A stretch of DNA of 64,000 bases from Candidatus Marinacidobacterales bacterium. GTDB lineage: Bacteria > Acidobacteriota > Vicinamibacteria > Marinacidobacterales > DATDRI01. The notes under the pieces were generated by a model. That model saw only the letters and a program-made list of their open reading frames with translations. It was not told the DNA's origin and searched no databases. A program made the translations under genes and the position numbers. The first letter of the stretch is position 1, and every line of letters starts with the position of its first letter. Below, in pieces: positions 1 through 64,000 of the stretch. The stretch lies in assembly GCA_965226495.1 (NCBI GenBank), contig OZ245365.1, positions 768,001 to 832,000 of the forward strand, written 5' to 3'.

Positions 1-109
1 TTGTTCACGAGGCCCCGAAACTGAACCTCTCCGCCTCCTTTTCTCCCGGGTCGTAGGCGATGCCGCTTTTGATGGTGTCGGTCTCGTGAGTCGCGCGAAT
101 TGAGTCCCC

Positions 110-775
110 ATGAAAAACCGGGAGATCGACTATTGGAATAGCCTTTGGCAGGGGCCGGATTTAGGCGTCCAGTGGAAGCACCGGGCCGCCGCGGCGCTCG
201 TCGAGCACCAGCCGGTGCTCGACATCGGATGTGGAGCGGGGCACTTCCTCGACGCGCTCCGGCAGAGAGGCTTGGAGGAGTTGGTGGGCTGCGACCTTGC
301 GCTTTCCAGCGCCAAAGCCTTGTCTGCGAGGGGGCTCCCCGCGTTGTGCTGCGATGCGGAGCGTCCATTGCCGTTTCCCGACCGCCACTTCGCCGCCGTT
401 GCCCTAATCGATGTCCTGGAACATACGTTCGAGCCCGAGCGCGTCTTGGCGGAAGCGGCGCGCGTAGCCAGGGAGATCGTGCTGGTGGTTCCGAATTTCA
501 ACTCGGTCACTGCACGTTACCAGGTTCTCGGGGGGGGAGTGCCCGAGAATAACACCCCCCGCAAGCGGCATGCGTACTGGTTCAACTACGCGGGTTTGAA
601 GAAGCTGATCGCCTCGCTCGGTCTCGAGTTGGTATCGGAGCGATTCCACACGTTCAAGTATCAAAGTCCTCTCTTGGGGCCGCCCTTCCGCTTGTTGGGA
701 CGCCTTCGGCCACAGCTTTTCTCGCTTGCCTTCGCCCTCAGGGTACGGGTTCCGGCTCGCGGAAGCGCAGATTGA
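110..775 (+). CDS. Class I SAM-dependent methyltransferase
   Basis: Motif I VLDIGCGAG, LPFPD..F and DVLEH motifs typical of Methyltransf_11/23 in polysaccharide loci. Confidence 0.85.
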   Translation: MKNREIDYWNSLWQGPDLGVQWKHRAAAALVEHQPVLDIGCGAGHFLDALRQRGLEELVGCDLALSSAKALSARGLPALCCDAERPLPFPDRHFAAVALIDVLEHTFEPERVLAEAARVAREIVLVVPNFNSVTARYQVLGGGVPENNTPRKRHAYWFNYAGLKKLIASLGLELVSERFHTFKYQSPLLGPPFRLLGRLRPQLFSLAFALRVRVPARGSAD

Positions 776-2511
776 ATTTCCTGGAAATCGACGTCCTCGA
801 GCTCAACTTGCCTGCTTTCTTCGCAGCGGGGACTCTCGCTTTTGTCGCGGCATACCTTTGCTGGGTGGCGTTGATTTGGCGGCAGAGCGCCATCCGGTGG
901 GCGTGGGCTCCCATCTTCCTGGCTTTGATGGCTTGGTTTTGGACCACCTTTCCACTTCTGGGGATCTGGGGACTAGCGCCCATTACAGATCGAATGAGGA
1001 ATCTATGGGCGTGCGCCACCGCGGCGGCGGGCAACTCCCCTTGGGAGAGCGGCGTAATAGGCCAGTTTCACTTGGAGCCCTTGTGGGCGGCCATCGTCTC
1101 GCTACTGTCCTTGCGTGACCCGGAATGGGTGCTGCGGCTCTACCCTTTTTTGCCGGCGCTGGTAATTGTCTTGTTTGGATTGAGCCTTAGATTCTCTTTT
1201 GCGGTGGAACCGGAGGGCGTTGCTTCGGGTGAGAGCGAGTCGACGCGAAACGAACTGCGCGCACTCTTTGTGATTTTTTTTGCGCTTCTCGTTGCGGCGC
1301 CGCCGCTCGACTTCCTCGGTGCCTACAACGGCTCGGTGGCCAAGATTTTTCTGCACAAGCCCAATCATGTCATCGCACTTGCCTTGGTGCCGGTCTGCCT
1401 TTGGCTTGTGGTGCGGACCATCTCCAAGCCCTTCAGCTTCCTGAGATCTGCGGTGACCGGGTTGCTTTTGGGCGTTCTCGGGTGGGCCTTCATCATGTAT
1501 TGGATTCTCTTCTGCCTGGGGCTGGTCTTCGGCGGCATACTGATTGCGTCGGTGAAGGGCTTGGGGCGACAGCAACTTCGTCTCGGGGCGATTCTGCTAG
1601 TGTCGCTCGCCATCGTCCTTCCCTACGTCTATTACTTGAAGGTGAACTTCCCGCCCGCGGTCAGCCTCTCAGCGGGCACGGCGGCGGACCTTCGGAGCCC
1701 GTGGGACCAAGGTCCTCCGCGCGGTAGCTCGCTGCTCTTTCTCGCCACCTTCGACTTAGGACTGACGTTCTATCTTGGCCTTTATGGTGCCTGGACCGTC
1801 TGGCGAAGAAGAAACCGATACGAGCTGATGTGGCTCGGATTGCTCACCGCACTTTATGCGGCATGGGCTGGCAGTGCCGTCCTTTATGCAGCAGCTCGGT
1901 CTCGGGGAGCGATTCACGTCTACACCCTCCTGGTTGTGGTGATGGCCATATTCTCGGGTCTGGGCGTCTACGATCTCGTCGAGCGAGGCGGGCGAAGGCT
2001 TGCCCCAAAATTAGGCTCGTCCCTCGATTGGTTGGGTAACTCGAGTCGACTGACTGCGGTGGTGCTTCTGCTGTTGCTGCCTACGACGCTCCCCTCGTGG
2101 TGGAAGCCAGAGGTAATGGACGACCACTTCCGACTCGGCTTGACCCCAATCCCGAAACGCTACCTAGCTATGGGAGAATGGATCCGCGACAACACCAGAG
2201 GGAGTGACGTTCTTCTTGCTGCGGTGGACGCGGGGGCGTGGATACCCGCCGTGTCGGGGAGGCGGGTCCGCCGGCTTCTAAAACCCTCGTTCGGCACCGA
2301 AGACTATTGGGACGAGTGCGCTCTCCTCGAGCCGACCGACCTGAATGAGTTGAAAGCGGCGGTGGCACGACTCGGTGTGTCCTATATCGTATCGAGTCCG
2401 ACGTTCTTGGCCGAGCACGTGATTACGGAGAGGCAATTGAACCAAAACCCGTTTCTGGAAAGAGTGTTCCAGGCCAGAGGGGTGACGGTCTATCGCATCG
2501 CCACCGAGTGA
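772..2511 (+). CDS. Polytopic membrane protein, putative GT-C-type glycosyltransferase
   Basis: Many hydrophobic segments plus a soluble C-terminal domain (WIRDNT..DVLL..WIPAVSGRR); overlaps the methyltransferase stop; glycosylation context. Confidence 0.55.
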   Translation: MNFLEIDVLELNLPAFFAAGTLAFVAAYLCWVALIWRQSAIRWAWAPIFLALMAWFWTTFPLLGIWGLAPITDRMRNLWACATAAAGNSPWESGVIGQFHLEPLWAAIVSLLSLRDPEWVLRLYPFLPALVIVLFGLSLRFSFAVEPEGVASGESESTRNELRALFVIFFALLVAAPPLDFLGAYNGSVAKIFLHKPNHVIALALVPVCLWLVVRTISKPFSFLRSAVTGLLLGVLGWAFIMYWILFCLGLVFGGILIASVKGLGRQQLRLGAILLVSLAIVLPYVYYLKVNFPPAVSLSAGTAADLRSPWDQGPPRGSSLLFLATFDLGLTFYLGLYGAWTVWRRRNRYELMWLGLLTALYAAWAGSAVLYAAARSRGAIHVYTLLVVVMAIFSGLGVYDLVERGGRRLAPKLGSSLDWLGNSSRLTAVVLLLLLPTTLPSWWKPEVMDDHFRLGLTPIPKRYLAMGEWIRDNTRGSDVLLAAVDAGAWIPAVSGRRVRRLLKPSFGTEDYWDECALLEPTDLNELKAAVARLGVSYIVSSPTFLAEHVITERQLNQNPFLERVFQARGVTVYRIATE

Positions 2512-2521
2512 GTTCGAAGGC

Positions 2522-3739
2522 CTAGATGGTCGCGGAGCGTTCGTGGGCCGATACCGGAGCCCGACCGAGGGCAGCTACCGTCGCATTAACCATATTGTCC
2601 CAAGTGAACTCCTTGGAGCGTTTTATTCCCGCGGCCGCGAGGCGGGCGCGAGAAGCAGGGCTCTTGCACAGCTCGATCAATACGGAAATGAGTCGGTCCG
2701 GATTTTCAATGGGCACGAGGATCCCGTTGCTTCCGTTTTGAATCAGTTCACGGTTTCCACCGACGTCAGTAGCCACTACGGGAAGTCCGGCTCGCATAGA
2801 TTCGAGGAGCAAGTGAGAAAAGCCCTCGTAGCTCGATGCGAGAACCAGGATGTCGCTGGCCATCAGGTGAAGCTTCATGCGGTCCGCATCCAACCGACCG
2901 ACAAGGGTAACCGCTTCGTCGAGCTTCAACCCCGACACCAGTTCCTTGAGCTCCTTCTCGCACGGACCGGTGCCAATGATCAGAAGCCGAGCCGAGGATA
3001 CAACAGAGCGTATCGCGGGCATTAAGCGGATCAGGTGATCGAACCGCTTCCAAGGGACCAGGCGTCCGGCAGAGACGAGTACCGTGTCTCGATCGAATGG
3101 GCCAAACGAAAGCTCCTGACGCGCCGTCTCCCTGGTCGTGCCGATTTCGTCATCGGGGAGGCTGTTGTAAACGACATCGATCCGGTCGTCACGGACACCC
3201 CACCCTACGACCAGGCTCTTCAGGAATTCGCTAGGCACAATGATGCGCTCGGCGCTCCGAGCCACGAATCTCTGAGCTCGTCGTGCGCCGTCGATGACCG
3301 GACCGTAATTCTTTTCTTGAAATGTCAGGATGTCGTCTTTTACGCGGCCCTGCTCCGAGCCGATCTCCCAGGCGAGATCTCCCACGATCTTGACCACGAA
3401 CGGTCGCCGCAGAGTGCGAGCGGCTACTAGGGCCGGAAGTCCAGAGCTCAAAGGATCCTGTGCGTAGATTACATCCGCGGCGCGAGACGCTCGCCGCACC
3501 GCGGCGGCAAAGGAAAGGTAACGAACTGGCAGCGGCGCGGAACGAGAGACGCGTTGGATGGGAAAGCTTGACTCGCTCTCGGTCCCTTCTCCGCCTTCTC
3601 CGCCTTCTGCGCCTCCTGCATACGTCACGACGCTCACCTGCCATGCCTTGTTGAAGAGATCGCGGGCCAGGTGACTCACATAGGTAGCGGGGCCGCCGAT
3701 GTCGGGCGGGTAAATTCCCGTCGCGAAGGTTATGCTCAT
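2522..3739 (-). CDS. Glycosyltransferase family 4
   Basis: YPPDIGGPATY N-terminus, AGRLVPWKR and EGFSHLLLESM motifs; start placed at 3739 by ATGA overlap with the upstream gene. Confidence 0.9.
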   Translation of the reverse strand: MSITFATGIYPPDIGGPATYVSHLARDLFNKAWQVSVVTYAGGAEGGEGGEGTESESSFPIQRVSRSAPLPVRYLSFAAAVRRASRAADVIYAQDPLSSGLPALVAARTLRRPFVVKIVGDLAWEIGSEQGRVKDDILTFQEKNYGPVIDGARRAQRFVARSAERIIVPSEFLKSLVVGWGVRDDRIDVVYNSLPDDEIGTTRETARQELSFGPFDRDTVLVSAGRLVPWKRFDHLIRLMPAIRSVVSSARLLIIGTGPCEKELKELVSGLKLDEAVTLVGRLDADRMKLHLMASDILVLASSYEGFSHLLLESMRAGLPVVATDVGGNRELIQNGSNGILVPIENPDRLISVLIELCKSPASRARLAAAGIKRSKEFTWDNMVNATVAALGRAPVSAHERSATI

Positions 3740-4878
3740 TTGGCGAGGAGCTCCTCGTACATCGTGGCGATGCTCTCGGCTATCTTGTTCCAATCGTAGT
3801 CACGACGGACCAAATCCTGACCTTGTCCGGACAAACGCCCAGCCAACGCCCGATCGCTCAGCACGCGGTCCACCACGGCGGCGACGCTCGACGGTTGGCG
3901 CGGTTCGCAGAAGAGCCCCGTCTCGCGATCATGCAGGAAATCCGGGATGCCCCCGACCGGAGTGCCCACCACCGGGACACCACAGGCCATTGCTTCGAGA
4001 AAGGCGCTACCCAGTCCCTCGCTGGTAGAAGGACGCACGAAGACCTCGGAGAGGAGAAGATGTTTCGCTGTTTCGTGGTGCTCTACCGAGCCTGCGAACC
4101 GGACTTGGTCCCGAACGCCTAACTCGCTCGCCAGATTTTCCAGCCGAAGGCGCTGATTCCCATCTCCCACCAAGAGAAGGGCCGCGTCGGGGTGGCGCTC
4201 GAGTATGGCCGGCATGGCCCGGAGCAAGTCGTCAATAGCGTTTTTGGAAACGAGCCGTGATACAGAGACGATGGTCCGCTTACCGACTAGGCCCAAGCGG
4301 CTACGGAGATCGATGATCTCCTCGGAGGGATAGGCTCCGCGGTCAAACGCTCGAAGGTCGACGCCGTTGGGCACGACGGTGACGCTCTCGGCATCGGCCC
4401 CGTGACGCACCGCCTCGTCTCGCAAGAACGAGCTGATGGCATGGATTCGATCGAACGGGCGGTGGAGCAGCGGGTAAATGGGGAAGAATGGGCCGAGATA
4501 ATCTCTGACGTATTCTTCGCTGTCTCCTTCCTGCAACGTGAGCAGCGAGGGTTTGGAACGGAGCTTGAGATAGAGGTAGGCGGCCACCGCGGAAGCATTG
4601 ACCATGATGTTGTGAACCAGATCCACCGATTCCAGTTGCAGGGCTTTCTTGAGAGCGAGGAGTGGGTAAGTGAACTTGTCACTGCGGCGCCCGCCACCCA
4701 CGCGGAAGATAGTGGCGCCGTCGCCGCTCTCGCTGCTCGGCAACCGTCTGTCCATCCGCGCGGTCACGACAACGAATCGGTATCTACCGGAAAGCCTCTC
4801 CGCGATGGCGCGCGCGAAGAGCTCTGCCCCGCCGATGAACGGGTGATAGAACCAAGAGAGGACCAGAATGGTCTTCAT
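3736..4878 (-). CDS. Glycosyltransferase family 4
   Basis: PFIGGAE, VPNGVD, VSRLVSKN and EGLGSAFLEAMACG motifs. Confidence 0.92.
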   Translation of the reverse strand: MKTILVLSWFYHPFIGGAELFARAIAERLSGRYRFVVVTARMDRRLPSSESGDGATIFRVGGGRRSDKFTYPLLALKKALQLESVDLVHNIMVNASAVAAYLYLKLRSKPSLLTLQEGDSEEYVRDYLGPFFPIYPLLHRPFDRIHAISSFLRDEAVRHGADAESVTVVPNGVDLRAFDRGAYPSEEIIDLRSRLGLVGKRTIVSVSRLVSKNAIDDLLRAMPAILERHPDAALLLVGDGNQRLRLENLASELGVRDQVRFAGSVEHHETAKHLLLSEVFVRPSTSEGLGSAFLEAMACGVPVVGTPVGGIPDFLHDRETGLFCEPRQPSSVAAVVDRVLSDRALAGRLSGQGQDLVRRDYDWNKIAESIATMYEELLAK

Positions 4879-4959
4879 GCGCTCGTTGAGTGTACAATAA
4901 TTTGCATTGCCTGCGGCGCGCAGGCAGTCGCCCGAGAAAAGCCGAGAAGAGATCGTCGC

Positions 4960-5904
4960 GTGTTCTTATACTCATTAAGACGTAGATTTCACCGCTTCCG
5001 ACGCGGAGCGCTGGATGTCCTGCCGCTGCGCCCTCACCAGATTTATCCAGAAGGGTCGAAACTAAGGCCCGAGTTTCTCTCGACGCCCACTGGGCAAGAC
5101 TTCATTTTGAAGAAGCAAACGCCGGTCGCATCCATGGGGTCTTGTTTCGCTCGTGAGATCAAGCTGCGACTCGTCGATAAGGACTACAACTATGTGCAGA
5201 CGGAGCACAACGCTTGGAGCCACCATGCGTCCTGCGCATGGGAGCGAGTCTATGCGAGTGCCAACGCCAGCCAGATCCTCGACTATACAGATTCCGGCGA
5301 GCTCCATCCGGAGAGAATCTACCCGTACAAGGGGCAATACTTTGACCTCTGGAGGAACAAGATCACGTACCAAGCTCTGGAGGATGCCGAGACAGACATT
5401 CGAGCGCATATCTCCGCTTCACGGGCCGCCATCGAACAATGCGAGTTGTTTATCCTAACGGTAGGCCAGAACGAACTTTGGCAAAGCAAATCCAGCGGTC
5501 ACTTCTATGCCAGACGACCACCGTCACCGCTGGTCGACTCGGGTGAGGCGCGTCTCGTGCAGTTGTCGGTCGAGGACAACGTACGCTATTTGGAGAACTT
5601 TCATGGAGTTCTGAAAAAATTGAATCCGAGGGTCCGCCTTCTTCTGACCTTATCGCCGGTACCATCGGTGGCTACCTTCCATGACGAAAATGTCGTCGTG
5701 CAGTCTCTCCTCAACAAGTCGATGCTCAGGGTGGCCATCTCTCGCTTCGTTCAGTCGCGGCCCGACGAAGTGATGTATTTTCCGAGCTACGAGATCGTTC
5801 AGACCTGGAGAGGGAATCCCTTCGTACCGGACAACGTGCATGTGAAGCCGAGAGTCATCGATGCCATCATGAGGGTCTTCTTCAAGACCTACGCTACCGG
5901 TTGA
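4960..5904 (+). CDS. GSCFA domain protein (SGNH-like)
   Basis: MGSCFA motif, LTLSPVP, NKSMLR, YFPSYEI and D..HVK; in-frame GTG at 4960 avoids overlap with the GT4 gene. Confidence 0.85.
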   Translation: MFLYSLRRRFHRFRRGALDVLPLRPHQIYPEGSKLRPEFLSTPTGQDFILKKQTPVASMGSCFAREIKLRLVDKDYNYVQTEHNAWSHHASCAWERVYASANASQILDYTDSGELHPERIYPYKGQYFDLWRNKITYQALEDAETDIRAHISASRAAIEQCELFILTVGQNELWQSKSSGHFYARRPPSPLVDSGEARLVQLSVEDNVRYLENFHGVLKKLNPRVRLLLTLSPVPSVATFHDENVVVQSLLNKSMLRVAISRFVQSRPDEVMYFPSYEIVQTWRGNPFVPDNVHVKPRVIDAIMRVFFKTYATG

Positions 5905-5987
5905 CACGTGTGCGCCTCGGCCCTGATCGCGTGACGAGAAAGTCCTCGAGCTCAACGAAGAAGGACGTCCCGGCATAGGCACGAACC

Positions 5988-7049
5988 ATGCGACTACTTT
6001 TTTTCGTGCAAATGCTGGATCCGGATGATGCCAACCTTGGGTTCATCGTCCAGTGGGCGCGTGCGCTTTCCCGGGAGGTGGACGAGCTTGTCATCGTTTC
6101 GCTGGAAACACGTTCTTTCGACATCGCCGAGAACGCCCGAGTGATCAGCCTGGGCAAGGAGGACGGGGCCTCGAGGTCGGTGCAAACGCTGCGTTTGGCG
6201 AGTCACCTAGGCCGAGAAATTCTCGGCGGGAAGGTCGACGCGGTTCTAGCCCACATGGCACCGGTGTATTCCGTGGTCTCCGCACCCTTCGCGTTCATCG
6301 GGAGGGTTCCGATATTCACCTGGTACACCCACCGACACGTCTCGGCGATGCTCAGATTGGCCGAGAAGTGCTCCCGACTGTGCTTCACTGCCAGCGACGC
6401 TTCGTTTCGCCTAGCGTCCGCAAAGAAAAGAGTGATCGGGCACGGCATCGATACGCAACGGTTCTCACGGCGTCCGAACCTGGTTGGAGGCCGAGAGGGG
6501 CCGTTGCGGTTGCTGTCCGCGTCGCGCCTGTCGCCTGTGAAGAGAGTCGACGTGCTTCTAGAAGCCCTCACGGGCCTCGAGGGAGATTGGACTCTACATT
6601 TAGCCGGCGGTGCTCCTCTGGAGTCTCAGCGGCCATACGAGGGCCGAGTCCTCGAGCTGGCGCGTTCCTTGGGGAGCCGGGTTCGAGTGCATGGAGCGGT
6701 GCCCCACGGAGATATGCCGCAGTTGCTCGGCGAAGCCGATGCGTTCATCAACCTTTCGGATACTGGGTCGCTGGATAAAGGGGTACTGGAAGCACTCGCC
6801 GTGGGCTGCACGGTTCTTACGAGCAATGAGGCGTTTAGAGATCTGTTGGCGGGGACCTTGGAGAGGACTTTTCTCGAGGAGGTCAGCGTAAAAAGTGTTC
6901 GCGCACGCTTGAGGTCATTGATGAAATGCCCCAGAAGAGTTCTTCAGGAGGACCAGGATCTGCTCTACGAAAGGGTAAAGCGAGACCATAGTCTCGAGCG
7001 CCTGGCGGGTCGTTTGGTGGGCGAAATAGAAGGTTCAATCGGATCGTGA
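5988..7049 (+). CDS. Glycosyltransferase family 4
   Basis: IGHGIDT, SRLSPVKR and GSLDKGVLEALAVG motifs. Confidence 0.9.
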   Translation: MRLLFFVQMLDPDDANLGFIVQWARALSREVDELVIVSLETRSFDIAENARVISLGKEDGASRSVQTLRLASHLGREILGGKVDAVLAHMAPVYSVVSAPFAFIGRVPIFTWYTHRHVSAMLRLAEKCSRLCFTASDASFRLASAKKRVIGHGIDTQRFSRRPNLVGGREGPLRLLSASRLSPVKRVDVLLEALTGLEGDWTLHLAGGAPLESQRPYEGRVLELARSLGSRVRVHGAVPHGDMPQLLGEADAFINLSDTGSLDKGVLEALAVGCTVLTSNEAFRDLLAGTLERTFLEEVSVKSVRARLRSLMKCPRRVLQEDQDLLYERVKRDHSLERLAGRLVGEIEGSIGS

Positions 7050-7065
7050 GTCGCCCTAGAAATAA

Positions 7066-7101
7066 GCGGGCCCCTGCGGACGATAATCCGCAAGAGCCCG
7101 C
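7066..7101. terminator. Hairpin between convergent genes, likely terminator
   Basis: GCGGGC..TGCGGA-loop-TCCGCA..GCCCGC stem between stops at 7049 and 7117. Confidence 0.5.
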
Positions 7102-7116
7102 GCGTTCTTGTGACGC

Positions 7117-10100
7117 CTAGGGTACGGCGGCCGATATTACGCTAACCGACCTGAGCCCGGCTTCATCTTTGGTCTCGATGGCGAACCAGTTCGTCTGTCC
7201 AGAGACGATGCCGCTAGTGATGACGAAGACCTCTGGCGAGCCGGGAGCCTGCGGCACCAAACCAGTTGCCACCAGGTCCGCTCCTCCGAAATTACCCGCG
7301 TTGATCAACGACGTGTCCATGCGGATCTCGTAAGACGTCGCCGGATCGCCTACCGATCCATCGTCGGCGGGAGCGTTCCAGGTGAGCGTGGCTTCGATGG
7401 CCGGACCACTCTGCTCCGACACCTCGATCTCGGCGAACGATGCATAGAACTTCCCGTTCGTATATTCGTTCACCTTGGTGGCACGGATCCTAACGTAACG
7501 ACCCGCGGTTGGAGTCACGTTGAAGGTGTAGAACGTGGAGAGTGTGGCCACGAAGTCGGTGACGACAAGCGCGTCGGTAAATGGACCGTTGGGGTTATTG
7601 CCCACCTGGATTTTGAAATCGGCGGGAAAGTGGAGGGGGCTCTGGTTGTTCGATTGCAAGCGCACTTGGCCCACCGTCACCGAAGAGCCTAGGTCGACGG
7701 TGATCCATTCCTCACGGTGGGGCTTGACCCCGGGTGAGATCCACGCGGTCGCCGGATCGCCGTCCAAGGCGTTGGACGCGGGTGTCAAAGCCCCCGAAGA
7801 GTTCTCTACGGTCACGTTCAGAGACATAACGACGACATCTACGCTGAGATTCGACACTTGAGCGGGAGGCTCATCATCGATCGTGCTTCCCGATACAACG
7901 GTGGAAAGAGGAGACGTCAGGTCGGCATCGTCCACCGCCCGAACCGCGCAGTTGTAGGCCGTTTGGTTGGCCAGTCCGGGAATGTCGAACTGCAGGGTAT
8001 TGCCGGGACCGACCGGTGTCGGACCAGGATCGGCGAACGTGAGTCCCACGAAGTCACCGAGACCGTTGATAGCGCCGGTAGAGCATCCGACTTCGTAATG
8101 ATCGACTGGACCGGAGCCATTGTCGCCGGCATCGTCGGCCGGTTCCGTGAATTGAATCCTGATGGAGCTACCGGTGGCCTCGACGGGCAAGACCGTAAGG
8201 TTGGTCACCGTGCCTGGTGGGTTGCCTGGCGTGGACACCTTGACGATGTTGGACAGAACCGAGACGTTCGAGTTGCCGTCTACGGTCTTGATGGCAGCCC
8301 AAATCACCTGTTCCGGCCCTAGGCCGGTGAGGGTCAAGCTCTCGGGAAAGCCGGCCGGTTGAGGTGCCGGGACCATCCCGTCGGGAACCTGGGTCGCGTT
8401 ATCGTAATCATCGTCGTCCACGATCTCCGTCGTTGAGTACCTGACGTGGTACTTGGTGGCCTGCCCTTGGTTTCCATTGTTTCCCGGTGCCGTCCATAGA
8501 AGCATGACGCCGTCTGCCGCCGCCGCCAAGTCGAAGACCTCGATCTCCGCGAACTGGCTGTAGAACTTGCCGTTCGAATACGCGTTCATCTCGGTGATGC
8601 GAATTCTCACGTACTGTCCGGAGATGGGAACCGGGAGGTCAAACGTGTACCAGTTGGAGGATTCGGCTACGAAATTCGAGACGGTAAGGCCGGTCGTGAA
8701 GTTGTTGTTCGGATCATTACCCACCAGAATCTCGAAGGATTTCGCGAAAAGGAGCGGACTCTGGTTGCTTGCAAGGAGACGGACACGTCCTACATTGGTC
8801 TCGGAGCCGGCGTTGACCGTGATGTACTCGATTCTTGTTGGCTTGACACCCGGTGAAGACCAATAGGTGCTCTCATCGTCGTCTACCGCCTTGTTTCCAG
8901 CGAAACCGGGTATGAATCCCGAGGAGTTAGCCGCGGTCAGGGGAGTGATCTCGGTGTACACTCCGCCGCCAGAAATCCCCTGTAAGTCGTTGATCCCTGC
9001 CGGCGGGGTTCCGTCGAGCGTTGCCAATTCGGCGATGTTGGAAAGGGGAGATGCTTGTCCCACCTCGTCCCGACTGATGATGGAGAAATAGTAATGGGTG
9101 GTCGGGTCGAGAGCATTGACGGTCATCGTCTGCGTCGTCCCCGGGTTCGCGGGGGCGGGTGGCGTCTCGTCCGTCACCAGCGAGCCGAGGTTCGAGGAAG
9201 TAATGGGAGTTTCCGAATAGCGCACTTCATACGAAGTGACCTTCCCGCCGGCGGGTCCATCTTCTGTCGGGGCGTCCCAATCCAACTCCATGCTCGTTTT
9301 GGTGGGACTGAATGCGCGTAGATTCGCGATGGCGGCGGGCGGAACCCCGCGGGTCGCGAGGGTCACGATGTTGGACACGGCCGAGCGGTTGCCCGCGTCA
9401 TCGACACTTGTGAGTGCTGCCGAGTACGTGGTCTCGTCGTTCAAGGTGTCCACAACCACCGATTGGATTGCGTTGAGCACCGGGGCGGGCTCATTCGTAA
9501 CGATAACGAGTGCTTGGGCCGAAAAGTAGTTGTACGCCCCCGGTCCGCCTGCCATAACGCGGAGATCGTAAGCAAATACCGGCTCCGTGCCGGCACCTGC
9601 GTCGTCCGCGGGAGCTTGCCAGTTGTACTGAATGGTGCCGAAAACCGGGTTGTCTTCGAGTACTTCCACTTCACCGATCAGAGCATTGAAAGGATACTTG
9701 TTGACGTAGAAGTTGGTGTCGGTGATCCAGATCCTCACGTATCGGCGAGTCAAGACCGGGGCCGCAACGAATTCGTACCACATGCCCTGTTGCGCGACGA
9801 AGTTCGGTTCGGTGTGAACCGTCGTGAAGTTGGCGTCCGGTTGATCGCTGACTTGGATCGAGAAACCCTTGGGGAACAGCAGCACGTTCGAGTTGAACGG
9901 CATATAGAGGCGGACCCGGGCCACCGGGAACGTGCCTCCGAGGTCGATGGTGACGAACTCGGTAGTGACGCTATTTTTGGAAGTGCTTTGCCACTTGGTT
10001 TCAGGGACACCATCTACGATGTTCTCTTTGGCTCCTCCGTTGCTGGTCCACTCGCTGGAGGCTTCGATAGCGGTGAGACCCGGGATCACGGCGAGGCCCG

Positions 10101-11856
10101 AAGGAACCAGCCCCCCCATTGCGACCGGGGGTGGGATCAGGGTGTCGATCTCGAACGTCGCGGTGTTCGAGAAAGCGCCCACGATGGCTCCGTTCTTGGC
10201 CTGAACCTTCCACTGGTACAGATTTCCCGCCGGTAGGTTTGCCCCTGGTGTGTGTTCAGTCTGGGGATCCGCGATCTCCATGTCGATGGGTGTGCCTCCG
10301 CTGGTAATGTTGTCCACCACTAGCCGGTAGGTGGTGGCGCCGGGCACGTCATCCCAGTCGAATGTCGGTGTGGTGTCGCTAGTGGCTCCAGCCAAGGGAG
10401 CTACCATTCCAGGCACGCCGAGCGTGATGTTGTGAAACAGGTCGGCCTCCGCCACGCGGCCCTCGTCGTCGGTTACCCTGAATCGAATAGGGCCGAAAGG
10501 ACCGACGGTTGTCGGTGTGCCTGAGACATGGCCGGTCGCGCTATTCAAAGTGGTGATTCCTGGTGCGTAGCTACCGCTCAGCTTCTCGAAAAAGAGAGGA
10601 GGCGTCCCGCCCGCTACCGGCAGCATCTCGTCGTAGAACACGCCGAAGAAACCGTCCACCATATTGTTGGTAGTAAAGGTCGGAGGCGCGGTGGGGAGAT
10701 CGATGATGTGGGCGTGGACTCCGTCTCCTCCCAAGTTCACTTTTGACAGGACCACTGCCTGCGGGTCACCGAAGTCGTCATTCGTCGTGATGCCAACCGG
10801 GTTGTGTTGGTTGAACCCAAAGACGATTTGAGGTCCGACGTCTGCGGTCACAGGGTCGACTTCTACCGCCACACCTTTTGTGGCATAAAAGGCGGTGACG
10901 ATGAATTTCCCGGTCACTTCGCTATAGTCGATGGGGCCCGGTACGTCCCATATATTGGAGCCATTGGCGACGATGTTGAATCGGCTGCCGATCTTGACTC
11001 CCGTTGCGCTGACCCGCTGGCCGGTCACATTGGCGTTTTGGGAAGAGTTGTTGCGACGGTCTTCCATGGTGACGAGGAAGCTATTCGTGGAGGACGAGTA
11101 GGCGACCTCGGGTTTCGTTTGGGACTTATTGCCGTGAGCAATGGCAAAATTTCCGCCACCACTAACGTTGTCGTTGACGATGTTCACAATGTTCCCGCTG
11201 ATCTGCTCTTTGGCGGCTCCTCCATCAACCACATAAGCAACTAAGAACGTGTCGTTGGTGGGGTTCCAGTCGACGGCGGGGCCGTCTCCAGTTACAAGCT
11301 GGCCCGTTGCGAGTCGGGCATTGGCGGTAGTTGGGTCGGCGTCCATGAGCGCGTACTTGACTTTGATAGGCGCCGGGCCTACCCGCCAGACGATCAGGAC
11401 CCTTTGACTGGTCACGCTTAGGGCGCCGCCGCCGCCGCCGCCGAACGAGCCACCGCTTCCTACGAAGAAGGGACCGCTAAGGGGCTGACCGTCCCATGAG
11501 AGGTGCCGAATGTAGATATTATCGTTGCTATCTCGGTACCCGACGATGTAGCCGTCTTCCACGGGGTTGTATTCGATCCCGACGGAATTGATACCGACGT
11601 TGCCCGAAAGACTGATGTTGTCGCCGAGGAGGATTCCGTCAGTATCCATGCGCCTGACGCGTACATCGTTGCCGTGAAAAATCAGCATGTACTCTTTGCG
11701 TATCGAGTTCCATGCAACACCCGAAGATTTTTGGGAGCCGGTTGGGTTGAGGATGTGTCCGGGAGCAATCTCCTGTGCGAACAAGCTTCCCGGGCTCACG
11801 TGTTGAGCCACCAGAGCTAGGGTGAACAACCATAAGAAAGTGCTCCGCTTCATCAT
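7117..11856 (-). CDS. Large secreted surface protein: N-terminal beta-repeat region, Ig-like, five FN3 and three F5/8C discoidin domains
   Basis: Signal peptide MMKRSTFLWLFTLALVA with GGAGG RBS; repeated W.AP.DD...Y.IRYS FN3 motifs; A.DGD..T.W.S...TIDLG...RYVRI...AEIEV discoidin motifs. Confidence 0.8.
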   Translation of the reverse strand: MMKRSTFLWLFTLALVAQHVSPGSLFAQEIAPGHILNPTGSQKSSGVAWNSIRKEYMLIFHGNDVRVRRMDTDGILLGDNISLSGNVGINSVGIEYNPVEDGYIVGYRDSNDNIYIRHLSWDGQPLSGPFFVGSGGSFGGGGGGALSVTSQRVLIVWRVGPAPIKVKYALMDADPTTANARLATGQLVTGDGPAVDWNPTNDTFLVAYVVDGGAAKEQISGNIVNIVNDNVSGGGNFAIAHGNKSQTKPEVAYSSSTNSFLVTMEDRRNNSSQNANVTGQRVSATGVKIGSRFNIVANGSNIWDVPGPIDYSEVTGKFIVTAFYATKGVAVEVDPVTADVGPQIVFGFNQHNPVGITTNDDFGDPQAVVLSKVNLGGDGVHAHIIDLPTAPPTFTTNNMVDGFFGVFYDEMLPVAGGTPPLFFEKLSGSYAPGITTLNSATGHVSGTPTTVGPFGPIRFRVTDDEGRVAEADLFHNITLGVPGMVAPLAGATSDTTPTFDWDDVPGATTYRLVVDNITSGGTPIDMEIADPQTEHTPGANLPAGNLYQWKVQAKNGAIVGAFSNTATFEIDTLIPPPVAMGGLVPSGLAVIPGLTAIEASSEWTSNGGAKENIVDGVPETKWQSTSKNSVTTEFVTIDLGGTFPVARVRLYMPFNSNVLLFPKGFSIQVSDQPDANFTTVHTEPNFVAQQGMWYEFVAAPVLTRRYVRIWITDTNFYVNKYPFNALIGEVEVLEDNPVFGTIQYNWQAPADDAGAGTEPVFAYDLRVMAGGPGAYNYFSAQALVIVTNEPAPVLNAIQSVVVDTLNDETTYSAALTSVDDAGNRSAVSNIVTLATRGVPPAAIANLRAFSPTKTSMELDWDAPTEDGPAGGKVTSYEVRYSETPITSSNLGSLVTDETPPAPANPGTTQTMTVNALDPTTHYYFSIISRDEVGQASPLSNIAELATLDGTPPAGINDLQGISGGGVYTEITPLTAANSSGFIPGFAGNKAVDDDESTYWSSPGVKPTRIEYITVNAGSETNVGRVRLLASNQSPLLFAKSFEILVGNDPNNNFTTGLTVSNFVAESSNWYTFDLPVPISGQYVRIRITEMNAYSNGKFYSQFAEIEVFDLAAAADGVMLLWTAPGNNGNQGQATKYHVRYSTTEIVDDDDYDNATQVPDGMVPAPQPAGFPESLTLTGLGPEQVIWAAIKTVDGNSNVSVLSNIVKVSTPGNPPGTVTNLTVLPVEATGSSIRIQFTEPADDAGDNGSGPVDHYEVGCSTGAINGLGDFVGLTFADPGPTPVGPGNTLQFDIPGLANQTAYNCAVRAVDDADLTSPLSTVVSGSTIDDEPPAQVSNLSVDVVVMSLNVTVENSSGALTPASNALDGDPATAWISPGVKPHREEWITVDLGSSVTVGQVRLQSNNQSPLHFPADFKIQVGNNPNGPFTDALVVTDFVATLSTFYTFNVTPTAGRYVRIRATKVNEYTNGKFYASFAEIEVSEQSGPAIEATLTWNAPADDGSVGDPATSYEIRMDTSLINAGNFGGADLVATGLVPQAPGSPEVFVITSGIVSGQTNWFAIETKDEAGLRSVSVISAAVP

Positions 11857-12218
11857 GCTTGAAAGACCTCCAAGTTGTATCGGCACCGATATGTTTTTGT
11901 CGGGGTGGGACTTTTTGTCGTTGGCGATCGCCAACGTCACTGCGCCGTCACGCTGCCCGGGGGCATGCACAACGAGCGACATTAGCCTATCTTTGCTCAT
12001 TCCTAGCTTTAAAAAGGCTAAGTCAACAGGTTATCACCTCGCCGGAAGTCCCGCAAGCGTGAATGGGGTTCGGCATAACTCATCACTGCTCAAGTATATA
12101 CGGGCAGATGTGTCCTCGAATCCCTTGATTCCAGTCGAGAATTTTTGGAGCTCGATCCAAAGTCTTGTAGGGGAAATCCCGTATCAATGTTGCAATCCGA
12201 TGAGCTAAATGTGGTGTT

Positions 12219-14087
12219 CTAGTGGTCGACGTACCCAAGTGAGCGCAACCGTTCCAGTACCTCTTCATCGAGCTCGACTTGCTGTCCTTGGCGGGTGGTT
12301 CGGATCCCTCGCGCGGTGTCCAGAAAGGAGCGCATCTTGCGGTGAAACTCAGCGAGATCCCGCGAAGTCTTGGTGAGCAGGTTGTTTTGTTCGTGCGGAT
12401 CCTTCAGGAGATCGTAGAGCTCCTCTTCTTCGAGCTCGGACACACCGAGGTCATCGCCCCCGTCCAACGAAGCCGGGCCCGAGAGGGTGACGATGAACTT
12501 CGAGCTCGTGGTCCGAAACGCAATCTTCATAGATGTTTCCCGCGGCGACCTCCAGGTCACTTCACTGATCGCGGTTCGGTCCTCCGGTTCCGCATCTCCA
12601 TCGAGCCTCAGCGCAAGGTCAACCGCCTCGGTCGGCGGCGGTTCGATTCCGGCCGCTTCGAGTAACGACGGGAAGATATCCACCTGACTCACCAGGCTCG
12701 CGACGCGCGAGCCGGCACTACCGCCCGGCCATTTGACGATCAGTGGAATTCGAACCACTTCGTCATAAAGGGTTTGGCTGTGTTGCCAGTGGCCATGCTC
12801 GTAGAAAGCTTCCCCATGGTCGGCGGTGACGATGATCATCGAATCCTCGTAGAGTCCGAGCATCTTGAGCTCCGCGAAGAAACGCCCCAGCTCCTGGTCG
12901 GTATATGCAATCTCGCCATCGTAGAGCTGAATGATCTCGTGGGTTTCCCTATCGCTTGGTGGAGGCTTGGAGCGAGCGATCAGGTCCTGTAGGTCGGAGA
13001 TGTCCCTCGGGCGGGGGCCGAACCGCTCGATGAACTCGCGCGGCGGGAGATACGGCCAATGCGGGTCCAACAAGTGCATGAACAAAAAATGGTTCTGCCC
13101 CCTGTTTTTGACCAATTGCGAGAGCGCGGCGTCAACGACGTCGCTGGCAATCGGATTCTCCATGACGTCGTAGAGATGGAAGCCTCTTTCGAAACCGTAG
13201 ATTTGAGAAACATAAACCCAGGAAGCCACACCGCTCGTTCGATAACCGTTCGAGGAGAGAAGCTCCGGGAGATAGGGGACCGACGTATCCAGTTTTTCCC
13301 ATTTGGTCGCTCGATGAAATGACGGCACCAAGCCGGTGAGCATCGACATATGAGTCGGGAGCGTCCACGACGACGTGGCGACCGCGGTCTCGAACACGAC
13401 ACCGTCTTCGGCGAAACGGTCGATGTTGGGCGTGGTGTCACGCTGGTAGCCATAGGCACCCATGTGGTCGGGGCGAAGGCAGTCGATGGATATGAGGATG
13501 AGGTTCGGCCGCTCCGGTTGGGCGGAGGTGCTCGCGAGTACTGGATTCCCCCACGCCGCCAAGACCGGGATTTGCACCGACGGGAGCTCCTCGAGGCGCG
13601 GCTTGGTCTCGAAGACGAGCTTCACTCTCTTTCCCGACCAAGGGCGCAAGTCGGCTGTCGCCTCCCTCCACTCGTTCGGCTCGTGACGCTCGATCGTTTC
13701 CGAGAAGATCAGCTCTTCGCCACCCCCGGAATCGACATGGAGAAGGAAGTCTACTTTCGCGTCGAGGGGCCCTTCGCCCAACGGGCTAGCGCCGATGGAA
13801 AAGTGAAGCGCCGGGTCGGAGGGTATCTCGACCTCGTAGACCAGCCGCGAAGGAAGGGGCGGCGTCAGGGAGGACTGGGTCTCGCCGCCTAGGGTCACCG
13901 GGGACCAAAGTCGAGCATCCTTTCGAGCCGAACGGAACTGAACGCGATCGAAGGTGGCCTCTGCCCGATCCACATGGTCAACGAACGGGTAGCTAGTCGT
14001 TTTATCTGAAGCGGGTTGTGAGCAGGCGTGGGCGAAAAAGGAAAGTGCGATCAAGGGGACGGAATAGGGTAGTGCCGAACGGGTCAT
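12219..14087 (-). CDS. Sulfatase-fold (alkaline phosphatase superfamily) lipoprotein
   Basis: Lipobox-like AHAC; PNLILISIDCLR, WTLPTH, DPHWPY, TADHGE; C-terminal RLRSLGY. Confidence 0.85.
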   Translation of the reverse strand: MTRSALPYSVPLIALSFFAHACSQPASDKTTSYPFVDHVDRAEATFDRVQFRSARKDARLWSPVTLGGETQSSLTPPLPSRLVYEVEIPSDPALHFSIGASPLGEGPLDAKVDFLLHVDSGGGEELIFSETIERHEPNEWREATADLRPWSGKRVKLVFETKPRLEELPSVQIPVLAAWGNPVLASTSAQPERPNLILISIDCLRPDHMGAYGYQRDTTPNIDRFAEDGVVFETAVATSSWTLPTHMSMLTGLVPSFHRATKWEKLDTSVPYLPELLSSNGYRTSGVASWVYVSQIYGFERGFHLYDVMENPIASDVVDAALSQLVKNRGQNHFLFMHLLDPHWPYLPPREFIERFGPRPRDISDLQDLIARSKPPPSDRETHEIIQLYDGEIAYTDQELGRFFAELKMLGLYEDSMIIVTADHGEAFYEHGHWQHSQTLYDEVVRIPLIVKWPGGSAGSRVASLVSQVDIFPSLLEAAGIEPPPTEAVDLALRLDGDAEPEDRTAISEVTWRSPRETSMKIAFRTTSSKFIVTLSGPASLDGGDDLGVSELEEEELYDLLKDPHEQNNLLTKTSRDLAEFHRKMRSFLDTARGIRTTRQGQQVELDEEVLERLRSLGYVDH

Positions 14088-14090
14088 TGC

Positions 14091-15938
14091 CTAGTTGATG
14101 TAGCCCAGGGCCTTGAGGTGCTCGGTCAGCTCCTCGTCGAGGATCACTTCCTGACCACCGCGATTTGCTTGGAGGGCTCTCGCCCTTTCGAGTAGCTCTC
14201 GGGCGTCGCGGCGTAACGCACCGATGTCAGAAGCGCCCTCCGCGAGGAGGTTAGTCTGCTCTCCTCTGTCTTTCGCTAGATCGTAGAGCTCCTCCTTCAC
14301 GACTTCCGAGACGAACCGCTCGTCTCCGATCTCCCCGGCGAGAGTCAGCAGGTATTTGAGCCTGCCGTTCCTCACTGCAATCCTCATGGCGGCGCCCTGC
14401 CCCTCTTTGGCGTCCCAGGTGATCTCGCTCAAGGCGTTTATGGGCGGGGCTGGATTGTCGCCCAGGAATCGACCGAGCGATACAGAGTCGTAGGGAGGAA
14501 CGAGCTCCGCTTGCTCGAGCATCGTCGGGAAGATGTTGAGTTGGCTCACCAAGCTCTCCACGTCACCGGTGATCGAGTTGCGGGGCCATTTCACGATCAA
14601 CGGGATGTGGGTCACTTCCTCGAAGAGCGATTCGCTGTGCTGCCAGACGTCGTGCTCGTAGAATGACTCTCCATGGTCGGCGGTGAGGATGATCAAGGAT
14701 CGGTCGTAGAGCCCTGCCTCTTTCAGGCCCGCGAAGAATCTTCCTAGTTCTTGATCGAGATACGCGATCTCGCCGTCGTAGAGGTTCACGAAGTGCTGAA
14801 TCTCCTCGAGTCCGGTAGGCGGCTTCCGATGGATCACCTTGGGCATGATATCGGAGATGTCCGGAGGGCGCGGGGCGAACCGATCCAGGAACTCGCCCGG
14901 CGGAAGATAGGGCCAGTGGGCATCGAATAGGTGTACGAACAAGAATTGTCTCGACGTCCGTGAGGCCCTTGAAGCGGTGCCCAGCTCGAGCGCCGCGTCG
15001 ACGACCTCGCGAGCGCGGCGGTCGGTCAGCATACGGTAAACATCGAAGCCTCGCTCGAAACCCCAAGCCTGCGATACGTAGCCTCCCGAAGCGACGCCGA
15101 GCGTTTGGTACCCGTTCTCAGCGAGTATCTCGGGAAGGTAGGGGACGGACGAGCTGAGCTTGTACGCTCGACTGGCTCCGTGTAGGGAGGGCATCAGGCC
15201 GGTCATCATCGACATGTGGGTCGGTAGCGTCCACGAGGAAACGCTCGCCGCGTTTCTATAGAGGACTCCGTCGGTCGCGAATCGATCGATGTGGGGGGTG
15301 GTCTTCCTCTCGTATCCGTAGGCACTCACGTGGTCCGCCCTCAGACAATCTACTGAGATCAAGACGAGGTTCGTTTCCTCCCTGCCCGACGTGTCCGCCA
15401 TCAAGCCGTCCAGTACGGGATTTCCCCAAGCGGGAAGAAACGCGCTGCCACCGCCCTCGGGACTCATTCCGCGTGCAGCGGTTTCGAATCCCAGTCGAAC
15501 CGTTTTTCCGGCCCATTCGGACAGGTCTACGGTTTGCCGGAGCCACACGTTCGGTTGGCCGCGTCGAACCGCCTGCTCGAAGCGAAGCTCCTCGTCTACG
15601 TAGATCGCGAATTGGACGGGGTTGCTGAAAGTCTCTTCTCCAAGTGTGGACACACCGATCGCGAATTTGAGGAGAGCCTCGCTCGGAACCTGGACGGTGA
15701 ACGTGAAGCGTGAGGGCAACGGGGGCGTCAGGGACAGCCGTGTCTCTTTCTCGAGCGTTACTGGAGCAGAAAGAAGGCCGTCCTTGCGGTAGGAAAGAAA
15801 AAGATTCCGATCGTAGTCTTTTTCCGCTTCGTCGACTTGCCGGGCGAAGAGAACCGTTGCCGGAAGCGACGGGGGAGGTGACGCGCAACTGGAAACGATG
15901 CTTGACAGCAGCAAGAGTCCCCCGGCCAGCCTCCTCAT
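14091..15938 (-). CDS. Sulfatase-fold lipoprotein
   Basis: Lipobox-like VSSC; ISVDCLR, WTLPTH, DAHWPY, TADHGE; C-terminal LKALGY. Confidence 0.85.
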   Translation of the reverse strand: MRRLAGGLLLLSSIVSSCASPPPSLPATVLFARQVDEAEKDYDRNLFLSYRKDGLLSAPVTLEKETRLSLTPPLPSRFTFTVQVPSEALLKFAIGVSTLGEETFSNPVQFAIYVDEELRFEQAVRRGQPNVWLRQTVDLSEWAGKTVRLGFETAARGMSPEGGGSAFLPAWGNPVLDGLMADTSGREETNLVLISVDCLRADHVSAYGYERKTTPHIDRFATDGVLYRNAASVSSWTLPTHMSMMTGLMPSLHGASRAYKLSSSVPYLPEILAENGYQTLGVASGGYVSQAWGFERGFDVYRMLTDRRAREVVDAALELGTASRASRTSRQFLFVHLFDAHWPYLPPGEFLDRFAPRPPDISDIMPKVIHRKPPTGLEEIQHFVNLYDGEIAYLDQELGRFFAGLKEAGLYDRSLIILTADHGESFYEHDVWQHSESLFEEVTHIPLIVKWPRNSITGDVESLVSQLNIFPTMLEQAELVPPYDSVSLGRFLGDNPAPPINALSEITWDAKEGQGAAMRIAVRNGRLKYLLTLAGEIGDERFVSEVVKEELYDLAKDRGEQTNLLAEGASDIGALRRDARELLERARALQANRGGQEVILDEELTEHLKALGYIN

Positions 15939-17845
15939 TGGAGGTATCCCAGCGCCCTCAGTTGCTCCAGTACGTCTTCGTCGATAACGACCTGACCGCC
16001 CTGGTCGCGATCGGCTCGGAACTCGCGGGCGCTTTCGAGATGCGCCTGAAGCTGTCTTCGAAACGCTTCCATGTGGCTGGGCGTTTGCAAGTTGTTCTTT
16101 TCACCCGGGTCCAACACCAGATCGTAGAGCTCTTCTTTCCTCATTTTGTCGATCGTCAGGTCGTCGTCCGCGCTCGCCTCGAAGGTAGCGATGTATTTGA
16201 GCTCCCGTGAGCGAAGTGAGACTTTTTTCACCACCGGATCGCCGGCCCACCAGATCACCTCGCTAACCGTCGGCTTGCTACCGGCGGGCGAGGTCCCTTT
16301 CCGGTAGCGGCCAAAGCTGGTTCCTCCGGTCTCAGTAGGTGGTAGACCGGCCGCTTCGAGAATCGTCGAGAAGAGATCTACGTGACTCACGGCAGTTTCC
16401 ACACTAGTGCGGGCCGAGCTATAGGGCCACTTTACCAGGAGCGGCACCCGGATCATCTCCTCGTAGAGAGTGTCGCTGTGCTGCCAGTGTTCGTGCTCGT
16501 AGAAGGCTTCACCGTGATCCGAAGTAATGATGATCATAGAGGCCTCATAGAGTCCTCGTTCTTTGAGCCAGTCGAGGAGACGACCCAGCTCCTGATCGAC
16601 ATAGGCGATCTCGCCGTCGTAGAGATTCTCCAGCTGTTCGATGTCCTTTGGTCCAGAGGGTGGTGCCCGGTCGATTATTGTGCTCAGCAGAGCATCGACG
16701 TTCTCAGGCCGCGGCCCAAAGAGCTCTACGAAATCGTCCGGCGGTAGATAACGCCAGTGTGGATCGAATAGATGAAGGAAAAGAAAGACGTCCCGCCCCT
16801 GTGCCTCTGAAAGCCAAGCGGTGGCCACATCGATGGTCTGAGCGGCGCGGGAGCGTTTGAGGACCCGGTATTTGTGGAAGCCTCGCTCGAAGCCGAAACT
16901 GGGTGAGAGGTACGCACCCGAGACGACACCAATCGCTTCGTAACCGCCTTCCGACAAGAGCTCCGGTAGGTATCCAATCGACGGGCCGAGCTTTCGTTCC
17001 CTGCTCACTGCGTGAAAAGAGGGTGTGAGACCGGTCATCATCGACATGTGGGAGGGAAGCGTCCAAGAGGAAGCGGCAGTGGCCGCCTCGAAAACGAAGG
17101 CTTCCTCCGCGAACTCGTCGAGTCGGGGAGTCGTGTTGCGTTGGTAACCGTAGAGCCCCATGTGATCCGGTCTCAAACAGTCTACCGAGATCAGAATGAT
17201 AGGGGGGCGCTCGATGGGATTGTGCTTGCTGAAGACCACCGGATTGCCCCACAACGGAAAGACGGGGTCGTTTGCCATAGGCGCCGCCGGGTCGTCATCG
17301 GTGAGGACCTCGAAGAGGAGCTGGGCTTCCGTCTCTGACCACGACGCGAGGTCAACGCTTCGATCGAGCCACTGATTCCGTTGCGGCAGCTCGATGGTCT
17401 CTCTAAAGATCACTTCCTCCTCGTGGCCCGACTTGACCGTGATCTTGAATCGTACGGGAGACCAGCGTGCGGGCTTTCCAAGCGTTGCCACCGAGATGGC
17501 GAACTGGAGGACGGGTCGAGGAGGGAGCTCGGCAACGAAGGACAAGCGGGAGGGCAGGGGAGGAGTGAGGGCGCGACGGGTGTCATCGTAAAGCGTAACC
17601 GGTGCGGAGGGGACTCCTTTGTCGCGCAGGGCCGGAAGGTCCTCCCGGACGACGCCAAAGCTCACATCGGAGGGTACCTGCTCGACCAGAAACAAAGGAG
17701 GGAACGGTCCGTCGTTGAAACTGCCGCAACCATGCGCGGAGATCAAACAGGGTAAGAACGCGACCGCTCGCAGGGCGTTACTTGGAGTCACTTTGGCCAA
17801 TTGTGGCGCGGGTGAATCAGGGCACGATCCGGTGAGAGCCGGCAT
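15935..17845 (-). CDS. Sulfatase-fold lipoprotein (start uncertain)
   Basis: AHGC lipobox-like; ISVDCLR, WTLPSH, DPHWRY, TSDHGE; C-terminal LRALGY. Confidence 0.85.
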   Translation of the reverse strand: MPALTGSCPDSPAPQLAKVTPSNALRAVAFLPCLISAHGCGSFNDGPFPPLFLVEQVPSDVSFGVVREDLPALRDKGVPSAPVTLYDDTRRALTPPLPSRLSFVAELPPRPVLQFAISVATLGKPARWSPVRFKITVKSGHEEEVIFRETIELPQRNQWLDRSVDLASWSETEAQLLFEVLTDDDPAAPMANDPVFPLWGNPVVFSKHNPIERPPIILISVDCLRPDHMGLYGYQRNTTPRLDEFAEEAFVFEAATAASSWTLPSHMSMMTGLTPSFHAVSRERKLGPSIGYLPELLSEGGYEAIGVVSGAYLSPSFGFERGFHKYRVLKRSRAAQTIDVATAWLSEAQGRDVFLFLHLFDPHWRYLPPDDFVELFGPRPENVDALLSTIIDRAPPSGPKDIEQLENLYDGEIAYVDQELGRLLDWLKERGLYEASMIIITSDHGEAFYEHEHWQHSDTLYEEMIRVPLLVKWPYSSARTSVETAVSHVDLFSTILEAAGLPPTETGGTSFGRYRKGTSPAGSKPTVSEVIWWAGDPVVKKVSLRSRELKYIATFEASADDDLTIDKMRKEELYDLVLDPGEKNNLQTPSHMEAFRRQLQAHLESAREFRADRDQGGQVVIDEDVLEQLRALGYLQ

Positions 17846-18650
17846 ACACGTTCATGGACTCTCCACGCAAAAATCCAACCAGACACAGGTTCGAGCTTTC
17901 CGCCAGCTCCACCGCCAGGCTCGAGGCCGCCGAAACGGCGGCCACGAACGGAATCCGGGCCATGAGTGCCTTTTGAACGATCTCGAAACTTGTCCGCCCG
18001 CTGACCATCAGAATGCGGTTGCGGAGCGGAAGCGATCCGTTCAAGAGCGCCGCCCCTATGATCTTGTCCACGGCATTGTGTCGACCGATATCCTCGCGAA
18101 GAAGGAGGAGTCGACCGTCTTGGTCGAATAGACCGGCGGCGTGGAGCCCGCCCGTTTCATCGAAGCCTGCCTGGCCCGAACGGAGTTGGTCCGGGAGGGT
18201 CAAGAGAACCCGAGTAGATATGCGGAAATCATCGTCCACGGCGGGGGCGTGAAGGTGGATCGACTCGATGGTGAGCTTTCCGCAAAGCCCGCAGCTCGAT
18301 GACGAGACAAAGTTTCGCTGCCAGCCCCTCTCGGATATGTCCACTCCCGTCTTCGTCGTGATGTTGATGACATTACAGAGCTTCGGATTTTTCGGGTCTT
18401 TGCGATGCCCGACGCGAGAAACTTCCTCCTTACCCTTCAGGATCCCTTCAGTGAACAAGAAGCCAGCCGCAAGCTCGTGATCCTCCCCGGGGCTGCGCAT
18501 CACCACCGCCACACTCTTGCCGCCGAGCCGGATTTCGAGGGGTTCTTCGACGGCGACTCGATCTTCGCAGTCTTCTCGTCCCTGTTGCCTCAAGCGCGTT
18601 ACCGGTCTGGAAGTCGCACGCCCGTTTCGCTGTCCCACTGAAACCTTCAT
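17817..18650 (-). CDS. fdhD: Formate dehydrogenase accessory sulfurtransferase FdhD
   Basis: AVEEPLEI, MRSPG.D.ELAAGFL, SSCGLCG, TGGLHAA, REDIGRHNAVDK. Confidence 0.93.
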   Translation of the reverse strand: MKVSVGQRNGRATSRPVTRLRQQGREDCEDRVAVEEPLEIRLGGKSVAVVMRSPGEDHELAAGFLFTEGILKGKEEVSRVGHRKDPKNPKLCNVINITTKTGVDISERGWQRNFVSSSSCGLCGKLTIESIHLHAPAVDDDFRISTRVLLTLPDQLRSGQAGFDETGGLHAAGLFDQDGRLLLLREDIGRHNAVDKIIGAALLNGSLPLRNRILMVSGRTSFEIVQKALMARIPFVAAVSAASSLAVELAESSNLCLVGFLRGESMNVYAGSHRIVP

Positions 18651-18687
18651 CTTTACCCCCGACTCATTATACCCAGCAGTGCGTGTA

Positions 18688-20590
18688 CTAATTGATGTAG
18701 CCCAGGCTCCGGAGCCGCTCCCGGGTGGTCTCGTCTTCTAGGATGTCCTCGGTACGACGACTGGCGCGCCCTTGGCGGGCTTCGCCGAGGTAGTTGGCCA
18801 GCTCCCGGCGAAAGGCCTCGATATCAGAGCTCGATCCCGACGCGAGGTTCGTTCGCTCCATCGGATCCTCCATCAAGTCGTAAAGCTCTTCGCTTCGAAC
18901 GTCGCTTTCCTCGGGCTCTCTTCCTGGAGGGCCGGCTATGGTGACGAGGTATTTCAGCTTCTCGGTGCGGATCGACACCTTCCTCGACCACTCCGATGGG
19001 CCTCTCCAGGCGTTCTCGCTGATGAGCCTTCGCCTTGTTCTGGACGCTTTTGTATCGTTCACGAACTGGATGAGGTTGATGCCATCGGTAGGAGGAGGCT
19101 CGACCCCGGCCGCGGCCAAAACAGTGGGGAAGATGTCGACTTGGCTGACCTGAGCGCTCACTCGACCCTTGGGAGATTGTCCAGGCCATTTCACGATCAG
19201 AGGAATACGGATCAGTTCTTCATAAAGTGTTTTGCTGTGTTGCCAATGCCCGTGGTCGAAGAACGCTTCACCGTGATCCGCAGTCAAGATAATGAGCGAT
19301 CGGTCATAGACCCCTCTGGCTTTCAGATCTTCCAAGAGTCGACCCACTGCCTCGTCGGCAGAAGCGATCTCGGCATCGTAGAGCGCCGCCACGCGTTCCG
19401 TCTCCTCTGCGTTACTGGGCGGGTTGTTGTCGACGACTTTGCGCAGCAAGCCGGCGAGATCGGCGGGCCGGGGACCGAAGCGTTCGACGAATTCCTCGGG
19501 CGGCTCGTATGGCCAGTGGGCATCGATGAAGTGAACGAAGAGAAACTGGTCTCGCCCCGCACTGCGTTGCAATAGCTCGATGGCCTGTTCCACGGTCTTC
19601 TCGGCGGGAGCGCGGTGATCCAACCGATAGAGGTCGAACCCTCTTTCGAAGCCGTACGTTTGTGAAAGGTAGGCACCGGTTACCACCGCGTCGGTTTGGT
19701 AACCCGCCTCTGACAGCATCTGTGGGGCATAAGGAATAGACGGTGCGAGCTTCGCCCATTTGCTGCCGTCATGACGAGAAGGGAACAGACCGGTGAAGAT
19801 CGATAGGTGGGAGGGAAGTGTCATCGGAGCCGTCGACACCGCCGTCTCGAACAACACGGCGTCCTTCGCGAAAGCGTCGATGTGGGGGGTCGTGTCACGA
19901 TGGTAGCCGTAGGCGCCGACATGATCGGCGCGAAGACAATCGATGGAGATCAAGACGACACTCGACCTTTTTTCGCAACAACCGGCGCCGCTCAAAATCG
20001 GGCTGCCCCAGAGTGGGACGAGGGTGTCCGTCATCGCGCCTGCGGCGTCCGCCGAGCGAACCCGGGTCTGGAACGTGACGCTTAGCTTCTGCCCCGCCCA
20101 CCGGCTTAGGTCGACGTCCCGAGCGAGCCAACGGTTCCGCTCCGGCCGCTTGATGGTCTCCGAAAAAACGATTTCGGGCTCGGACCCGGTATCGGCGAGA
20201 ATTCGGAATTGAACAGGAGACCAGTTCTCGTTGTCGAGAGTTCCGACCGCGAGGGTCACCTGCATGCTGGGCTCGGCGGGAACGTTGACTGCGAAGCCGA
20301 GCTCGGAAGGCAGCGTCGTCGCGAAGGCGCGCACTGTCTCGTCTCCAAAGGTGACCGAGGCGGTGCTGTTGGGTTCCGACCTCAGTTTGCCAAGTTGAGC
20401 CCGAGTGAACGTTGCATCTATGTTGGGCAGCTCGGCGGCAAAAAACAGCGGGCAGCGGGCTCGTGATGACTTCAGGATCACCGGCAAAAAACCGGGGCGG
20501 GCTCGTGATGACTTCAGGATCGCAAGCGCCGTGAAGAATAACTAGGATGGAGATCCCTGCCAGCCACCGGCCAAGCCGAATAATATGCAT
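18688..20590 (-). pseudogene. Sulfatase-fold lipoprotein, frameshifted just after the signal peptide
   Basis: Signal/lipobox (HGAC) from ATG 20590 is out of frame with the catalytic body (ISIDCLR, MTLPSH, TADHGE, RLRSLGY); a 7-bp duplication at 20446-20459 accounts for the shift. Confidence 0.75.
20455..20521. repeat. 25-bp direct repeat at 42-bp period
   Basis: GCGGGCTCGTGATGACTTCAGGATC at 20455 and 20497. Confidence 0.9.
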
Positions 20591-20598
20591 GAGACACT

Positions 20599-21468
20599 TC
20601 AGCGCTGTGGCTTGGTAGGCTTGGCGTCGCCATACTCGTAGACGCCTTTGCCTACCTTGCGGCCGAGCCGACCGGCCTTTACGTACTGAACCAAAAGAGG
20701 GGCGGGGCGATACTTCTCTCCCAGTCGTTCGTGGAGGTAGCTCAGCACACCCAGCCGGACGTCGAGACCAACCAGGTCCACCATCTCGAATGGGCCCATC
20801 GGATGATTGAGTCCAAGCTTGAGTGCTTTATCGATGTCCTCCGCACTTGCCACGCCGTCTTCCAACATATAGAACGCTTCGTTGCCGATGAGAGCGTTGA
20901 CGCGGCTGGTCACGAAACCCGGTGACTCACGGATATCGACCGTTTCCTTGCCCATCTTGTGAGCGACGTCTTCCACGACCTTGAAGGCCTTCTCTCCCGT
21001 CTCGAGGCCGCGGACGATTTCCACGAGCTTCATTTTGGGTACCGGGTTGAAGAAGTGCATCCCGACGACCCGAGACGGATCGTTGGTTGCAGCGGCGATC
21101 TCGGTAATGCTCAGCGAGGAGCTATTTGTCGCCAGGACGGTTTCGGGCGAAGTGGCCTTGTCGAGTCGACCGAAGATCTTGCATTTGAGGGCGATGTCTT
21201 CCGGGACCGCCTCGATCACCAATCCCGCCCCCTCCACCGCCACGGTCAAGTCTTGCTCCAACTCGAGTCGCCCGATGACGGCCTTCTTATCTTCGGCTTG
21301 GATCTTACCCCGCTCGATGCCGGCGTCCAAGAAGTCGGTGATGGTGCGTAGCGCCCGATCCAGGAATTCGGTCGAGATGTCGTTGATGACGGTGTCGAGG
21401 CCGGCAACCGCGGAGGCGTAGGCGATGCCGCTTCCCATCGTTCCCGTACCCACAACGGTGACAATCAT
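20599..21468 (-). CDS. 3-hydroxyacyl-CoA (3-hydroxybutyryl-CoA) dehydrogenase
   Basis: GTGTMGSGIA, VIEAVPE, ATNSSSL, GMHFFNP, PMGPF, GRLGRKVGKG. Confidence 0.92.
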   Translation of the reverse strand: MIVTVVGTGTMGSGIAYASAVAGLDTVINDISTEFLDRALRTITDFLDAGIERGKIQAEDKKAVIGRLELEQDLTVAVEGAGLVIEAVPEDIALKCKIFGRLDKATSPETVLATNSSSLSITEIAAATNDPSRVVGMHFFNPVPKMKLVEIVRGLETGEKAFKVVEDVAHKMGKETVDIRESPGFVTSRVNALIGNEAFYMLEDGVASAEDIDKALKLGLNHPMGPFEMVDLVGLDVRLGVLSYLHERLGEKYRPAPLLVQYVKAGRLGRKVGKGVYEYGDAKPTKPQR

Positions 21469-23093
21469 GGCCCCTGCTCCTCTTCTATGTCCGGTCTGTC
21501 AGGTTCCTCAGCTGGGCGCTCATTATATCTCTCCAGGCTCTCTTGCCGATCGGCGAGCTCTTGCGGTGAGCCATGAGGAAAGGCGAGGGAAATGAAGAAC
21601 GCGAGGGAGGCAATCACGACGCCGATGACGAAGACTCCTTGCAACGAATCGCTTAGTGCACCACGCAGCCAGAGGGTCGCTTCCGGTGATAGGGCCTGCC
21701 GGGTCGCTTCGTTGACGATGGAGTCCGGGTGGGCTGCGAGGTTGACCAGAGTCGGGTCGCTCGTGCCTTCGAGGTTGGCGTTCATCCGATAACTCATCAT
21801 CGATCCCATGATGGCCACACCGATTGCGCCACCGATGGTGCGAAAAAACAGCTGGGCGGATGTCGCGATCCCGAGAAGTGCTCGTGGAACGGTATTCTGG
21901 ACGGCGAGCATCATCGTTACCATCGAGAGCCCCATGCCGACTCCAAGCACCGCCATTGACGGCAAGAGCTCCACGTAGGAGCTCTCGATTCCGAGCTGGG
22001 TCAGCCAAAGAAAACCCGCGGCGAAAAAACCCATACCGGTGATGATGAGCGGCCGGTAACCCAGTCGAAGGATGACGGGGCCGGCAATGGTGGACAGGAT
22101 GACCCAGGCGAGCATGAGAGGGGACAGGGCAGAGCCGGCACGCGTTGCCGAACCGAACATGACTCCTTGCACGAACAGGGGAATGAATGAGATGGAGCCG
22201 AAGAACCCCATACCGGCGAGAAGTCCGACCACCGAGCTGACGCGAAATACTTTGTTCCGGAACAGGGCTATCGGCAGCACCGGTTCTTTCGCTTGCCGCT
22301 CGCACCTCACGAACGCAAAGAACAATCCGACCGAGACCGCGAGTAGCACCAACAGATCGGTCTCGAGGATGGAGCCGCGCCTTCCAGCCTGAATCAGCGC
22401 GAGCAGTAGTGAAGTCACCGAGGCGGAAAGCAGGCCCACTCCCCGGTAGTCGATGGAGTGGCTGGATCGCAGGTGTGGCGGCTCGGTCAGGTTGGCGCCG
22501 ATGAGAGCTGCCGCGGCGATGCCGAACGGTATATTGAGATAGAAAACCCAGCGCCATGACAGCAGGTCGGTGATAATCCCGCCCGCCAGCGGGCCAGCGA
22601 TACTCGCGACCCCCCAAACGGCGCTGAAGATCCCTTGCATCTTCGCGCGCTGTCGAAGCGAATAGATCTCACCGATGACGGTGAATCCGATCGGGAAGAC
22701 ACCTCCGCTGCCAAGTCCTTGAACTGCCCGGGCAAAAATAAGAAACGTCATCGAGCGAGCTTGCCCGCAGAGTGCGGAGCCCAAAATGAACAGCCCGATA
22801 CTGATGAGGTAGGTGTTTCGTCGGCCATGCAGGTCCGAGAGTTTTCCCCAGATCGGTACGGTGACTGTGAACGTAAGAAGGTAGACAGAGAAGACCCAGC
22901 TATAGATGTCCAATCCACCCAAGCTCGACACGACCGTGGGCATGGCGGTAGCGACCACCGTCTGCTCGATGGCAGCGAGAAAGAGCCCCATGATGATGCC
23001 GATGGTGACGGCCGTGCGCTGGCGAACGGGCAGGGGATTGCCGGCTTCGAGTCTCGACGAAACGGCGGCCTCTGGGATCTTTTCGGTTGCCAT
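21465..23093 (-). CDS. MFS drug:H+ antiporter (DHA2, EmrB/QacA-like)
   Basis: EQTVVATAMP, GKLSDLHGRR, WRWVFYLNIP; 14-TM pattern. Confidence 0.9.
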   Translation of the reverse strand: MATEKIPEAAVSSRLEAGNPLPVRQRTAVTIGIIMGLFLAAIEQTVVATAMPTVVSSLGGLDIYSWVFSVYLLTFTVTVPIWGKLSDLHGRRNTYLISIGLFILGSALCGQARSMTFLIFARAVQGLGSGGVFPIGFTVIGEIYSLRQRAKMQGIFSAVWGVASIAGPLAGGIITDLLSWRWVFYLNIPFGIAAAALIGANLTEPPHLRSSHSIDYRGVGLLSASVTSLLLALIQAGRRGSILETDLLVLLAVSVGLFFAFVRCERQAKEPVLPIALFRNKVFRVSSVVGLLAGMGFFGSISFIPLFVQGVMFGSATRAGSALSPLMLAWVILSTIAGPVILRLGYRPLIITGMGFFAAGFLWLTQLGIESSYVELLPSMAVLGVGMGLSMVTMMLAVQNTVPRALLGIATSAQLFFRTIGGAIGVAIMGSMMSYRMNANLEGTSDPTLVNLAAHPDSIVNEATRQALSPEATLWLRGALSDSLQGVFVIGVVIASLAFFISLAFPHGSPQELADRQESLERYNERPAEEPDRPDIEEEQGP

Positions 23094-23133
23094 TAGTCGT
23101 CTTCGAGGGCCACGGTTTTAACGCCGCGGTATA

Positions 23134-24186
<1,053 letters not shown>

Positions 24187-24239
24187 AGCTCACTTCGCTT
24201 GGGGTCCAAGTCTTTGGGGGCCTCACTCATTTAATTAAT

Positions 24240-24446
24240 CGCCTGGGGCCCCACCCCCAGGCGCCGCGCTTCGTCGGCAACCGACTGCGCGCGGGCTGAA
24301 GGCTCTCGGCCCCCCGTGTTCATGAAACCGGATGGCTTTTATCGTCATAATTTGGTGCGCGCGGGGCCCCACCCCCAGGCGTCGCGCTTCGTCGGCAAGC
24401 GACTCGGCGCGAGCTGAAGGCTCTCCGGGCGGAGAGCCTTCGCCCG
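24240..24446. repeat. Two copies of a ~63-bp GGGGCCCCACCCCC hairpin element flanking a duplicated gene start
   Basis: Units at ~24245-24307 and ~24363-24425; 24306-24349 copies 24144-24187. Confidence 0.8.
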
Positions 24447-24489
24447 CCCTAGTGCGGGCGCAGCTTATGCTATCCTCGAATTCGTTTCC

Positions 24490-25920
24490 ATGCTAGACGT
24501 CGCGCCTAAGCGAAGCTCCTGGGTTTATTTGTGGGCTGCTGCAGTTTTCTTCGTTAGCCTGTTCATCGCCAGATTGTTGGGGATTCGTTTTGCCGCCAAC
24601 GGGATCGAATTTTTGTACCAATATCTCGATCCACAGATCCTCCGTGAGGATCTCTTGCGCGGCCTGTACTACCTCCACGCGCAGCCGCCGCTCTTCAATC
24701 TTTTCCTGGGCGTCGTTATGAAGTTGTTTCCCGAAGCGACATCCTCGGCGTTCGCCGTCCTCTACGTGGCGATGTCCCTTGGTTTGCTTGTGACTCTAGT
24801 CTGGCTGATGCGACGCTTGGGCATGTCAGATCTGTTGATCGCCATCCTCATCCCCTTGTTCGCATGGACACCGAACTTCCTGGTTTATAGTCATTGGGTC
24901 TTCTATACCCTTCCGGTTTCCCTGCTCGTCCTCGGGATGGCGGCCTTGTTGATGGCGTACATCGACTCCGGGAAGCAGTGGCTGGTCCATCTCTTCTCTT
25001 GGACCGCGGCGGTGCTGATGCTGACCCGCGCGCTCTACCACCCGTTGTGGTTCGTCGCGATGGTGGTCGGAGTTTCCCTTTTGCTGCAAGGCGAGAAACG
25101 AAAAGCGCTCCTAGTCTCGGCGATCGCGCCGCTGCTGGTAGTGAATCTTGTGTACCTCAAGAACTATGTCCAAGTCGGGAGCTATGGCGGTAGCTCCTGG
25201 TTAGGGATGAACTTGGCGAAGCGGTGGCCGCTCTCGCAGGCCAAGATGGCGACACTACGAGGGCAGGGGCATCTGCCACCGGTCTGGCACCGGCGTCCGT
25301 TCCGGGAGCCGGACGATCTTCGACACCTTGGCTATTTCGCACCCGGAAACATGGTCCACCCGGCGCTCGATGAGCCATACAAAACGAACGGCGAACCCAA
25401 CTTCAATCATCGAGACTACGCCGCAATTTCCCAAGAGATGCAGCGCGCCGACGCCTTTCTCATTCTTCATTATCCGGGACGGTACTTGCAGCGCAGCGTC
25501 ACTGCGTTCCTTCTTTATCTCCAGCCCGGACCCAACGCCGTGGATTTCTTGGTCGACTATGACTTCTCTCGGGTTCATCGTTTGCGGGATGCTCTGACTC
25601 GAACGTTATTTCTAGGTGGGCCGATCCAGAGGCCCATCCGCATGCTCGCGCCTCCGGTCAACCTTTGGTTGTTGATCTTCCCTGCGTTAGTCGGCTTCGG
25701 TCTTTACCGCGTCTTCCGGGGTGAAGCCTCGCAACGTCCCGCCTTCGCCTACGCCGTGATGACGATCTTGTGGGTGACATTGACTTCGAATCTCATCGAG
25801 ATCGGAGAGAACGATCGAATGCGTTGGGAGGTGGAGCCGCTTCTCACGCTGCTCCTCGGGAGCGCGGTGATGTCTGTTTATTCGAGGCTCACTTCTTCCG
25901 GGGCGGCTGGAAAGGCCTGA
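24490..25920 (+). CDS. Polytopic membrane protein, possible GT-C/PMT-like
   Basis: Multiple TM segments, early YYLHAQPPLFN motif, large extracytoplasmic loop. Confidence 0.55.
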   Translation: MLDVAPKRSSWVYLWAAAVFFVSLFIARLLGIRFAANGIEFLYQYLDPQILREDLLRGLYYLHAQPPLFNLFLGVVMKLFPEATSSAFAVLYVAMSLGLLVTLVWLMRRLGMSDLLIAILIPLFAWTPNFLVYSHWVFYTLPVSLLVLGMAALLMAYIDSGKQWLVHLFSWTAAVLMLTRALYHPLWFVAMVVGVSLLLQGEKRKALLVSAIAPLLVVNLVYLKNYVQVGSYGGSSWLGMNLAKRWPLSQAKMATLRGQGHLPPVWHRRPFREPDDLRHLGYFAPGNMVHPALDEPYKTNGEPNFNHRDYAAISQEMQRADAFLILHYPGRYLQRSVTAFLLYLQPGPNAVDFLVDYDFSRVHRLRDALTRTLFLGGPIQRPIRMLAPPVNLWLLIFPALVGFGLYRVFRGEASQRPAFAYAVMTILWVTLTSNLIEIGENDRMRWEVEPLLTLLLGSAVMSVYSRLTSSGAAGKA

Positions 25921-26611
25921 GCTCCACACGGCTGGGGAGGGAACGTTTCTCGTGGGCCAGTAGATCCATCACGACTCGGGCCACGTCGTCCGAGGCCAGC
26001 TTCCAGCTGTCTTGCTCGGAGGGCTCTCGCCCCGCGAACTCGGTGGCGACGCTTCCGGGCATGATGTAGCTGACTTTGATGTTCTCGTAGCGGAGGTCGA
26101 GCATCAAGGCTTCGCTGAAACCTTCGAGCCCGAACTTCGAAGCGTTGTAGGCGGTGCCGTGATTGAAGGCGTTCTTGCCGGCGAGACTACTAATATTGAG
26201 GATGTATCCTCCGCCCCGCTTCCGTAGATGCGGAATGGCGGCGTGACAGCAATAGAAAACCCCGGTCAGGTTGGTGTCAATGACTTGATCCCATTGTTCT
26301 GGTGGCAGGTCAGCGACGTGCCCAAAGATTCCGACGCCGGCGTTATTGACGAGGATGTCCAGTCCTCCCCAACTCTCCTCGGCAAAACGCATTAGGGACT
26401 CCGCATCGGCATACCTTCGGACGTCGCACGCCGTGCCGCGAGCTTCGAGACCGGCGTGTGTCATTTCCCCGACCGCCCTCTCGACATCAGTGGCGGTCCG
26501 TGCCGAGACGACTACCCGGGCACCTTCGCGAGCTAGAGATTCGGCGATCGCTCTTCCAATGCCACGGCTCGAGCCGGTGACGACGGCAACTTTATCTTTG
26601 ACGGAGCTCAT
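25889..26611 (-). CDS. Short-chain dehydrogenase/reductase
   Basis: TGSSRGIG, NNAG, YNASK. Confidence 0.92.
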   Translation of the reverse strand: MSSVKDKVAVVTGSSRGIGRAIAESLAREGARVVVSARTATDVERAVGEMTHAGLEARGTACDVRRYADAESLMRFAEESWGGLDILVNNAGVGIFGHVADLPPEQWDQVIDTNLTGVFYCCHAAIPHLRKRGGGYILNISSLAGKNAFNHGTAYNASKFGLEGFSEALMLDLRYENIKVSYIMPGSVATEFAGREPSEQDSWKLASDDVARVVMDLLAHEKRSLPSRVELRPFQPPRKK

Positions 26612-26660
26612 ATCTGAAGGTTTCTTAACTAAAAGGAGCCGCGTTTTCAACCAAGGCGCG

Positions 26661-27596
26661 CTACATCCCGAAGTCAGCGATGGCAGAGGGGGCGGGGCGT
26701 TTCACGCGCAGTCCATTTGTTCTTTTGCCGCCGAGTAACGTCGAGTAGTCTCTGCGGTCTTTGACCGACAGCACCCATTTTTCGAGCCAGGACAGAAACT
26801 CTTCCCGCGTCCGGCTCTCCTCATGGTACTCGGTATAGTGGGCGTGGTCTCGGCCGTAATAGCCTTGACACGGAGACGGGTGAGAGCCCATTGGTTCGTG
26901 CACGACCGCGCCGACAAGGAACCCGGGGATGATAGTTCGGTTCGGGTCACTGGCGATAACATCCGAAGAGACGATTTCCTCGGCGACCACAACGGCCGTC
27001 TTTGCCGCGCGTGCCGCATCCGGAACGACGCCGAGGTTGCCCCAGAGGTGAGCGTTGCCATCCCGGTCCGCACGTTGCACCGGTAGAATCGCGACATCTG
27101 GTGCCAGCGCCTGGACCGCCACCATGCGGTCCCCGGTGAAGGGACAAACGATCGGCTCCAATCCGGCGTTCGCGTTCGCGATCTCCGTGCCCAATGTCGA
27201 AAAGGTCGGAAGGAATGGTACGCCGAGAGCGGCCGCGTGCAGCGCGAGGGCCAGCGTGAAGTTCGAGTGGTCCACGATTTCAATGGCGGCAGGTATCGAC
27301 TCTTCCGCCGCGCGACGCAGGTTGTACCCGGAGCCAGACGAGACGTTGCCGATCCAGGCGGCGACCAACTTTCGCGCGACTCCTGCCCCGACGAGCTGAT
27401 CGAAGAGCACGTCGGAAATCGGCGCCACTAAGGTGAGCTCGCGTCGCTTCTGCCGGATGACCTCGTGTCCTGCCGAGAAAGGGATCTGCGCCTCGAGAGC
27501 CGCACCCATGAGGACCGTGGAGCCATTCGGAATCCAGCGTTCCACCGCCTCGCGCATCGTGACGAGCTTGGATTGGTTGGCTTTGCTTTCGGGCAC
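26661..27596 (-). CDS. CoA-transferase subunit A (glutaconate CoA-transferase-like)
   Basis: ALGVPFLPT, CPFTG, PDVAILPVQRAD.DGNA, DPNRTIIPG. Confidence 0.85.
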   Translation of the reverse strand: MPESKANQSKLVTMREAVERWIPNGSTVLMGAALEAQIPFSAGHEVIRQKRRELTLVAPISDVLFDQLVGAGVARKLVAAWIGNVSSGSGYNLRRAAEESIPAAIEIVDHSNFTLALALHAAALGVPFLPTFSTLGTEIANANAGLEPIVCPFTGDRMVAVQALAPDVAILPVQRADRDGNAHLWGNLGVVPDAARAAKTAVVVAEEIVSSDVIASDPNRTIIPGFLVGAVVHEPMGSHPSPCQGYYGRDHAHYTEYHEESRTREEFLSWLEKWVLSVKDRRDYSTLLGGKRTNGLRVKRPAPSAIADFGM

Positions 27597-27600
27597 GGGT

Positions 27601-28371
27601 TCAGCCTTCCTTTTTACGTAACCAAAATCCGTCAGGATCGAAACTTCTCAATACCGAGAGCTCTTCTTCGCTCGGGAGCGGTGTCTCGTGGAGATCGTCC
27701 GCGAATCGAAGCGGCCAACCTGTCAAGGATGCGATCTCGTCGGTTGAGAATCCGGGATGATAGGACTGAAGCTCCGCCTCCTTGGTTTCTGGATGGAATC
27801 TCAAGACCGCGCGGTCGGTGATGACGGCCGCGGGCCCTCCGCGGGGGAGTCCGACGTTTTCCCTCCACCGCCCACCCGTGCCGTAGCCCGGTGACGTCAG
27901 ATGATCCACCCGCTCGGGGAATCGTCGGCGCTGGTGAGCCACTACCACCACCAGCCGTTCGGCGAGCGACGCGATATCCGAGGCGCCGCCGCTCCCCGGC
28001 AGGCGCGTCCACTTTCCATTGGCGTCCTGCGCTCGGGTTGAGTTGAGATTCCCGAAGCGGTCAACCTGCGCGGCGCCCACGAACCCCAGTCCTACTCGAC
28101 CCGACTGAAGCAGACCCATGACCTCCATCAGATCCGTCGCTCGGGTTGCCCCCAAAACGTTCGGAGGGTCGCTCATGGTGTAGAGCATCTCGGCGGCAGC
28201 CTTAGTCCGGATCAGCCCGTTCTCGTAGAGTCCCACCGCTCTGGGCGCGTGAGTGGCTTGAGCTAGCAGAAAAGACAGTAGGGGCAGCCGCATGCCCACG
28301 AAGACGAGCTCTTGATCGCGGATCGCGCGGGCTGCGACCGTGACCATGAGCTCCATCGGGCTGGGAGTCAT
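27601..28371 (-). CDS. CoA-transferase subunit B
   Basis: VFVGMRLP, YENG, GAAQVDRFGNLNS, RLPGSGGA.DIA. Confidence 0.85.
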   Translation of the reverse strand: MTPSPMELMVTVAARAIRDQELVFVGMRLPLLSFLLAQATHAPRAVGLYENGLIRTKAAAEMLYTMSDPPNVLGATRATDLMEVMGLLQSGRVGLGFVGAAQVDRFGNLNSTRAQDANGKWTRLPGSGGASDIASLAERLVVVVAHQRRRFPERVDHLTSPGYGTGGRWRENVGLPRGGPAAVITDRAVLRFHPETKEAELQSYHPGFSTDEIASLTGWPLRFADDLHETPLPSEEELSVLRSFDPDGFWLRKKEG

Positions 28372-28509
28372 GCCGGCGATGCTAGACCCGATTGTGTCAG
28401 GATCCAAGCGACGCGAAGCGTACCATCCAAATCACCGACGTACTTTCGGTTGGAAAGGGGTAGAATATGGAATCCCGGACGGGGACGAAAAAGCGGAGGA
28501 AATGGGCGG

Positions 28510-29799
28510 ATGAGCAGTGATTCTCTCACGATTACCGACAATCGGACCGGCAAGACCTACGAAGTTCCCATCGAGAACGACACGATACGGGCCATAGATC
28601 TCCGAAATATCAAGGTCGCAGACGGCGACTTTGGAATGATGAGCTATGACCCGGCGTTCCTGAACACCGCGTCTTGCAAGAGCCGTATCACCTTCATCGA
28701 CGGTGACAAGGGTATTCTCCGTTACCGCGGATATCCCATCGAGCAGTTAGCGGAAAAATCGAACTACATGGAAGTCTCTTATCTCATCATCAACGGCGAG
28801 CTTCCCACGAAGCAGCAGTACAAGGAGTGGGTTTTCAACATCACTCACCACACCATCATTCACGAGAACATGAAGAAGGTGTTGGATGGGTTCCATCATG
28901 ACGCCCACCCGATGGGGATGTTAGTGAGCACGGTGGCGGCGCTGTCCACTTTCTATCCTAACGCCCGTCGGGTCCTGGACGCCGATAACCGCCGCAAGCA
29001 GACCTATCGCCTCATCGCCAAGACGCCCACGCTCGCAGCCTACGCCTACCGGCACAGCGTGGGTATGCCCTACACGCCGCCCGACAACGAACTTTCGTAT
29101 TCTGGGAACTTGTTGAACATGATGTTTCGCATGACGGAGCCGAAGTACAAGCCGAACCCGGTTCTGGAAAGGGCGTTGGACGTTTTGTTCATTCTCCATG
29201 CCGACCACGAGCAAAACTGCAGCACTAGCGCGATGCGAGCCGTGGGCAGCTCGCAGGTCGATGCCTATTCAGCCACGGCGGCAGCGGCCGCGGCACTTTA
29301 CGGTCCGCTTCATGGCGGGGCCAACGAAGCAGTGCTGCGCATGCTGGCGGAAATCGAGAGCGTCGACAAAATCCCGGCCTACATCAAGAAAGTGAAGGAC
29401 GGTGACGTCCGTTTGATGGGTTTTGGCCACCGTGTCTACAAGAGCTACGATCCGCGAGCAAAAATTATTAAGAAAGTTGCCGATCAAGTTTTCGAGGTCA
29501 CCGGACGCAATCCACAACTCGACATTGCCATGGAGCTCGAGCGGATCGCTCTCGAGGACGACTACTTCGTCAAGAGAAGGCTGTACCCGAACGTCGATTT
29601 CTACTCGGGAATCATCTATCAGGCGATGGGTTTTCCGTTGGACATGTTCCCGGTCCTCTTCGCGATTCCTCGCACCTCCGGGTGGCTCGCGCAGTGGGAG
29701 GAGATGCTTACCGATCCCGAGCAGAGGATCGCTCGGCCCCGCCAGGTTTACCTAGGCTCTGGAGAGAGAAACTTCGTTCCAATAGAGAAACGCGGATAG
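28510..29799 (+). CDS. gltA: Citrate synthase
   Basis: GILRYRGYPIEQL, LHADHEQN, GPLHGGAN, MGFGHRVYK, YPNVDFYSG; ATG at 28510 with GGAGG upstream. Confidence 0.96.
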   Translation: MSSDSLTITDNRTGKTYEVPIENDTIRAIDLRNIKVADGDFGMMSYDPAFLNTASCKSRITFIDGDKGILRYRGYPIEQLAEKSNYMEVSYLIINGELPTKQQYKEWVFNITHHTIIHENMKKVLDGFHHDAHPMGMLVSTVAALSTFYPNARRVLDADNRRKQTYRLIAKTPTLAAYAYRHSVGMPYTPPDNELSYSGNLLNMMFRMTEPKYKPNPVLERALDVLFILHADHEQNCSTSAMRAVGSSQVDAYSATAAAAAALYGPLHGGANEAVLRMLAEIESVDKIPAYIKKVKDGDVRLMGFGHRVYKSYDPRAKIIKKVADQVFEVTGRNPQLDIAMELERIALEDDYFVKRRLYPNVDFYSGIIYQAMGFPLDMFPVLFAIPRTSGWLAQWEEMLTDPEQRIARPRQVYLGSGERNFVPIEKRG

Positions 29800-29851
29800 G
29801 TCTTACACTGCGATCCGAAGCGCCTGCGCTCAAGCTGACAAGAGGTCCGAT

Positions 29852-30268
29852 ATGAAGCGACTGTTGTTTTCCCTGTTGATTCCGATGCTATGCGTTTCCT
29901 GCAGCACCGCGACCAGTGTGGAAGAGCTTGCTGCGATGCAAGGTGAGTGGCGGCTTCAGAGGTTCCAAATCGGTGACGGAGGTGTCGTCAACGTACCCGT
30001 TCCCGCGAGATACACGGCACGCTTCGAACCCGACGGAACCGTAAATTTTCAGGTCGACTGCAATGGTTGCTCGGGGAGTTACACGACGGAAGGCGACGCC
30101 ATTACCATTGACCCGCTCTTGCGGTGCACCCTTGCCGCGTGCCTGCCGGGGTCGTTGTCTAACCAGTATCTGCAGGGTCTTCTGAACGCCCAGACCTGGC
30201 AGCGGTCCGGCGCATCGCTGGTACTGAGCGCACCGGGCGAGGAGCTCGTTTTCCTGGTAGCAGACTAA
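29852..30268 (+). CDS. META (HslJ-like) domain lipoprotein
   Basis: Lipobox CVSC; W.L, DCN...GSY and TLAAC pattern. Confidence 0.75.
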   Translation: MKRLLFSLLIPMLCVSCSTATSVEELAAMQGEWRLQRFQIGDGGVVNVPVPARYTARFEPDGTVNFQVDCNGCSGSYTTEGDAITIDPLLRCTLAACLPGSLSNQYLQGLLNAQTWQRSGASLVLSAPGEELVFLVAD

Positions 30269-31377
30269 CCGACAGGCGTTCCACAAGAAGCGCAGAACTT
30301 CGCGCCCCCGGTCAGGGCCGCCTTGCACTTGCTGCAACTCGCGCCTTGGGTTGCGCCGCAGTTGGAACAGAACTTGGCGTCTGCGGCGACTAGGCTTTGG
30401 CACTTGCCACAGGTTTGACCCTGCGGTGCGCCGCAGTGGCTGCAGAAGCCGGATCCCGCTGCGATCGCCTTCGAGCACTTGACGCAGGTCGATGTCGCCG
30501 CCGGCGTGGAAGACGTTTGAGCTCCGCCCATTGCTCCCATCATGGATTGCCCCATGGCGACACCGGCGCCGATCCCGACACCCGCTCCGGCAACGCCTCC
30601 GGGGTTATCGGCCGCCGACTCGATGGCTTTGGCGGTTTGGAACTGGGTGAAGCGGCCCATGTCTCCGACAACGCCCATGCTGGCGCGCTTGTCGAGCATC
30701 TCCTCGACTTCGGCGGGGAACGAGATGTTTTCCACGTAGAACTTGGCGAGCTCCAGACCGTGGCTCCTGAACTCGTGTGCGAGCTTGGCCTTGGCCTCGC
30801 TCGAGAGCTCGTCATACTTTGACGCCAGGTCGAACGCCGGGATCTTGGACTCCGCCAAAAGATCGCTGAATCCAGAGATGGTCAAGCGTTTTAACTGACC
30901 GTTGATCTCATCGGTCGTGAAGTGCCCATCCGTCCCCACGATCTCTCTCATGAACAGGGCGGGGTCGTTCACCTTGAACGAGAAGATTCCGAAGGCGCGC
31001 AACCGAATGGCACCTAGCTCCGGGTCACGAAGCATGACCGGATTCGAAGTGCCCCACTTCTGATCGGTGAACTGTCGGGTCGACACGAAGTAGACTTCTG
31101 CCTTGAACGGGGAATTGAAGCCGTGCTTCCACGCCCTGAGCTTGGTGAGAATTGGCATGTTGCGAGTCGATAGTTTGTGACGCCCCGGCGCGAAGACGTC
31201 GGCGATCTTTCCCTCGTTGACGAAGATCGCGGACTGTCCTTCCCGTACCGTCAGTTGGGCCCCCATCTTGATCTCCTGACCTTGGACAGGGAACCGGGAG
31301 ACCATCGTGTCGCCCGAACCGTCGAGCCATTCTATGACCTCGATGAATTGAGACTTCATGAAGTCCTTTAACGCCAC
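30265..31377 (-). CDS. SPFH (YdjI-like) protein with C-terminal double zinc ribbons
   Basis: IEVIEW, VREGQ.AIFVNEG, SPFKAEVYFV, KWGT.NP; repeated C..C...FC..CG. Confidence 0.85.
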   Translation of the reverse strand: MALKDFMKSQFIEVIEWLDGSGDTMVSRFPVQGQEIKMGAQLTVREGQSAIFVNEGKIADVFAPGRHKLSTRNMPILTKLRAWKHGFNSPFKAEVYFVSTRQFTDQKWGTSNPVMLRDPELGAIRLRAFGIFSFKVNDPALFMREIVGTDGHFTTDEINGQLKRLTISGFSDLLAESKIPAFDLASKYDELSSEAKAKLAHEFRSHGLELAKFYVENISFPAEVEEMLDKRASMGVVGDMGRFTQFQTAKAIESAADNPGGVAGAGVGIGAGVAMGQSMMGAMGGAQTSSTPAATSTCVKCSKAIAAGSGFCSHCGAPQGQTCGKCQSLVAADAKFCSNCGATQGASCSKCKAALTGGAKFCASCGTPVG

Positions 31378-31452
31378 GGGGACCTCCTTTCGGGACTATC
31401 TGTGTGAAGCGGGATTAATAAAGGATATCACATCGAGCGCGCGCGTCGCTAA

Positions 31453-31541
31453 TGATGGACTCTTCGACCGTTAATCCCTCTCCCTTTGGGAGAGGGCCTG
31501 GGTGAGGGTCGATGGACTCTTCATCCTTTAATCCCTCTCCT
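31453..31541. repeat. CCCTCTCCC..GGGAGAGGG palindromic element inside a short tandem duplication
   Basis: GATGGACTCTTC..TTAATCCCTCTCC occurs twice (~31454 and ~31511). Confidence 0.65.
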
Positions 31542-31542
31542 T

Positions 31543-32571
31543 CTACCAACGGGATGCAATGGTGATCAGGTCGGAAAGGAGTGCATAGGCGGTTTGCTCG
31601 ACGCCGGGGTCCTTTTCGACCAACATCAGTTCCTTCATGGTATCGGTCTCGATTGCGAGGACGTTGGTGGTTCCGACGGCGGTGGACATCGGATCGCTTC
31701 GCTCGAGTAGCTCCGGGGCAACCCGGGCCGTCACTTTCCGACCCGTGCCTCGACCCCTGCCTATGAGCCGCAGTGCCTTCCCCTGACGGAGGGCTCGCTG
31801 GACGTCCTGAGGGCGAACCGCATCGATGCCCATCCGACTTACCTCCACCGGACGGATGTTGGCACCCAGCAGAACGTTCGCCAGGACCGCCGTTTTGGTC
31901 GCGGTGTCCCATCCTTCGATATCGTGGCTCGTATCGGCCTCCGCTACTCCCATTGCGCGGGCCTTTTCGAGCGCACCGTCTCGGCTCTTGCCCTTCTCCA
32001 TCTCGGAGAGAACGAGGTTGCAGGTACTGTTGAGAATTCCGTGAAACCCGAGAATCTTTGTGCCGGGGAGAGTCTTCTCTACGAGGTTGAAGACCGGGGT
32101 CCCATCGAGCACCGTGCCCTCGAAACGAAAGGCGAGCTTCGTTTCACGAGCGAGCTTGTCGAGCTCGCGGTAGGCTAGAGCCACCGGTCCCTTATTTGCC
32201 GTCACGACGTGCATGCCCTTCCGCAAGGCGTTCCGGACATGATCGATGGCCGGCAGACCGCTCCAAGGATTGAGAGTCGTGATCTCGAATAGGATCTGAG
32301 ATGGTCGTCGGCGGATGAAGTCCATCGTGTCGCGAACAGGAATTCCAACGTGGATCTCTTCGATGGATTTGCCGGATTCCACGCGCCGTAGAGCCTTGCG
32401 ACAGTCGAGGCCCTTCGGATCGATCGCCGAACCGTGAGACCGAGTGGCAATGCCGGTTACCCGGCAGGTGAGACCGTATTTGGAGAGGAGCTCCCGCCGT
32501 TTTTCGAGGAGAAGGCGGACAAAAGCTCGACCCGCGTTGCCGAAGCCAACCAGCGCGAGAGTTACTTCCAT
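31543..32571 (-). CDS. hom: Homoserine dehydrogenase (no ACT domain)
   Basis: GFGNAG, HVVTANKGP, FEGTVLDGTP, GILNST, DIEGWD.A.K. Confidence 0.88.
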   Translation of the reverse strand: MEVTLALVGFGNAGRAFVRLLLEKRRELLSKYGLTCRVTGIATRSHGSAIDPKGLDCRKALRRVESGKSIEEIHVGIPVRDTMDFIRRRPSQILFEITTLNPWSGLPAIDHVRNALRKGMHVVTANKGPVALAYRELDKLARETKLAFRFEGTVLDGTPVFNLVEKTLPGTKILGFHGILNSTCNLVLSEMEKGKSRDGALEKARAMGVAEADTSHDIEGWDTATKTAVLANVLLGANIRPVEVSRMGIDAVRPQDVQRALRQGKALRLIGRGRGTGRKVTARVAPELLERSDPMSTAVGTTNVLAIETDTMKELMLVEKDPGVEQTAYALLSDLITIASRW

Positions 32572-32639
32572 GCGTGAGTGAGAGTGATCAGTGGACAGTA
32601 ATCAGCAGTCAGTACTGATAACTGATTACTGATAACTAA

Positions 32640-33758
32640 TCACGAGTGGACCTCGGAGCGAACCGTCTCCAAGAGTTCGGAGAAAAGCCCCAACCCCTTC
32701 TCCAGTATCTCGGCGTCATAACCGAAACCCACGCGGATGTAGCGGTCCATGTTGAACTGGTCCCCCGGCACCAAAAGGACACTCTTCTCCTCTCGCGCGC
32801 GGGTAATGAGCTCGCCCGAACCAATGTCCAAGTCGTACCGCAAACAGGCGATGGCGGCGGCTTGTGGAGGGACCATCGTGAACAGTCCGTTCTGTTCGGA
32901 AACCCACTTCTCTAGGACGGGAAACTGCTTTTTTATGATGGACCGGGTCCGCTCCAGGATTTGCTGGCGACGAGTCGGCGCCAATGCGACTCGCGCGAGC
33001 GTTTCGGAGAGTGCTCCCGGGCCGATGGATGTGTAGTCTTTGTAGGACCAAAGCTCTTCCACCTTGTCCGGCGGACCGGCCACCCACCCGATGCGAAGCC
33101 CCGGCAGGCCATAGGCTTTGGACAACCCGCAGGTAACCAGCAGTCGGTCGTACCAGCCCCAAAGCGTGGGCGAGGGCTCTTCGCGATGTTCCGCACCTTG
33201 GTAGACCTCATCGGAGAGAATCCAGGCACCGACCTTCCCTCCGATTTTGCAGATTTGCCGCATATCGTTTTCGCTGAGCACCGCCCCGGTGGGGTTGTTC
33301 GGGTTGCAGACGGCGATGAGCTTGGTCTTGTCAGTGACGATGTGCGCCAGCTCATCTAGATCCGGGGCCCACTTCGTCTCTTCCCGAAGCCACAGGGGGT
33401 CGACATTGGCTCCCAGCGAACGGGCCAGACCCCAGATCTGCATGTAGTTGGGGAGCATGACGACCACGTGGTCACCCGGCTCGACCAAGTTCAAGACGCT
33501 CACGAAGTTGGCCTCCGCCGTCCCGTTGGTTACCACGATGTTCTCGGTGTCGGAGCCAGGATAGAGATCGCTGATCAGCTCCCGAAGTTCGATCGAGCCA
33601 TTGGTCTGCGGATAGCCCAACGCCGTGTCTTTCAAGGTCACGGGATCGACGAGCTCACCCAAGTTGATCGGTTTCACACCGCTTTCGGAAAGGTTGTAGC
33701 GTACCCGGTTCTCCCAGGTGGACTGCATCCTTTCCATCTCGAAGGTTTCTAATCGCAT
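32640..33758 (-). CDS. PLP-dependent aminotransferase class I/II
   Basis: NPNNPTG, SDEVY, GLSKAYGLPGLRIGW. Confidence 0.92.
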   Translation of the reverse strand: MRLETFEMERMQSTWENRVRYNLSESGVKPINLGELVDPVTLKDTALGYPQTNGSIELRELISDLYPGSDTENIVVTNGTAEANFVSVLNLVEPGDHVVVMLPNYMQIWGLARSLGANVDPLWLREETKWAPDLDELAHIVTDKTKLIAVCNPNNPTGAVLSENDMRQICKIGGKVGAWILSDEVYQGAEHREEPSPTLWGWYDRLLVTCGLSKAYGLPGLRIGWVAGPPDKVEELWSYKDYTSIGPGALSETLARVALAPTRRQQILERTRSIIKKQFPVLEKWVSEQNGLFTMVPPQAAAIACLRYDLDIGSGELITRAREEKSVLLVPGDQFNMDRYIRVGFGYDAEILEKGLGLFSELLETVRSEVHS

Positions 33759-33842
33759 GGGTTTTATCCTCTGTTTAGGCGAGGCATTATACAGCGCGAG
33801 GGTCGGCTTGGGGAGACGGAAGCTGCTGCAGGAACGCGGTGA

Positions 33843-34250
33843 TTACTGGGGTTGTTGCTCCATCAAGATTCTGATGGCTTCGGCGAGTCGCTGCTGGGTT
33901 ACTTCGTCCACGGTTCGAAAAACCAATCCGTAGTGGTCGGTCTGATCCTGTGGAGAAACCGCATGCCAACGAATCGCGGCGTCCAGCGTAATGGATTCGC
34001 CGCTTCCCTCGAAGTTTAAGATGAGCTTGATCTTACTGATACCGAAATCGGTCTTGGATTCTAGCAGGGCGCCTTGGGGGGAGATGTTGTGGACCCGGCC
34101 GTCCTCCCGTCCCTTTTCCCACTCGACGGTACACTTCAGCGAACCTTCCGGGACGAGCCGTGCCTGCGACCGCTTTTCCATAACCCTTCCTAACATGCTA
34201 TCCGGAGACGCCATGTTTGTACAACCGTAATCTGAAGAGTCGACGCTCAC
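33843..34250 (-). CDS. PilZ domain protein (start uncertain)
   Basis: EKRSQAR and NISPQG c-di-GMP motifs; YGLVF. Confidence 0.75.
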   Translation of the reverse strand: MSVDSSDYGCTNMASPDSMLGRVMEKRSQARLVPEGSLKCTVEWEKGREDGRVHNISPQGALLESKTDFGISKIKLILNFEGSGESITLDAAIRWHAVSPQDQTDHYGLVFRTVDEVTQQRLAEAIRILMEQQPQ

Positions 34251-34383
34251 TTGCGGCAGGGCCAGGACCGCGCGACACTAACAGTCTGAACAAAAAGCAC
34301 TCGCCTGCGCGCCGACGAAAGACAAGCCGTGGGGGTGGGGTCCCACGGCTCTAACACTAGATGCCAAGTTCCAGGAGGGTTCC

Positions 34384-35358
34384 ATGAAGAATTCGGTCTT
34401 GCTCGTTCTTGCGGTCGGGCTCGCCGCTTGCAGCCCCGCCCCAAGTGACCCGTCCGAGCCAAGCGATGTTGAAACGCGAGTCCATCAGCGAGTCGACGAG
34501 ATGATGAAGGAGGAAGAAGGTAACGTCGTTTTTTCCGACCTTCACAACAGCAAGGAGCTCTCCGCGGAGGAGCGGAATTACCTGGATCGTCTCTATGAAG
34601 TCTTCTTCGCCCTGCCCGCGTATTTTCAGAGCGAATCGCGGTCCGCCGGCAGAATCCCGAAGGTTGCCGCGATCGCGCACGACTACCGGATTCATCCATC
34701 GGCGGTGCGACTTCTCCTGACCGTCATGACCTCGGACTCACGGATGCCGACCCTTATCACGCTCGAAGAAGCATCTGGTGAGATTGCGTCGACGGATATG
34801 GAAAAGATCGACAAGTTCGTCGAAACGAAGGGCTCCGAGGTCAAGGTCAGTGGCTGGATCGGGAAGCCGGTTCCCACCTTCGAAGTGACCACTTTGGAAG
34901 GGGAGACGATCACCGAAAAAGACATAGCGGGAAAGAACACCTTGATATTCTTCTGGCTGACGCACTGCCCCGTTTGTCAAAGGATCACGCCGAACATGGT
35001 CGAGCTCTATCAGAAATATGCCGGGAGCGACTTCGAGATCCTGGGATTGAACGTCGACGTGGCGCTAGGCCTCGACGTGTCCGGCGAGGAGCGGGCCCAG
35101 TTCATCGCCGAGCGAAAAATCGAGTACCCGGTGGCCATCCTGGACTCGGAAACGCGTGCTGCATTCGGAAACGTCAACATCTTCCCGGCGATGTTCTGGG
35201 TGAAATCGGACGGGACGATTGGGGAATTACTCCTCAACTATCAAGATCTTGACACCCTTGTGCGTCTCGTCGAAGGAGACGAAGAGTCGAAAGCGGCGCG
35301 CCGAGGAGATAGAATACCAAGCGGTGGACAAAATGGTGACGCGAAAACCGACTCGTAG
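34384..35358 (+). CDS. TlpA-like redoxin lipoprotein with extra N-terminal domain
   Basis: Lipobox LAAC; P.F...[13 protein letters not shown], cis-Pro FP. Confidence 0.8.
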
Positions 35359-36481
35359 CGTTCGCATCGGCTCGATCAGCATCGGTGGAGGCGAGCCAAT
35401 CGCTGTCCAAAGCATGTGCGCCACCAAGACTCAGGATGTCGAGGCGACCACCGCCCAGGCAGAGGCCTTGCGGAAAGCCGGTGCTGCGGTCGTTCGAGTC
35501 GCGGTGGACAGCTCCAAGGACGCCGATGCCCTCAAGGCCATTCGGGAGCGGACCGAGGCCAATCTCTCCGTAGATCTCCAAGAAAGTTACCGTTTGGCGG
35601 AGGAGGTGGCTCCATTCGTCGACAAGATCCGCTACAACCCGGGTCACCTCTACCATCACGAGAAGTCGAGGCCGGTTCGAGACAAAGTCCGCTATCTCGC
35701 GGATGTTGCAGCGGAGAACGATTGCGCGCTGCGGGTCGGCGTCAATTGCGGCTCGGTCGATCCGGCGATTGCCGAGAAGTTCGGTGACGATTCGGTCGGC
35801 GCGATGGTGGCCTCGGCCATCGAGCACGTGAACCTACTGGAAGAGTTCGGGTTCACTCGTTACTGCGTATCGCTCAAGGACTCGGACCCTGCCAAAGTCG
35901 TGGACGCCAACACGCGCTTCGCCGAGGAACGTCCCGAGATACCGCTCCACCTTGGCGTCACCGAGGCGGGGCTACCGCCGGACGGAGTGATCAAGACCCG
36001 TATCGCATTCGAACAGCTCCTGAGTCAAGGGATCGGAGACACCATTCGCGTCTCCTTGACGCTTCCCAACCCGCGAAAGCCCGAGGAAGTCGAAGTGGGG
36101 CATCAAATCTTGAACGACATCGACGCGGGGCGTTTTCGCTCGGTGCCGGACTTCGGTAACGATCGCCTCAATATCATCTCTTGCCCGTCTTGCTCACGGG
36201 TGGAGAACGAGCAGTTCGTCGAGCTTGCGGAAAAAGTTCGCGACCTAACGGTGTACGCACAAGAGCATGCGCTCACCATCGCGGTAATGGGATGCCGCGT
36301 GAACGGACCGGGCGAGACCGACGACGCCGATCTGGGGCTTTGGTGCGGTCCTCGACTCGTGAACCTGAAGCGACGCACCGAGGTTGTCGGCGCTTTTTCT
36401 TACGAAGAGATCCTTCCGCGCCTTCGTGAAGAGCTCGATCAACTCATCGAGAAGCGGGCGTCCTCCCGCCTCGAAGTCTAG
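35333..36481 (+). CDS. ispG: 4-hydroxy-3-methylbut-2-enyl diphosphate synthase
   Basis: [59 protein letters not shown]. Confidence 0.95.
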
Positions 36482-36987
36482 TCGGTGCCTTCTTCCTTAG
36501 GAGCGGGTCTGTCGTTCCAGATGTCCCAGTAGAGCTTCCAGGTGCCGTCCTCTTTCTTCCAAACGACGACGTACTTGGCGAACTGAGTCGTGGGCTCTCC
36601 GCCCTCGGGCTCGAGGTTCAGGGTTGCCTCTCCGATCTCGAACGCCGTATCGCCGGAAATTTCGAACTCTACCGTCGAGAGGTCCACGGCCTTGAGCCCC
36701 ATTCCGCTCAACACTGAGCCCCATAACTCCTCGGCGCCCGCTCGGCCGCGAACGATCCCGCCACCGGGGGGCAACAAAGTAGCGTCCGAGGTGTAGAGAG
36801 CTCCGAGCGCCGCAGCATCCTGGTTCTGAACGGCTTCTTCGAACTTCGCGTTCCCTTGGTCGATCGCCGCTCGCACCTGAGCGGGGTCGACTTTCGGTGG
36901 CGCGCTTTCGGGCTGGCTCGGTGGTGCACATGAAAAAACGAACGAAAAGGCCAGTAAAGAAAGAAAAACAACCTTGCCTAACTTCAT
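36478..36987 (-). CDS. NTF2-like (DUF4440/SnoaL) lipoprotein
   Basis: Lipobox VFSC; [20 protein letters not shown]...DIWN. Confidence 0.8.
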
Positions 36988-37019
36988 GACTGCCTCCCTT
37001 GAAACTCTTACCTGGAAGA

Positions 37020-37412
37020 TCAGGTTTCGAGCGGTACTTTGATGGGTGTCTTCTTGCCCCACTTGTCGACGGCGACGAAGACGAACTTAGTGTGGACGAT
37101 CTCTCGAGCCGCTCCGCTGGCTGGATCCTCGGCGACCACGCGCATTTCGACCGAGATAGAAGTCCTGCCCGTCTTGGACACTCGTCCATAGATGCCTAGC
37201 ACGTCGCCCAATCGACCCGGCGCCAGGAAGTCCATCGCCTCGATGTGTCGGGTCACCATACCGGAGGCGCGCGCTTTGATCATCGCGTAGCTAGCACCGG
37301 CGTCGTCCAGCCAGGCGAGCATGGTGCCGCCGAACAGACGATCCGCTCCCCCGAGGTTCTTGACCGCCACGATGTGGTGGGCGATCAAATCGAAACCTTC
37401 TGGGGCCTTCAT
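37020..37412 (-). CDS. Hotdog-fold acyl-CoA thioesterase (YciA-like)
   Basis: LFGG.MLAWLD, GRTSI.VEM, FVFVAVD. Confidence 0.85.
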   Translation of the reverse strand: MKAPEGFDLIAHHIVAVKNLGGADRLFGGTMLAWLDDAGASYAMIKARASGMVTRHIEAMDFLAPGRLGDVLGIYGRVSKTGRTSISVEMRVVAEDPASGAAREIVHTKFVFVAVDKWGKKTPIKVPLET

Positions 37413-37474
37413 GGAAAGAGTTCGAGTATAATGCGCAGACAGGTTATTGGTTTCCTCAAGGTGATGCAAACCCG

Positions 37475-37590
37475 CCGTCTGGCGAGCTGGCTCGTGGCAA
37501 CCGCGCCCATTGACGGTCCGAACGAAGTGCTGACCGTCTGGCGAGCTGGCTCGTGGCAACTCCGCCTGGCGACGGCCGGAAGTGGCATCG
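37475..37590. repeat. 27-bp direct repeat at 59-bp period upstream of pxpA
   Basis: CCGTCTGGCGAGCTGGCTCGTGGCAAC at 37475 and 37534. Confidence 0.85.
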
Positions 37591-37610
37591 ATTAGTCGGC
37601 CTGTTATAGA

Positions 37611-38387
37611 ATGCGGAAAACGATGCAGATCGATCTGAACTGCGATATCGGCGAGGGCTTCGGCATCTACCAGATAGGAGCCGATGAGGCGCTGATGCCG
37701 CTCATCAGTTCGGCCAATGTCGCCTGCGGCTTTCACGCCGGGGATCCCCAGACTCTGGACCGGACCATCGCCCTCGCTTCCAAGAACGGGGTCGCCGTTG
37801 GTGCACACCCGGGATATCTCGATCTCCGGGGGTTCGGACGCCGGCCCATCCAGGCCAGCCCGAAGGAAGTCGAAGCGGACGTTCTCTACCAGGTCGGTGC
37901 GGTGGCGGGTTTCGCGCGCTCTCACAGCGTCGAGCTCGTTCACGTCAAGCCCCACGGCGCGCTCTACAATCAAGCCGTTAGCGACAGCGAGCTCGCCCGA
38001 GCGATAGCACGCGGTGTCGCCCGCTTCAGTCGGGAGCTCATCTTCGTCGGGCTCGCCACGTCGGCAGCGATGCGCGAGGCGGCGGAAGCGGAGGGTCTCC
38101 GCTATGCCGGCGAGGCATTCGCCGATCGCGTCTACAATGCCGACGGTACGCTACAATCGCGACGCATCGAAGGCTCGGTCATCACCGACTCGACCAGGGC
38201 TGTCGCCCAGGCAGTTGCGATCGCCCACGATCGGAAGGTCATGTCGCACGATGGTGGTGTAGTCGCGCTCCAGGCGGAGACGCTGTGTCTCCACGGAGAC
38301 AATCCTAGTGCCGTCCAGAACGCACAGGCCATTCGCCAAGCTCTCGCAGACGTGGGAGTCGAAGTGCGTTCTCTCGCGAGCCGGTAG
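37611..38387 (+). CDS. pxpA: 5-oxoprolinase subunit A (LamB/YcsF)
   Basis: IDLNCDIGEG, SANVACGFHAGD, HVKPHGALYN, EAFADR, CLHGD. Confidence 0.93.
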   Translation: MRKTMQIDLNCDIGEGFGIYQIGADEALMPLISSANVACGFHAGDPQTLDRTIALASKNGVAVGAHPGYLDLRGFGRRPIQASPKEVEADVLYQVGAVAGFARSHSVELVHVKPHGALYNQAVSDSELARAIARGVARFSRELIFVGLATSAAMREAAEAEGLRYAGEAFADRVYNADGTLQSRRIEGSVITDSTRAVAQAVAIAHDRKVMSHDGGVVALQAETLCLHGDNPSAVQNAQAIRQALADVGVEVRSLASR

Positions 38388-38420
38388 AGAGAGACGGCTC
38401 GAGGCCCGTCTCGGATCGAG

Positions 38421-40082
38421 ATGACTTCTCCCCGAATCTTGAATGCCGGTGAAGCGGCGATGTCGGTGGAGTTCGGCGACGCGATCGATCTCGAGCTGAA
38501 TGCGAAGGTGCGAGCCCTCGACGAATCACTGCTATCCAAGCCTTTCCCGGGATTCGTGGAGGCGGTGCCGACTTATCGTTCCCTGCTCGTCCATTTCGAT
38601 CCGTTGCGGGCGGAGTTCGACGACGTCGCCGACTATCTCACACGGCTCACCGGGAAGGCCACACGCGCAAAACCAGGCCGACCACCCGTCAAAGAAGTTC
38701 CCACGGTCTACGATGGTGAAGATCTGGATGCGGTTGCGCGTGACGCAGGGCTGAGCCGCGCTGAAGTCGTCGCTCTTCACACTGGAACGGAATACCGCGT
38801 CTACATGCTCGGCTTTTCACCGGGTTTCGCCTACATGGGCCTGCTCCCGGAAGCGATCGCGCGACCGCGCAAGGCGACACCACGCACACGAGTGCCGGCC
38901 GGCTCGGTTGCCATCGCCGGTAGGCAGACCGGCGTCTATCCTTCCGCGACCCCCGGTGGTTGGAATCTCATCGGACGTGCCTCGCTCCCTTTGTTCGATC
39001 CCGAGTCGAGTCCTCCGACTTTTTTCGTTTCCGGCGATCGGGTGCGCTTCGTATCCGTTCCGGATTTGCCTGACCGCACTGAAAGGCCCGATGGCGCCCA
39101 ACGGAGCGCGACGAAAAACCAGGAACCGGGCGAGCCGACGCTCGAAGTGTTGGATGGAGGACTGCTCACAACGGTTCAGGACCTAGGACGCGTTGGCTAC
39201 CAACGGTACGGAGTTCCGGTCGCGGGGGCCGCGGACGCCGCATCGTTACGGGCCGCAAACTTCTTGGTAGGCAACGAGCCCGGAGCCGCCGCACTCGAGT
39301 GCACTGCCATGGGACCATCCCTACGATTCTTGCGAACGACCATCGTCGCAATCTGCGGGGCGAGTCTCGGGCCGGTTCTTGAGCGCGGCGACCTTGGACC
39401 TTGGGAAGTTCCCCCGAACCTATCGTTTCTCGCTCGCGCGGGAAACGTGTTGCGATTCGGTGCCCGGCAAGCCGGCTATCGTTGCTATTTGTCGGTAGTG
39501 GGGGGATGGGGAGTACCACAAGTACTTGGTTCGCGGTCGACCTATCTGACGTCCGCCCTGGGTGGTCTTCAGGGCCGGGCGCTCGAGCGCGGCGATGTTC
39601 TCACCGTGCTTCCATCCGAGAGCGACCCGAGCCCGGGTCGCCGTTGGCAGGGTGACGTCACTCCGACCGCCGCGGAAACGGTGGTGCGTGTGGTATTCGG
39701 ACTGCAGGAGGACTACTTCCATAAGAAGACGAAAGAAACCCTAACCTCCTCGGAATACACCATAGCCGCGTCCTCGGATCGAATGGGTTGCCGATTGGAC
39801 GGTCCGAGCCTTCGCCACAAAAAAGCGAGCGAGATCGTGTCCGACGGGATGGTGCAGGGAGCGATACAGGTTCCGGCGGACGGACGACCGATCGTCATGC
39901 TCGCCGACCGTGCCACCGCGGGGGGCTATCCCAAAATCGGGACCGTCATCGGTGCCGACATACCGCGCCTGGCGCAGCTCATGCCCGGCGAACGACTACG
40001 TTTCGAAGCGGTCGATCTCGAGCAGGCGGTGGAGGCTCTGCGAGCGGTCCGGCGGGCAGAGGAAAAGGCGCGGAAGGTCTAG
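38421..40082 (+). CDS. pxpB: 5-oxoprolinase subunit B/C fusion
   Basis: GFSPGFAY and PGGWNLIG (PxpB); TTVQDLGR, SDRMG, GAIQVP, GGYPKI (PxpC). Confidence 0.9.
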   Translation: MTSPRILNAGEAAMSVEFGDAIDLELNAKVRALDESLLSKPFPGFVEAVPTYRSLLVHFDPLRAEFDDVADYLTRLTGKATRAKPGRPPVKEVPTVYDGEDLDAVARDAGLSRAEVVALHTGTEYRVYMLGFSPGFAYMGLLPEAIARPRKATPRTRVPAGSVAIAGRQTGVYPSATPGGWNLIGRASLPLFDPESSPPTFFVSGDRVRFVSVPDLPDRTERPDGAQRSATKNQEPGEPTLEVLDGGLLTTVQDLGRVGYQRYGVPVAGAADAASLRAANFLVGNEPGAAALECTAMGPSLRFLRTTIVAICGASLGPVLERGDLGPWEVPPNLSFLARAGNVLRFGARQAGYRCYLSVVGGWGVPQVLGSRSTYLTSALGGLQGRALERGDVLTVLPSESDPSPGRRWQGDVTPTAAETVVRVVFGLQEDYFHKKTKETLTSSEYTIAASSDRMGCRLDGPSLRHKKASEIVSDGMVQGAIQVPADGRPIVMLADRATAGGYPKIGTVIGADIPRLAQLMPGERLRFEAVDLEQAVEALRAVRRAEEKARKV

Positions 40083-40134
40083 TAAGCAGGGTGCACAGGA
40101 TTTCACGGCACCCTGCGCGAAGAGCCATCAGCTG

Positions 40135-40415
40135 GACGGCGGTGGGGGTGGGGCCCCGCCGCACTAAGTAAGGAGCGAGCCCGCGTGGTGGCCGCCAAAC
40201 TAGGTGGTTGCTGAAGCTCGACGTGGCCAGGCGGCGGGCCGACAACAGGTGCGCCGAGCGGAGCCGTCAGCTGTCTCGCAGCCGCTTGTCGGCGAAGGGA
40301 CGAGCCGTGGGGGTGGGGCCCCGCGGCATTGATGAGAGCCCTCAGCCCGAGCGCAGCGTGAGCGAAGCGAGCCGCGAAGCGAGAGCCGTGGGGGTGGGGC
40401 CCCGCGGCACTCATC
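40135..40415. repeat. Cluster of three GTGGGGGTGGGGCCCC hairpin elements
   Basis: Copies at ~40142, ~40307 and ~40388. Confidence 0.85.
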
Positions 40416-40441
40416 AAAGACTGAGCGCGCATTGAGGCATA

Positions 40442-41209
40442 ATGTCTCCGATGCTGCATCGGCTATGGCCATGTCTCTTTACGCTGAGTGTCCTGGCATG
40501 CGGCGCCCGCGGATCGCCGCCCCATCGAGTCGAGCTGACGATCTCTGCGGCCGCCAGCCTGCGCGAAGTGATCACCGAAGTCTCTAGCGTTTTCGAGCGG
40601 GAGCACGTCGACATCGCATTGCAGCTCAATTTCGCGGGTTCGGGTGCCCTACGCCAACAGATCGAGATGGGGGCGCCGGTCGAGGTTTTTGTCTCTGCGG
40701 CTTCGGAGCATATCGATCGGCTCGCCGATGCCGGGTTGGTGGTCGAGGACAAGCGCCGGATCTTCGCCCGCAACCGCCTCGTCCTCATCGGAGACCGAGA
40801 CGTGGTCCAATCTCTCGACGACCTGACTTCGAAGAGGGTCGAGCGTGTGGCAATCGGAGATCCCCGCTCGGTACCCGCCGGGAAGTATGCCAGCGAGTGG
40901 CTCGAAACGTCGGGCTTGTGGTCCGAGGTCCAAACAAAAGCCGTGCTCACGGGGGATGTACGACAGGTCTTGAGTTACGTGGCGAGAGGAGAAGTCGATG
41001 CGGGAATCGTCTACGCGACGGACGCAAAGCTCTTGGCGCTGGAACCGATCTTGATCGCCGCAAGCCCACCGGCACCGGAAGTCGTCTACGAAGTAGCGAT
41101 CGTAAACCGTAGGGAGGGGAGTCGGGCGCAAGCGCAACGATTCTTCGATTTCCTCGGCTCCGAAACCGTCATTCGCGAGCTCGAGGCCGGGGGGTTCAGC
41201 GCGCCGTGA
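40442..41209 (+). CDS. modA: Molybdate ABC transporter substrate-binding protein
   Basis: SAAASL, FAGSG.L..QI..GAP, VPAGKYA, DAGIVYATD. Confidence 0.92.
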   Translation: MSPMLHRLWPCLFTLSVLACGARGSPPHRVELTISAAASLREVITEVSSVFEREHVDIALQLNFAGSGALRQQIEMGAPVEVFVSAASEHIDRLADAGLVVEDKRRIFARNRLVLIGDRDVVQSLDDLTSKRVERVAIGDPRSVPAGKYASEWLETSGLWSEVQTKAVLTGDVRQVLSYVARGEVDAGIVYATDAKLLALEPILIAASPPAPEVVYEVAIVNRREGSRAQAQRFFDFLGSETVIRELEAGGFSAP

Positions 41210-41865
41210 GCGTCGGTTTCCCTCTTTGGTTGTCTTTGCGGGTGGCTTTCGCCGCGCTCGCGGTGATCGTACCCATCGGGCTCGTGCTCGGATATCTTCA
41301 GGCGCGTCGCGATTACCCAGGTCGTGCACTGGTGGACGTCTTGATCGTGCTCCCCATCGTCCTGCCGCCGTCGGTGACCGGCTACTATTTGATCTTGCTT
41401 CTGGGCCGGAACGGGGTCATCGGCGGGCCGCTCTATGAGCTCTTGGGCGTCTCGATCATATTCACCTTCTGGGCTGCCGTTATTGCCGCGGTAGTCGTTG
41501 CTTTGCCGCTCTTCATCAAGTTTGCGCAAGCTGCATTCAACGGAGTGGATCCGGAGTTGGAAGCGGTGGCGAGAACGCTGGGCGCTGGGCCGATCGCAAC
41601 TTTTTTTCGAGTGACGGTCCCCGTGGCCTGGCGCGGATTAGTAGCGGGAGCGGTGCTTTGCTTCGCTCGGGCCCTGGGCGAGTTCGGTGCGACGCTCATG
41701 TTCGCAGGCAACATACCCGGGAAGACCAACACCATGACGCTCGAGATCTGGAGCTCGTACCAGGCCGGAGATGACGCGCGGGCGGTGATGCTTGTCGCGA
41801 CGCTAACCGTCGTCTCCGTCGCGGTGGTACTGGCGTTCTCGCGGTTGGAAAGAGGGCGATGGTGA
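41206..41865 (+). CDS. modB: Molybdate ABC transporter permease
   Basis: LPIVLPPSVTGY, FARALGEFGATLMFAGNIPG.T. Confidence 0.93.
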   Translation: MSVGFPLWLSLRVAFAALAVIVPIGLVLGYLQARRDYPGRALVDVLIVLPIVLPPSVTGYYLILLLGRNGVIGGPLYELLGVSIIFTFWAAVIAAVVVALPLFIKFAQAAFNGVDPELEAVARTLGAGPIATFFRVTVPVAWRGLVAGAVLCFARALGEFGATLMFAGNIPGKTNTMTLEIWSSYQAGDDARAVMLVATLTVVSVAVVLAFSRLERGRW

Positions 41866-42569
41866 CGGAAACGCCGAAGGTTCTCGACGTGAATGTGACG
41901 ATCCCTCTGGGCTCAGGGCGTGAGCGCACCACCGTCGCGGCCCGGTTTGCGCTGACGAAGGGAATCCTGGTCATCTTCGGCCCTTCCGCGACCGGCAAGA
42001 CCCTGACGGTTCGCGCCGTGGCCGGCCTACGACCCGCTATTGGCGCGATTCGCGTGGGCGGCGAGACTCTTCTCGACAGCGAAGCGCAACGAAACGTTGC
42101 CCCGGAACATCGCCGTGTTGGTTATGTGCCCCAACACGTGGCGCTCTTCCCACATCTCAATGTTCGTGACAACGTGGCGTTTGGCTTGCGGGCGCGTGGA
42201 AACGGAACCGGCTCGCGGCCACTCGCCGAGGAATGGCTGGCGCGACTCGGGGTGGAGAACTTGGCGGATCGTATGCCGCATCGCCTGTCGGGAGGGGAAT
42301 CGCAACGCGTCTCGCTCGCCCGCGCCTTGGCACCAGAGCCACGCCTGCTACTACTCGACGAGCCCTTCGCCAGTCTCGATCTCACGACTCGGCGCGAGAT
42401 GCGCCGCGTGGTGCGGGAAGTTCAAGAGAGCAGCGGGATCCCAATGGTTTTCGTTACCCATAGTCCGCGCGAAGCGATCGAGATGGGGGATCACTTGGTT
42501 CGCTACGGGCTGGGTGGAAGCCAAGAAGAAGGCTTGCCGGGGGACCTCATCGAAAGCGAATCGGAATAG
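41859..42569 (+). CDS. modC: Molybdate ABC transporter ATP-binding protein (short, no TOBE domain)
   Basis: GPSATGKT, LSGGE, LLLDEPF; follows modB. Confidence 0.85.
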   Translation: MVTETPKVLDVNVTIPLGSGRERTTVAARFALTKGILVIFGPSATGKTLTVRAVAGLRPAIGAIRVGGETLLDSEAQRNVAPEHRRVGYVPQHVALFPHLNVRDNVAFGLRARGNGTGSRPLAEEWLARLGVENLADRMPHRLSGGESQRVSLARALAPEPRLLLLDEPFASLDLTTRREMRRVVREVQESSGIPMVFVTHSPREAIEMGDHLVRYGLGGSQEEGLPGDLIESESE

Positions 42570-42572
42570 GCG

Positions 42573-42989
42573 TTAAGCGGCGTCGAAGAATTCCCCGATC
42601 TTGCCCCGGATCTGATCGCGGATGCGCCGGAACTCCTGGCGAATCTCTTCGTCGGAGCCGGTGGCCGCCGCCGGATCTTCGAAGGGCCAGTGAAACCGTT
42701 GCACGTTCCCCGGGTATACCGGGCACACTTCCTCGGCACAGAGCGTGATCACCGTCCCGATTCGATCCGAAGGGATCTCGTCGATCGCCTTCGATCGGTG
42801 CGAGGAAATCTCGATGCCCAGTTCCTGCATCACTTCTCGGGCAAATGGATTGAGGTGGGTGGGTGCCGAGCCGGCGCTGTAGATTTCTCGATCCTTGGGC
42901 GCAACCGCTCGAGCGAGTCCCTCCGCCATCTGGCTGCGGGCGGAATTGGCCACACAGAGAAAGAGGACACCCGTCGGTGAATCTGCCAT
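42573..42989 (-). CDS. arsC: Thioredoxin-dependent arsenate reductase (LMW-PTP family)
   Basis: CVANSARSQMAEG, TLC..E.CP, HWPFEDPA. Confidence 0.88.
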   Translation of the reverse strand: MADSPTGVLFLCVANSARSQMAEGLARAVAPKDREIYSAGSAPTHLNPFAREVMQELGIEISSHRSKAIDEIPSDRIGTVITLCAEEVCPVYPGNVQRFHWPFEDPAAATGSDEEIRQEFRRIRDQIRGKIGEFFDAA

Positions 42990-43101
42990 GGCGGTATTCT
43001 AAACGAAAACACTCAGGGCTTGATGAAGGCGTCGGCGGCGGCAATCCACGACGAGCCCCGCCAAAGTCTGCATACCTGTCAGGGCTCGATCTTTGCCCAC
43101 C

Positions 43102-43459
43102 TATCGCTCAGCAAGGGAGGTTTTCGATGGCGGTTCTCGTCTCCATCCCCTATGGACCTACGAAACCGTAAAGGGCGTGTGGGAAGAGCGCTTCGAGCGC
43201 ACCTACGGTTTCTGGCGAGGGCTCTCAGATGCCTCCGTCGCCAAGTATCTCGATTGTAGCCTTTTCGAATCAGGTTTCGTTCGCGTCATGTGCCGAACTG
43301 CAAAGCCGAGTTCCTCGTAGGCTTCTCGTGCAAGTGTAGGGGACTTTATCCATCTTGTGGCGCGAAGCGAACAGCGAGCCTATCGACCGGCTCGAGTTTC
43401 TCGCCCGAGTGCTCATCCACATCCCAGAGCCCAACAAGCATCTGGTTCATTTCTATGGC
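43102..43459 (+). mobile_element. IS91/ISCR-like element, internally deleted derivative (variant B, 5' part)
   Basis: 5' end resembles 60442; encodes WEERFERTYGFWRG..ESGF..SCKCRG..SCGAKR joined directly to DRLEFLARVLIHIP. Confidence 0.8.
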
Positions 43460-43639
43460 TGTCGTTCATCATTATTAAGCCGCCGGAACCGGAGGCCGTT
43501 CGGCTCGACGAGTGGGGACTGAAAGCGTGGTCGACGCACCCGGAAGGCTTCAGGGATCGCACCGCGAATGGGTTCATCCGCTGGACAACGTATACCTCAA
43601 GAGGTCCGGTCACGCACCATCTGGCCGCCGAAAACTGCT

Positions 43640-44689
43640 CTAAGCTGCCTCGTGCCATTCGTAGCGATGGTGCAGCCCGCCCACTCTCGGAAGCGCAACG
43701 ACTTTTGCGGTCGGTGACGGTCGCGGCGTGACCGATCTCTCGTTCGGCGAGTCTTTGTCGAGTCCCAGGTGACAACGATCCTCGTGATAATAGTCGATGT
43801 AGGACCGGGCGAGTCGGACGAGGTGCCGCTCGCTCAGGACGACGACGCGTTCGAGCATCTCTCGACGACAACTACCGATCCAGCGCTCAGCGGTTCCGTT
43901 TTGCCAGGGGCTGAGAAAAGACGTGCGAACCGGACTCGTTCCCATCGACTTGATGACTTCGACGACGGCCTCGCTGAAGATCGAATCGCGATCGAAGACC
44001 AGATATCGCGGTGCCGTGTCGTATGGAAGCGCGTTACGAAGTTGCTGAATCACCCACGCCGACGTCGGGTTGAAGGTCGGGTTGAAGTGCAAGATATGGC
44101 GACGGCCGTGCTCGATGACGAAGAACCCGTACAGCAGCCGAAGAGACGCGGTCGGGACTGTGAACAGATCCATCGCAACGATGTCGTCCTTGTGGTTATG
44201 CAAGAACGCTACCCATCGCTTCACCTGGTCGGGCTCGGTTGGACGCCGCGGCAAGTATCGCGACACCGTCATCTCGGAGACGATGAAACCGAGCTTCGTG
44301 AGCTCCGCGTGGATGCGCGGTGCGCCCCAACCATCCTGAGCCATCGTCCGGATGAGCCGGCGAATCTCGCCATCCACTCGAGGTCGTCCCAGATAACGCC
44401 TCCGCGAGATCTTTGCCCAGTATCGTCGGAATCGATCCCGATTTCACCGCGCGACCGTGTCCGCGTTGACGATGACCAAGCGACTAGCCCACCCGGGCCA
44501 CGATTGGCGGAGCGCCACCCAGAATTCGCGGTCGGCGTTGTCGAGGAGAGGCCGGGGTCGCTCCTTCTTGAGCATAGCAACCTGTTGCCGTAGCGCGAGG
44601 TTTTCAATCACGAGGTCGGCTCGCCGCCGACACATCGCCCGGATCGCGCGGGCGCCAAGAGACACGAGGACGATGAGAACACGGAGCAT
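43640..44689 (-). pseudogene. Integrase-core (rve) DDE transposase with one in-frame stop
   Basis: ENLALRQQ, WGAPRI..EL.KLG, DLFTV, DRDSIF, PWQNG.AER, GGLHHRY; TGA at 44444-44446 where Trp is expected. Confidence 0.8.
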
Positions 44690-44869
44690 GATGCGGCGGA
44701 GTTTGCCCTCTCCCGCGCGTGATCTCAAGCGGGAAATCCGCCGTCCGGTCGGCACAAGAAGAACTCGTAGGTCCTTGGTTTCACTCGCGGACGAGTTTTG
44801 ATGATGGACAACGCGTTCGGGTGAACTGATGGCCTGAACTTCTGGGCGCGCACGTCCGCCTGGCCGATA

Positions 44870-44946
44870 TATGTCGATAAAAATAGATTTTGGCGACATA
44901 TATTGTTGATATGTCGCTCGGAGCGACATAAGCTTCGGATATGTCG
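44870..44946. promoter_or_regulatory. Array of five TATGTCG boxes, putative Fic operator
   Basis: TATGTCG at 44870, 44910, 44940; CGACATA at 44894, 44924; palindrome TATGTCGCTC-G-GAGCGACATA. Confidence 0.6.
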
Positions 44947-46071
44947 CAAGAACCGAATTCGAGCGACCTGAATCGTTGGCGTCCTGACCGGCCTTACAAT
45001 AGGTTACCCCACCTTCCACCCGCGATAGAGCTAGAGACAAAAGCCGTTCTTAGACAGTGTATTACGGCCCGGGCTGCGCTCGCCGGGCTGCGCCATGCGG
45101 CGGAGCTGATCCCGAATCCGAGCATGCTCATCAACACGTTGCCGATATTGGAGGCCCAGGCCAGCACAGAAATCGAGAACATCGTCACTACCGCTGACGC
45201 ACTGTTCCGGCACCTTCACGGTGAGGGGCCGATGGACCGAGCGACGCGGGAAGCCCTGCGGTACCGGGAGGCACTACTGAACGCCTTTGCGTCGATGAAG
45301 ACTCGCCCATTGTCCACCCGAACGGCCGAATCCATCTGCACTCGCATCCGGGGTGTCGAGATGAGGGTTCGTAGGGTGCCCGGCACGGCGCTCGCAAACG
45401 TCGCCACTGGCGAGGTCATTTATACGCCACCCGAGGGCGAACACTTGTTACGGAACCTGATGGCCAACTGGGAGCGCTTCGTGCACGACGAGAGCTCACT
45501 CGATCCTCTCGTTCGCATGGCGGTGGCCCATTATCAGTTCGAAGCCATCCATCCTTTCACGGATGGCAACGGCCGTACCGGTCGCGTGTTGAACAGTCTG
45601 TTTCTCGTCGAGAATGAGCTGCTCGGACTTCCCATTCTCTACCTGAGTCGATACATCATCGAACGGAAGGCTGAATACCAACGCCTGCTTCTGCAGGTCA
45701 CGCGAAACGACACCTGGGAGCCGTGGCTCCTGTATTTGTTACGTGCAGTCGAAGAAACCGCCGAGTGGACCGTCGCCAAGATCGCGGCCGTCCGAGAGCT
45801 CGCAAGTCACACGAGCGACTACGTGCGTCAGGCGCTACCGAAGATCTACACACGCGAGCTCATCGACGTCATTTTTGAACAGCCCTATTGCCGAATTGGC
45901 AACCTCGTCGCCGCCGGCGTCGCGAAGCGTCAAGCGGCCTCTCGTTATCTCAAGGCACTCGTCAAGACCGGGGTTCTGCGCGAAGAGGTTTCGGGGCGAC
46001 AGAAACTATTCGTCCATCCGAAACTCCTGAGGCTCTTGACGGAGGGAAGCAACGAGCTCGTGCGGTACTAA
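44941..46071 (+). CDS. fic: Fic family protein adenylyltransferase (class II) with C-terminal wHTH
   Basis: HPFTDGNGRTGR catalytic motif; inhibitory STEIEN motif; C-terminal RQAASRYLK.L...G.L. Confidence 0.9.
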   Translation: MSQEPNSSDLNRWRPDRPYNRLPHLPPAIELETKAVLRQCITARAALAGLRHAAELIPNPSMLINTLPILEAQASTEIENIVTTADALFRHLHGEGPMDRATREALRYREALLNAFASMKTRPLSTRTAESICTRIRGVEMRVRRVPGTALANVATGEVIYTPPEGEHLLRNLMANWERFVHDESSLDPLVRMAVAHYQFEAIHPFTDGNGRTGRVLNSLFLVENELLGLPILYLSRYIIERKAEYQRLLLQVTRNDTWEPWLLYLLRAVEETAEWTVAKIAAVRELASHTSDYVRQALPKIYTRELIDVIFEQPYCRIGNLVAAGVAKRQAASRYLKALVKTGVLREEVSGRQKLFVHPKLLRLLTEGSNELVRY

Positions 46072-46383
46072 CAAGCGCGAGCTCCTAGTGCTGATGGCGG
46101 AGATTGCGCCGAAAGTACTCTGTCCGGTGTTGGCCCGTGATCTCTAGCTAAGCTAGCGAGACACTGCGCAATTCCCGCGCAGAGGGCTCGTGGGCTCGCC
46201 GCCAAATCCTTTGACTTTTCAGCGTGTAGTGTGCCAAAACCCGATCGAGCGACTCCATCATTATTAGAAAGCCATTCTCGGCGTTGAGAATGCGGAGACG
46301 GCTGTCGGGAAACGAGGCGAGCTCTGATAGGGTGCCAGCCGTCGGCAAACTGCTTGGGAAACTATATTGGCGTTAAAGTCCGC

Positions 46384-46819
46384 TCACGCCGCGTCTCGAT
46401 AGTAATATCGGAGCGTTCCGCCGAGGCGCTCCCGACATCGGATGCGACCGTCGGACCCCAGCGAATCCTGCGCCGAGCAGATGAGTTCGTTATCGAGACC
46501 TTGATGATTCCTCTCCAGATGATAATGGGCGACGAAAGCGCGGATACTCACGCGGAGATGATTCTCTCCCAAGGGAATCATCCGACTAAGGCACTCGCTT
46601 TTCATGGACCGCACAAAGCGTTCGGCGTAGGCGTTCAAATTCGGACTCCTCGCCGGCAGCTTCACCGTCTCCACGCCGACAGCACCGAGTGTGGCGCAGA
46701 ATGATGCTGAAAAGAGCGGGTCCCGGTCGTGAATGAGAAACCGCGCGTCTCGAAGAAAACCGTCAATGGCGTCGGTCAGGTTTCTGGCCACTTGCCTCAT
46801 CCAATCGTCGTAGGGCTGG
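46384..46819 (-). pseudogene. Integrase-core transposase, C-terminal fragment
   Basis: LIHDRD, PARSPNLNAYAERFV, ERNHQGL, RLGG.L.YY; 5' end cut by an IS91 piece. Confidence 0.8.
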
Positions 46820-47745
46820 AACCCTCATATTCATGCCATCGTCACGCGTGGGGTTTTCCTCTCTAACGGACAGTGGCATCCCATCCCTTACGTCGATACG
46901 CACAAAGCCGAGCTTGTCTTTCGCCATAAGCTTCTCCGATTTCTACGAGACCGGGACCTAATTTCCGAAGAGCGCATCGACCTGCTCCTTTCTTGGCAAC
47001 ATTCCGGTTTCAGCGTTCACAATCACACCACCGTTTATCCCAGCGACACCGAAGGGCTCCATCGCCTCGCTTGCTACTTGCAACGCGCGCCAGTGAATCT
47101 GTCTCGACTTCGTTATCATCCGGAATCGGGGCTCCTTATTTATGAGCCCAAGGCCGGCCACGATGTCGACGACAGCGAGCCTATCGACCCACTTGAGTTT
47201 ATCGCGCGCGTGCTCATCCACATACCGGAGCCGAAAAAGCATCTGGTTCATTTCTACCGGACCTACGCCAACCGCGTTCGTTCGTCGACACCCAGTGTTT
47301 GCGACTCCGCGCAGAAGCAGGCAGAGGATGAACCTTCCCCTCCCCGCCGTGCTTTACGAAAAAGATGGTCAGAGCTTATTTACAAAATCTACGAAGTCGA
47401 CCCTTTGACCTGTCGGCAATGCGGGAATCAGATGAAGATCGTCGCTTTCATCACTGAGCCCGCCGTCATTTGTCGTATTTTGGCTCACCGCAAATACAAA
47501 GCCTCCCGACAAAGAGCTCCTCCCCAGCCAACCCTCAACCTCCACTAAACGCCTACCCCGTCAGGACACACTCTCCCTGTGTCTTGAACCAGCCAACGGC
47601 CTTCGTCCTCGCGACGCCGGCCACCTCGCGAGGCCTTTCTCTCTCGCAACACGTTCGATTTATTTCAAACCATCCCGCGTACGAGGATTTTCCTTCAATC
47701 TAGCCCTCCCGCAGGTTGCTCTCGGGATAGAAATGGCTATCTGTT
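46820..47745 (+). mobile_element. IS91/ISCR-like element, 3' half with conserved end
   Basis: Open frame NPHIH (HUH)...HSGFSV...ACYLQR...DPLTC..CG..MKIVAFI; ends AGAAATGGCTATCTGTT. Confidence 0.88.
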
Positions 47746-48052
47746 ATCTGTCTTCTATGATGAGCGCATCCACGTCCGGCGCTGGCTTGTCCTCGGCTTG
47801 AAAGGAGCCCACGTCGCCGCTGTGGGCGCCATCTTCGGTGGGGCAGAACGCCCTCAAGTGGTCAAGGTGACCGGAAGACGGATTGCGATCCACCTCAGGC
47901 TGCTCTACGATTCGAACCCAGGAGATGATCGGCACGACAAAAAACTCAGAGTCCAGAAGTCAGAAGTCTCGACGGGGGAGGTTGTCGCCGATTCTGACTT
48001 CTGAATTCAGCCGGCCGCCAGGCCGGCATTCTGGGTTTCGTCAAGAAGAAAC

Positions 48053-50680
48053 ATGATCGGTACTACGATCGCCCACTATCGCATTACGGAGAAAATCGGC
48101 GAGGGCGGCATGGGTGAGGTGTATCGCGCCACAGACACCAAGCTCATCCGGGACGTCGCCCTCAAGATCCTGCCGGAGCAGTTCGCCGCAGACAGCCAGC
48201 GCATGACCAGATTCCAGCGGGAGGCAGAGATTCTCGCTTCACTGGATCACTCCAACATCGGCGCTATTTACGGAATCGAAGATGTCGGCAAAACAAAGGC
48301 TTTGGTCCTGCAACTCATCGAAGGTCCTACGCTGGCGGATCGGATTGCCCATGGCCCGATTCCCATGGAAGAGGCGCTGCCGATAGCGCTTCAGATCGCC
48401 GAGGCCCTCGAAGCAGCGCATGAAAAAGGCGTCATCCACCGCGACCTCAAACCGGCCAACATCAAGATCACCCCCGAGGGTCAGGTCAAGGTGCTCGACT
48501 TCGGGCTGGCTAAGGCAATGGAAGATGACCCAAAGCCGTCTCCTGACATGTCAGAGTCGCCGACACTGAGTCTGGCAGCCACCCAGGTAGGTGTGATTCT
48601 GGGGACGGCAGCTTACATGAGCCCCGAACAGGTACGAGGCGCCCCGGTCGATCGGCAGACCGATGTCTGGGCCTTTGGCTGTGTTCTTTTTGAGATGCTT
48701 GCAGGTGAGAAGGCTTTTTCGGGGAGCGACTTCACCGCCGTCGTCAGGGCGGATCCCCAGTGGGACCTGTTGACAGGTGTGACGGTGAGGCTCAGTCGGC
48801 TGCTTGCACGTTGCCTCGCCAAGGAGCCGCGACAACGCTGGCACCACATTGCCGATGTGCGATTGGAGTTGGCGCAGATTCGAGCCGATGGCACGAACGA
48901 AAACGTCCCGTCCTCACCGGCGGACGCTCGCATGCCTCGACGAGCCTATGTCTGGACGGCGACTGCCCTGGTTGCCGGCGCGGCTCTAACCGCCTTCCTG
49001 GGATTTTATCCAACGTCTAACTCGCAACCGACACGCCTGCTGAAGTTCGACTTTGCGTGGCAGGGGCATCTTCGCCCCTGGGACGGTCCCGCCGTTTCTT
49101 CCGACGGCACGATGGTGGTCTACAGAAACTCGGGAATGCTGTGGATTCGCGATCTGGACGATACGCGACCCCGAAAACTCGAGGGAACAGAGGGGGGTGG
49201 CCAGCCCTTCTGGTCACCTGACGGCAACTCCATCGGTTACTTCACCAACCGTCATCTGCACAAAGTACCGACAACGGGTGGGCCAAGTACGACTCTGTGC
49301 CGCTTGCCGGCAGACTTCTGGGGAGGTGCTTTCTGGACGGATAACGGCAGAATCCTGATCGGCCAGGGGCCGAAGGGGATCTTCGAGGTGGCTGAACATG
49401 GCGAGGTGCCGAGACTTGTGCTGGAGCCGGCGGCTGAGTACGGAGACAAATGGCTCTACTGGCCGCGGCTGCTTCCAGATGGGCACAGCCTGATGTTTGT
49501 CAGTCTCAAGGAAGACGGCACCTCGGAAATCGCAGTTGTTTCATCGGGAGATCGCATCTCGGTCGTCCAGCACCCGGAGTTTCTGAGCTGGCCCAGCTTT
49601 GCTGCCACTGGACACATCGTCTACGAACGTGGAGCCTCGACACCTCGCGGAGTGGCCTCCGTGAGTATCTGGGCTCTTCCTTTCGACGGCAATGAACTGA
49701 CCCGAATCGGAGAGCCTTTTCAAATCGTCCCCGAGGGAACCTCTCCGACAGTATCGTCGACCGGCATGCTCACTTATCGGTCCCGTCCCACGACGCAGAA
49801 CAGCCTCGTCTGGGTCAATCGCGATGGAGTTGTTCGGCAAACCATAGGACGGCCGCAAGACCTGATCCGGAACCCGAGCATTGCACCGGACGGAAGCAGG
49901 GTAGCGGTCGAGGGCGTGGACACGAGCGGCTTTGACATCTGGATTCACGACGATTCGCGGGGGACCAAGCAGCGTCTGACCTCGGATCTCTCGGAGAATC
50001 GCCAACCGGTGTGGGCACCAGACGGTCACCGGATTGCGTTTGGTTCTGCCGGGAGCGTGTTTTTGTGTGACGTCTCCAGTGGTGCCCAACCGGAGAAACT
50101 GATCTCGGTCGACGCAGTCGAAGAGATCTATCTGGACTGGAGCCAGGACGGGGAACATCTGATTTTCCACTACATGCCCAGGGATCAGAGTCATCGCGAC
50201 ATCTGGCAGGTCTCCCTTTTCGACAACGCACAACCCATGCCTCTGGTAAGGAGTCCGGGAGACCAGACGCTTCCGCAAATTTCCCCAGATGGACGGCACG
50301 TCCTCTACCAGTCCAGCGAAGCCGGGAACTACCTTCCGGATGTGTTTTTGGTGGAGTTTCCGGGCGGAGGTAACAAGAGGCAAGTGTCGATCGCCGGAGG
50401 AACTCATGCTCGCTGGAGCCCTGACGGTGACGAACTATTCTATGTTGATCCCGCCAACAACCTGGTAGCGGTCAGCTTCGATGCTGAGACGGCAACACTG
50501 GGACGGGCGGTGCCGCTTTTCCGCTCTGCGGACGTCGACACGGACCTGTCGCGAAATCTCCTATCGTTTCTCTACGATGTCGGACCGGGGGCGGACCGCT
50601 TTGTCGTGGTGCAGTCTCCGGGCGGCGGTCGGGTGATGGTGGTCGAAAACTGGATCCGGGAATTCGCGGAAAGGCAGTAA
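48053..50680 (+). CDS. Hanks-type Ser/Thr kinase with TM segment and TolB/PD40 beta-propellers
   Basis: GEGGMGEVY, VALK, HRDLKPAN, DFG, YMSPEQ; repeated WSPDG. Confidence 0.92.
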   Translation: MIGTTIAHYRITEKIGEGGMGEVYRATDTKLIRDVALKILPEQFAADSQRMTRFQREAEILASLDHSNIGAIYGIEDVGKTKALVLQLIEGPTLADRIAHGPIPMEEALPIALQIAEALEAAHEKGVIHRDLKPANIKITPEGQVKVLDFGLAKAMEDDPKPSPDMSESPTLSLAATQVGVILGTAAYMSPEQVRGAPVDRQTDVWAFGCVLFEMLAGEKAFSGSDFTAVVRADPQWDLLTGVTVRLSRLLARCLAKEPRQRWHHIADVRLELAQIRADGTNENVPSSPADARMPRRAYVWTATALVAGAALTAFLGFYPTSNSQPTRLLKFDFAWQGHLRPWDGPAVSSDGTMVVYRNSGMLWIRDLDDTRPRKLEGTEGGGQPFWSPDGNSIGYFTNRHLHKVPTTGGPSTTLCRLPADFWGGAFWTDNGRILIGQGPKGIFEVAEHGEVPRLVLEPAAEYGDKWLYWPRLLPDGHSLMFVSLKEDGTSEIAVVSSGDRISVVQHPEFLSWPSFAATGHIVYERGASTPRGVASVSIWALPFDGNELTRIGEPFQIVPEGTSPTVSSTGMLTYRSRPTTQNSLVWVNRDGVVRQTIGRPQDLIRNPSIAPDGSRVAVEGVDTSGFDIWIHDDSRGTKQRLTSDLSENRQPVWAPDGHRIAFGSAGSVFLCDVSSGAQPEKLISVDAVEEIYLDWSQDGEHLIFHYMPRDQSHRDIWQVSLFDNAQPMPLVRSPGDQTLPQISPDGRHVLYQSSEAGNYLPDVFLVEFPGGGNKRQVSIAGGTHARWSPDGDELFYVDPANNLVAVSFDAETATLGRAVPLFRSADVDTDLSRNLLSFLYDVGPGADRFVVVQSPGGGRVMVVENWIREFAERQ

Positions 50681-50696
50681 ACGGGAAGCAGCTGTC

Positions 50697-51143
50697 CTAA
50701 CCCTGGGCTGAGCCTCCGTAGGTCCCCTTCAAGTACTCTTCGAGCATATCCAGCGACGTGACCAGTTTCTGCAGGCCGCACTGAATCATGAGATTTACGA
50801 TCTGGTATTTGTAGTGCAGTCTCCAGTCGGTGTAGAGACCGACACAGGGTTTGCCGATACCGTGAGCATAGCCGAGTTCCCAGGCCGTGCCACTGTCGAC
50901 GCAGAGGCCATTCAGGTTAGCCACGACCAGGTCGGCATTGGAGATCGCCTCTCTGTCCTCCTCAAAGATTTTGGGAACGTCAGCGGGACCCTTCAGCGGC
51001 GTACCGTCCCGCTGTGGCAGGTATGTCGTGAAGCCGGCTCGCTGCACCCGAGCGTCGATTTCCGTGTTCCACCAACGTTCTCCTTCATTAAACAGGGGAC
51101 CAGCTATGTAAGCATGCACCAGACTCTCTCCTTTTCGTGGCAA
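50697..51143 (-). CDS. Nucleoside 2-deoxyribosyltransferase/N-glycosidase family protein
   Basis: YIAGPLFN, YLPQ, IF..D..AI..AD, DSGTAWELGYA. Confidence 0.88.
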   Translation of the reverse strand: MPRKGESLVHAYIAGPLFNEGERWWNTEIDARVQRAGFTTYLPQRDGTPLKGPADVPKIFEEDREAISNADLVVANLNGLCVDSGTAWELGYAHGIGKPCVGLYTDWRLHYKYQIVNLMIQCGLQKLVTSLDMLEEYLKGTYGGSAQG

Positions 51144-51188
51144 GACCTGTTGGATCGTTCCGGAGTTACGCCGCGTCCGTTTGTTTCG

Positions 51189-51995
51189 TCAGTTCGCGCT
51201 GACGCAGTTCGTCAGATACGGTGTCTCGGTGTACTGATCGGGAACTCGCATCAGGAACGCTTGCGCGGCCTCGAGCACGGCCTCATTCTCGGGAAACTCG
51301 ACCTGAAATCCGTTGAATTGTCTCAGGGCGTCTTCGTAGATCTGTTTCGCCTCTTCCGACGCCAGAAACACCGTTACATCGGTACCGCTGGGGGCACGCG
51401 CAAACGCAGCGTCCAGTTCCTCCCGTATAGCCGTGGTCGACATGATGGAATCTACCGGCCTCGGGTAAGGGGGATAGCCGCCGATTGAGGTGGAGTTGAT
51501 TTCGAGCCGTTGGATGGCCTTGCCATATGTGGGATCGGTCTGACCGTAGACGGTCGCGGGAAGCTCGGTCAGCGTCATCATTCCACCACACATGGCACAG
51601 GGCTCCAGAGTCGTGTACAGCCGGTAGCCCTTCAGATCAAACTGCTCGGTGTTGTGGAGGTAGTTCGTGATCAGACGGACTTCGCCATGCTGAGACTCGT
51701 TGCCGGTCACATTGACTGAGTTTCTGGCCCAGCACCGCACCTGATGCTGGGAATCGACCAGGACTGAACCGATGTTGTAGCCGCGCCCAGAGGAACTTTC
51801 GTCCTGCCAGTCTTTGAGGATCACCGCATAAGCGAGAAGGGCGAAGATCTCATCTCTCTCCTGCTGAACAGGGTCGATCGCCTCCTGAGATTCAGGTTGG
51901 CTTGGCGGGTTCGGCGGAGGCTCGCTACAGCCCACCGTCGCTGTTGCCAAAGACAAGGCTACAATAACTCTCGAGTAAAACGTAGAAACTGCCAA
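51189..51995 (-). CDS. Zn-dependent nucleoside deaminase (TadA/CDA fold) with predicted lipoprotein signal
   Basis: IGSVLV, HGE and LYTTLEPCAMC; hydrophobic VIVALSLATATVGC; start uncertain (TTG 51995 or ATG 52061). Confidence 0.8.
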   Translation of the reverse strand: MAVSTFYSRVIVALSLATATVGCSEPPPNPPSQPESQEAIDPVQQERDEIFALLAYAVILKDWQDESSSGRGYNIGSVLVDSQHQVRCWARNSVNVTGNESQHGEVRLITNYLHNTEQFDLKGYRLYTTLEPCAMCGGMMTLTELPATVYGQTDPTYGKAIQRLEINSTSIGGYPPYPRPVDSIMSTTAIREELDAAFARAPSGTDVTVFLASEEAKQIYEDALRQFNGFQVEFPENEAVLEAAQAFLMRVPDQYTETPYLTNCVSAN

Positions 51996-52064
51996 AGTCT
52001 TCCCCCTTCTGCGACTGATAGATTCTTTTAAGACTTCTCTGCAAGTTACGTAGAAGATCAAGAG

Positions 52065-52330
52065 CTAAGCAACGGCAGTCATGTATACCTCCGGGAAGTA
52101 TTCGTCTGCAAGCTGAGTTGCGGCGGACATAATAGCGAAGCCCTTATTGGTGACTCGCCACCGACGGGTACGAGGGACCTTGGCAATGAGGGAATGAGCG
52201 TGAAGGCGTTGGAGGAGACGTGACGTTTTGGCGCTCTGGCTTCGACGCTGGTGGGGATTGCCGGAGGCTCTGGAGCCCGTATTGTGCCAAAACTCGGCCG
52301 ACGTCAAGAATTCCGAGCGTTTGCAGAGAG
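52065..52330 (-). pseudogene. C-terminal remnant of a probable transposase-like protein
   Basis: SRLLQRLHAHSLIAKVPRTRRWRVT.KG wHTH-like tail; upstream frame is a shadow of the FG-GAP gene. Confidence 0.5.
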
Positions 52331-52412
52331 GACCAAAAGAAACGAAAGGGCCAGGACAGGTCGATTCATGGCTCAGCCTCCTAAATTGGGGATGTATTGT
52401 ATGCTCTGGCGC

Positions 52413-53756
52413 ATGAATAGACACGCGAAATGGTGGGCTCCGGCTTCGCTGGTAACGGGCGCTTTGTTTCTGGGTGCTTGCGGCGACGGGGGTGGTCCCG
52501 ACCTCGATCAGGCGCTGGTTCTGAGCATGGCCGCGCTCGGCGAGAACGCGGACGGCTCGCCCAACCCGCTCCCCGCGCGCATTGGGATTCTCACGCGCGA
52601 GGGTGGGGCGTGGCACTACCGTTTCATCGAGGACCCTGACAGCAACGTCTTCCACAAGGCGATGGCTTATCGATCAAGCTTGTTGACCCTCGGCGGCACC
52701 CGGGCGGCCGTGAAGCTATGGGGCACCGATGGCAGCTTGGACACGCTCTGGGACGTGGATTTCGGAGGAAAGTTCAGCCGCATGCGAGACGCCGAGGTCG
52801 GAGACATCTACGGCGACGGCTCCCAAACCATCGCGGTCGCGACGCATGACCAAGGCGTGGTCGCGGTCTTGCGGCCGGACGGCGCGGGTGGATTTTCCGT
52901 CGAGGAGCTCGACCGGACGCCCGATACCGTCGTCCACGAGGTCGAGCTCGGCGACTTGAACGGCGACGGCATCGTCGAGATCTACGCCACGCCTACCGCA
53001 CCCAACAAGCTGGATGGAACACCGCAGCCCGGCAAAGTCGCACGCTACGTCCCCGCGTCCGGCGAAGGCAGGGTGGATGTCGTCGATCTCGGAGACCGCC
53101 ACGCCAAGGAGATCCTCGTCGACGACGTCGATGGTGACGGGCGCGACGAGCTCTACGTGTCCGTGGAGGCGATCTCCGGAGGGAAGGTGGAGATTCGCCG
53201 CTACGAACAAGACACGGATCCGACCGCAGTCAATATCGTGGCCACACTCGACGACAAGTTGTGTCGTTTTCTCACCGCGGGTGACGTTGATGGCGACGGC
53301 AAGAAGGAAATGGTGGCGGCGACGCACAAAGCCGGCCTCTGGCTTTTGCGACCAGGCGAGGGCATGTGGAAGAAAGAGCTCATCGATGCGGACTCCTCGG
53401 GTTTCGAGCACGCCTCGATTCTTCTCGATTTGGATGAGGACGGTCGCGACGAGCTTTATGTCGCGAGCGACGACCAGGCCGAGCTGAGGCGTTACGTTCT
53501 TTCTGACGAAGGCTGGCAGCGCGAGACCTTGTGGAAGTTCGAGGATGATCTCGGTCGGTTCACATGGAACATCATGCCCGTTCCGCTCGGGAGCTTGCCT
53601 ACATCCTCCAACACGGCAACCACAGTATCCGAGACGACCGAAGATGAAGATATTGCCGAGCCGCCTCGAGGTCTTCTCATCAAAGAGGCGTCCGTTTCCG
53701 CCCGGCTACGTTCTCTTCTCGCCACTCCTTTCCGACGTCACTTATCTCATCGATAA
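52413..53756 (+). CDS. FG-GAP/VCBS repeat lipoprotein (probable N-terminal part of a frameshifted fusion)
   Basis: Lipobox LGAC; GDIYGDG, GDLNGDG, DDVDGDGRDEL, GDVDGDGKKEM, LDLDEDGRDEL. Confidence 0.8.
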   Translation: MNRHAKWWAPASLVTGALFLGACGDGGGPDLDQALVLSMAALGENADGSPNPLPARIGILTREGGAWHYRFIEDPDSNVFHKAMAYRSSLLTLGGTRAAVKLWGTDGSLDTLWDVDFGGKFSRMRDAEVGDIYGDGSQTIAVATHDQGVVAVLRPDGAGGFSVEELDRTPDTVVHEVELGDLNGDGIVEIYATPTAPNKLDGTPQPGKVARYVPASGEGRVDVVDLGDRHAKEILVDDVDGDGRDELYVSVEAISGGKVEIRRYEQDTDPTAVNIVATLDDKLCRFLTAGDVDGDGKKEMVAATHKAGLWLLRPGEGMWKKELIDADSSGFEHASILLDLDEDGRDELYVASDDQAELRRYVLSDEGWQRETLWKFEDDLGRFTWNIMPVPLGSLPTSSNTATTVSETTEDEDIAEPPRGLLIKEASVSARLRSLLATPFRRHLSHR

Positions 53757-55074
53757 CGACGGCCAGGTCGTTCACACATGGGAGAGCGACTACGCGCCTG
53801 GGGTCAGCGCCTACTTGCTGGATAACGGCCATCTTCTACGAACCGGCCGCGAGCCTGAAGTGCCCTTGTTCTCTATTGGAGGGCATGGCGGCCGCATTCA
53901 AGAATTCACGTGGGACGGCGAGCTCGTCTGGGACTTCAAGCTCGCCAACGAACAGCGCCTCATGCATCACGACATCGAGCCGCTCCCGAACGGAAACGTC
54001 CTCGCCATCGCTTGGGAGAGGAAATCCCCGGAAGAAGTTCTTCGCGCCGGTCGCCGGCCGGACGCGATACCCGAGGCGGGGCTTTGGCCCGATATGGTGC
54101 TCGAGCTCGAGCCCGTACGGCCCGATGGGGCCCGCATCGTCTGGGAGTGGCATGCATGGGATCACCTCGTTCAAGATCACGATCCGAATTTGGACGGCTA
54201 CGGTGACCCGCGTTCGCATCCGGAGCTCATCAACATCCACGGCGATGGCGAGCGCACGGAGTTTCCCGCGGAGGAGCTCGAACGGCTCAAGGCTCTCGGC
54301 TACATGGCCGCCGATACGAGCTCCCAGGACTTGCTCTCCGATTATCTTCATACCAACGCCATCGCCTATAACGCCGCGCTCGACCAAATCGCTGTGAGCA
54401 CACCGCGGTTCCACGAGATCTGGGTCCTCGACCACAGCACCACGACGGAGGAAGCCGCGGGGCACTCGGGCGGGCGTTGGGGGAAGGGAGGCGATCTCTT
54501 GTATCGCTGGGGAAACCCGAGGACTTATGGGCGCGGCGACGAGTCGGCGCGGCAATTATTCGGACAGCACGACGTTCGCTGGATTCCCGAGAGCTTGCCG
54601 GGAGGCGGGAACATGCTCGTCTTCAACAACGACCCGAGCAGCCCGGCAGGCAATTACTCGGCCGTCGTGGAGATCGCGCCGCCGATAGATAGCGAAGGGC
54701 GCTACGTCTTTCCGGCGAGCGGGCCTTTGGGACCCGCCGAGCCGACATGGACCTACGAAGCTCCCGACAAGACGTCCTTTTATTCAGACTTCATGTCCGG
54801 CGCGCATCGGCTCGCGAACGGGAACACCCTCATCTGCTCCGGCGCGCAAGGACGCTTTATGGAGGTCACGGAAACGGGCGAGATCGTTTGGGAGTACTGG
54901 AGCCCCTATTCCGGCAACGTGCGTAATCCCGACGGCTCACATCCACATTTCGTCGCGGGTAACTCCTACGCTGTTTTCCGCGCTACAAGATTCGCACCCG
55001 ACGCGGCGGCGCTCGCCGGACGAGACCTGCGACCTCTCGACCCACAGCCAGCACCTGTAGCTGCCGAGCTATGA
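53701..55074 (+). CDS. Aryl-sulfate sulfotransferase (ASST)-like beta-propeller
   Basis: PGYVLFSP, HHDIEPLPNGN, HTNAI.YN, DLLYRWGNP, GQHD, RLANGNTLI; lacks its own convincing start. Confidence 0.8.
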   Translation, partial: PGYVLFSPLLSDVTYLIDNDGQVVHTWESDYAPGVSAYLLDNGHLLRTGREPEVPLFSIGGHGGRIQEFTWDGELVWDFKLANEQRLMHHDIEPLPNGNVLAIAWERKSPEEVLRAGRRPDAIPEAGLWPDMVLELEPVRPDGARIVWEWHAWDHLVQDHDPNLDGYGDPRSHPELINIHGDGERTEFPAEELERLKALGYMAADTSSQDLLSDYLHTNAIAYNAALDQIAVSTPRFHEIWVLDHSTTTEEAAGHSGGRWGKGGDLLYRWGNPRTYGRGDESARQLFGQHDVRWIPESLPGGGNMLVFNNDPSSPAGNYSAVVEIAPPIDSEGRYVFPASGPLGPAEPTWTYEAPDKTSFYSDFMSGAHRLANGNTLICSGAQGRFMEVTETGEIVWEYWSPYSGNVRNPDGSHPHFVAGNSYAVFRATRFAPDAAALAGRDLRPLDPQPAPVAAEL

Positions 55075-55084
55075 CCTAGCCGGT

Positions 55085-55905
55085 TCAATTTCTGTTTCGT
55101 AATACATCGGGCTCGAGGTGCCACTCGAGGTTGTTGGGCGGTGTGACCGCGAGCTCCTCAGGTTGGGCGAGCTCCCTCAGCTGCGGGGTGAAATCATAAG
55201 GAACGGGAAAAGGCCGCGTTGTGCCGCCTCGGTTCACATATTCCCAAACGATCTCGCCGTCGGGCTTCACTTGAAAGAGCCTCCCCGTATTGTCCTCGAC
55301 GATGAACGTGTTGCCGTTGGGAAGCCTGCGCTGGGTTCCCATGGTCTTGCTAAAAAACTTTAGATTGGCGTAGCCTTCCGTTTCGTACTTCCAAACAATG
55401 TCCTTCGTGGTCGGGTCGAACTCGATGATGAAGGTCTGTCCGTTGTGGCTCCGGTGCTTCGGAAAAAGACCGTTGTCGAACAAGATGATGTTGCCCGCTC
55501 CGGGGAGCCCTTTTTCGATCATCTCGGGCTCGTGGCAGTGCGACAACCCGCCTTTGTAGTCGTGGGTCCACTCCCACACGACCTTCTTTGTGTCCCGGTC
55601 GACGATGAAAAGCATGTCGATGTTTCGGGGATTGATGAGGATATTGCCCGGCTTGAATCGTTCGTCGCCCGCGTCGTACCACTTGTTCTCCGGAAGAGGC
55701 TGGATGGAGTTCATATGGAGCCAGTCGCCTTCGGGCGTTACGGGTGAAAACCGGTTCAGGTCGAGATGGTTATGCGCATGCCACTCCCAGACCACTTCCT
55801 TGTCCATGTTCACTTCGTAGATATCGGCGCCTCTTTGATGCTCGACGCTACCGCGCTTGCGCGGTGACCACCACGGAGCTATCTCGACATCCTCGACCTG
55901 CATTT
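55085..55905 (-). pseudogene. 5'-truncated ASST-like gene
   Basis: DWLHMNS, GNIILFDNG, RLPNGNT..E..GRLF..GEIVWEY; abuts an IS91 end at 55910. Confidence 0.75.
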
Positions 55906-55909
55906 GGAA

Positions 55910-56060
55910 AACGGCCTTCGTCCTCCCGACGCCGGCCACCTCGCGAGGCCTTTCTCTCTCGCAACGCCTTCGATTTATTTCAAACCATCCCGCGTACGAG
56001 GATTTTCCTTCAATCTAGCCCTCCCGCAGGTTGCTCTCGGGATAGAAATGGCTATCTGTT
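55910..56060 (+). mobile_element. Isolated 3' end (~150 bp) of the IS91-like element
   Basis: Near-identical to 47595-47745 and 56833-56983. Confidence 0.88.
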
Positions 56061-56066
56061 ATCTGT

Positions 56067-56983
56067 AGTTCCTCGTCGCTTTCTCATGCAGGTGTCGGGG
56101 ACTCTGTCCGTCTTGTGGCGCGAAGCGAGCCGCGATTTTCGCCGAGTTGCTCCAACACAGGATTCTCGCGGATGTGCCTCACGCTCAATGGGTGTTCTCG
56201 ATCCCGAAAATGTTGAGACCATATTTTTTGTACCATCGAGAGCTTCTAGGTGATCTCGCAAGACTCGCCTACGAAACCGTCCGGGAGATGATGGCCGCTG
56301 CCGTCGATGAGCCTGACGCACGCCCTGGTAGTGAATCTGTCTCGACTTCGTTATCATCCGGAATCGGGGCTCCTTATTTATGAGCCCAAGGCCGGCCACG
56401 ATGTCGACGACAGCGAGCCTATCGACCCACTTGAGTTTATCGCGCGCGTGCTCATCCACATACCGGAGCCGAAAAAGCATCTGGTTCATTTCTACCGGAC
56501 CTACGCCAACCGCGTTCGTTCGTCGACACCCAGTGTTTGCGACTCCGCGCAGAAGCAGGCAGAGGATGAACCTTCCCCTCCCCGCCGCGCTTTACGAAAA
56601 AGATGGTCAGAGCTTATTTACAAAATCTACGAAGTCGACCCTTTGACCTGTCGGCAATGCGGGAATCAGATGAAGATCGTCGCTTTCATCACTGAGCCCG
56701 CCGTCATTTGTCGTATTTTGGCTCACCGCAAATACAAAGCCTCCCGACAAAGAGCTCCTCCCCAGCCAACCCTCAACCTCCACTAAACGCCTACCCCGTC
56801 AGGACACACTCTCCCTGTGTCTTGAACCAGCCAACGGCCTTCGTCCTCCCGACGCCGGCCACCTCGCGAGGCCTTTCTCTCTCGCAACGCCTTCGATTTA
56901 TTTCAAACCATCCCGCGTACGAGGATTTTCCTTCAATCTAGCCCTCCCGCAGGTTGCTCTCGGGATAGAAATGGCTATCTGTT
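56067..56983 (+). mobile_element. IS91-like element, 5'-truncated and internally deleted
   Basis: 56067-56330 matches ~60756-61019; the rest matches ~47092-47745; HUH and catalytic Tyr region removed. Confidence 0.88.
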
Positions 56984-57102
56984 GGATGGTTCGTCTACAC
57001 TGGACGCCGAGGTGCTCCTTGCAGCGGAGCATCTCGCGAAGTGAGATATCGCTCGGGCTTGCGCACTACCGGTATAACTAACAAATTGGATAGGGGGTCA
57101 CC

Positions 57103-58035
57103 ATGTTGATGAGATTCGTGGGCATTCTTGTTTTTATCAGTGCTGCGAGTGCGTTTGCGGAGGAATCCTGTGAACCATCGAGGTGGGGACCAGACGACCA
57201 AATGGGTAACGCTAACCTCATCTCCCCGGAATCTGTGCTGAAAGCCTCCAGTCTCATTAAAACTGGCAAAACGTACGGCCTTGGAATAACCATCGACAGC
57301 AACACGCCCGCTTTTGCACCTCGCAGCTTGTCGTTGATGGTCGTGCAGCCAGGACAACAGGAAGGTGCCCGGCCATTCGGAATCAACACCTACAATGACG
57401 ACATATTTTTTGGCTGGTTTGGTATTGGATCGCAGATCGATGGCCTGGGTCATCTGGGTTACGACGGCGACTATTACAACTGTAACCGGTCCGAAGATTT
57501 TGCGCAGTTGACCGGATTGACGAAGCTGGGAATCGAAAACGTCCCACCCATCGTTGCTCGCGGGGTCGTGCTGGATATGGCGAGCCATTTTGGCGTCGAT
57601 GTTATGGAAGCTGGAAAGTACTTCTCGGTAGAAGACGTTAAAGCGGTAGCCCGGAAACAAAAAACACCGATTCGCGAAGGGGATGTGGTGTTGTTTCACA
57701 CGGGATGGACAGACGCATACCTGGATTCGGATCCTGCGACCTGGGTTGCTGCCGAGCCAGGGCAATCCGAGGAAGTTGCCCAATATCTTGCGGACTTAAA
57801 CGTGGTTGCCGTGGGGGCTGATACCTGGGGAGTTGACGTCGTGCCGCCTCAGGTGGCTGCTCGCCCGTATCAGGGTCACGTGATTCTGCTGAAAGAAAAC
57901 GGAATCTACATTCTGGAAACCATGAATACCGGACCGCTGGTTCGGGATGAAGCTTACGAGTTTCTTTTTGTCCTGGGTCAAGCGAAAGTGCGCGGCGCGG
58001 TTCAAATGATCATAAACCCAATTGCAATTCATTAA
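57103..58035 (+). CDS. Secreted cyclase-family (kynurenine formamidase-like) metallohydrolase
   Basis: Signal peptide; RWG.DD.MG..N, GSQIDGLGH, RGVVLD, GDVVLFHTGW, GADTW, GIYILE. Confidence 0.85.
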   Translation: MLMRFVGILVFISAASAFAEESCEPSRWGPDDQMGNANLISPESVLKASSLIKTGKTYGLGITIDSNTPAFAPRSLSLMVVQPGQQEGARPFGINTYNDDIFFGWFGIGSQIDGLGHLGYDGDYYNCNRSEDFAQLTGLTKLGIENVPPIVARGVVLDMASHFGVDVMEAGKYFSVEDVKAVARKQKTPIREGDVVLFHTGWTDAYLDSDPATWVAAEPGQSEEVAQYLADLNVVAVGADTWGVDVVPPQVAARPYQGHVILLKENGIYILETMNTGPLVRDEAYEFLFVLGQAKVRGAVQMIINPIAIH

Positions 58036-59332
58036 CTTTTCAAACGTTCTTCTCTGAGCGCTTTGCGACGCAACTTGCCCGCATCATCCCGCAACGGTTG
58101 ACTGACAAATTCTATTGTTCGCGGAATTTTGTATCGTACCAGGCGCTCGGCAAGATGATTGAGGTGGTTGTCTTCAGTCAGTTTTCCATCAGGCGCATCG
58201 ACTATTGCATGCACTGTGGCTCCGAGATCATCACTTGGTAGGCCAATGACGGCAGACGAGCGTACGCCGGTACAGGAATCAATCGCTGCCTCAACCTCTG
58301 CCGGGTAGACGTTTGCCCCACCGGAAAGAATCATGTCGGTGAGGCGATCCGATAGAAACAGGTAACCGTCGATGTCCATATGCCCGATGTCCCCGAGACT
58401 CTCCCAACCGCCTTCCATGACTTTTGCTTCCGCGCCGATGTAACGATAGGTGGTGCCGGCACCACTTTTCGGTCGGATGAACACCTCGCCGATTTCACCT
58501 GGGGGTAAAGTTTTGCCGTTTTCGTCGACGATTTTCATTTCGCACATCGCCGTGGGTTTCCCAACAGAACCGCGGTGTGCAAGCCATTCGACGCCGTCCA
58601 GAATCGTAGATCCAGTGCCTTCCGTGCCGCCGTAGAGTTCCCAAATGACTTCGGGACCCAACCAGTCGATGAAGGCTTCCTTCAGCCAGATCGGGCAGGG
58701 TGCAGCGAGATGCCATAACGTTCGTAGGGAAGATAGGTCATAGCGTAACCGCACGTCCGTCGGTAGATTCCAGACACGCTGCATCATTGTGGGCACCATG
58801 TAGATCGTGTCCACACTCAGAGTTTCGATGAGTTGTAATGTTTGCTCCGCATCAAAACGAGTTGTGATGGCTACCTGGTTACCTTTGCCCAGTGCCCCCA
58901 TCGCCCACATGAATGGCCCGTTGTGATACAGCGGACCGGGAATCAACACGGAGCCTTCTTTCCGGAAATTCAGAATTTCGGCATCGGGATCAGTGGTGGC
59001 CGGATGTTTCGAAACGATGAGTTTGGGGCGTCCAGTGCTGCCGCCGGAAGTCATTGCTTTGTAGGAAGTGGCGGTGAGTTCTTCCAGAGGATCGTCCGCA
59101 ATGGATACGTCGGGTTCGTACTGGGGTGGAACGGTTGTTATTTCACCATACTCGCCGGGATTCACGCCGACAATGAGTTTTGGGGCGCCGATTTCTACGA
59201 TCTGGTCGAGTTCGAATTTGGGCAGTTTGGCGGAAACCGGCTGTGGTGTGCCGCCCAGTTTCCAGGTGGCATAACACGCCGTAAAAAATTCAATGCTGTT
59301 GGATAGAGCAATCGTCACGAAATCGTCGAAGC
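58032..59332 (-). pseudogene. AMP-binding acyl-CoA ligase, 5'-truncated by an IS91 piece
   Basis: TSGGSTGRPK, YGGTE, GD, SGGANVYPAE, GKLRR; the ORF N-terminus is antisense IS sequence. Confidence 0.8.
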
Positions 59333-59793
59333 TTCCTCGTAGGCTTCTCGTGCAAGTGTAGGGGACTTTATCCATCTTGTGGCGCGAAGCGAACAGCGAG
59401 CCTATCGACCGGCTCGAGTTTCTCGCCCGAGTGCTCATCCACATCCCAGAGCCCAACAAGCATCTGGTTCATTTCTATGGCGCCTATGCCAACCGCGTTC
59501 GTTCGTCAGCACCGCGTGTCAGCGACTCTGCGGAGAAGCAGGGAGAAGATGAACCTTCTCCTGAGCGGCGCCGATTGCGAAAACGATGGCCCGAGCTTAT
59601 CTACAAAATCTACGAGGTCGACCCCTTAACCTGCCGGCCATGACGGTCATCGACGCCTCGATGCCGTCCCGGCGGCGATGCTTTTTTGCCTCACCATATG
59701 TTTGACCAAATTCGAAACGCTCCGCGTGCGAAGAATTTGCTTCAATCTAGCCGTCCCACCGACTGCTCCTCGGGATAGAAATGCCTATCTGTT
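59333..59793 (+). mobile_element. IS91-like deleted derivative (variant B, 3' part)
   Basis: 59333-59481 identical to 43311-43459; ends CGGGATAGAAATGCCTATCTGTT. Confidence 0.85.
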
Positions 59794-59869
59794 CGCGGAG
59801 GGGCTGGAAGCTGCGCATGAGAAGGGGATTGACAGGAGTCCATTGTCCTTGTGCATCCCAAACCCCACG

Positions 59870-60026
59870 AGAGGCGAGGAGCATGGGGGTGTTGGTTCAC
59901 AACACTCCCAAACGTCTGTGGGACCACAACGACTCCGGGACGGGCGTGGGGACCGCCGACGGCTTCGGCCATCAACTCCTTGATGGTCTCATAAGCAAGG
60001 CGGGCCGGATCACCGAGAAGCTCTCG
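59870..60026 (-). mobile_element. Fragment of a divergent IS91-like transposase
   Basis: [49 protein letters not shown] aligns with the 60491 ORF. Confidence 0.75.
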
Positions 60027-60040
60027 CTATCTGTTCCGCG

Positions 60041-60271
60041 GCGCTGAACCCCGTCCTCACCGTGGGCGATCAAGTCGCGGAGCCTCTTCGCGTCCACCAA
60101 GGCCTGAATCGACGACAGGCTTTGGAGAGGGCGGTCGAGCTCTTTCGCGCGGTGCGCATCCCCGACGCAGAGTCGCGGGTGGACGACTACCCCCACCCAA
60201 TGAGCGGGGGGATGAAGCAACGGGTCTTGATCGCCATGGCCATCGCCTGTTCCCCCGATCTTCTGGTTGCT
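60041..60271 (+). pseudogene. Internal fragment of an oligopeptide ABC ATPase (DppD/OppD-like)
   Basis: [13 protein letters not shown]...[28 protein letters not shown]. Confidence 0.85.
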
Positions 60272-60441
60272 TTTCTTCGTCGTGACGGCGGACCACGGCG
60301 AAAGCATGACCGAGCATGATTTTTTCTTCTGGCATGGCACGTACGCTTACCAGTCCGTTGTGCGAGTCCCGCTAATCTTCTATTTCCCCAAGGGAAAGCT
60401 GACCGGCAGAAGCTCGGTTCCAGCGAGCCTCGTGGATGTCA
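60272..60441 (+). pseudogene. Internal fragment of a sulfatase-fold gene
   Basis: [12 protein letters not shown]...HG...Y...VRVPLIF...SLVDV. Confidence 0.8.
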
Positions 60442-61221
60442 TATCGCTCCCCAGGGAGGTTTTCGATGACGGACTTCGTCTCCATCCTCTATGGACACCG
60501 TGGCGGCAACTCCTGCCATCGTCCCGCCAAAGGACGACTGTCCACCCGTTTATCGCCCGCGAAACCCACGCGCAAGCTCTCTTTACCAACTCTTCGACTC
60601 ACATTACGAAACCGTCAAGGCCGTGTGGGAAGAGCGATTCGAGCGCCAGTACGGGTTTTGGCGAGGCCACTGGGATTCCGCCGTGGCCACCTACCAAGAC
60701 TGCGGTTTGTTCGAATCCGGTTTCGCTCGCGTCAGGTGCCCGAGCTGCAAATTCGAGTTCCTCGTCGCTTTCTCATGCAGGTGTCGGGGACTCTGTCCGT
60801 CTTGTGGCGCGAAGCGAGCCGCGATTTTCGCCGAGTTGCTCCAACACAGGATTCTCGCGGATGTGCCTCACGCTCAATGGGTGTTCTCGATCCCGAAAAT
60901 GTTGAGACCATATTTTTTGTACCATCGAGAGCTTCTAGGTGATCTCGCAAGACTCGCCTACGAAACCGTCCGGGAGATGATGGCTGCTGCCGTCGATGGG
61001 CCTGACGCACGCCCTGGTATGGTCGCCGTCATCCAAACGTTTTCGTCTTCTCTAAAATTCAACCCTCATATTCATGCCATCGTCACGCGTGGGGTTTTCC
61101 TCTCTAACGGACAGTGGCATCCCATCCCTTACGTCGATACGCACAAAGCCGAGCTTGTCTTTCGCCATAAGCTTCTCCGATTTCTACGAGACCGGGACCT
61201 AATTTCCGAAGAGCGCATCGA
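60442..61221 (+). mobile_element. IS91/ISCR-like element, 5' half (Zn-binding domain plus HUH), 3'-truncated
   Basis: YRPR.P..S.LY, GFARVRC..C, FSCRCRGLCPSCG, QWVFSIPK, NPHIH; 61061-61221 matches 46820-46980. Confidence 0.9.
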
Positions 61222-61224
61222 GCG

Positions 61225-61625
61225 AGCTCGTCTCTACTCTTCGCGGCATCCTGCATGTAGTGGGCATGGGCATCATAGTAATGAGCGTTTGAGAGGTGTT
61301 CCCCTTCCTTCACCAGCACCGCTCCAGACCCGTAGGGTAGGAAGAGACCCTTGTGAGGATCTATCACTATCGAGTGAGAGCGATCCATGCCGAGGAGGAT
61401 CTTATTTTCCTTCTTCGCATAGCGCGAAAAGCGCTCCGTAGGCGCCGTCGATGTGGAACCAGAGAGAATGCCGGCCGGCGATTTCACCTATGTCCCCGAG
61501 GGGATCCACCGCGCCGGTGTCGGCGCTTCCCGCGGAAGCGATGACGAGCCAGGGGCTCAGTCCGGCGGCCTTGTCCTTCTGGATCGTCTTCACGAGGGCC
61601 TCGGGGTCCATCCGACGACGTGCGT
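61225..61625 (-). pseudogene. Internal frameshifted fragment of a PLP-dependent aromatic amino acid decarboxylase
   Basis: ASAG..DTGAVDPL, WFHIDGAYG, DPHKGLFLPYGSG. Confidence 0.8.
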
Positions 61626-61710
61626 CCGGGTCCAAGATTTTGCGAATCAAGGTGTTCTCGGTGATGAAGGCGACGATACGCATCCGGCCCCCGCATTGGT
61701 TACAGGTCAA
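61625..61710 (-). mobile_element. Fragment of a divergent IS91-like transposase C-terminus
   Basis: LTCNQCGGRMRIVAFITENTLIRKILD resembles LTCRQCGNQMKIVAFITEPAVICRIL. Confidence 0.7.
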
Positions 61711-61711
61711 T

Positions 61712-61905
61712 CGGATCAATCCGCAGGGTGATGTTGCCCATGGACGATCCGAGGTACAGAAGCAGTACGAGACGATCTTTGCCAATCGCACAGCAAATCC
61801 ATCGGCTCAACCGTTTCACGCTGACATCACCATTCGTTTTCTGAGACCAGACGTCGCCTTTCTCGACGGTAAATGGCAAGTAGACAGTCCGGACGGCAAA
61901 AGTCT
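61712..61905 (+). pseudogene. Fragment of an NTF2-like (SgcJ/DUF4440) gene
   Basis: INPQG....GR.E....Y..IF...IRFLRPDVAFLDGKW. Confidence 0.6.
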
Positions 61906-61914
61906 CGGTTCCTG

Positions 61915-62808
61915 TTACGGCTTTGCCGGGCTCTCACCGTTCGTGGTAACCGCCAGGGGTCGCACCGGAGAAGAATTCCAGCCGCGGGATCGCATCGCCT
62001 TTTCGAGCTCCGCAATCCGGAGGTTCGCCGGGGGGTGCGAGCGAAAGTATTCCCTCGGTCCTTCCGCCACGACCCTTCCCATCTCATCCACTGGCGTCGA
62101 AGCAGGTTGGTTGGGTCGACCCTCGTTCTCGCCGAGGCGCCGGTAGAGATCGATGGCTCCCTGCGGGGAATAGCCCGCCGCCACCGCATAGCCCAACCCC
62201 ACGAGGTCCGCCTCCAGCTCTTTTTCCTTGTTGTACCCCGCTTGAAAGAGAGTTATCGGAATCGAAGCAATCGCATGTGGCAAAGACAAACCGAGCTTGC
62301 GCGCAGCAAGCGCATACTGGAGCCTTTCGATGGCGTGACGACGGTCCACATGCGCGATCTCATGACCTAGGACGGCTGCCATCTCGTCCTCCGATTCCAT
62401 TGCGTCGTAGAGTCCTCTGAGTATGATCACCTGACCGCCCGGCAGGGCGAAGGCGTTCATCGCAGACCTCGCCTGAACATGGAAGTGATAAGGGATGCGG
62501 TTTCTGTCTACTTGCGCCGCAAGGCGCTTCCCAACTTGCCGAGCGTAAGCCTCGAGCGCGCGGTCGTTTTCCGTCCCTGCGCTCCTTTTCAGGCCGTACC
62601 GCTGTGCCAAGCGGCGGCCAACCTCTTCTTCCTCCTGATCGCTGACGCGGGTTGCGGTTAGTGGCAATCTCTCTGCTTGACGCTGAAAGTCCGCCACCAG
62701 GCGCATCACCGCACCAAGCCCGACCACTGTATCCCCCTGCCCACGCTCGGTGAGATAGACACCGCCCAGCAGTGCCGCCAGAACAAGCGCCATCGCGACT
62801 TTGCGCAT
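61915..62808 (-). CDS. M48 family metallopeptidase
   Basis: NAFALPGG, VLGHEIAH, E.EAD..G, SHP. Confidence 0.9.
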   Translation of the reverse strand: MRKVAMALVLAALLGGVYLTERGQGDTVVGLGAVMRLVADFQRQAERLPLTATRVSDQEEEEVGRRLAQRYGLKRSAGTENDRALEAYARQVGKRLAAQVDRNRIPYHFHVQARSAMNAFALPGGQVIILRGLYDAMESEDEMAAVLGHEIAHVDRRHAIERLQYALAARKLGLSLPHAIASIPITLFQAGYNKEKELEADLVGLGYAVAAGYSPQGAIDLYRRLGENEGRPNQPASTPVDEMGRVVAEGPREYFRSHPPANLRIAELEKAMRSRGWNSSPVRPLAVTTNGESPAKP

Positions 62809-64000
62809 CTACCGATCCAAGACGAGCCTTCTCCACGCCTCCCGGTAGCGGGCGTAGAAGAAAGAAACCAACACCAAGACCGATCCCAGGACGATAAAGG
62901 CGACGATACGCTCCAAGGTCTCTAGTCTCCACACGTCCAGAACGAGGATCTTGGCAGTACTCAAGAGAAGAAGTGCCAAGGCAAAGAGACGGTAAGAGCG
63001 CTCCTTTACCAGCATTCCGAACACGAAGATCGCCAGTGCTTCGACCGCCCAGCCGGCAGTGAGACTCGCTCCCAGCCGGAATTCGAGCGCGAGCAAAACG
63101 GTGACGAGCCCGGCCGCCGAGAAAAAAAAGAAATGTCGGGCGGACAGATCGCAGGTCCGAACGAGCCGGCGAAACCACTGGCTTCCCGAAAGAGCCTCGC
63201 CTTTCCGTTCATCGGGGAAGGCGGTGGCGAAGGCATAGCCTGCCAACAAGACCGCGGCCACGACACCGACTGTTACCGCCCGCAGGGAGCCGACGATATA
63301 GAAGTTCTCCAACACCGCTCGGAACAACACCAAGAGCGCGACCAGCACCCCCTGAATCCGGAACTCTCCGACCTGACTCCGTCGCCCGAAGCCTGTCATG
63401 AGCACCGCGACGACGGCCCAAGCGATGGCCACCCACGCCGGGGTTAGCTCGAACCGCAGGATGGCGAGCAACGCGATCAGTCCAAGCGAAGAGTAAAAAG
63501 CCGGAACGTCCCGGGAAGATTCCCCCGAGGTCAACTTTCCAGCCAGCGCGTCGCTGCGCAGCACCGCAAAAAGGTAATAAAAGAGAACTACTAAAGGCGC
63601 GGTGCTCGCTAGCCTCGCCGACACAGGCCCGAACTGATCCACCGTGTTTAGGTTGGCAACCAGCAGCCGGACGAACGTGGCTCCCGCTAGGAGATGCCCC
63701 TGCCAACGAAAGTCCGATCGTCCAGAGGCTCGGCCGATTTCGACGAGAGCGAGCGTCAAGATAGCCCACCCGATGGCGACGCCGAGGGGCGAGAGCTCGT
63801 ACCACATCAGCAGCGCCAAGATGAGAGTGGCGGCAGGCGCGTTCAGCCAGTGTTGCAGCTGACCATCGGCGCCGCGACTCAACGGGGCCCGTCTCGCCGC
63901 CTCACCGTAGAGGTACAGGACCACCGCGACTGCCCCGGCCACGAGAGTGCGCGGCGCGTCCCCTTCGCTCGGCAAGTCGACGAAGACAACCCTCGCCGCG
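62809..64000 (-). CDS. DUF2339-like polytopic membrane protein (5' end outside window)
   Basis: Repeated TM hairpins; C-terminal KILVLDVW.L.TLERIVAFI.LG..L..VSF.Y. Confidence 0.7.
   Translation of the reverse strand, partial: AARVVFVDLPSEGDAPRTLVAGAVAVVLYLYGEAARRAPLSRGADGQLQHWLNAPAATLILALLMWYELSPLGVAIGWAILTLALVEIGRASGRSDFRWQGHLLAGATFVRLLVANLNTVDQFGPVSARLASTAPLVVLFYYLFAVLRSDALAGKLTSGESSRDVPAFYSSLGLIALLAILRFELTPAWVAIAWAVVAVLMTGFGRRSQVGEFRIQGVLVALLVLFRAVLENFYIVGSLRAVTVGVVAAVLLAGYAFATAFPDERKGEALSGSQWFRRLVRTCDLSARHFFFFSAAGLVTVLLALEFRLGASLTAGWAVEALAIFVFGMLVKERSYRLFALALLLLSTAKILVLDVWRLETLERIVAFIVLGSVLVLVSFFYARYREAWRRLVLDR

Follow-up and report, generated by a model that had tools for sequence, protein, structure and literature searches.

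A string of short gene fragments among dead IS91-family copies in a Marinacidobacterales genome

The fragment string and its borders

The window, i.e., the whole 64,000-nucleotide stretch of DNA analyzed here, includes an accessory chromosomal region littered with dead copies of an IS91-family element of approximately 1.55 kb, and it is in this region that a string of gene scraps lies between an AMP-dependent ligase gene and an intact open reading frame (ORF) (Table 1). Of the eight pieces listed in the original prediction, seven were supported by Pfam, BLASTN, and translation and abut one another with 0 to 10 nt between them, while the eighth, resembling NTF2, was left as a weak lead. Pfam was run on 21 ORFs out of a list of 71 stop-to-stop ORFs. 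At the left border, the 432-amino-acid translation of the ligase gene aligns with the ligase ORFs found in relatives (479 to 583 amino acids), but only from its residue ~95 onward and at 26% to 37% identity, with the homology ending at ~59332, where copy S starts. The ORF at the right border contains a HEIAH motif, on which basis we take it to be an M48-type peptidase; its matches in the related genomes G001, G002, G003, and G007 are of only 33% to 37% identity. Because the flanking genes find only 26% to 37% matches in these four genomes, there is no orthologous locus for a synteny comparison, and co-linear pieces were detected in none of 40 or 54 other genomes. Among the relatives there was also none with the complete genes arranged as in the string, although these four genomes, the closest ones, lack orthologues of the flanking genes.

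Table 1. Positions of the string, its borders, and nearby copies of the IS91-family element, in window coordinates
Feature	Position	Strand	Remarks
Copy T, subfamily A2 left part	43102..43459	+	cut at 43460 by another IS; source of captured flank
Copy Q, subfamily A1 3' 926 nt	46820..47745	+	complete right end, then terminal heptamer repeated
Copies P0 and P	55910..56983	+	P0 is a 151-nt right-end piece + T + ATCTGT; one base (A), then P
AMP-dependent ligase gene	58032..59332	-	ORF; 5' end cut by string; left border of mosaic
Copy S, miniature IS91-family copy (subfamily A2), 5'-truncated, internally deleted	59333..59792	+	complete right (ori) end ...GGGATAGAAATGCCTATCTGT
Ser/Thr-kinase scrap, 12 codons, AEGLEAAHEKGI	59793..59830	+	directly after S ori end
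IS91B internal scrap (second IS91 lineage)	59831..60026	-	equivalent to aa 218-286, frameshifted (blastx)
Solo footprint CTATCTGT, last 8 nt of element right end	60027..60034	+	exactly at IS91B-DppD junction
DppD/OppD-type ABC ATPase scrap, 78 codons, open frame	60035..60270	+	ABC_tran; signature-motif region included
Sulfatase scrap, ~57 codons, ...VTADHGE...	60271..60440	+	Pfam Sulfatase
Copy R, IS91-family 5' half, subfamily A1	60441..61221	+	Zn_Tnp_IS91 and Y2_Tnp; frame open
Group II PLP-decarboxylase scrap	61222..61634	-	equivalent to aa ~209-352; one frameshift, 6-nt indel
Third IS91-family copy, C-terminal zinc-ribbon scrap	61632..61715	-	translation ...CNQCGGRMRIVAFITENTLIRKILD
Possible NTF2-like (SnoaL/DUF4440) scrap	61727..61905	+	Atlas lead
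Intact 297-aa ORF	61915..62808	-	right border of mosaic

Three IS91 lineages are represented in the string, each present there only as pieces. Copy S, whose ORF at 59362-59640 (+) holds a C-terminal bit of Y2_Tnp (Pfam E value of 2.5e-5), is 100% identical over 149 nt to 43311-43459 and 82% identical to 47172-47421. It starts at an element-internal GTTC, the parent copy T reading ...CCGA GTTC CTCG versus ...GAAGC TTC CTCG in S, and its right end adjoins the TC of the kinase scrap, in the order ori, GT, TC, kinase. The kinase bit (59793-59831) matched the bacterium's own genome at 6045325-6045287 with 87% identity over 39 nt (BLASTN E value of 5.7e-5). The IS91B scrap (BLASTN 59831-60028, minus strand) is 92% identical to 3797514-3797312 and 90% identical to 1915528-1915732; after ...CTCTCG, all three IS91B parent copies read on into CTGG.

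The DppD scrap lies in the ORF at 59984-60316 (+), which matched ABC_tran with a Pfam E value of 2.4e-8. For the sulfatase scrap, the E value was 3.7e-7 with the ORF and 1.3e-6 with the piece alone (28.4 bits, cutoff of 25); the best protein among 5.8 billion was an "arylsulfatase A-like" sequence, 53% identical to it. Copy R follows, and its ORF at 60470-61438 (+) contains Zn_Tnp_IS91 (3.6e-16) and Y2_Tnp (2.7e-9), its translation including the HUH motif, NPHIHAIV. R is 99% identical to 56067-56330 and 100% identical to 46820-46980, and R together with the 46981-47745 part of copy Q matches a 1,538-nt copy in genome G034 at 83%. Judged against the copies of relatives and X5 contigs, R falls ~40 to 45 nt short of the true left (ter) end, and it holds nothing past codon 243. 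An open frame at 60491-61441 fuses this half transposase to antisense decarboxylase sequence.

Within the right part of the string, Pyridoxal_deC was matched at 2e-12 by the ORF at 61405-61806 (-), and at 0.002, below the cutoff, by that at 61107-61487 (-). The third IS91 bit (61632-61676) is 84% identical over 45 nt to sites at 1348740, 3281771, and 3798163 of the genome. For the NTF2-like piece, Pfam was empty even at E values of up to 10, and the Atlas lead to SnoaL_3/DUF4440 (0.90) came with 157 shared features, below the guide value of 170. Two other strings of pieces were seen in the genome. One, at 1348.4-1349.7 kb, lies beside an IS91B bit, and the sole Pfam match among the 17 scanned of 39 listed ORFs was PD40, in a neighboring gene and not in the string; the other, at 1-13 kb, is densely patched together from pieces of DDE, rve, and Mutator transposases and contains no IS91.

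Ends, target sites, and decay of the IS91-family element

The right end of the element reads ...GGGATAGAAATGSCTATCT, followed by GT and then most often by TC or CC. Among 24 right ends from the bacterium's own genome and four relatives, GT comes next in 23 as printed; in the 24th (L044), the fuzzy match is shifted, and by eye TATCT is followed by GTTC. The two letters after GT are TC in 6, CC in 4, CA in 3, and other pairs in 11 of the 24. This rule matches published targets of the family, given as GTTC, CTTG, and GTCC in the portion of the source available (PMC13181058). The constant GT after the end suggests, from the sequence of four junctions, that the cut may fall inside the tetranucleotide, as GT^YC. 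The left and right ends are dissimilar, and just three or four diverged copies define where the true left terminus lies. At the right end, GATAG can pair with CTATC over 5 bp; the predicted end hairpins fold no better than shuffled sequences (z of -0.14 to 1.92).

The copies R, T, and U, which lack 10 to 45 nt of the left end of relatives, are dead copies and not a defined lineage devoid of ter. No intact transposase of the element's subfamily is left in the bacterium's own genome, whereas elsewhere in the lineage loci L061 and L062 have open frames of 439 to 449 amino acids, and the transposase is at most 43.5% identical to any plasmid-borne relative. Of 61 matches to the element in five relatives, 1 was full length (the query itself), 20 had the right end only, and 8 had the left end only, indicating that the family decays to pieces everywhere; an intact right end with a variable 5' truncation is common among the copies. 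Copy P is internally deleted and starts at an internal GTTC, and the joint of P0 and P also occurs in X1, X4, and X5 contigs. Although S and P belong to two subfamilies with different flanks, they have this GTTC start in common, and no GTTC-like site was found at the starts of Q and P0.

A unit that carries flanking DNA lies 10 kb downstream, at 70338-71958 in window numbering. It begins with GTAC, ends with ...CTATCT followed by GTCC at its ori, and contains a 1.35-kb copy, at 98% identity, of sequence from 41756-43157, where copy T comes after native modABC-arsC-like genes; the captured flank comprises the 3' end of a modB-like gene, a modC-like ATPase, and an arsC-like gene. When the two flanks of the unit were joined, no gene spanned the joint, the site being ~45 nt downstream of where a gene has its 3' end. 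From these borders, the unit appears to be a product of one-ended transposition that took its upstream flank along.

Origin of the scraps and signatures at their junctions

When the fragments were searched by BLASTN against their own genome, as the original prediction had proposed, most pieces found homologues of 85% to 92% identity, and for the sulfatase scrap there was no DNA donor in its own genome, nor did 54 further genomes of the order contain one. The DppD scrap is 91% identical to its homologue in G002, 88.6% to that in its own genome (60034-60270 versus 4111677-4111913), and 87% to that in G001. The decarboxylase scrap is 89% identical to its homologue in G001 and 85% to those in G002 and in its own genome (61222-61627 versus 3856035-3855637, 85.5%). 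The closest homologues of the two scraps are thus in G002 and G001, respectively, and not in the resident gene set. Because the differences from the resident genes are mostly synonymous (dN/dS of 0.12 to 0.27 against homologues for the DppD scrap and 0.10 to 0.16 for the decarboxylase scrap), both scraps evidently come from functional genes of another lineage. We infer that the host-gene scraps are hitchhikers from earlier locations or hosts rather than copies of genes of this genome.

The junctions are labeled from J1 (S to kinase) through J3 (IS91B to DppD), J4 (DppD to sulfatase), J5 (sulfatase to R), and J6 (R to decarboxylase) onward. Inspection of the junctions, likewise proposed at the outset, revealed that neighboring pieces meet with overlaps of 0 to 2 nt, and a search for junction repeats returned only short matches at chance level, with no regular repeats or spacers. 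A transposase-type signature is found at 4 of the 10 junctions, namely, the start of S, S to kinase, IS91B to DppD, and, weakly, DppD to sulfatase. It is missing from kinase to IS91B, sulfatase to R, R to decarboxylase, decarboxylase to the IS91 bit, and both junctions of the NTF2-like piece, so that the earlier suggestion of debris from repeated deletions holds for these six. Serial capture at every junction was also considered and is ruled out by J2, the IS91B left border (GACA), and by the misfit of J5 to J8.

At J3, the mark is the footprint. The CTATCTGT octamer occurs 6 times in the window versus 0.65 expected, a count reached by 0 of 100 shuffles, and 4 of the 6 are real right ends. Genome-wide, it occurs 69 times, with all 5 full ends at 815737-839951, and the one at J3 is the only solo copy located on a junction. 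At the start of the DppD scrap, four of four DppD homologues read CCTTCC, i.e., CTTC at that point. At its end, the DppD homologue of the bacterium itself reads GGTTGC (GTTG), versus GGTGGC in G002 and GATTGC in G001.

Assembly of the string, rival explanations, and known systems

Altogether, the results suggest that the string is probably nonfunctional wreckage left by one-ended transposition of IS91-family elements, by truncated copies, and by deletions. The HUH/Y2 transposase of such elements acts by rolling-circle "peel and paste" from the right ori to the left ter. In a possible sequence of events, R would have lost its ter end beside a sulfatase fragment, so that replication from its ori ran on upstream in a one-ended manner. 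The R unit would then have resided within a DppD gene in some related species, with another copy, inserted at CT^TC, lying upstream of it. Read-through would have stopped a few bases inside the ori end of that upstream copy, giving a product that opens with the CTATCTGT footprint and continues with DppD (236 nt), sulfatase (170 nt), and R. This unit may have landed in an inverted IS91B copy, after which S, a miniature one-ended product from an internal GTTC, would have inserted at CT^TC beside the kinase scrap, with ordinary deletions and illegitimate joins removing the 3' half of R and making the junctions without signature. R lacks its ori end, so the right border of the unit cannot be read. 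A search of the bacterium's own genome and of 54 others from the order found no second DppD-sulfatase-R unit; since the unit is single copy, its mobilization as a unit is inferred and not seen. A 24-mer across J4 was found 0 times in genome_contigs and metagenome_contigs, as was a 25-mer of footprint plus DppD in metagenome_contigs, collections from which the bacterium's own record was possibly left out. A more elaborate version, in which the string is a serial travel log with DppD and sulfatase (perhaps also IS91B and kinase) added round by round by run-on transposition in different hosts of the genus, stopping at GTTC-like sites or a few bases inside an upstream ori, is rather unlikely.

An assembly chimera of this metagenome-derived genome might be suspected, as the region is rich in repeats and record 3 of X1 runs leftward into the sequence at 1915498, an IS91B copy, so contigs can switch at repeats. 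That variant with IS91B extended leftward, matching the genome at 1915498, was itself set aside as such a switch. The same junctions J3, J4, J5, J7, and J8 recur with 0 to 1 differences in Logan contigs of four runs, each from a different study. J3, J4, and J5 are bridged by record 3 of X1 (59831-60634), record 12 of X3 (59977-60634), and record 27 of X5 (59977-60469), and J7 and J8, through to the peptidase gene, by record 8 of X1 (61546-62000); for J6, 61192-61567 is present in X1, X3, and X4, its left side of 30 letters being one under the 31-letter rule. With contigs of four independent studies bridging junctions, the string is not an assembly artifact, a chimera being very improbable, and the lack of spanning sequence that would have spoken against the string was not encountered. 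Under decay in place, the spot would once have held an acquired island with IS copies and with kinase, DppD, sulfatase, decarboxylase, and NTF2-like genes that were all intact, and deletions would have whittled these down with no capture by a transposase. Deletions are required in any scenario, six junctions show no IS signature, the region is accessory with poorly matching flanking genes, and synonymous-biased divergence fits any foreign functional gene, however it arrived. Against this, at least nine independent deletions in 2.6 kb would have had to leave internal pieces of 39 to 410 nt in mixed orientation, and in G001 the DppD and decarboxylase homologues, on one contig, are ~160 kb apart. 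As decay also leaves unexplained the 8-nt ori footprint at the DppD border, the CTTC at the start of that scrap, and the common GTTC start of S and P, we consider it unlikely.

The same footprint and GTTC-type borders are not predicted by patchwork filler DNA, a process proposed for some Helitron captures, in which a double-strand break, perhaps in an IS copy, would be mended by end joining or template switching over several short templates. The 0- to 2-nt overlaps between pieces, the Ku encoded in the genome (164 bits), and the IS91-free patchwork at 1-13 kb are in its favor. However, the templates are absent here, given homologues of 85% to 92% identity, dN/dS of 0.10 to 0.27, and no sulfatase donor, and the patchwork would need to have been made in another host, which leaves this route improbable. 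A dedicated fragment-shuffling or archiving system, as the original prediction had envisaged, or a functional chimeric gene or RNA, has in its favor only the look of ordered short pieces and the 60491-61441 fusion frame. The string is single copy, absent from relatives (54 other genomes), and not placed between working element ends; its pieces vary in size and orientation, are frameshifted in two cases, and are flanked by no regular repeats or spacers, and the only machinery at hand consists of dead transposases, making such a system highly unlikely. The mosaic is best read as fitting the known behavior of the IS91 family, as exemplified by IS801, IS91, and ISCR, and not as a novel fragment-archiving system.

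ISCR elements were reportedly described by Toleman and coworkers in 2006 as IS91-like elements without ter that carry neighboring DNA, successive events building mosaics. Unlike ISCR, which moves whole resistance genes in clinical bacteria, the string consists of short dead scraps in an environmental genome. Helitrons possess a Rep-helicase fusion and their own end and target rules, and the pieces they capture are contained in the element and multiply along with it. Unlike a Helitron, the string is single copy and has its place between the right end of S and the truncated left end of R, and no helicase domain was found in the 21 ORFs scanned, where Zn_Tnp_IS91 and Y2_Tnp were the only transposase domains. 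The Helitron-like label of the original prediction stands insofar as IS91-family rolling-circle elements are bacterial cousins of Helitrons and at least two scraps, DppD and sulfatase, resemble cargo taken along upstream of a copy whose terminator end is lost, in line with the 1.35-kb flank capture; its extension to archiving does not. Eukaryotic Helitrons are described, in the part of the source at hand, as rolling-circle HUH transposons that gain gene fragments by reading past the terminator (PMC4778049).

The original prediction took such concatenation to be unusual in a bacterium, which is not supported as far as the capture of fragments goes, given experiments on IS801 of Pseudomonas syringae, for which the accessible sections of the report give captures of 290, 1017, and 1431 nt of an upstream gene and right-end miniatures of 229, 360, and 679 nt, whose left border is a tetranucleotide resembling that of the left end (PMC3189936). 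S and P likewise begin at the same internal GTTC; unlike IS801, scraps of different genes from foreign donors are chained here, with a right-end footprint at one border, all read from sequence alone. The same sections mention many truncated IS801 copies beside accessory genes, mostly ascribed to reorganization and not to transposition (PMC3189936). For IS91, IS1294, and IS1294b, the excerpted source describes an HUH transposase, ori and ter ends that differ from each other and lack inverted repeats, targets adjoining ori of CTTG, GTTC, and GTCC with minor ones such as GTAC, CTTC, and CTGG, and termination failure in 1% to 14% of events, the one-ended transposition reported for IS91 and IS1294, which mobilizes adjacent DNA (PMC13181058). 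The element studied here resembles them in its zinc-binding and HUH/Y2 transposase, its GTTC/GTCC-type target beside ori, and its one-ended unit with flank at 70338-71958; it differs in belonging to a distant acidobacterial lineage, with no orf121 seen and a constant GT after the end.

The string offers a clean natural record of IS91-type rolling-circle elements breaking up and dragging host DNA between genomes, in a poorly studied phylum for which the loci compared included Acidobacteriota, Marinacidobacterales, and Vicinamibacteria metagenome-assembled genomes. If the travel log were true, it would be a natural bacterial equivalent of multifragment Helitron capture and would bring a new termination rule, with the ori end acting as a terminator that leaves a 6- to 8-nt footprint; should this interpretation of the footprint be correct, an ori end lying upstream could stop run-on replication, which would bear on how Helitron and ISCR mosaics are assembled. 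For annotation, short, open, foreign-looking gene scraps beside pieces of Y2 transposases are to be taken as transposition debris and not as novel genes.

Makeup of the mosaic and continuity of its joins

The chained gene scraps and IS91-family pieces form a mosaic of 2.6 kb, bordered by a 5'-truncated AMP-ligase gene and an intact peptidase-like gene. Its order was established by BLASTN against the organism's own genome, blastx against that genome's ORFs, and Pfam searches of 21 of the 71 stop-to-stop ORFs. Gaps between verified pieces measure 0 to 10 nt. BLASTN, blastx or Pfam upheld seven of the eight pieces claimed in the original prediction; the eighth, NTF2-like, had no Pfam match and a weak Atlas lead. 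In an open 316-codon frame (window 60491-61441), the zinc-binding and HUH half of the transposase, which lacks the catalytic tyrosines, runs on into 73 codons read antisense through decarboxylase sequence.

Features of the mosaic and its borders, and sequencing contigs spanning its joins (window, G000:C1:768001-832000, of the own genome G000; X numbers, Logan runs)
Feature	Positions	Strand	Evidence or remark
AMP-ligase gene, 5'-truncated	58032-59332	-	left border of mosaic
S, miniature IS91-family copy, right end complete	59333-59792	+	BLASTN, Pfam, start-site alignment
Kinase scrap, 12 codons	59793-59830	+	87% over 39 nt, E 5.7e-5
IS91B scrap (second IS91 lineage)	59831-60026	-	92% to 3797514-3797312
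Octamer CTATCTGT	60027-60034	+	word counts in window and genome
DppD-type ABC ATPase scrap	60035-60270	+	ABC_tran 2.4e-8
Sulfatase scrap	60271-60440	+	Sulfatase 1.3e-6, over cut-off
R, IS91-family element, 5' half	60441-61221	+	Zn_Tnp_IS91 3.6e-16, Y2_Tnp 2.7e-9
PLP-decarboxylase scrap	61222-61634	-	2e-12
Zinc-ribbon scrap, third IS91 copy	61632-61715	-	translation
Possible NTF2-like piece, candidate only	61727-61905	+	weak Atlas lead
Peptidase-like gene, intact, 297 aa	61915-62808	-	right border of mosaic
Contig, X1 record 3	59831-60634		spans IS91B/footprint/DppD, DppD/sulfatase, sulfatase/R joins
Contig, X3 record 12	59977-60634		spans the same three joins
Contig, X5 record 27	59977-60469		spans the same three joins
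Contigs, X1 record 8 and X3 record 16	61546-62000		span decarboxylase/IS91 bit join, run into peptidase gene

The original prediction had called for sequence spanning the joins, and identical joins, with 0 to 1 differences, are bridged by Logan contigs of four runs from four independent studies, which excludes an assembly artefact. At the R/decarboxylase join, contig coverage starts at 61192, leaving 30 letters on the left, one under the 31-letter bridging rule; this is what a 31-mer graph yields at a repeat border. In one contig the IS91B piece seemed to be longer, but the extension matches another IS91B copy at genome 1915498, and the most plausible reading is that the contig switched copies within the repeat.

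The IS91-family element and marks at the joins

R and a second broken copy, Q (46981-47745), jointly match a 1,538-nt copy in the related genome G034 at 83%, which puts the full element at about 1.55 kb. The right-end sequence is ...GGGATAGAAATG(G/C)CTATCT. We compared 24 right ends, 5 of them from the own genome and 19 from four relatives: 23 are printed with GT immediately after the end, and the remaining one shows it on inspection by eye. TC comes next in 6 of them and CC in 4; this is the IS91-family target rule, described in PMC13181058 as including GTTC/GTCC. Compared with relatives' copies and with X5 contigs, copies R, T and U are 10-45 nt short at the left end, and no intact copy of the R/Q subfamily was found in the own genome. 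The five complete right ends cluster in a 25-kb stretch (genome 815737-839951), and the subfamily occurs nowhere else in the 6.3-Mb genome, as a result of either local hopping or arrival with an island. The 61 matches in five relatives, some being parts of one interrupted copy, comprised a single full copy, which is the query, 20 with the right end only, 8 with the left end only and 32 internal; the family therefore consists almost wholly of fragments, biased to right-end pieces. The transposase is at most 43.5% identical to any plasmid-borne relative, and loci with related transposases lie in records titled Acidobacteriota, Marinacidobacterales and Vicinamibacteria; other phyla are represented at lower identity.

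The surroundings hold further features. The terminal heptamer TATCTGT stands twice in a row at Q (47737-47751) and at broken copy P0 (56052-56066), and TACCTGT three times at the right end of a locus in a relative (L040, G026), which suggests that repeated aberrant cutting or slippage may occur at the ori (right) end. An rve-type integrase scrap (46390-46815) directly abuts Q, and T is cut by a different insertion sequence (43460-44810) with about ten genome copies at 78-85% identity. A 376-aa ORF (44941-46071) contains HPFTDGNGRTGR, a possible Fic-domain motif. At 40085-40440 lies a short REP- or MITE-like intergenic repeat whose family numbers dozens of copies genome-wide, 70-95% identical.

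Past the window end, a unit at window-equivalent 70338-71958 starts with GTAC, ends with ...CTATCT/GTCC, and carries 1.35 kb that is 98% identical to window 41756-43157, where the source DNA belongs to an intact modA/B/C-like gene row. This 1.4-kb direct repeat (98%; second copy at genome 838338-839739, window-equivalent 70338-71739) flanks about 27 kb. In its downstream copy, a 276-nt mini-element is joined to the 3' end of a modB-like gene, a complete modC-like ATPase and an arsC-like gene. Judged by its sequence, the unit is the product that would be expected from one-ended transposition. S and another broken copy, P, share the same internal GTTC start despite their unlike flanks and their membership of separate subfamilies, 82% alike, and the TC of the kinase scrap abuts the right end of S. 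The octamer, the element's last 8 nt, occupies the precise boundary of the IS91B and DppD scraps as a solo copy; the window has 6 occurrences versus 0.65 expected, 4 of the 6 being true ends, and with 69 occurrences in 12.7 Mb (both strands), we estimate the chance of its falling on a given junction at about 1e-4. From these four observations together we infer cleavage inside the tetranucleotide (GT^YC) and run-on, by which the DppD and sulfatase scraps and R would have moved as a single unit, stopped a few bases inside the ori end of an upstream copy. With CCTTCC at the scrap start in each of the four DppD homologues, the IS91B/DppD join looks like a CT^TC insertion. At the scrap end the own homologue reads GGTTGC and those of G002 and G001 differ, GGTTGC being a weak candidate for a transposase-type border. 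Against this reading, the start sites of Q and P0 are unlike GTTC, and the IS91B scrap has GACA at its left border. Inspection for junction microhomology, as originally proposed, gave a divided picture, with transposase-type marks at some joins and just 0-2 nt of overlap, with no transposase signature, at the kinase/IS91B, sulfatase/R, R/decarboxylase and decarboxylase/IS91 bit joins and those around the NTF2-like piece.

Origin of the scraps and rival explanations

The DppD scrap is 91% identical to its homologue in G002, 88.6% to the resident gene and 87% to that in G001, with dN/dS of 0.27, 0.13 and 0.25, respectively, and 0.12 for G006 (G003, gapped, is left out). The decarboxylase scrap is 89% identical to G001 and 85% to both the own genome and G002 (dN/dS 0.13, 0.16 and 0.10). 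For the sulfatase scrap, no DNA match turned up in 54 other genomes, and the closest protein is 53% identical. The comparisons include an unpublished genome, G007, on which alone no statement depends. A BLASTN search for intact donors in the host was answered negatively: at such identities to the resident DppD and decarboxylase genes, the scraps are not copies of the genome's own. The divergence is synonymous-biased; therefore, the scraps stem from genes that were functional in a different, unsampled lineage. Further decarboxylase-family scraps lie at genome 918498-919137, 1369683-1369820 and 1388809-1388911 (83-89% to the resident gene, 3854993-3856615). The first two adjoin IS91 pieces, the second directly upstream of a full-length copy (1370074-1371405), and no IS91 bit was detected beside the third; scraps beside IS91 bits would fit flank hitch-hiking.

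Pure in-situ deletion decay, without transposase capture, is unlikely: it leaves the footprint octamer and the GTTC-type borders unexplained. The four nearest genomes do not count against it, since they have no locus orthologous to the mosaic flanks with which to compare. End-joining filler DNA is possible in principle, as Ku is encoded in the genome and a second patchwork at genome 1-13000 (L050) is densely made up of some 28 small fragments, chiefly from DDE, rve, Mutator and HTH_Tnp_1 transposases, with no IS91; the templates for the scraps, however, are absent from the same cell. Because that patchwork is IS91-free, insertion sequence junkyards appear to be general in this genome. Nothing favors the sequence-archiving process once suggested, the string being single-copy, absent from the 54 other genomes searched and without regular junction repeats.

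Comparison with known systems

Transposase capture, accounting for some of the joins, is the preferred reading. The element agrees with the IS91 family in transposase domains, target rule and run-on capture, the features tested here. Of the Helitron-like capture originally proposed, run-on capture of flanking DNA stands, whereas no helicase domain turned up in the 21 ORFs scanned, and the cargo does not lie within the element and has not been amplified. Nor would such capture be unusual in a bacterium, as had been supposed: the literature on IS801 and IS91 already describes gene-fragment run-on capture and right-end miniatures. According to PMC3189936, IS801 miniatures of 229, 360 and 679 nt begin at a ter-like (left-end) tetranucleotide, and S and P are alike in their tetranucleotide start. 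The chained, foreign, footprint-marked cargo is a natural example of known behavior rather than a new kind of system.
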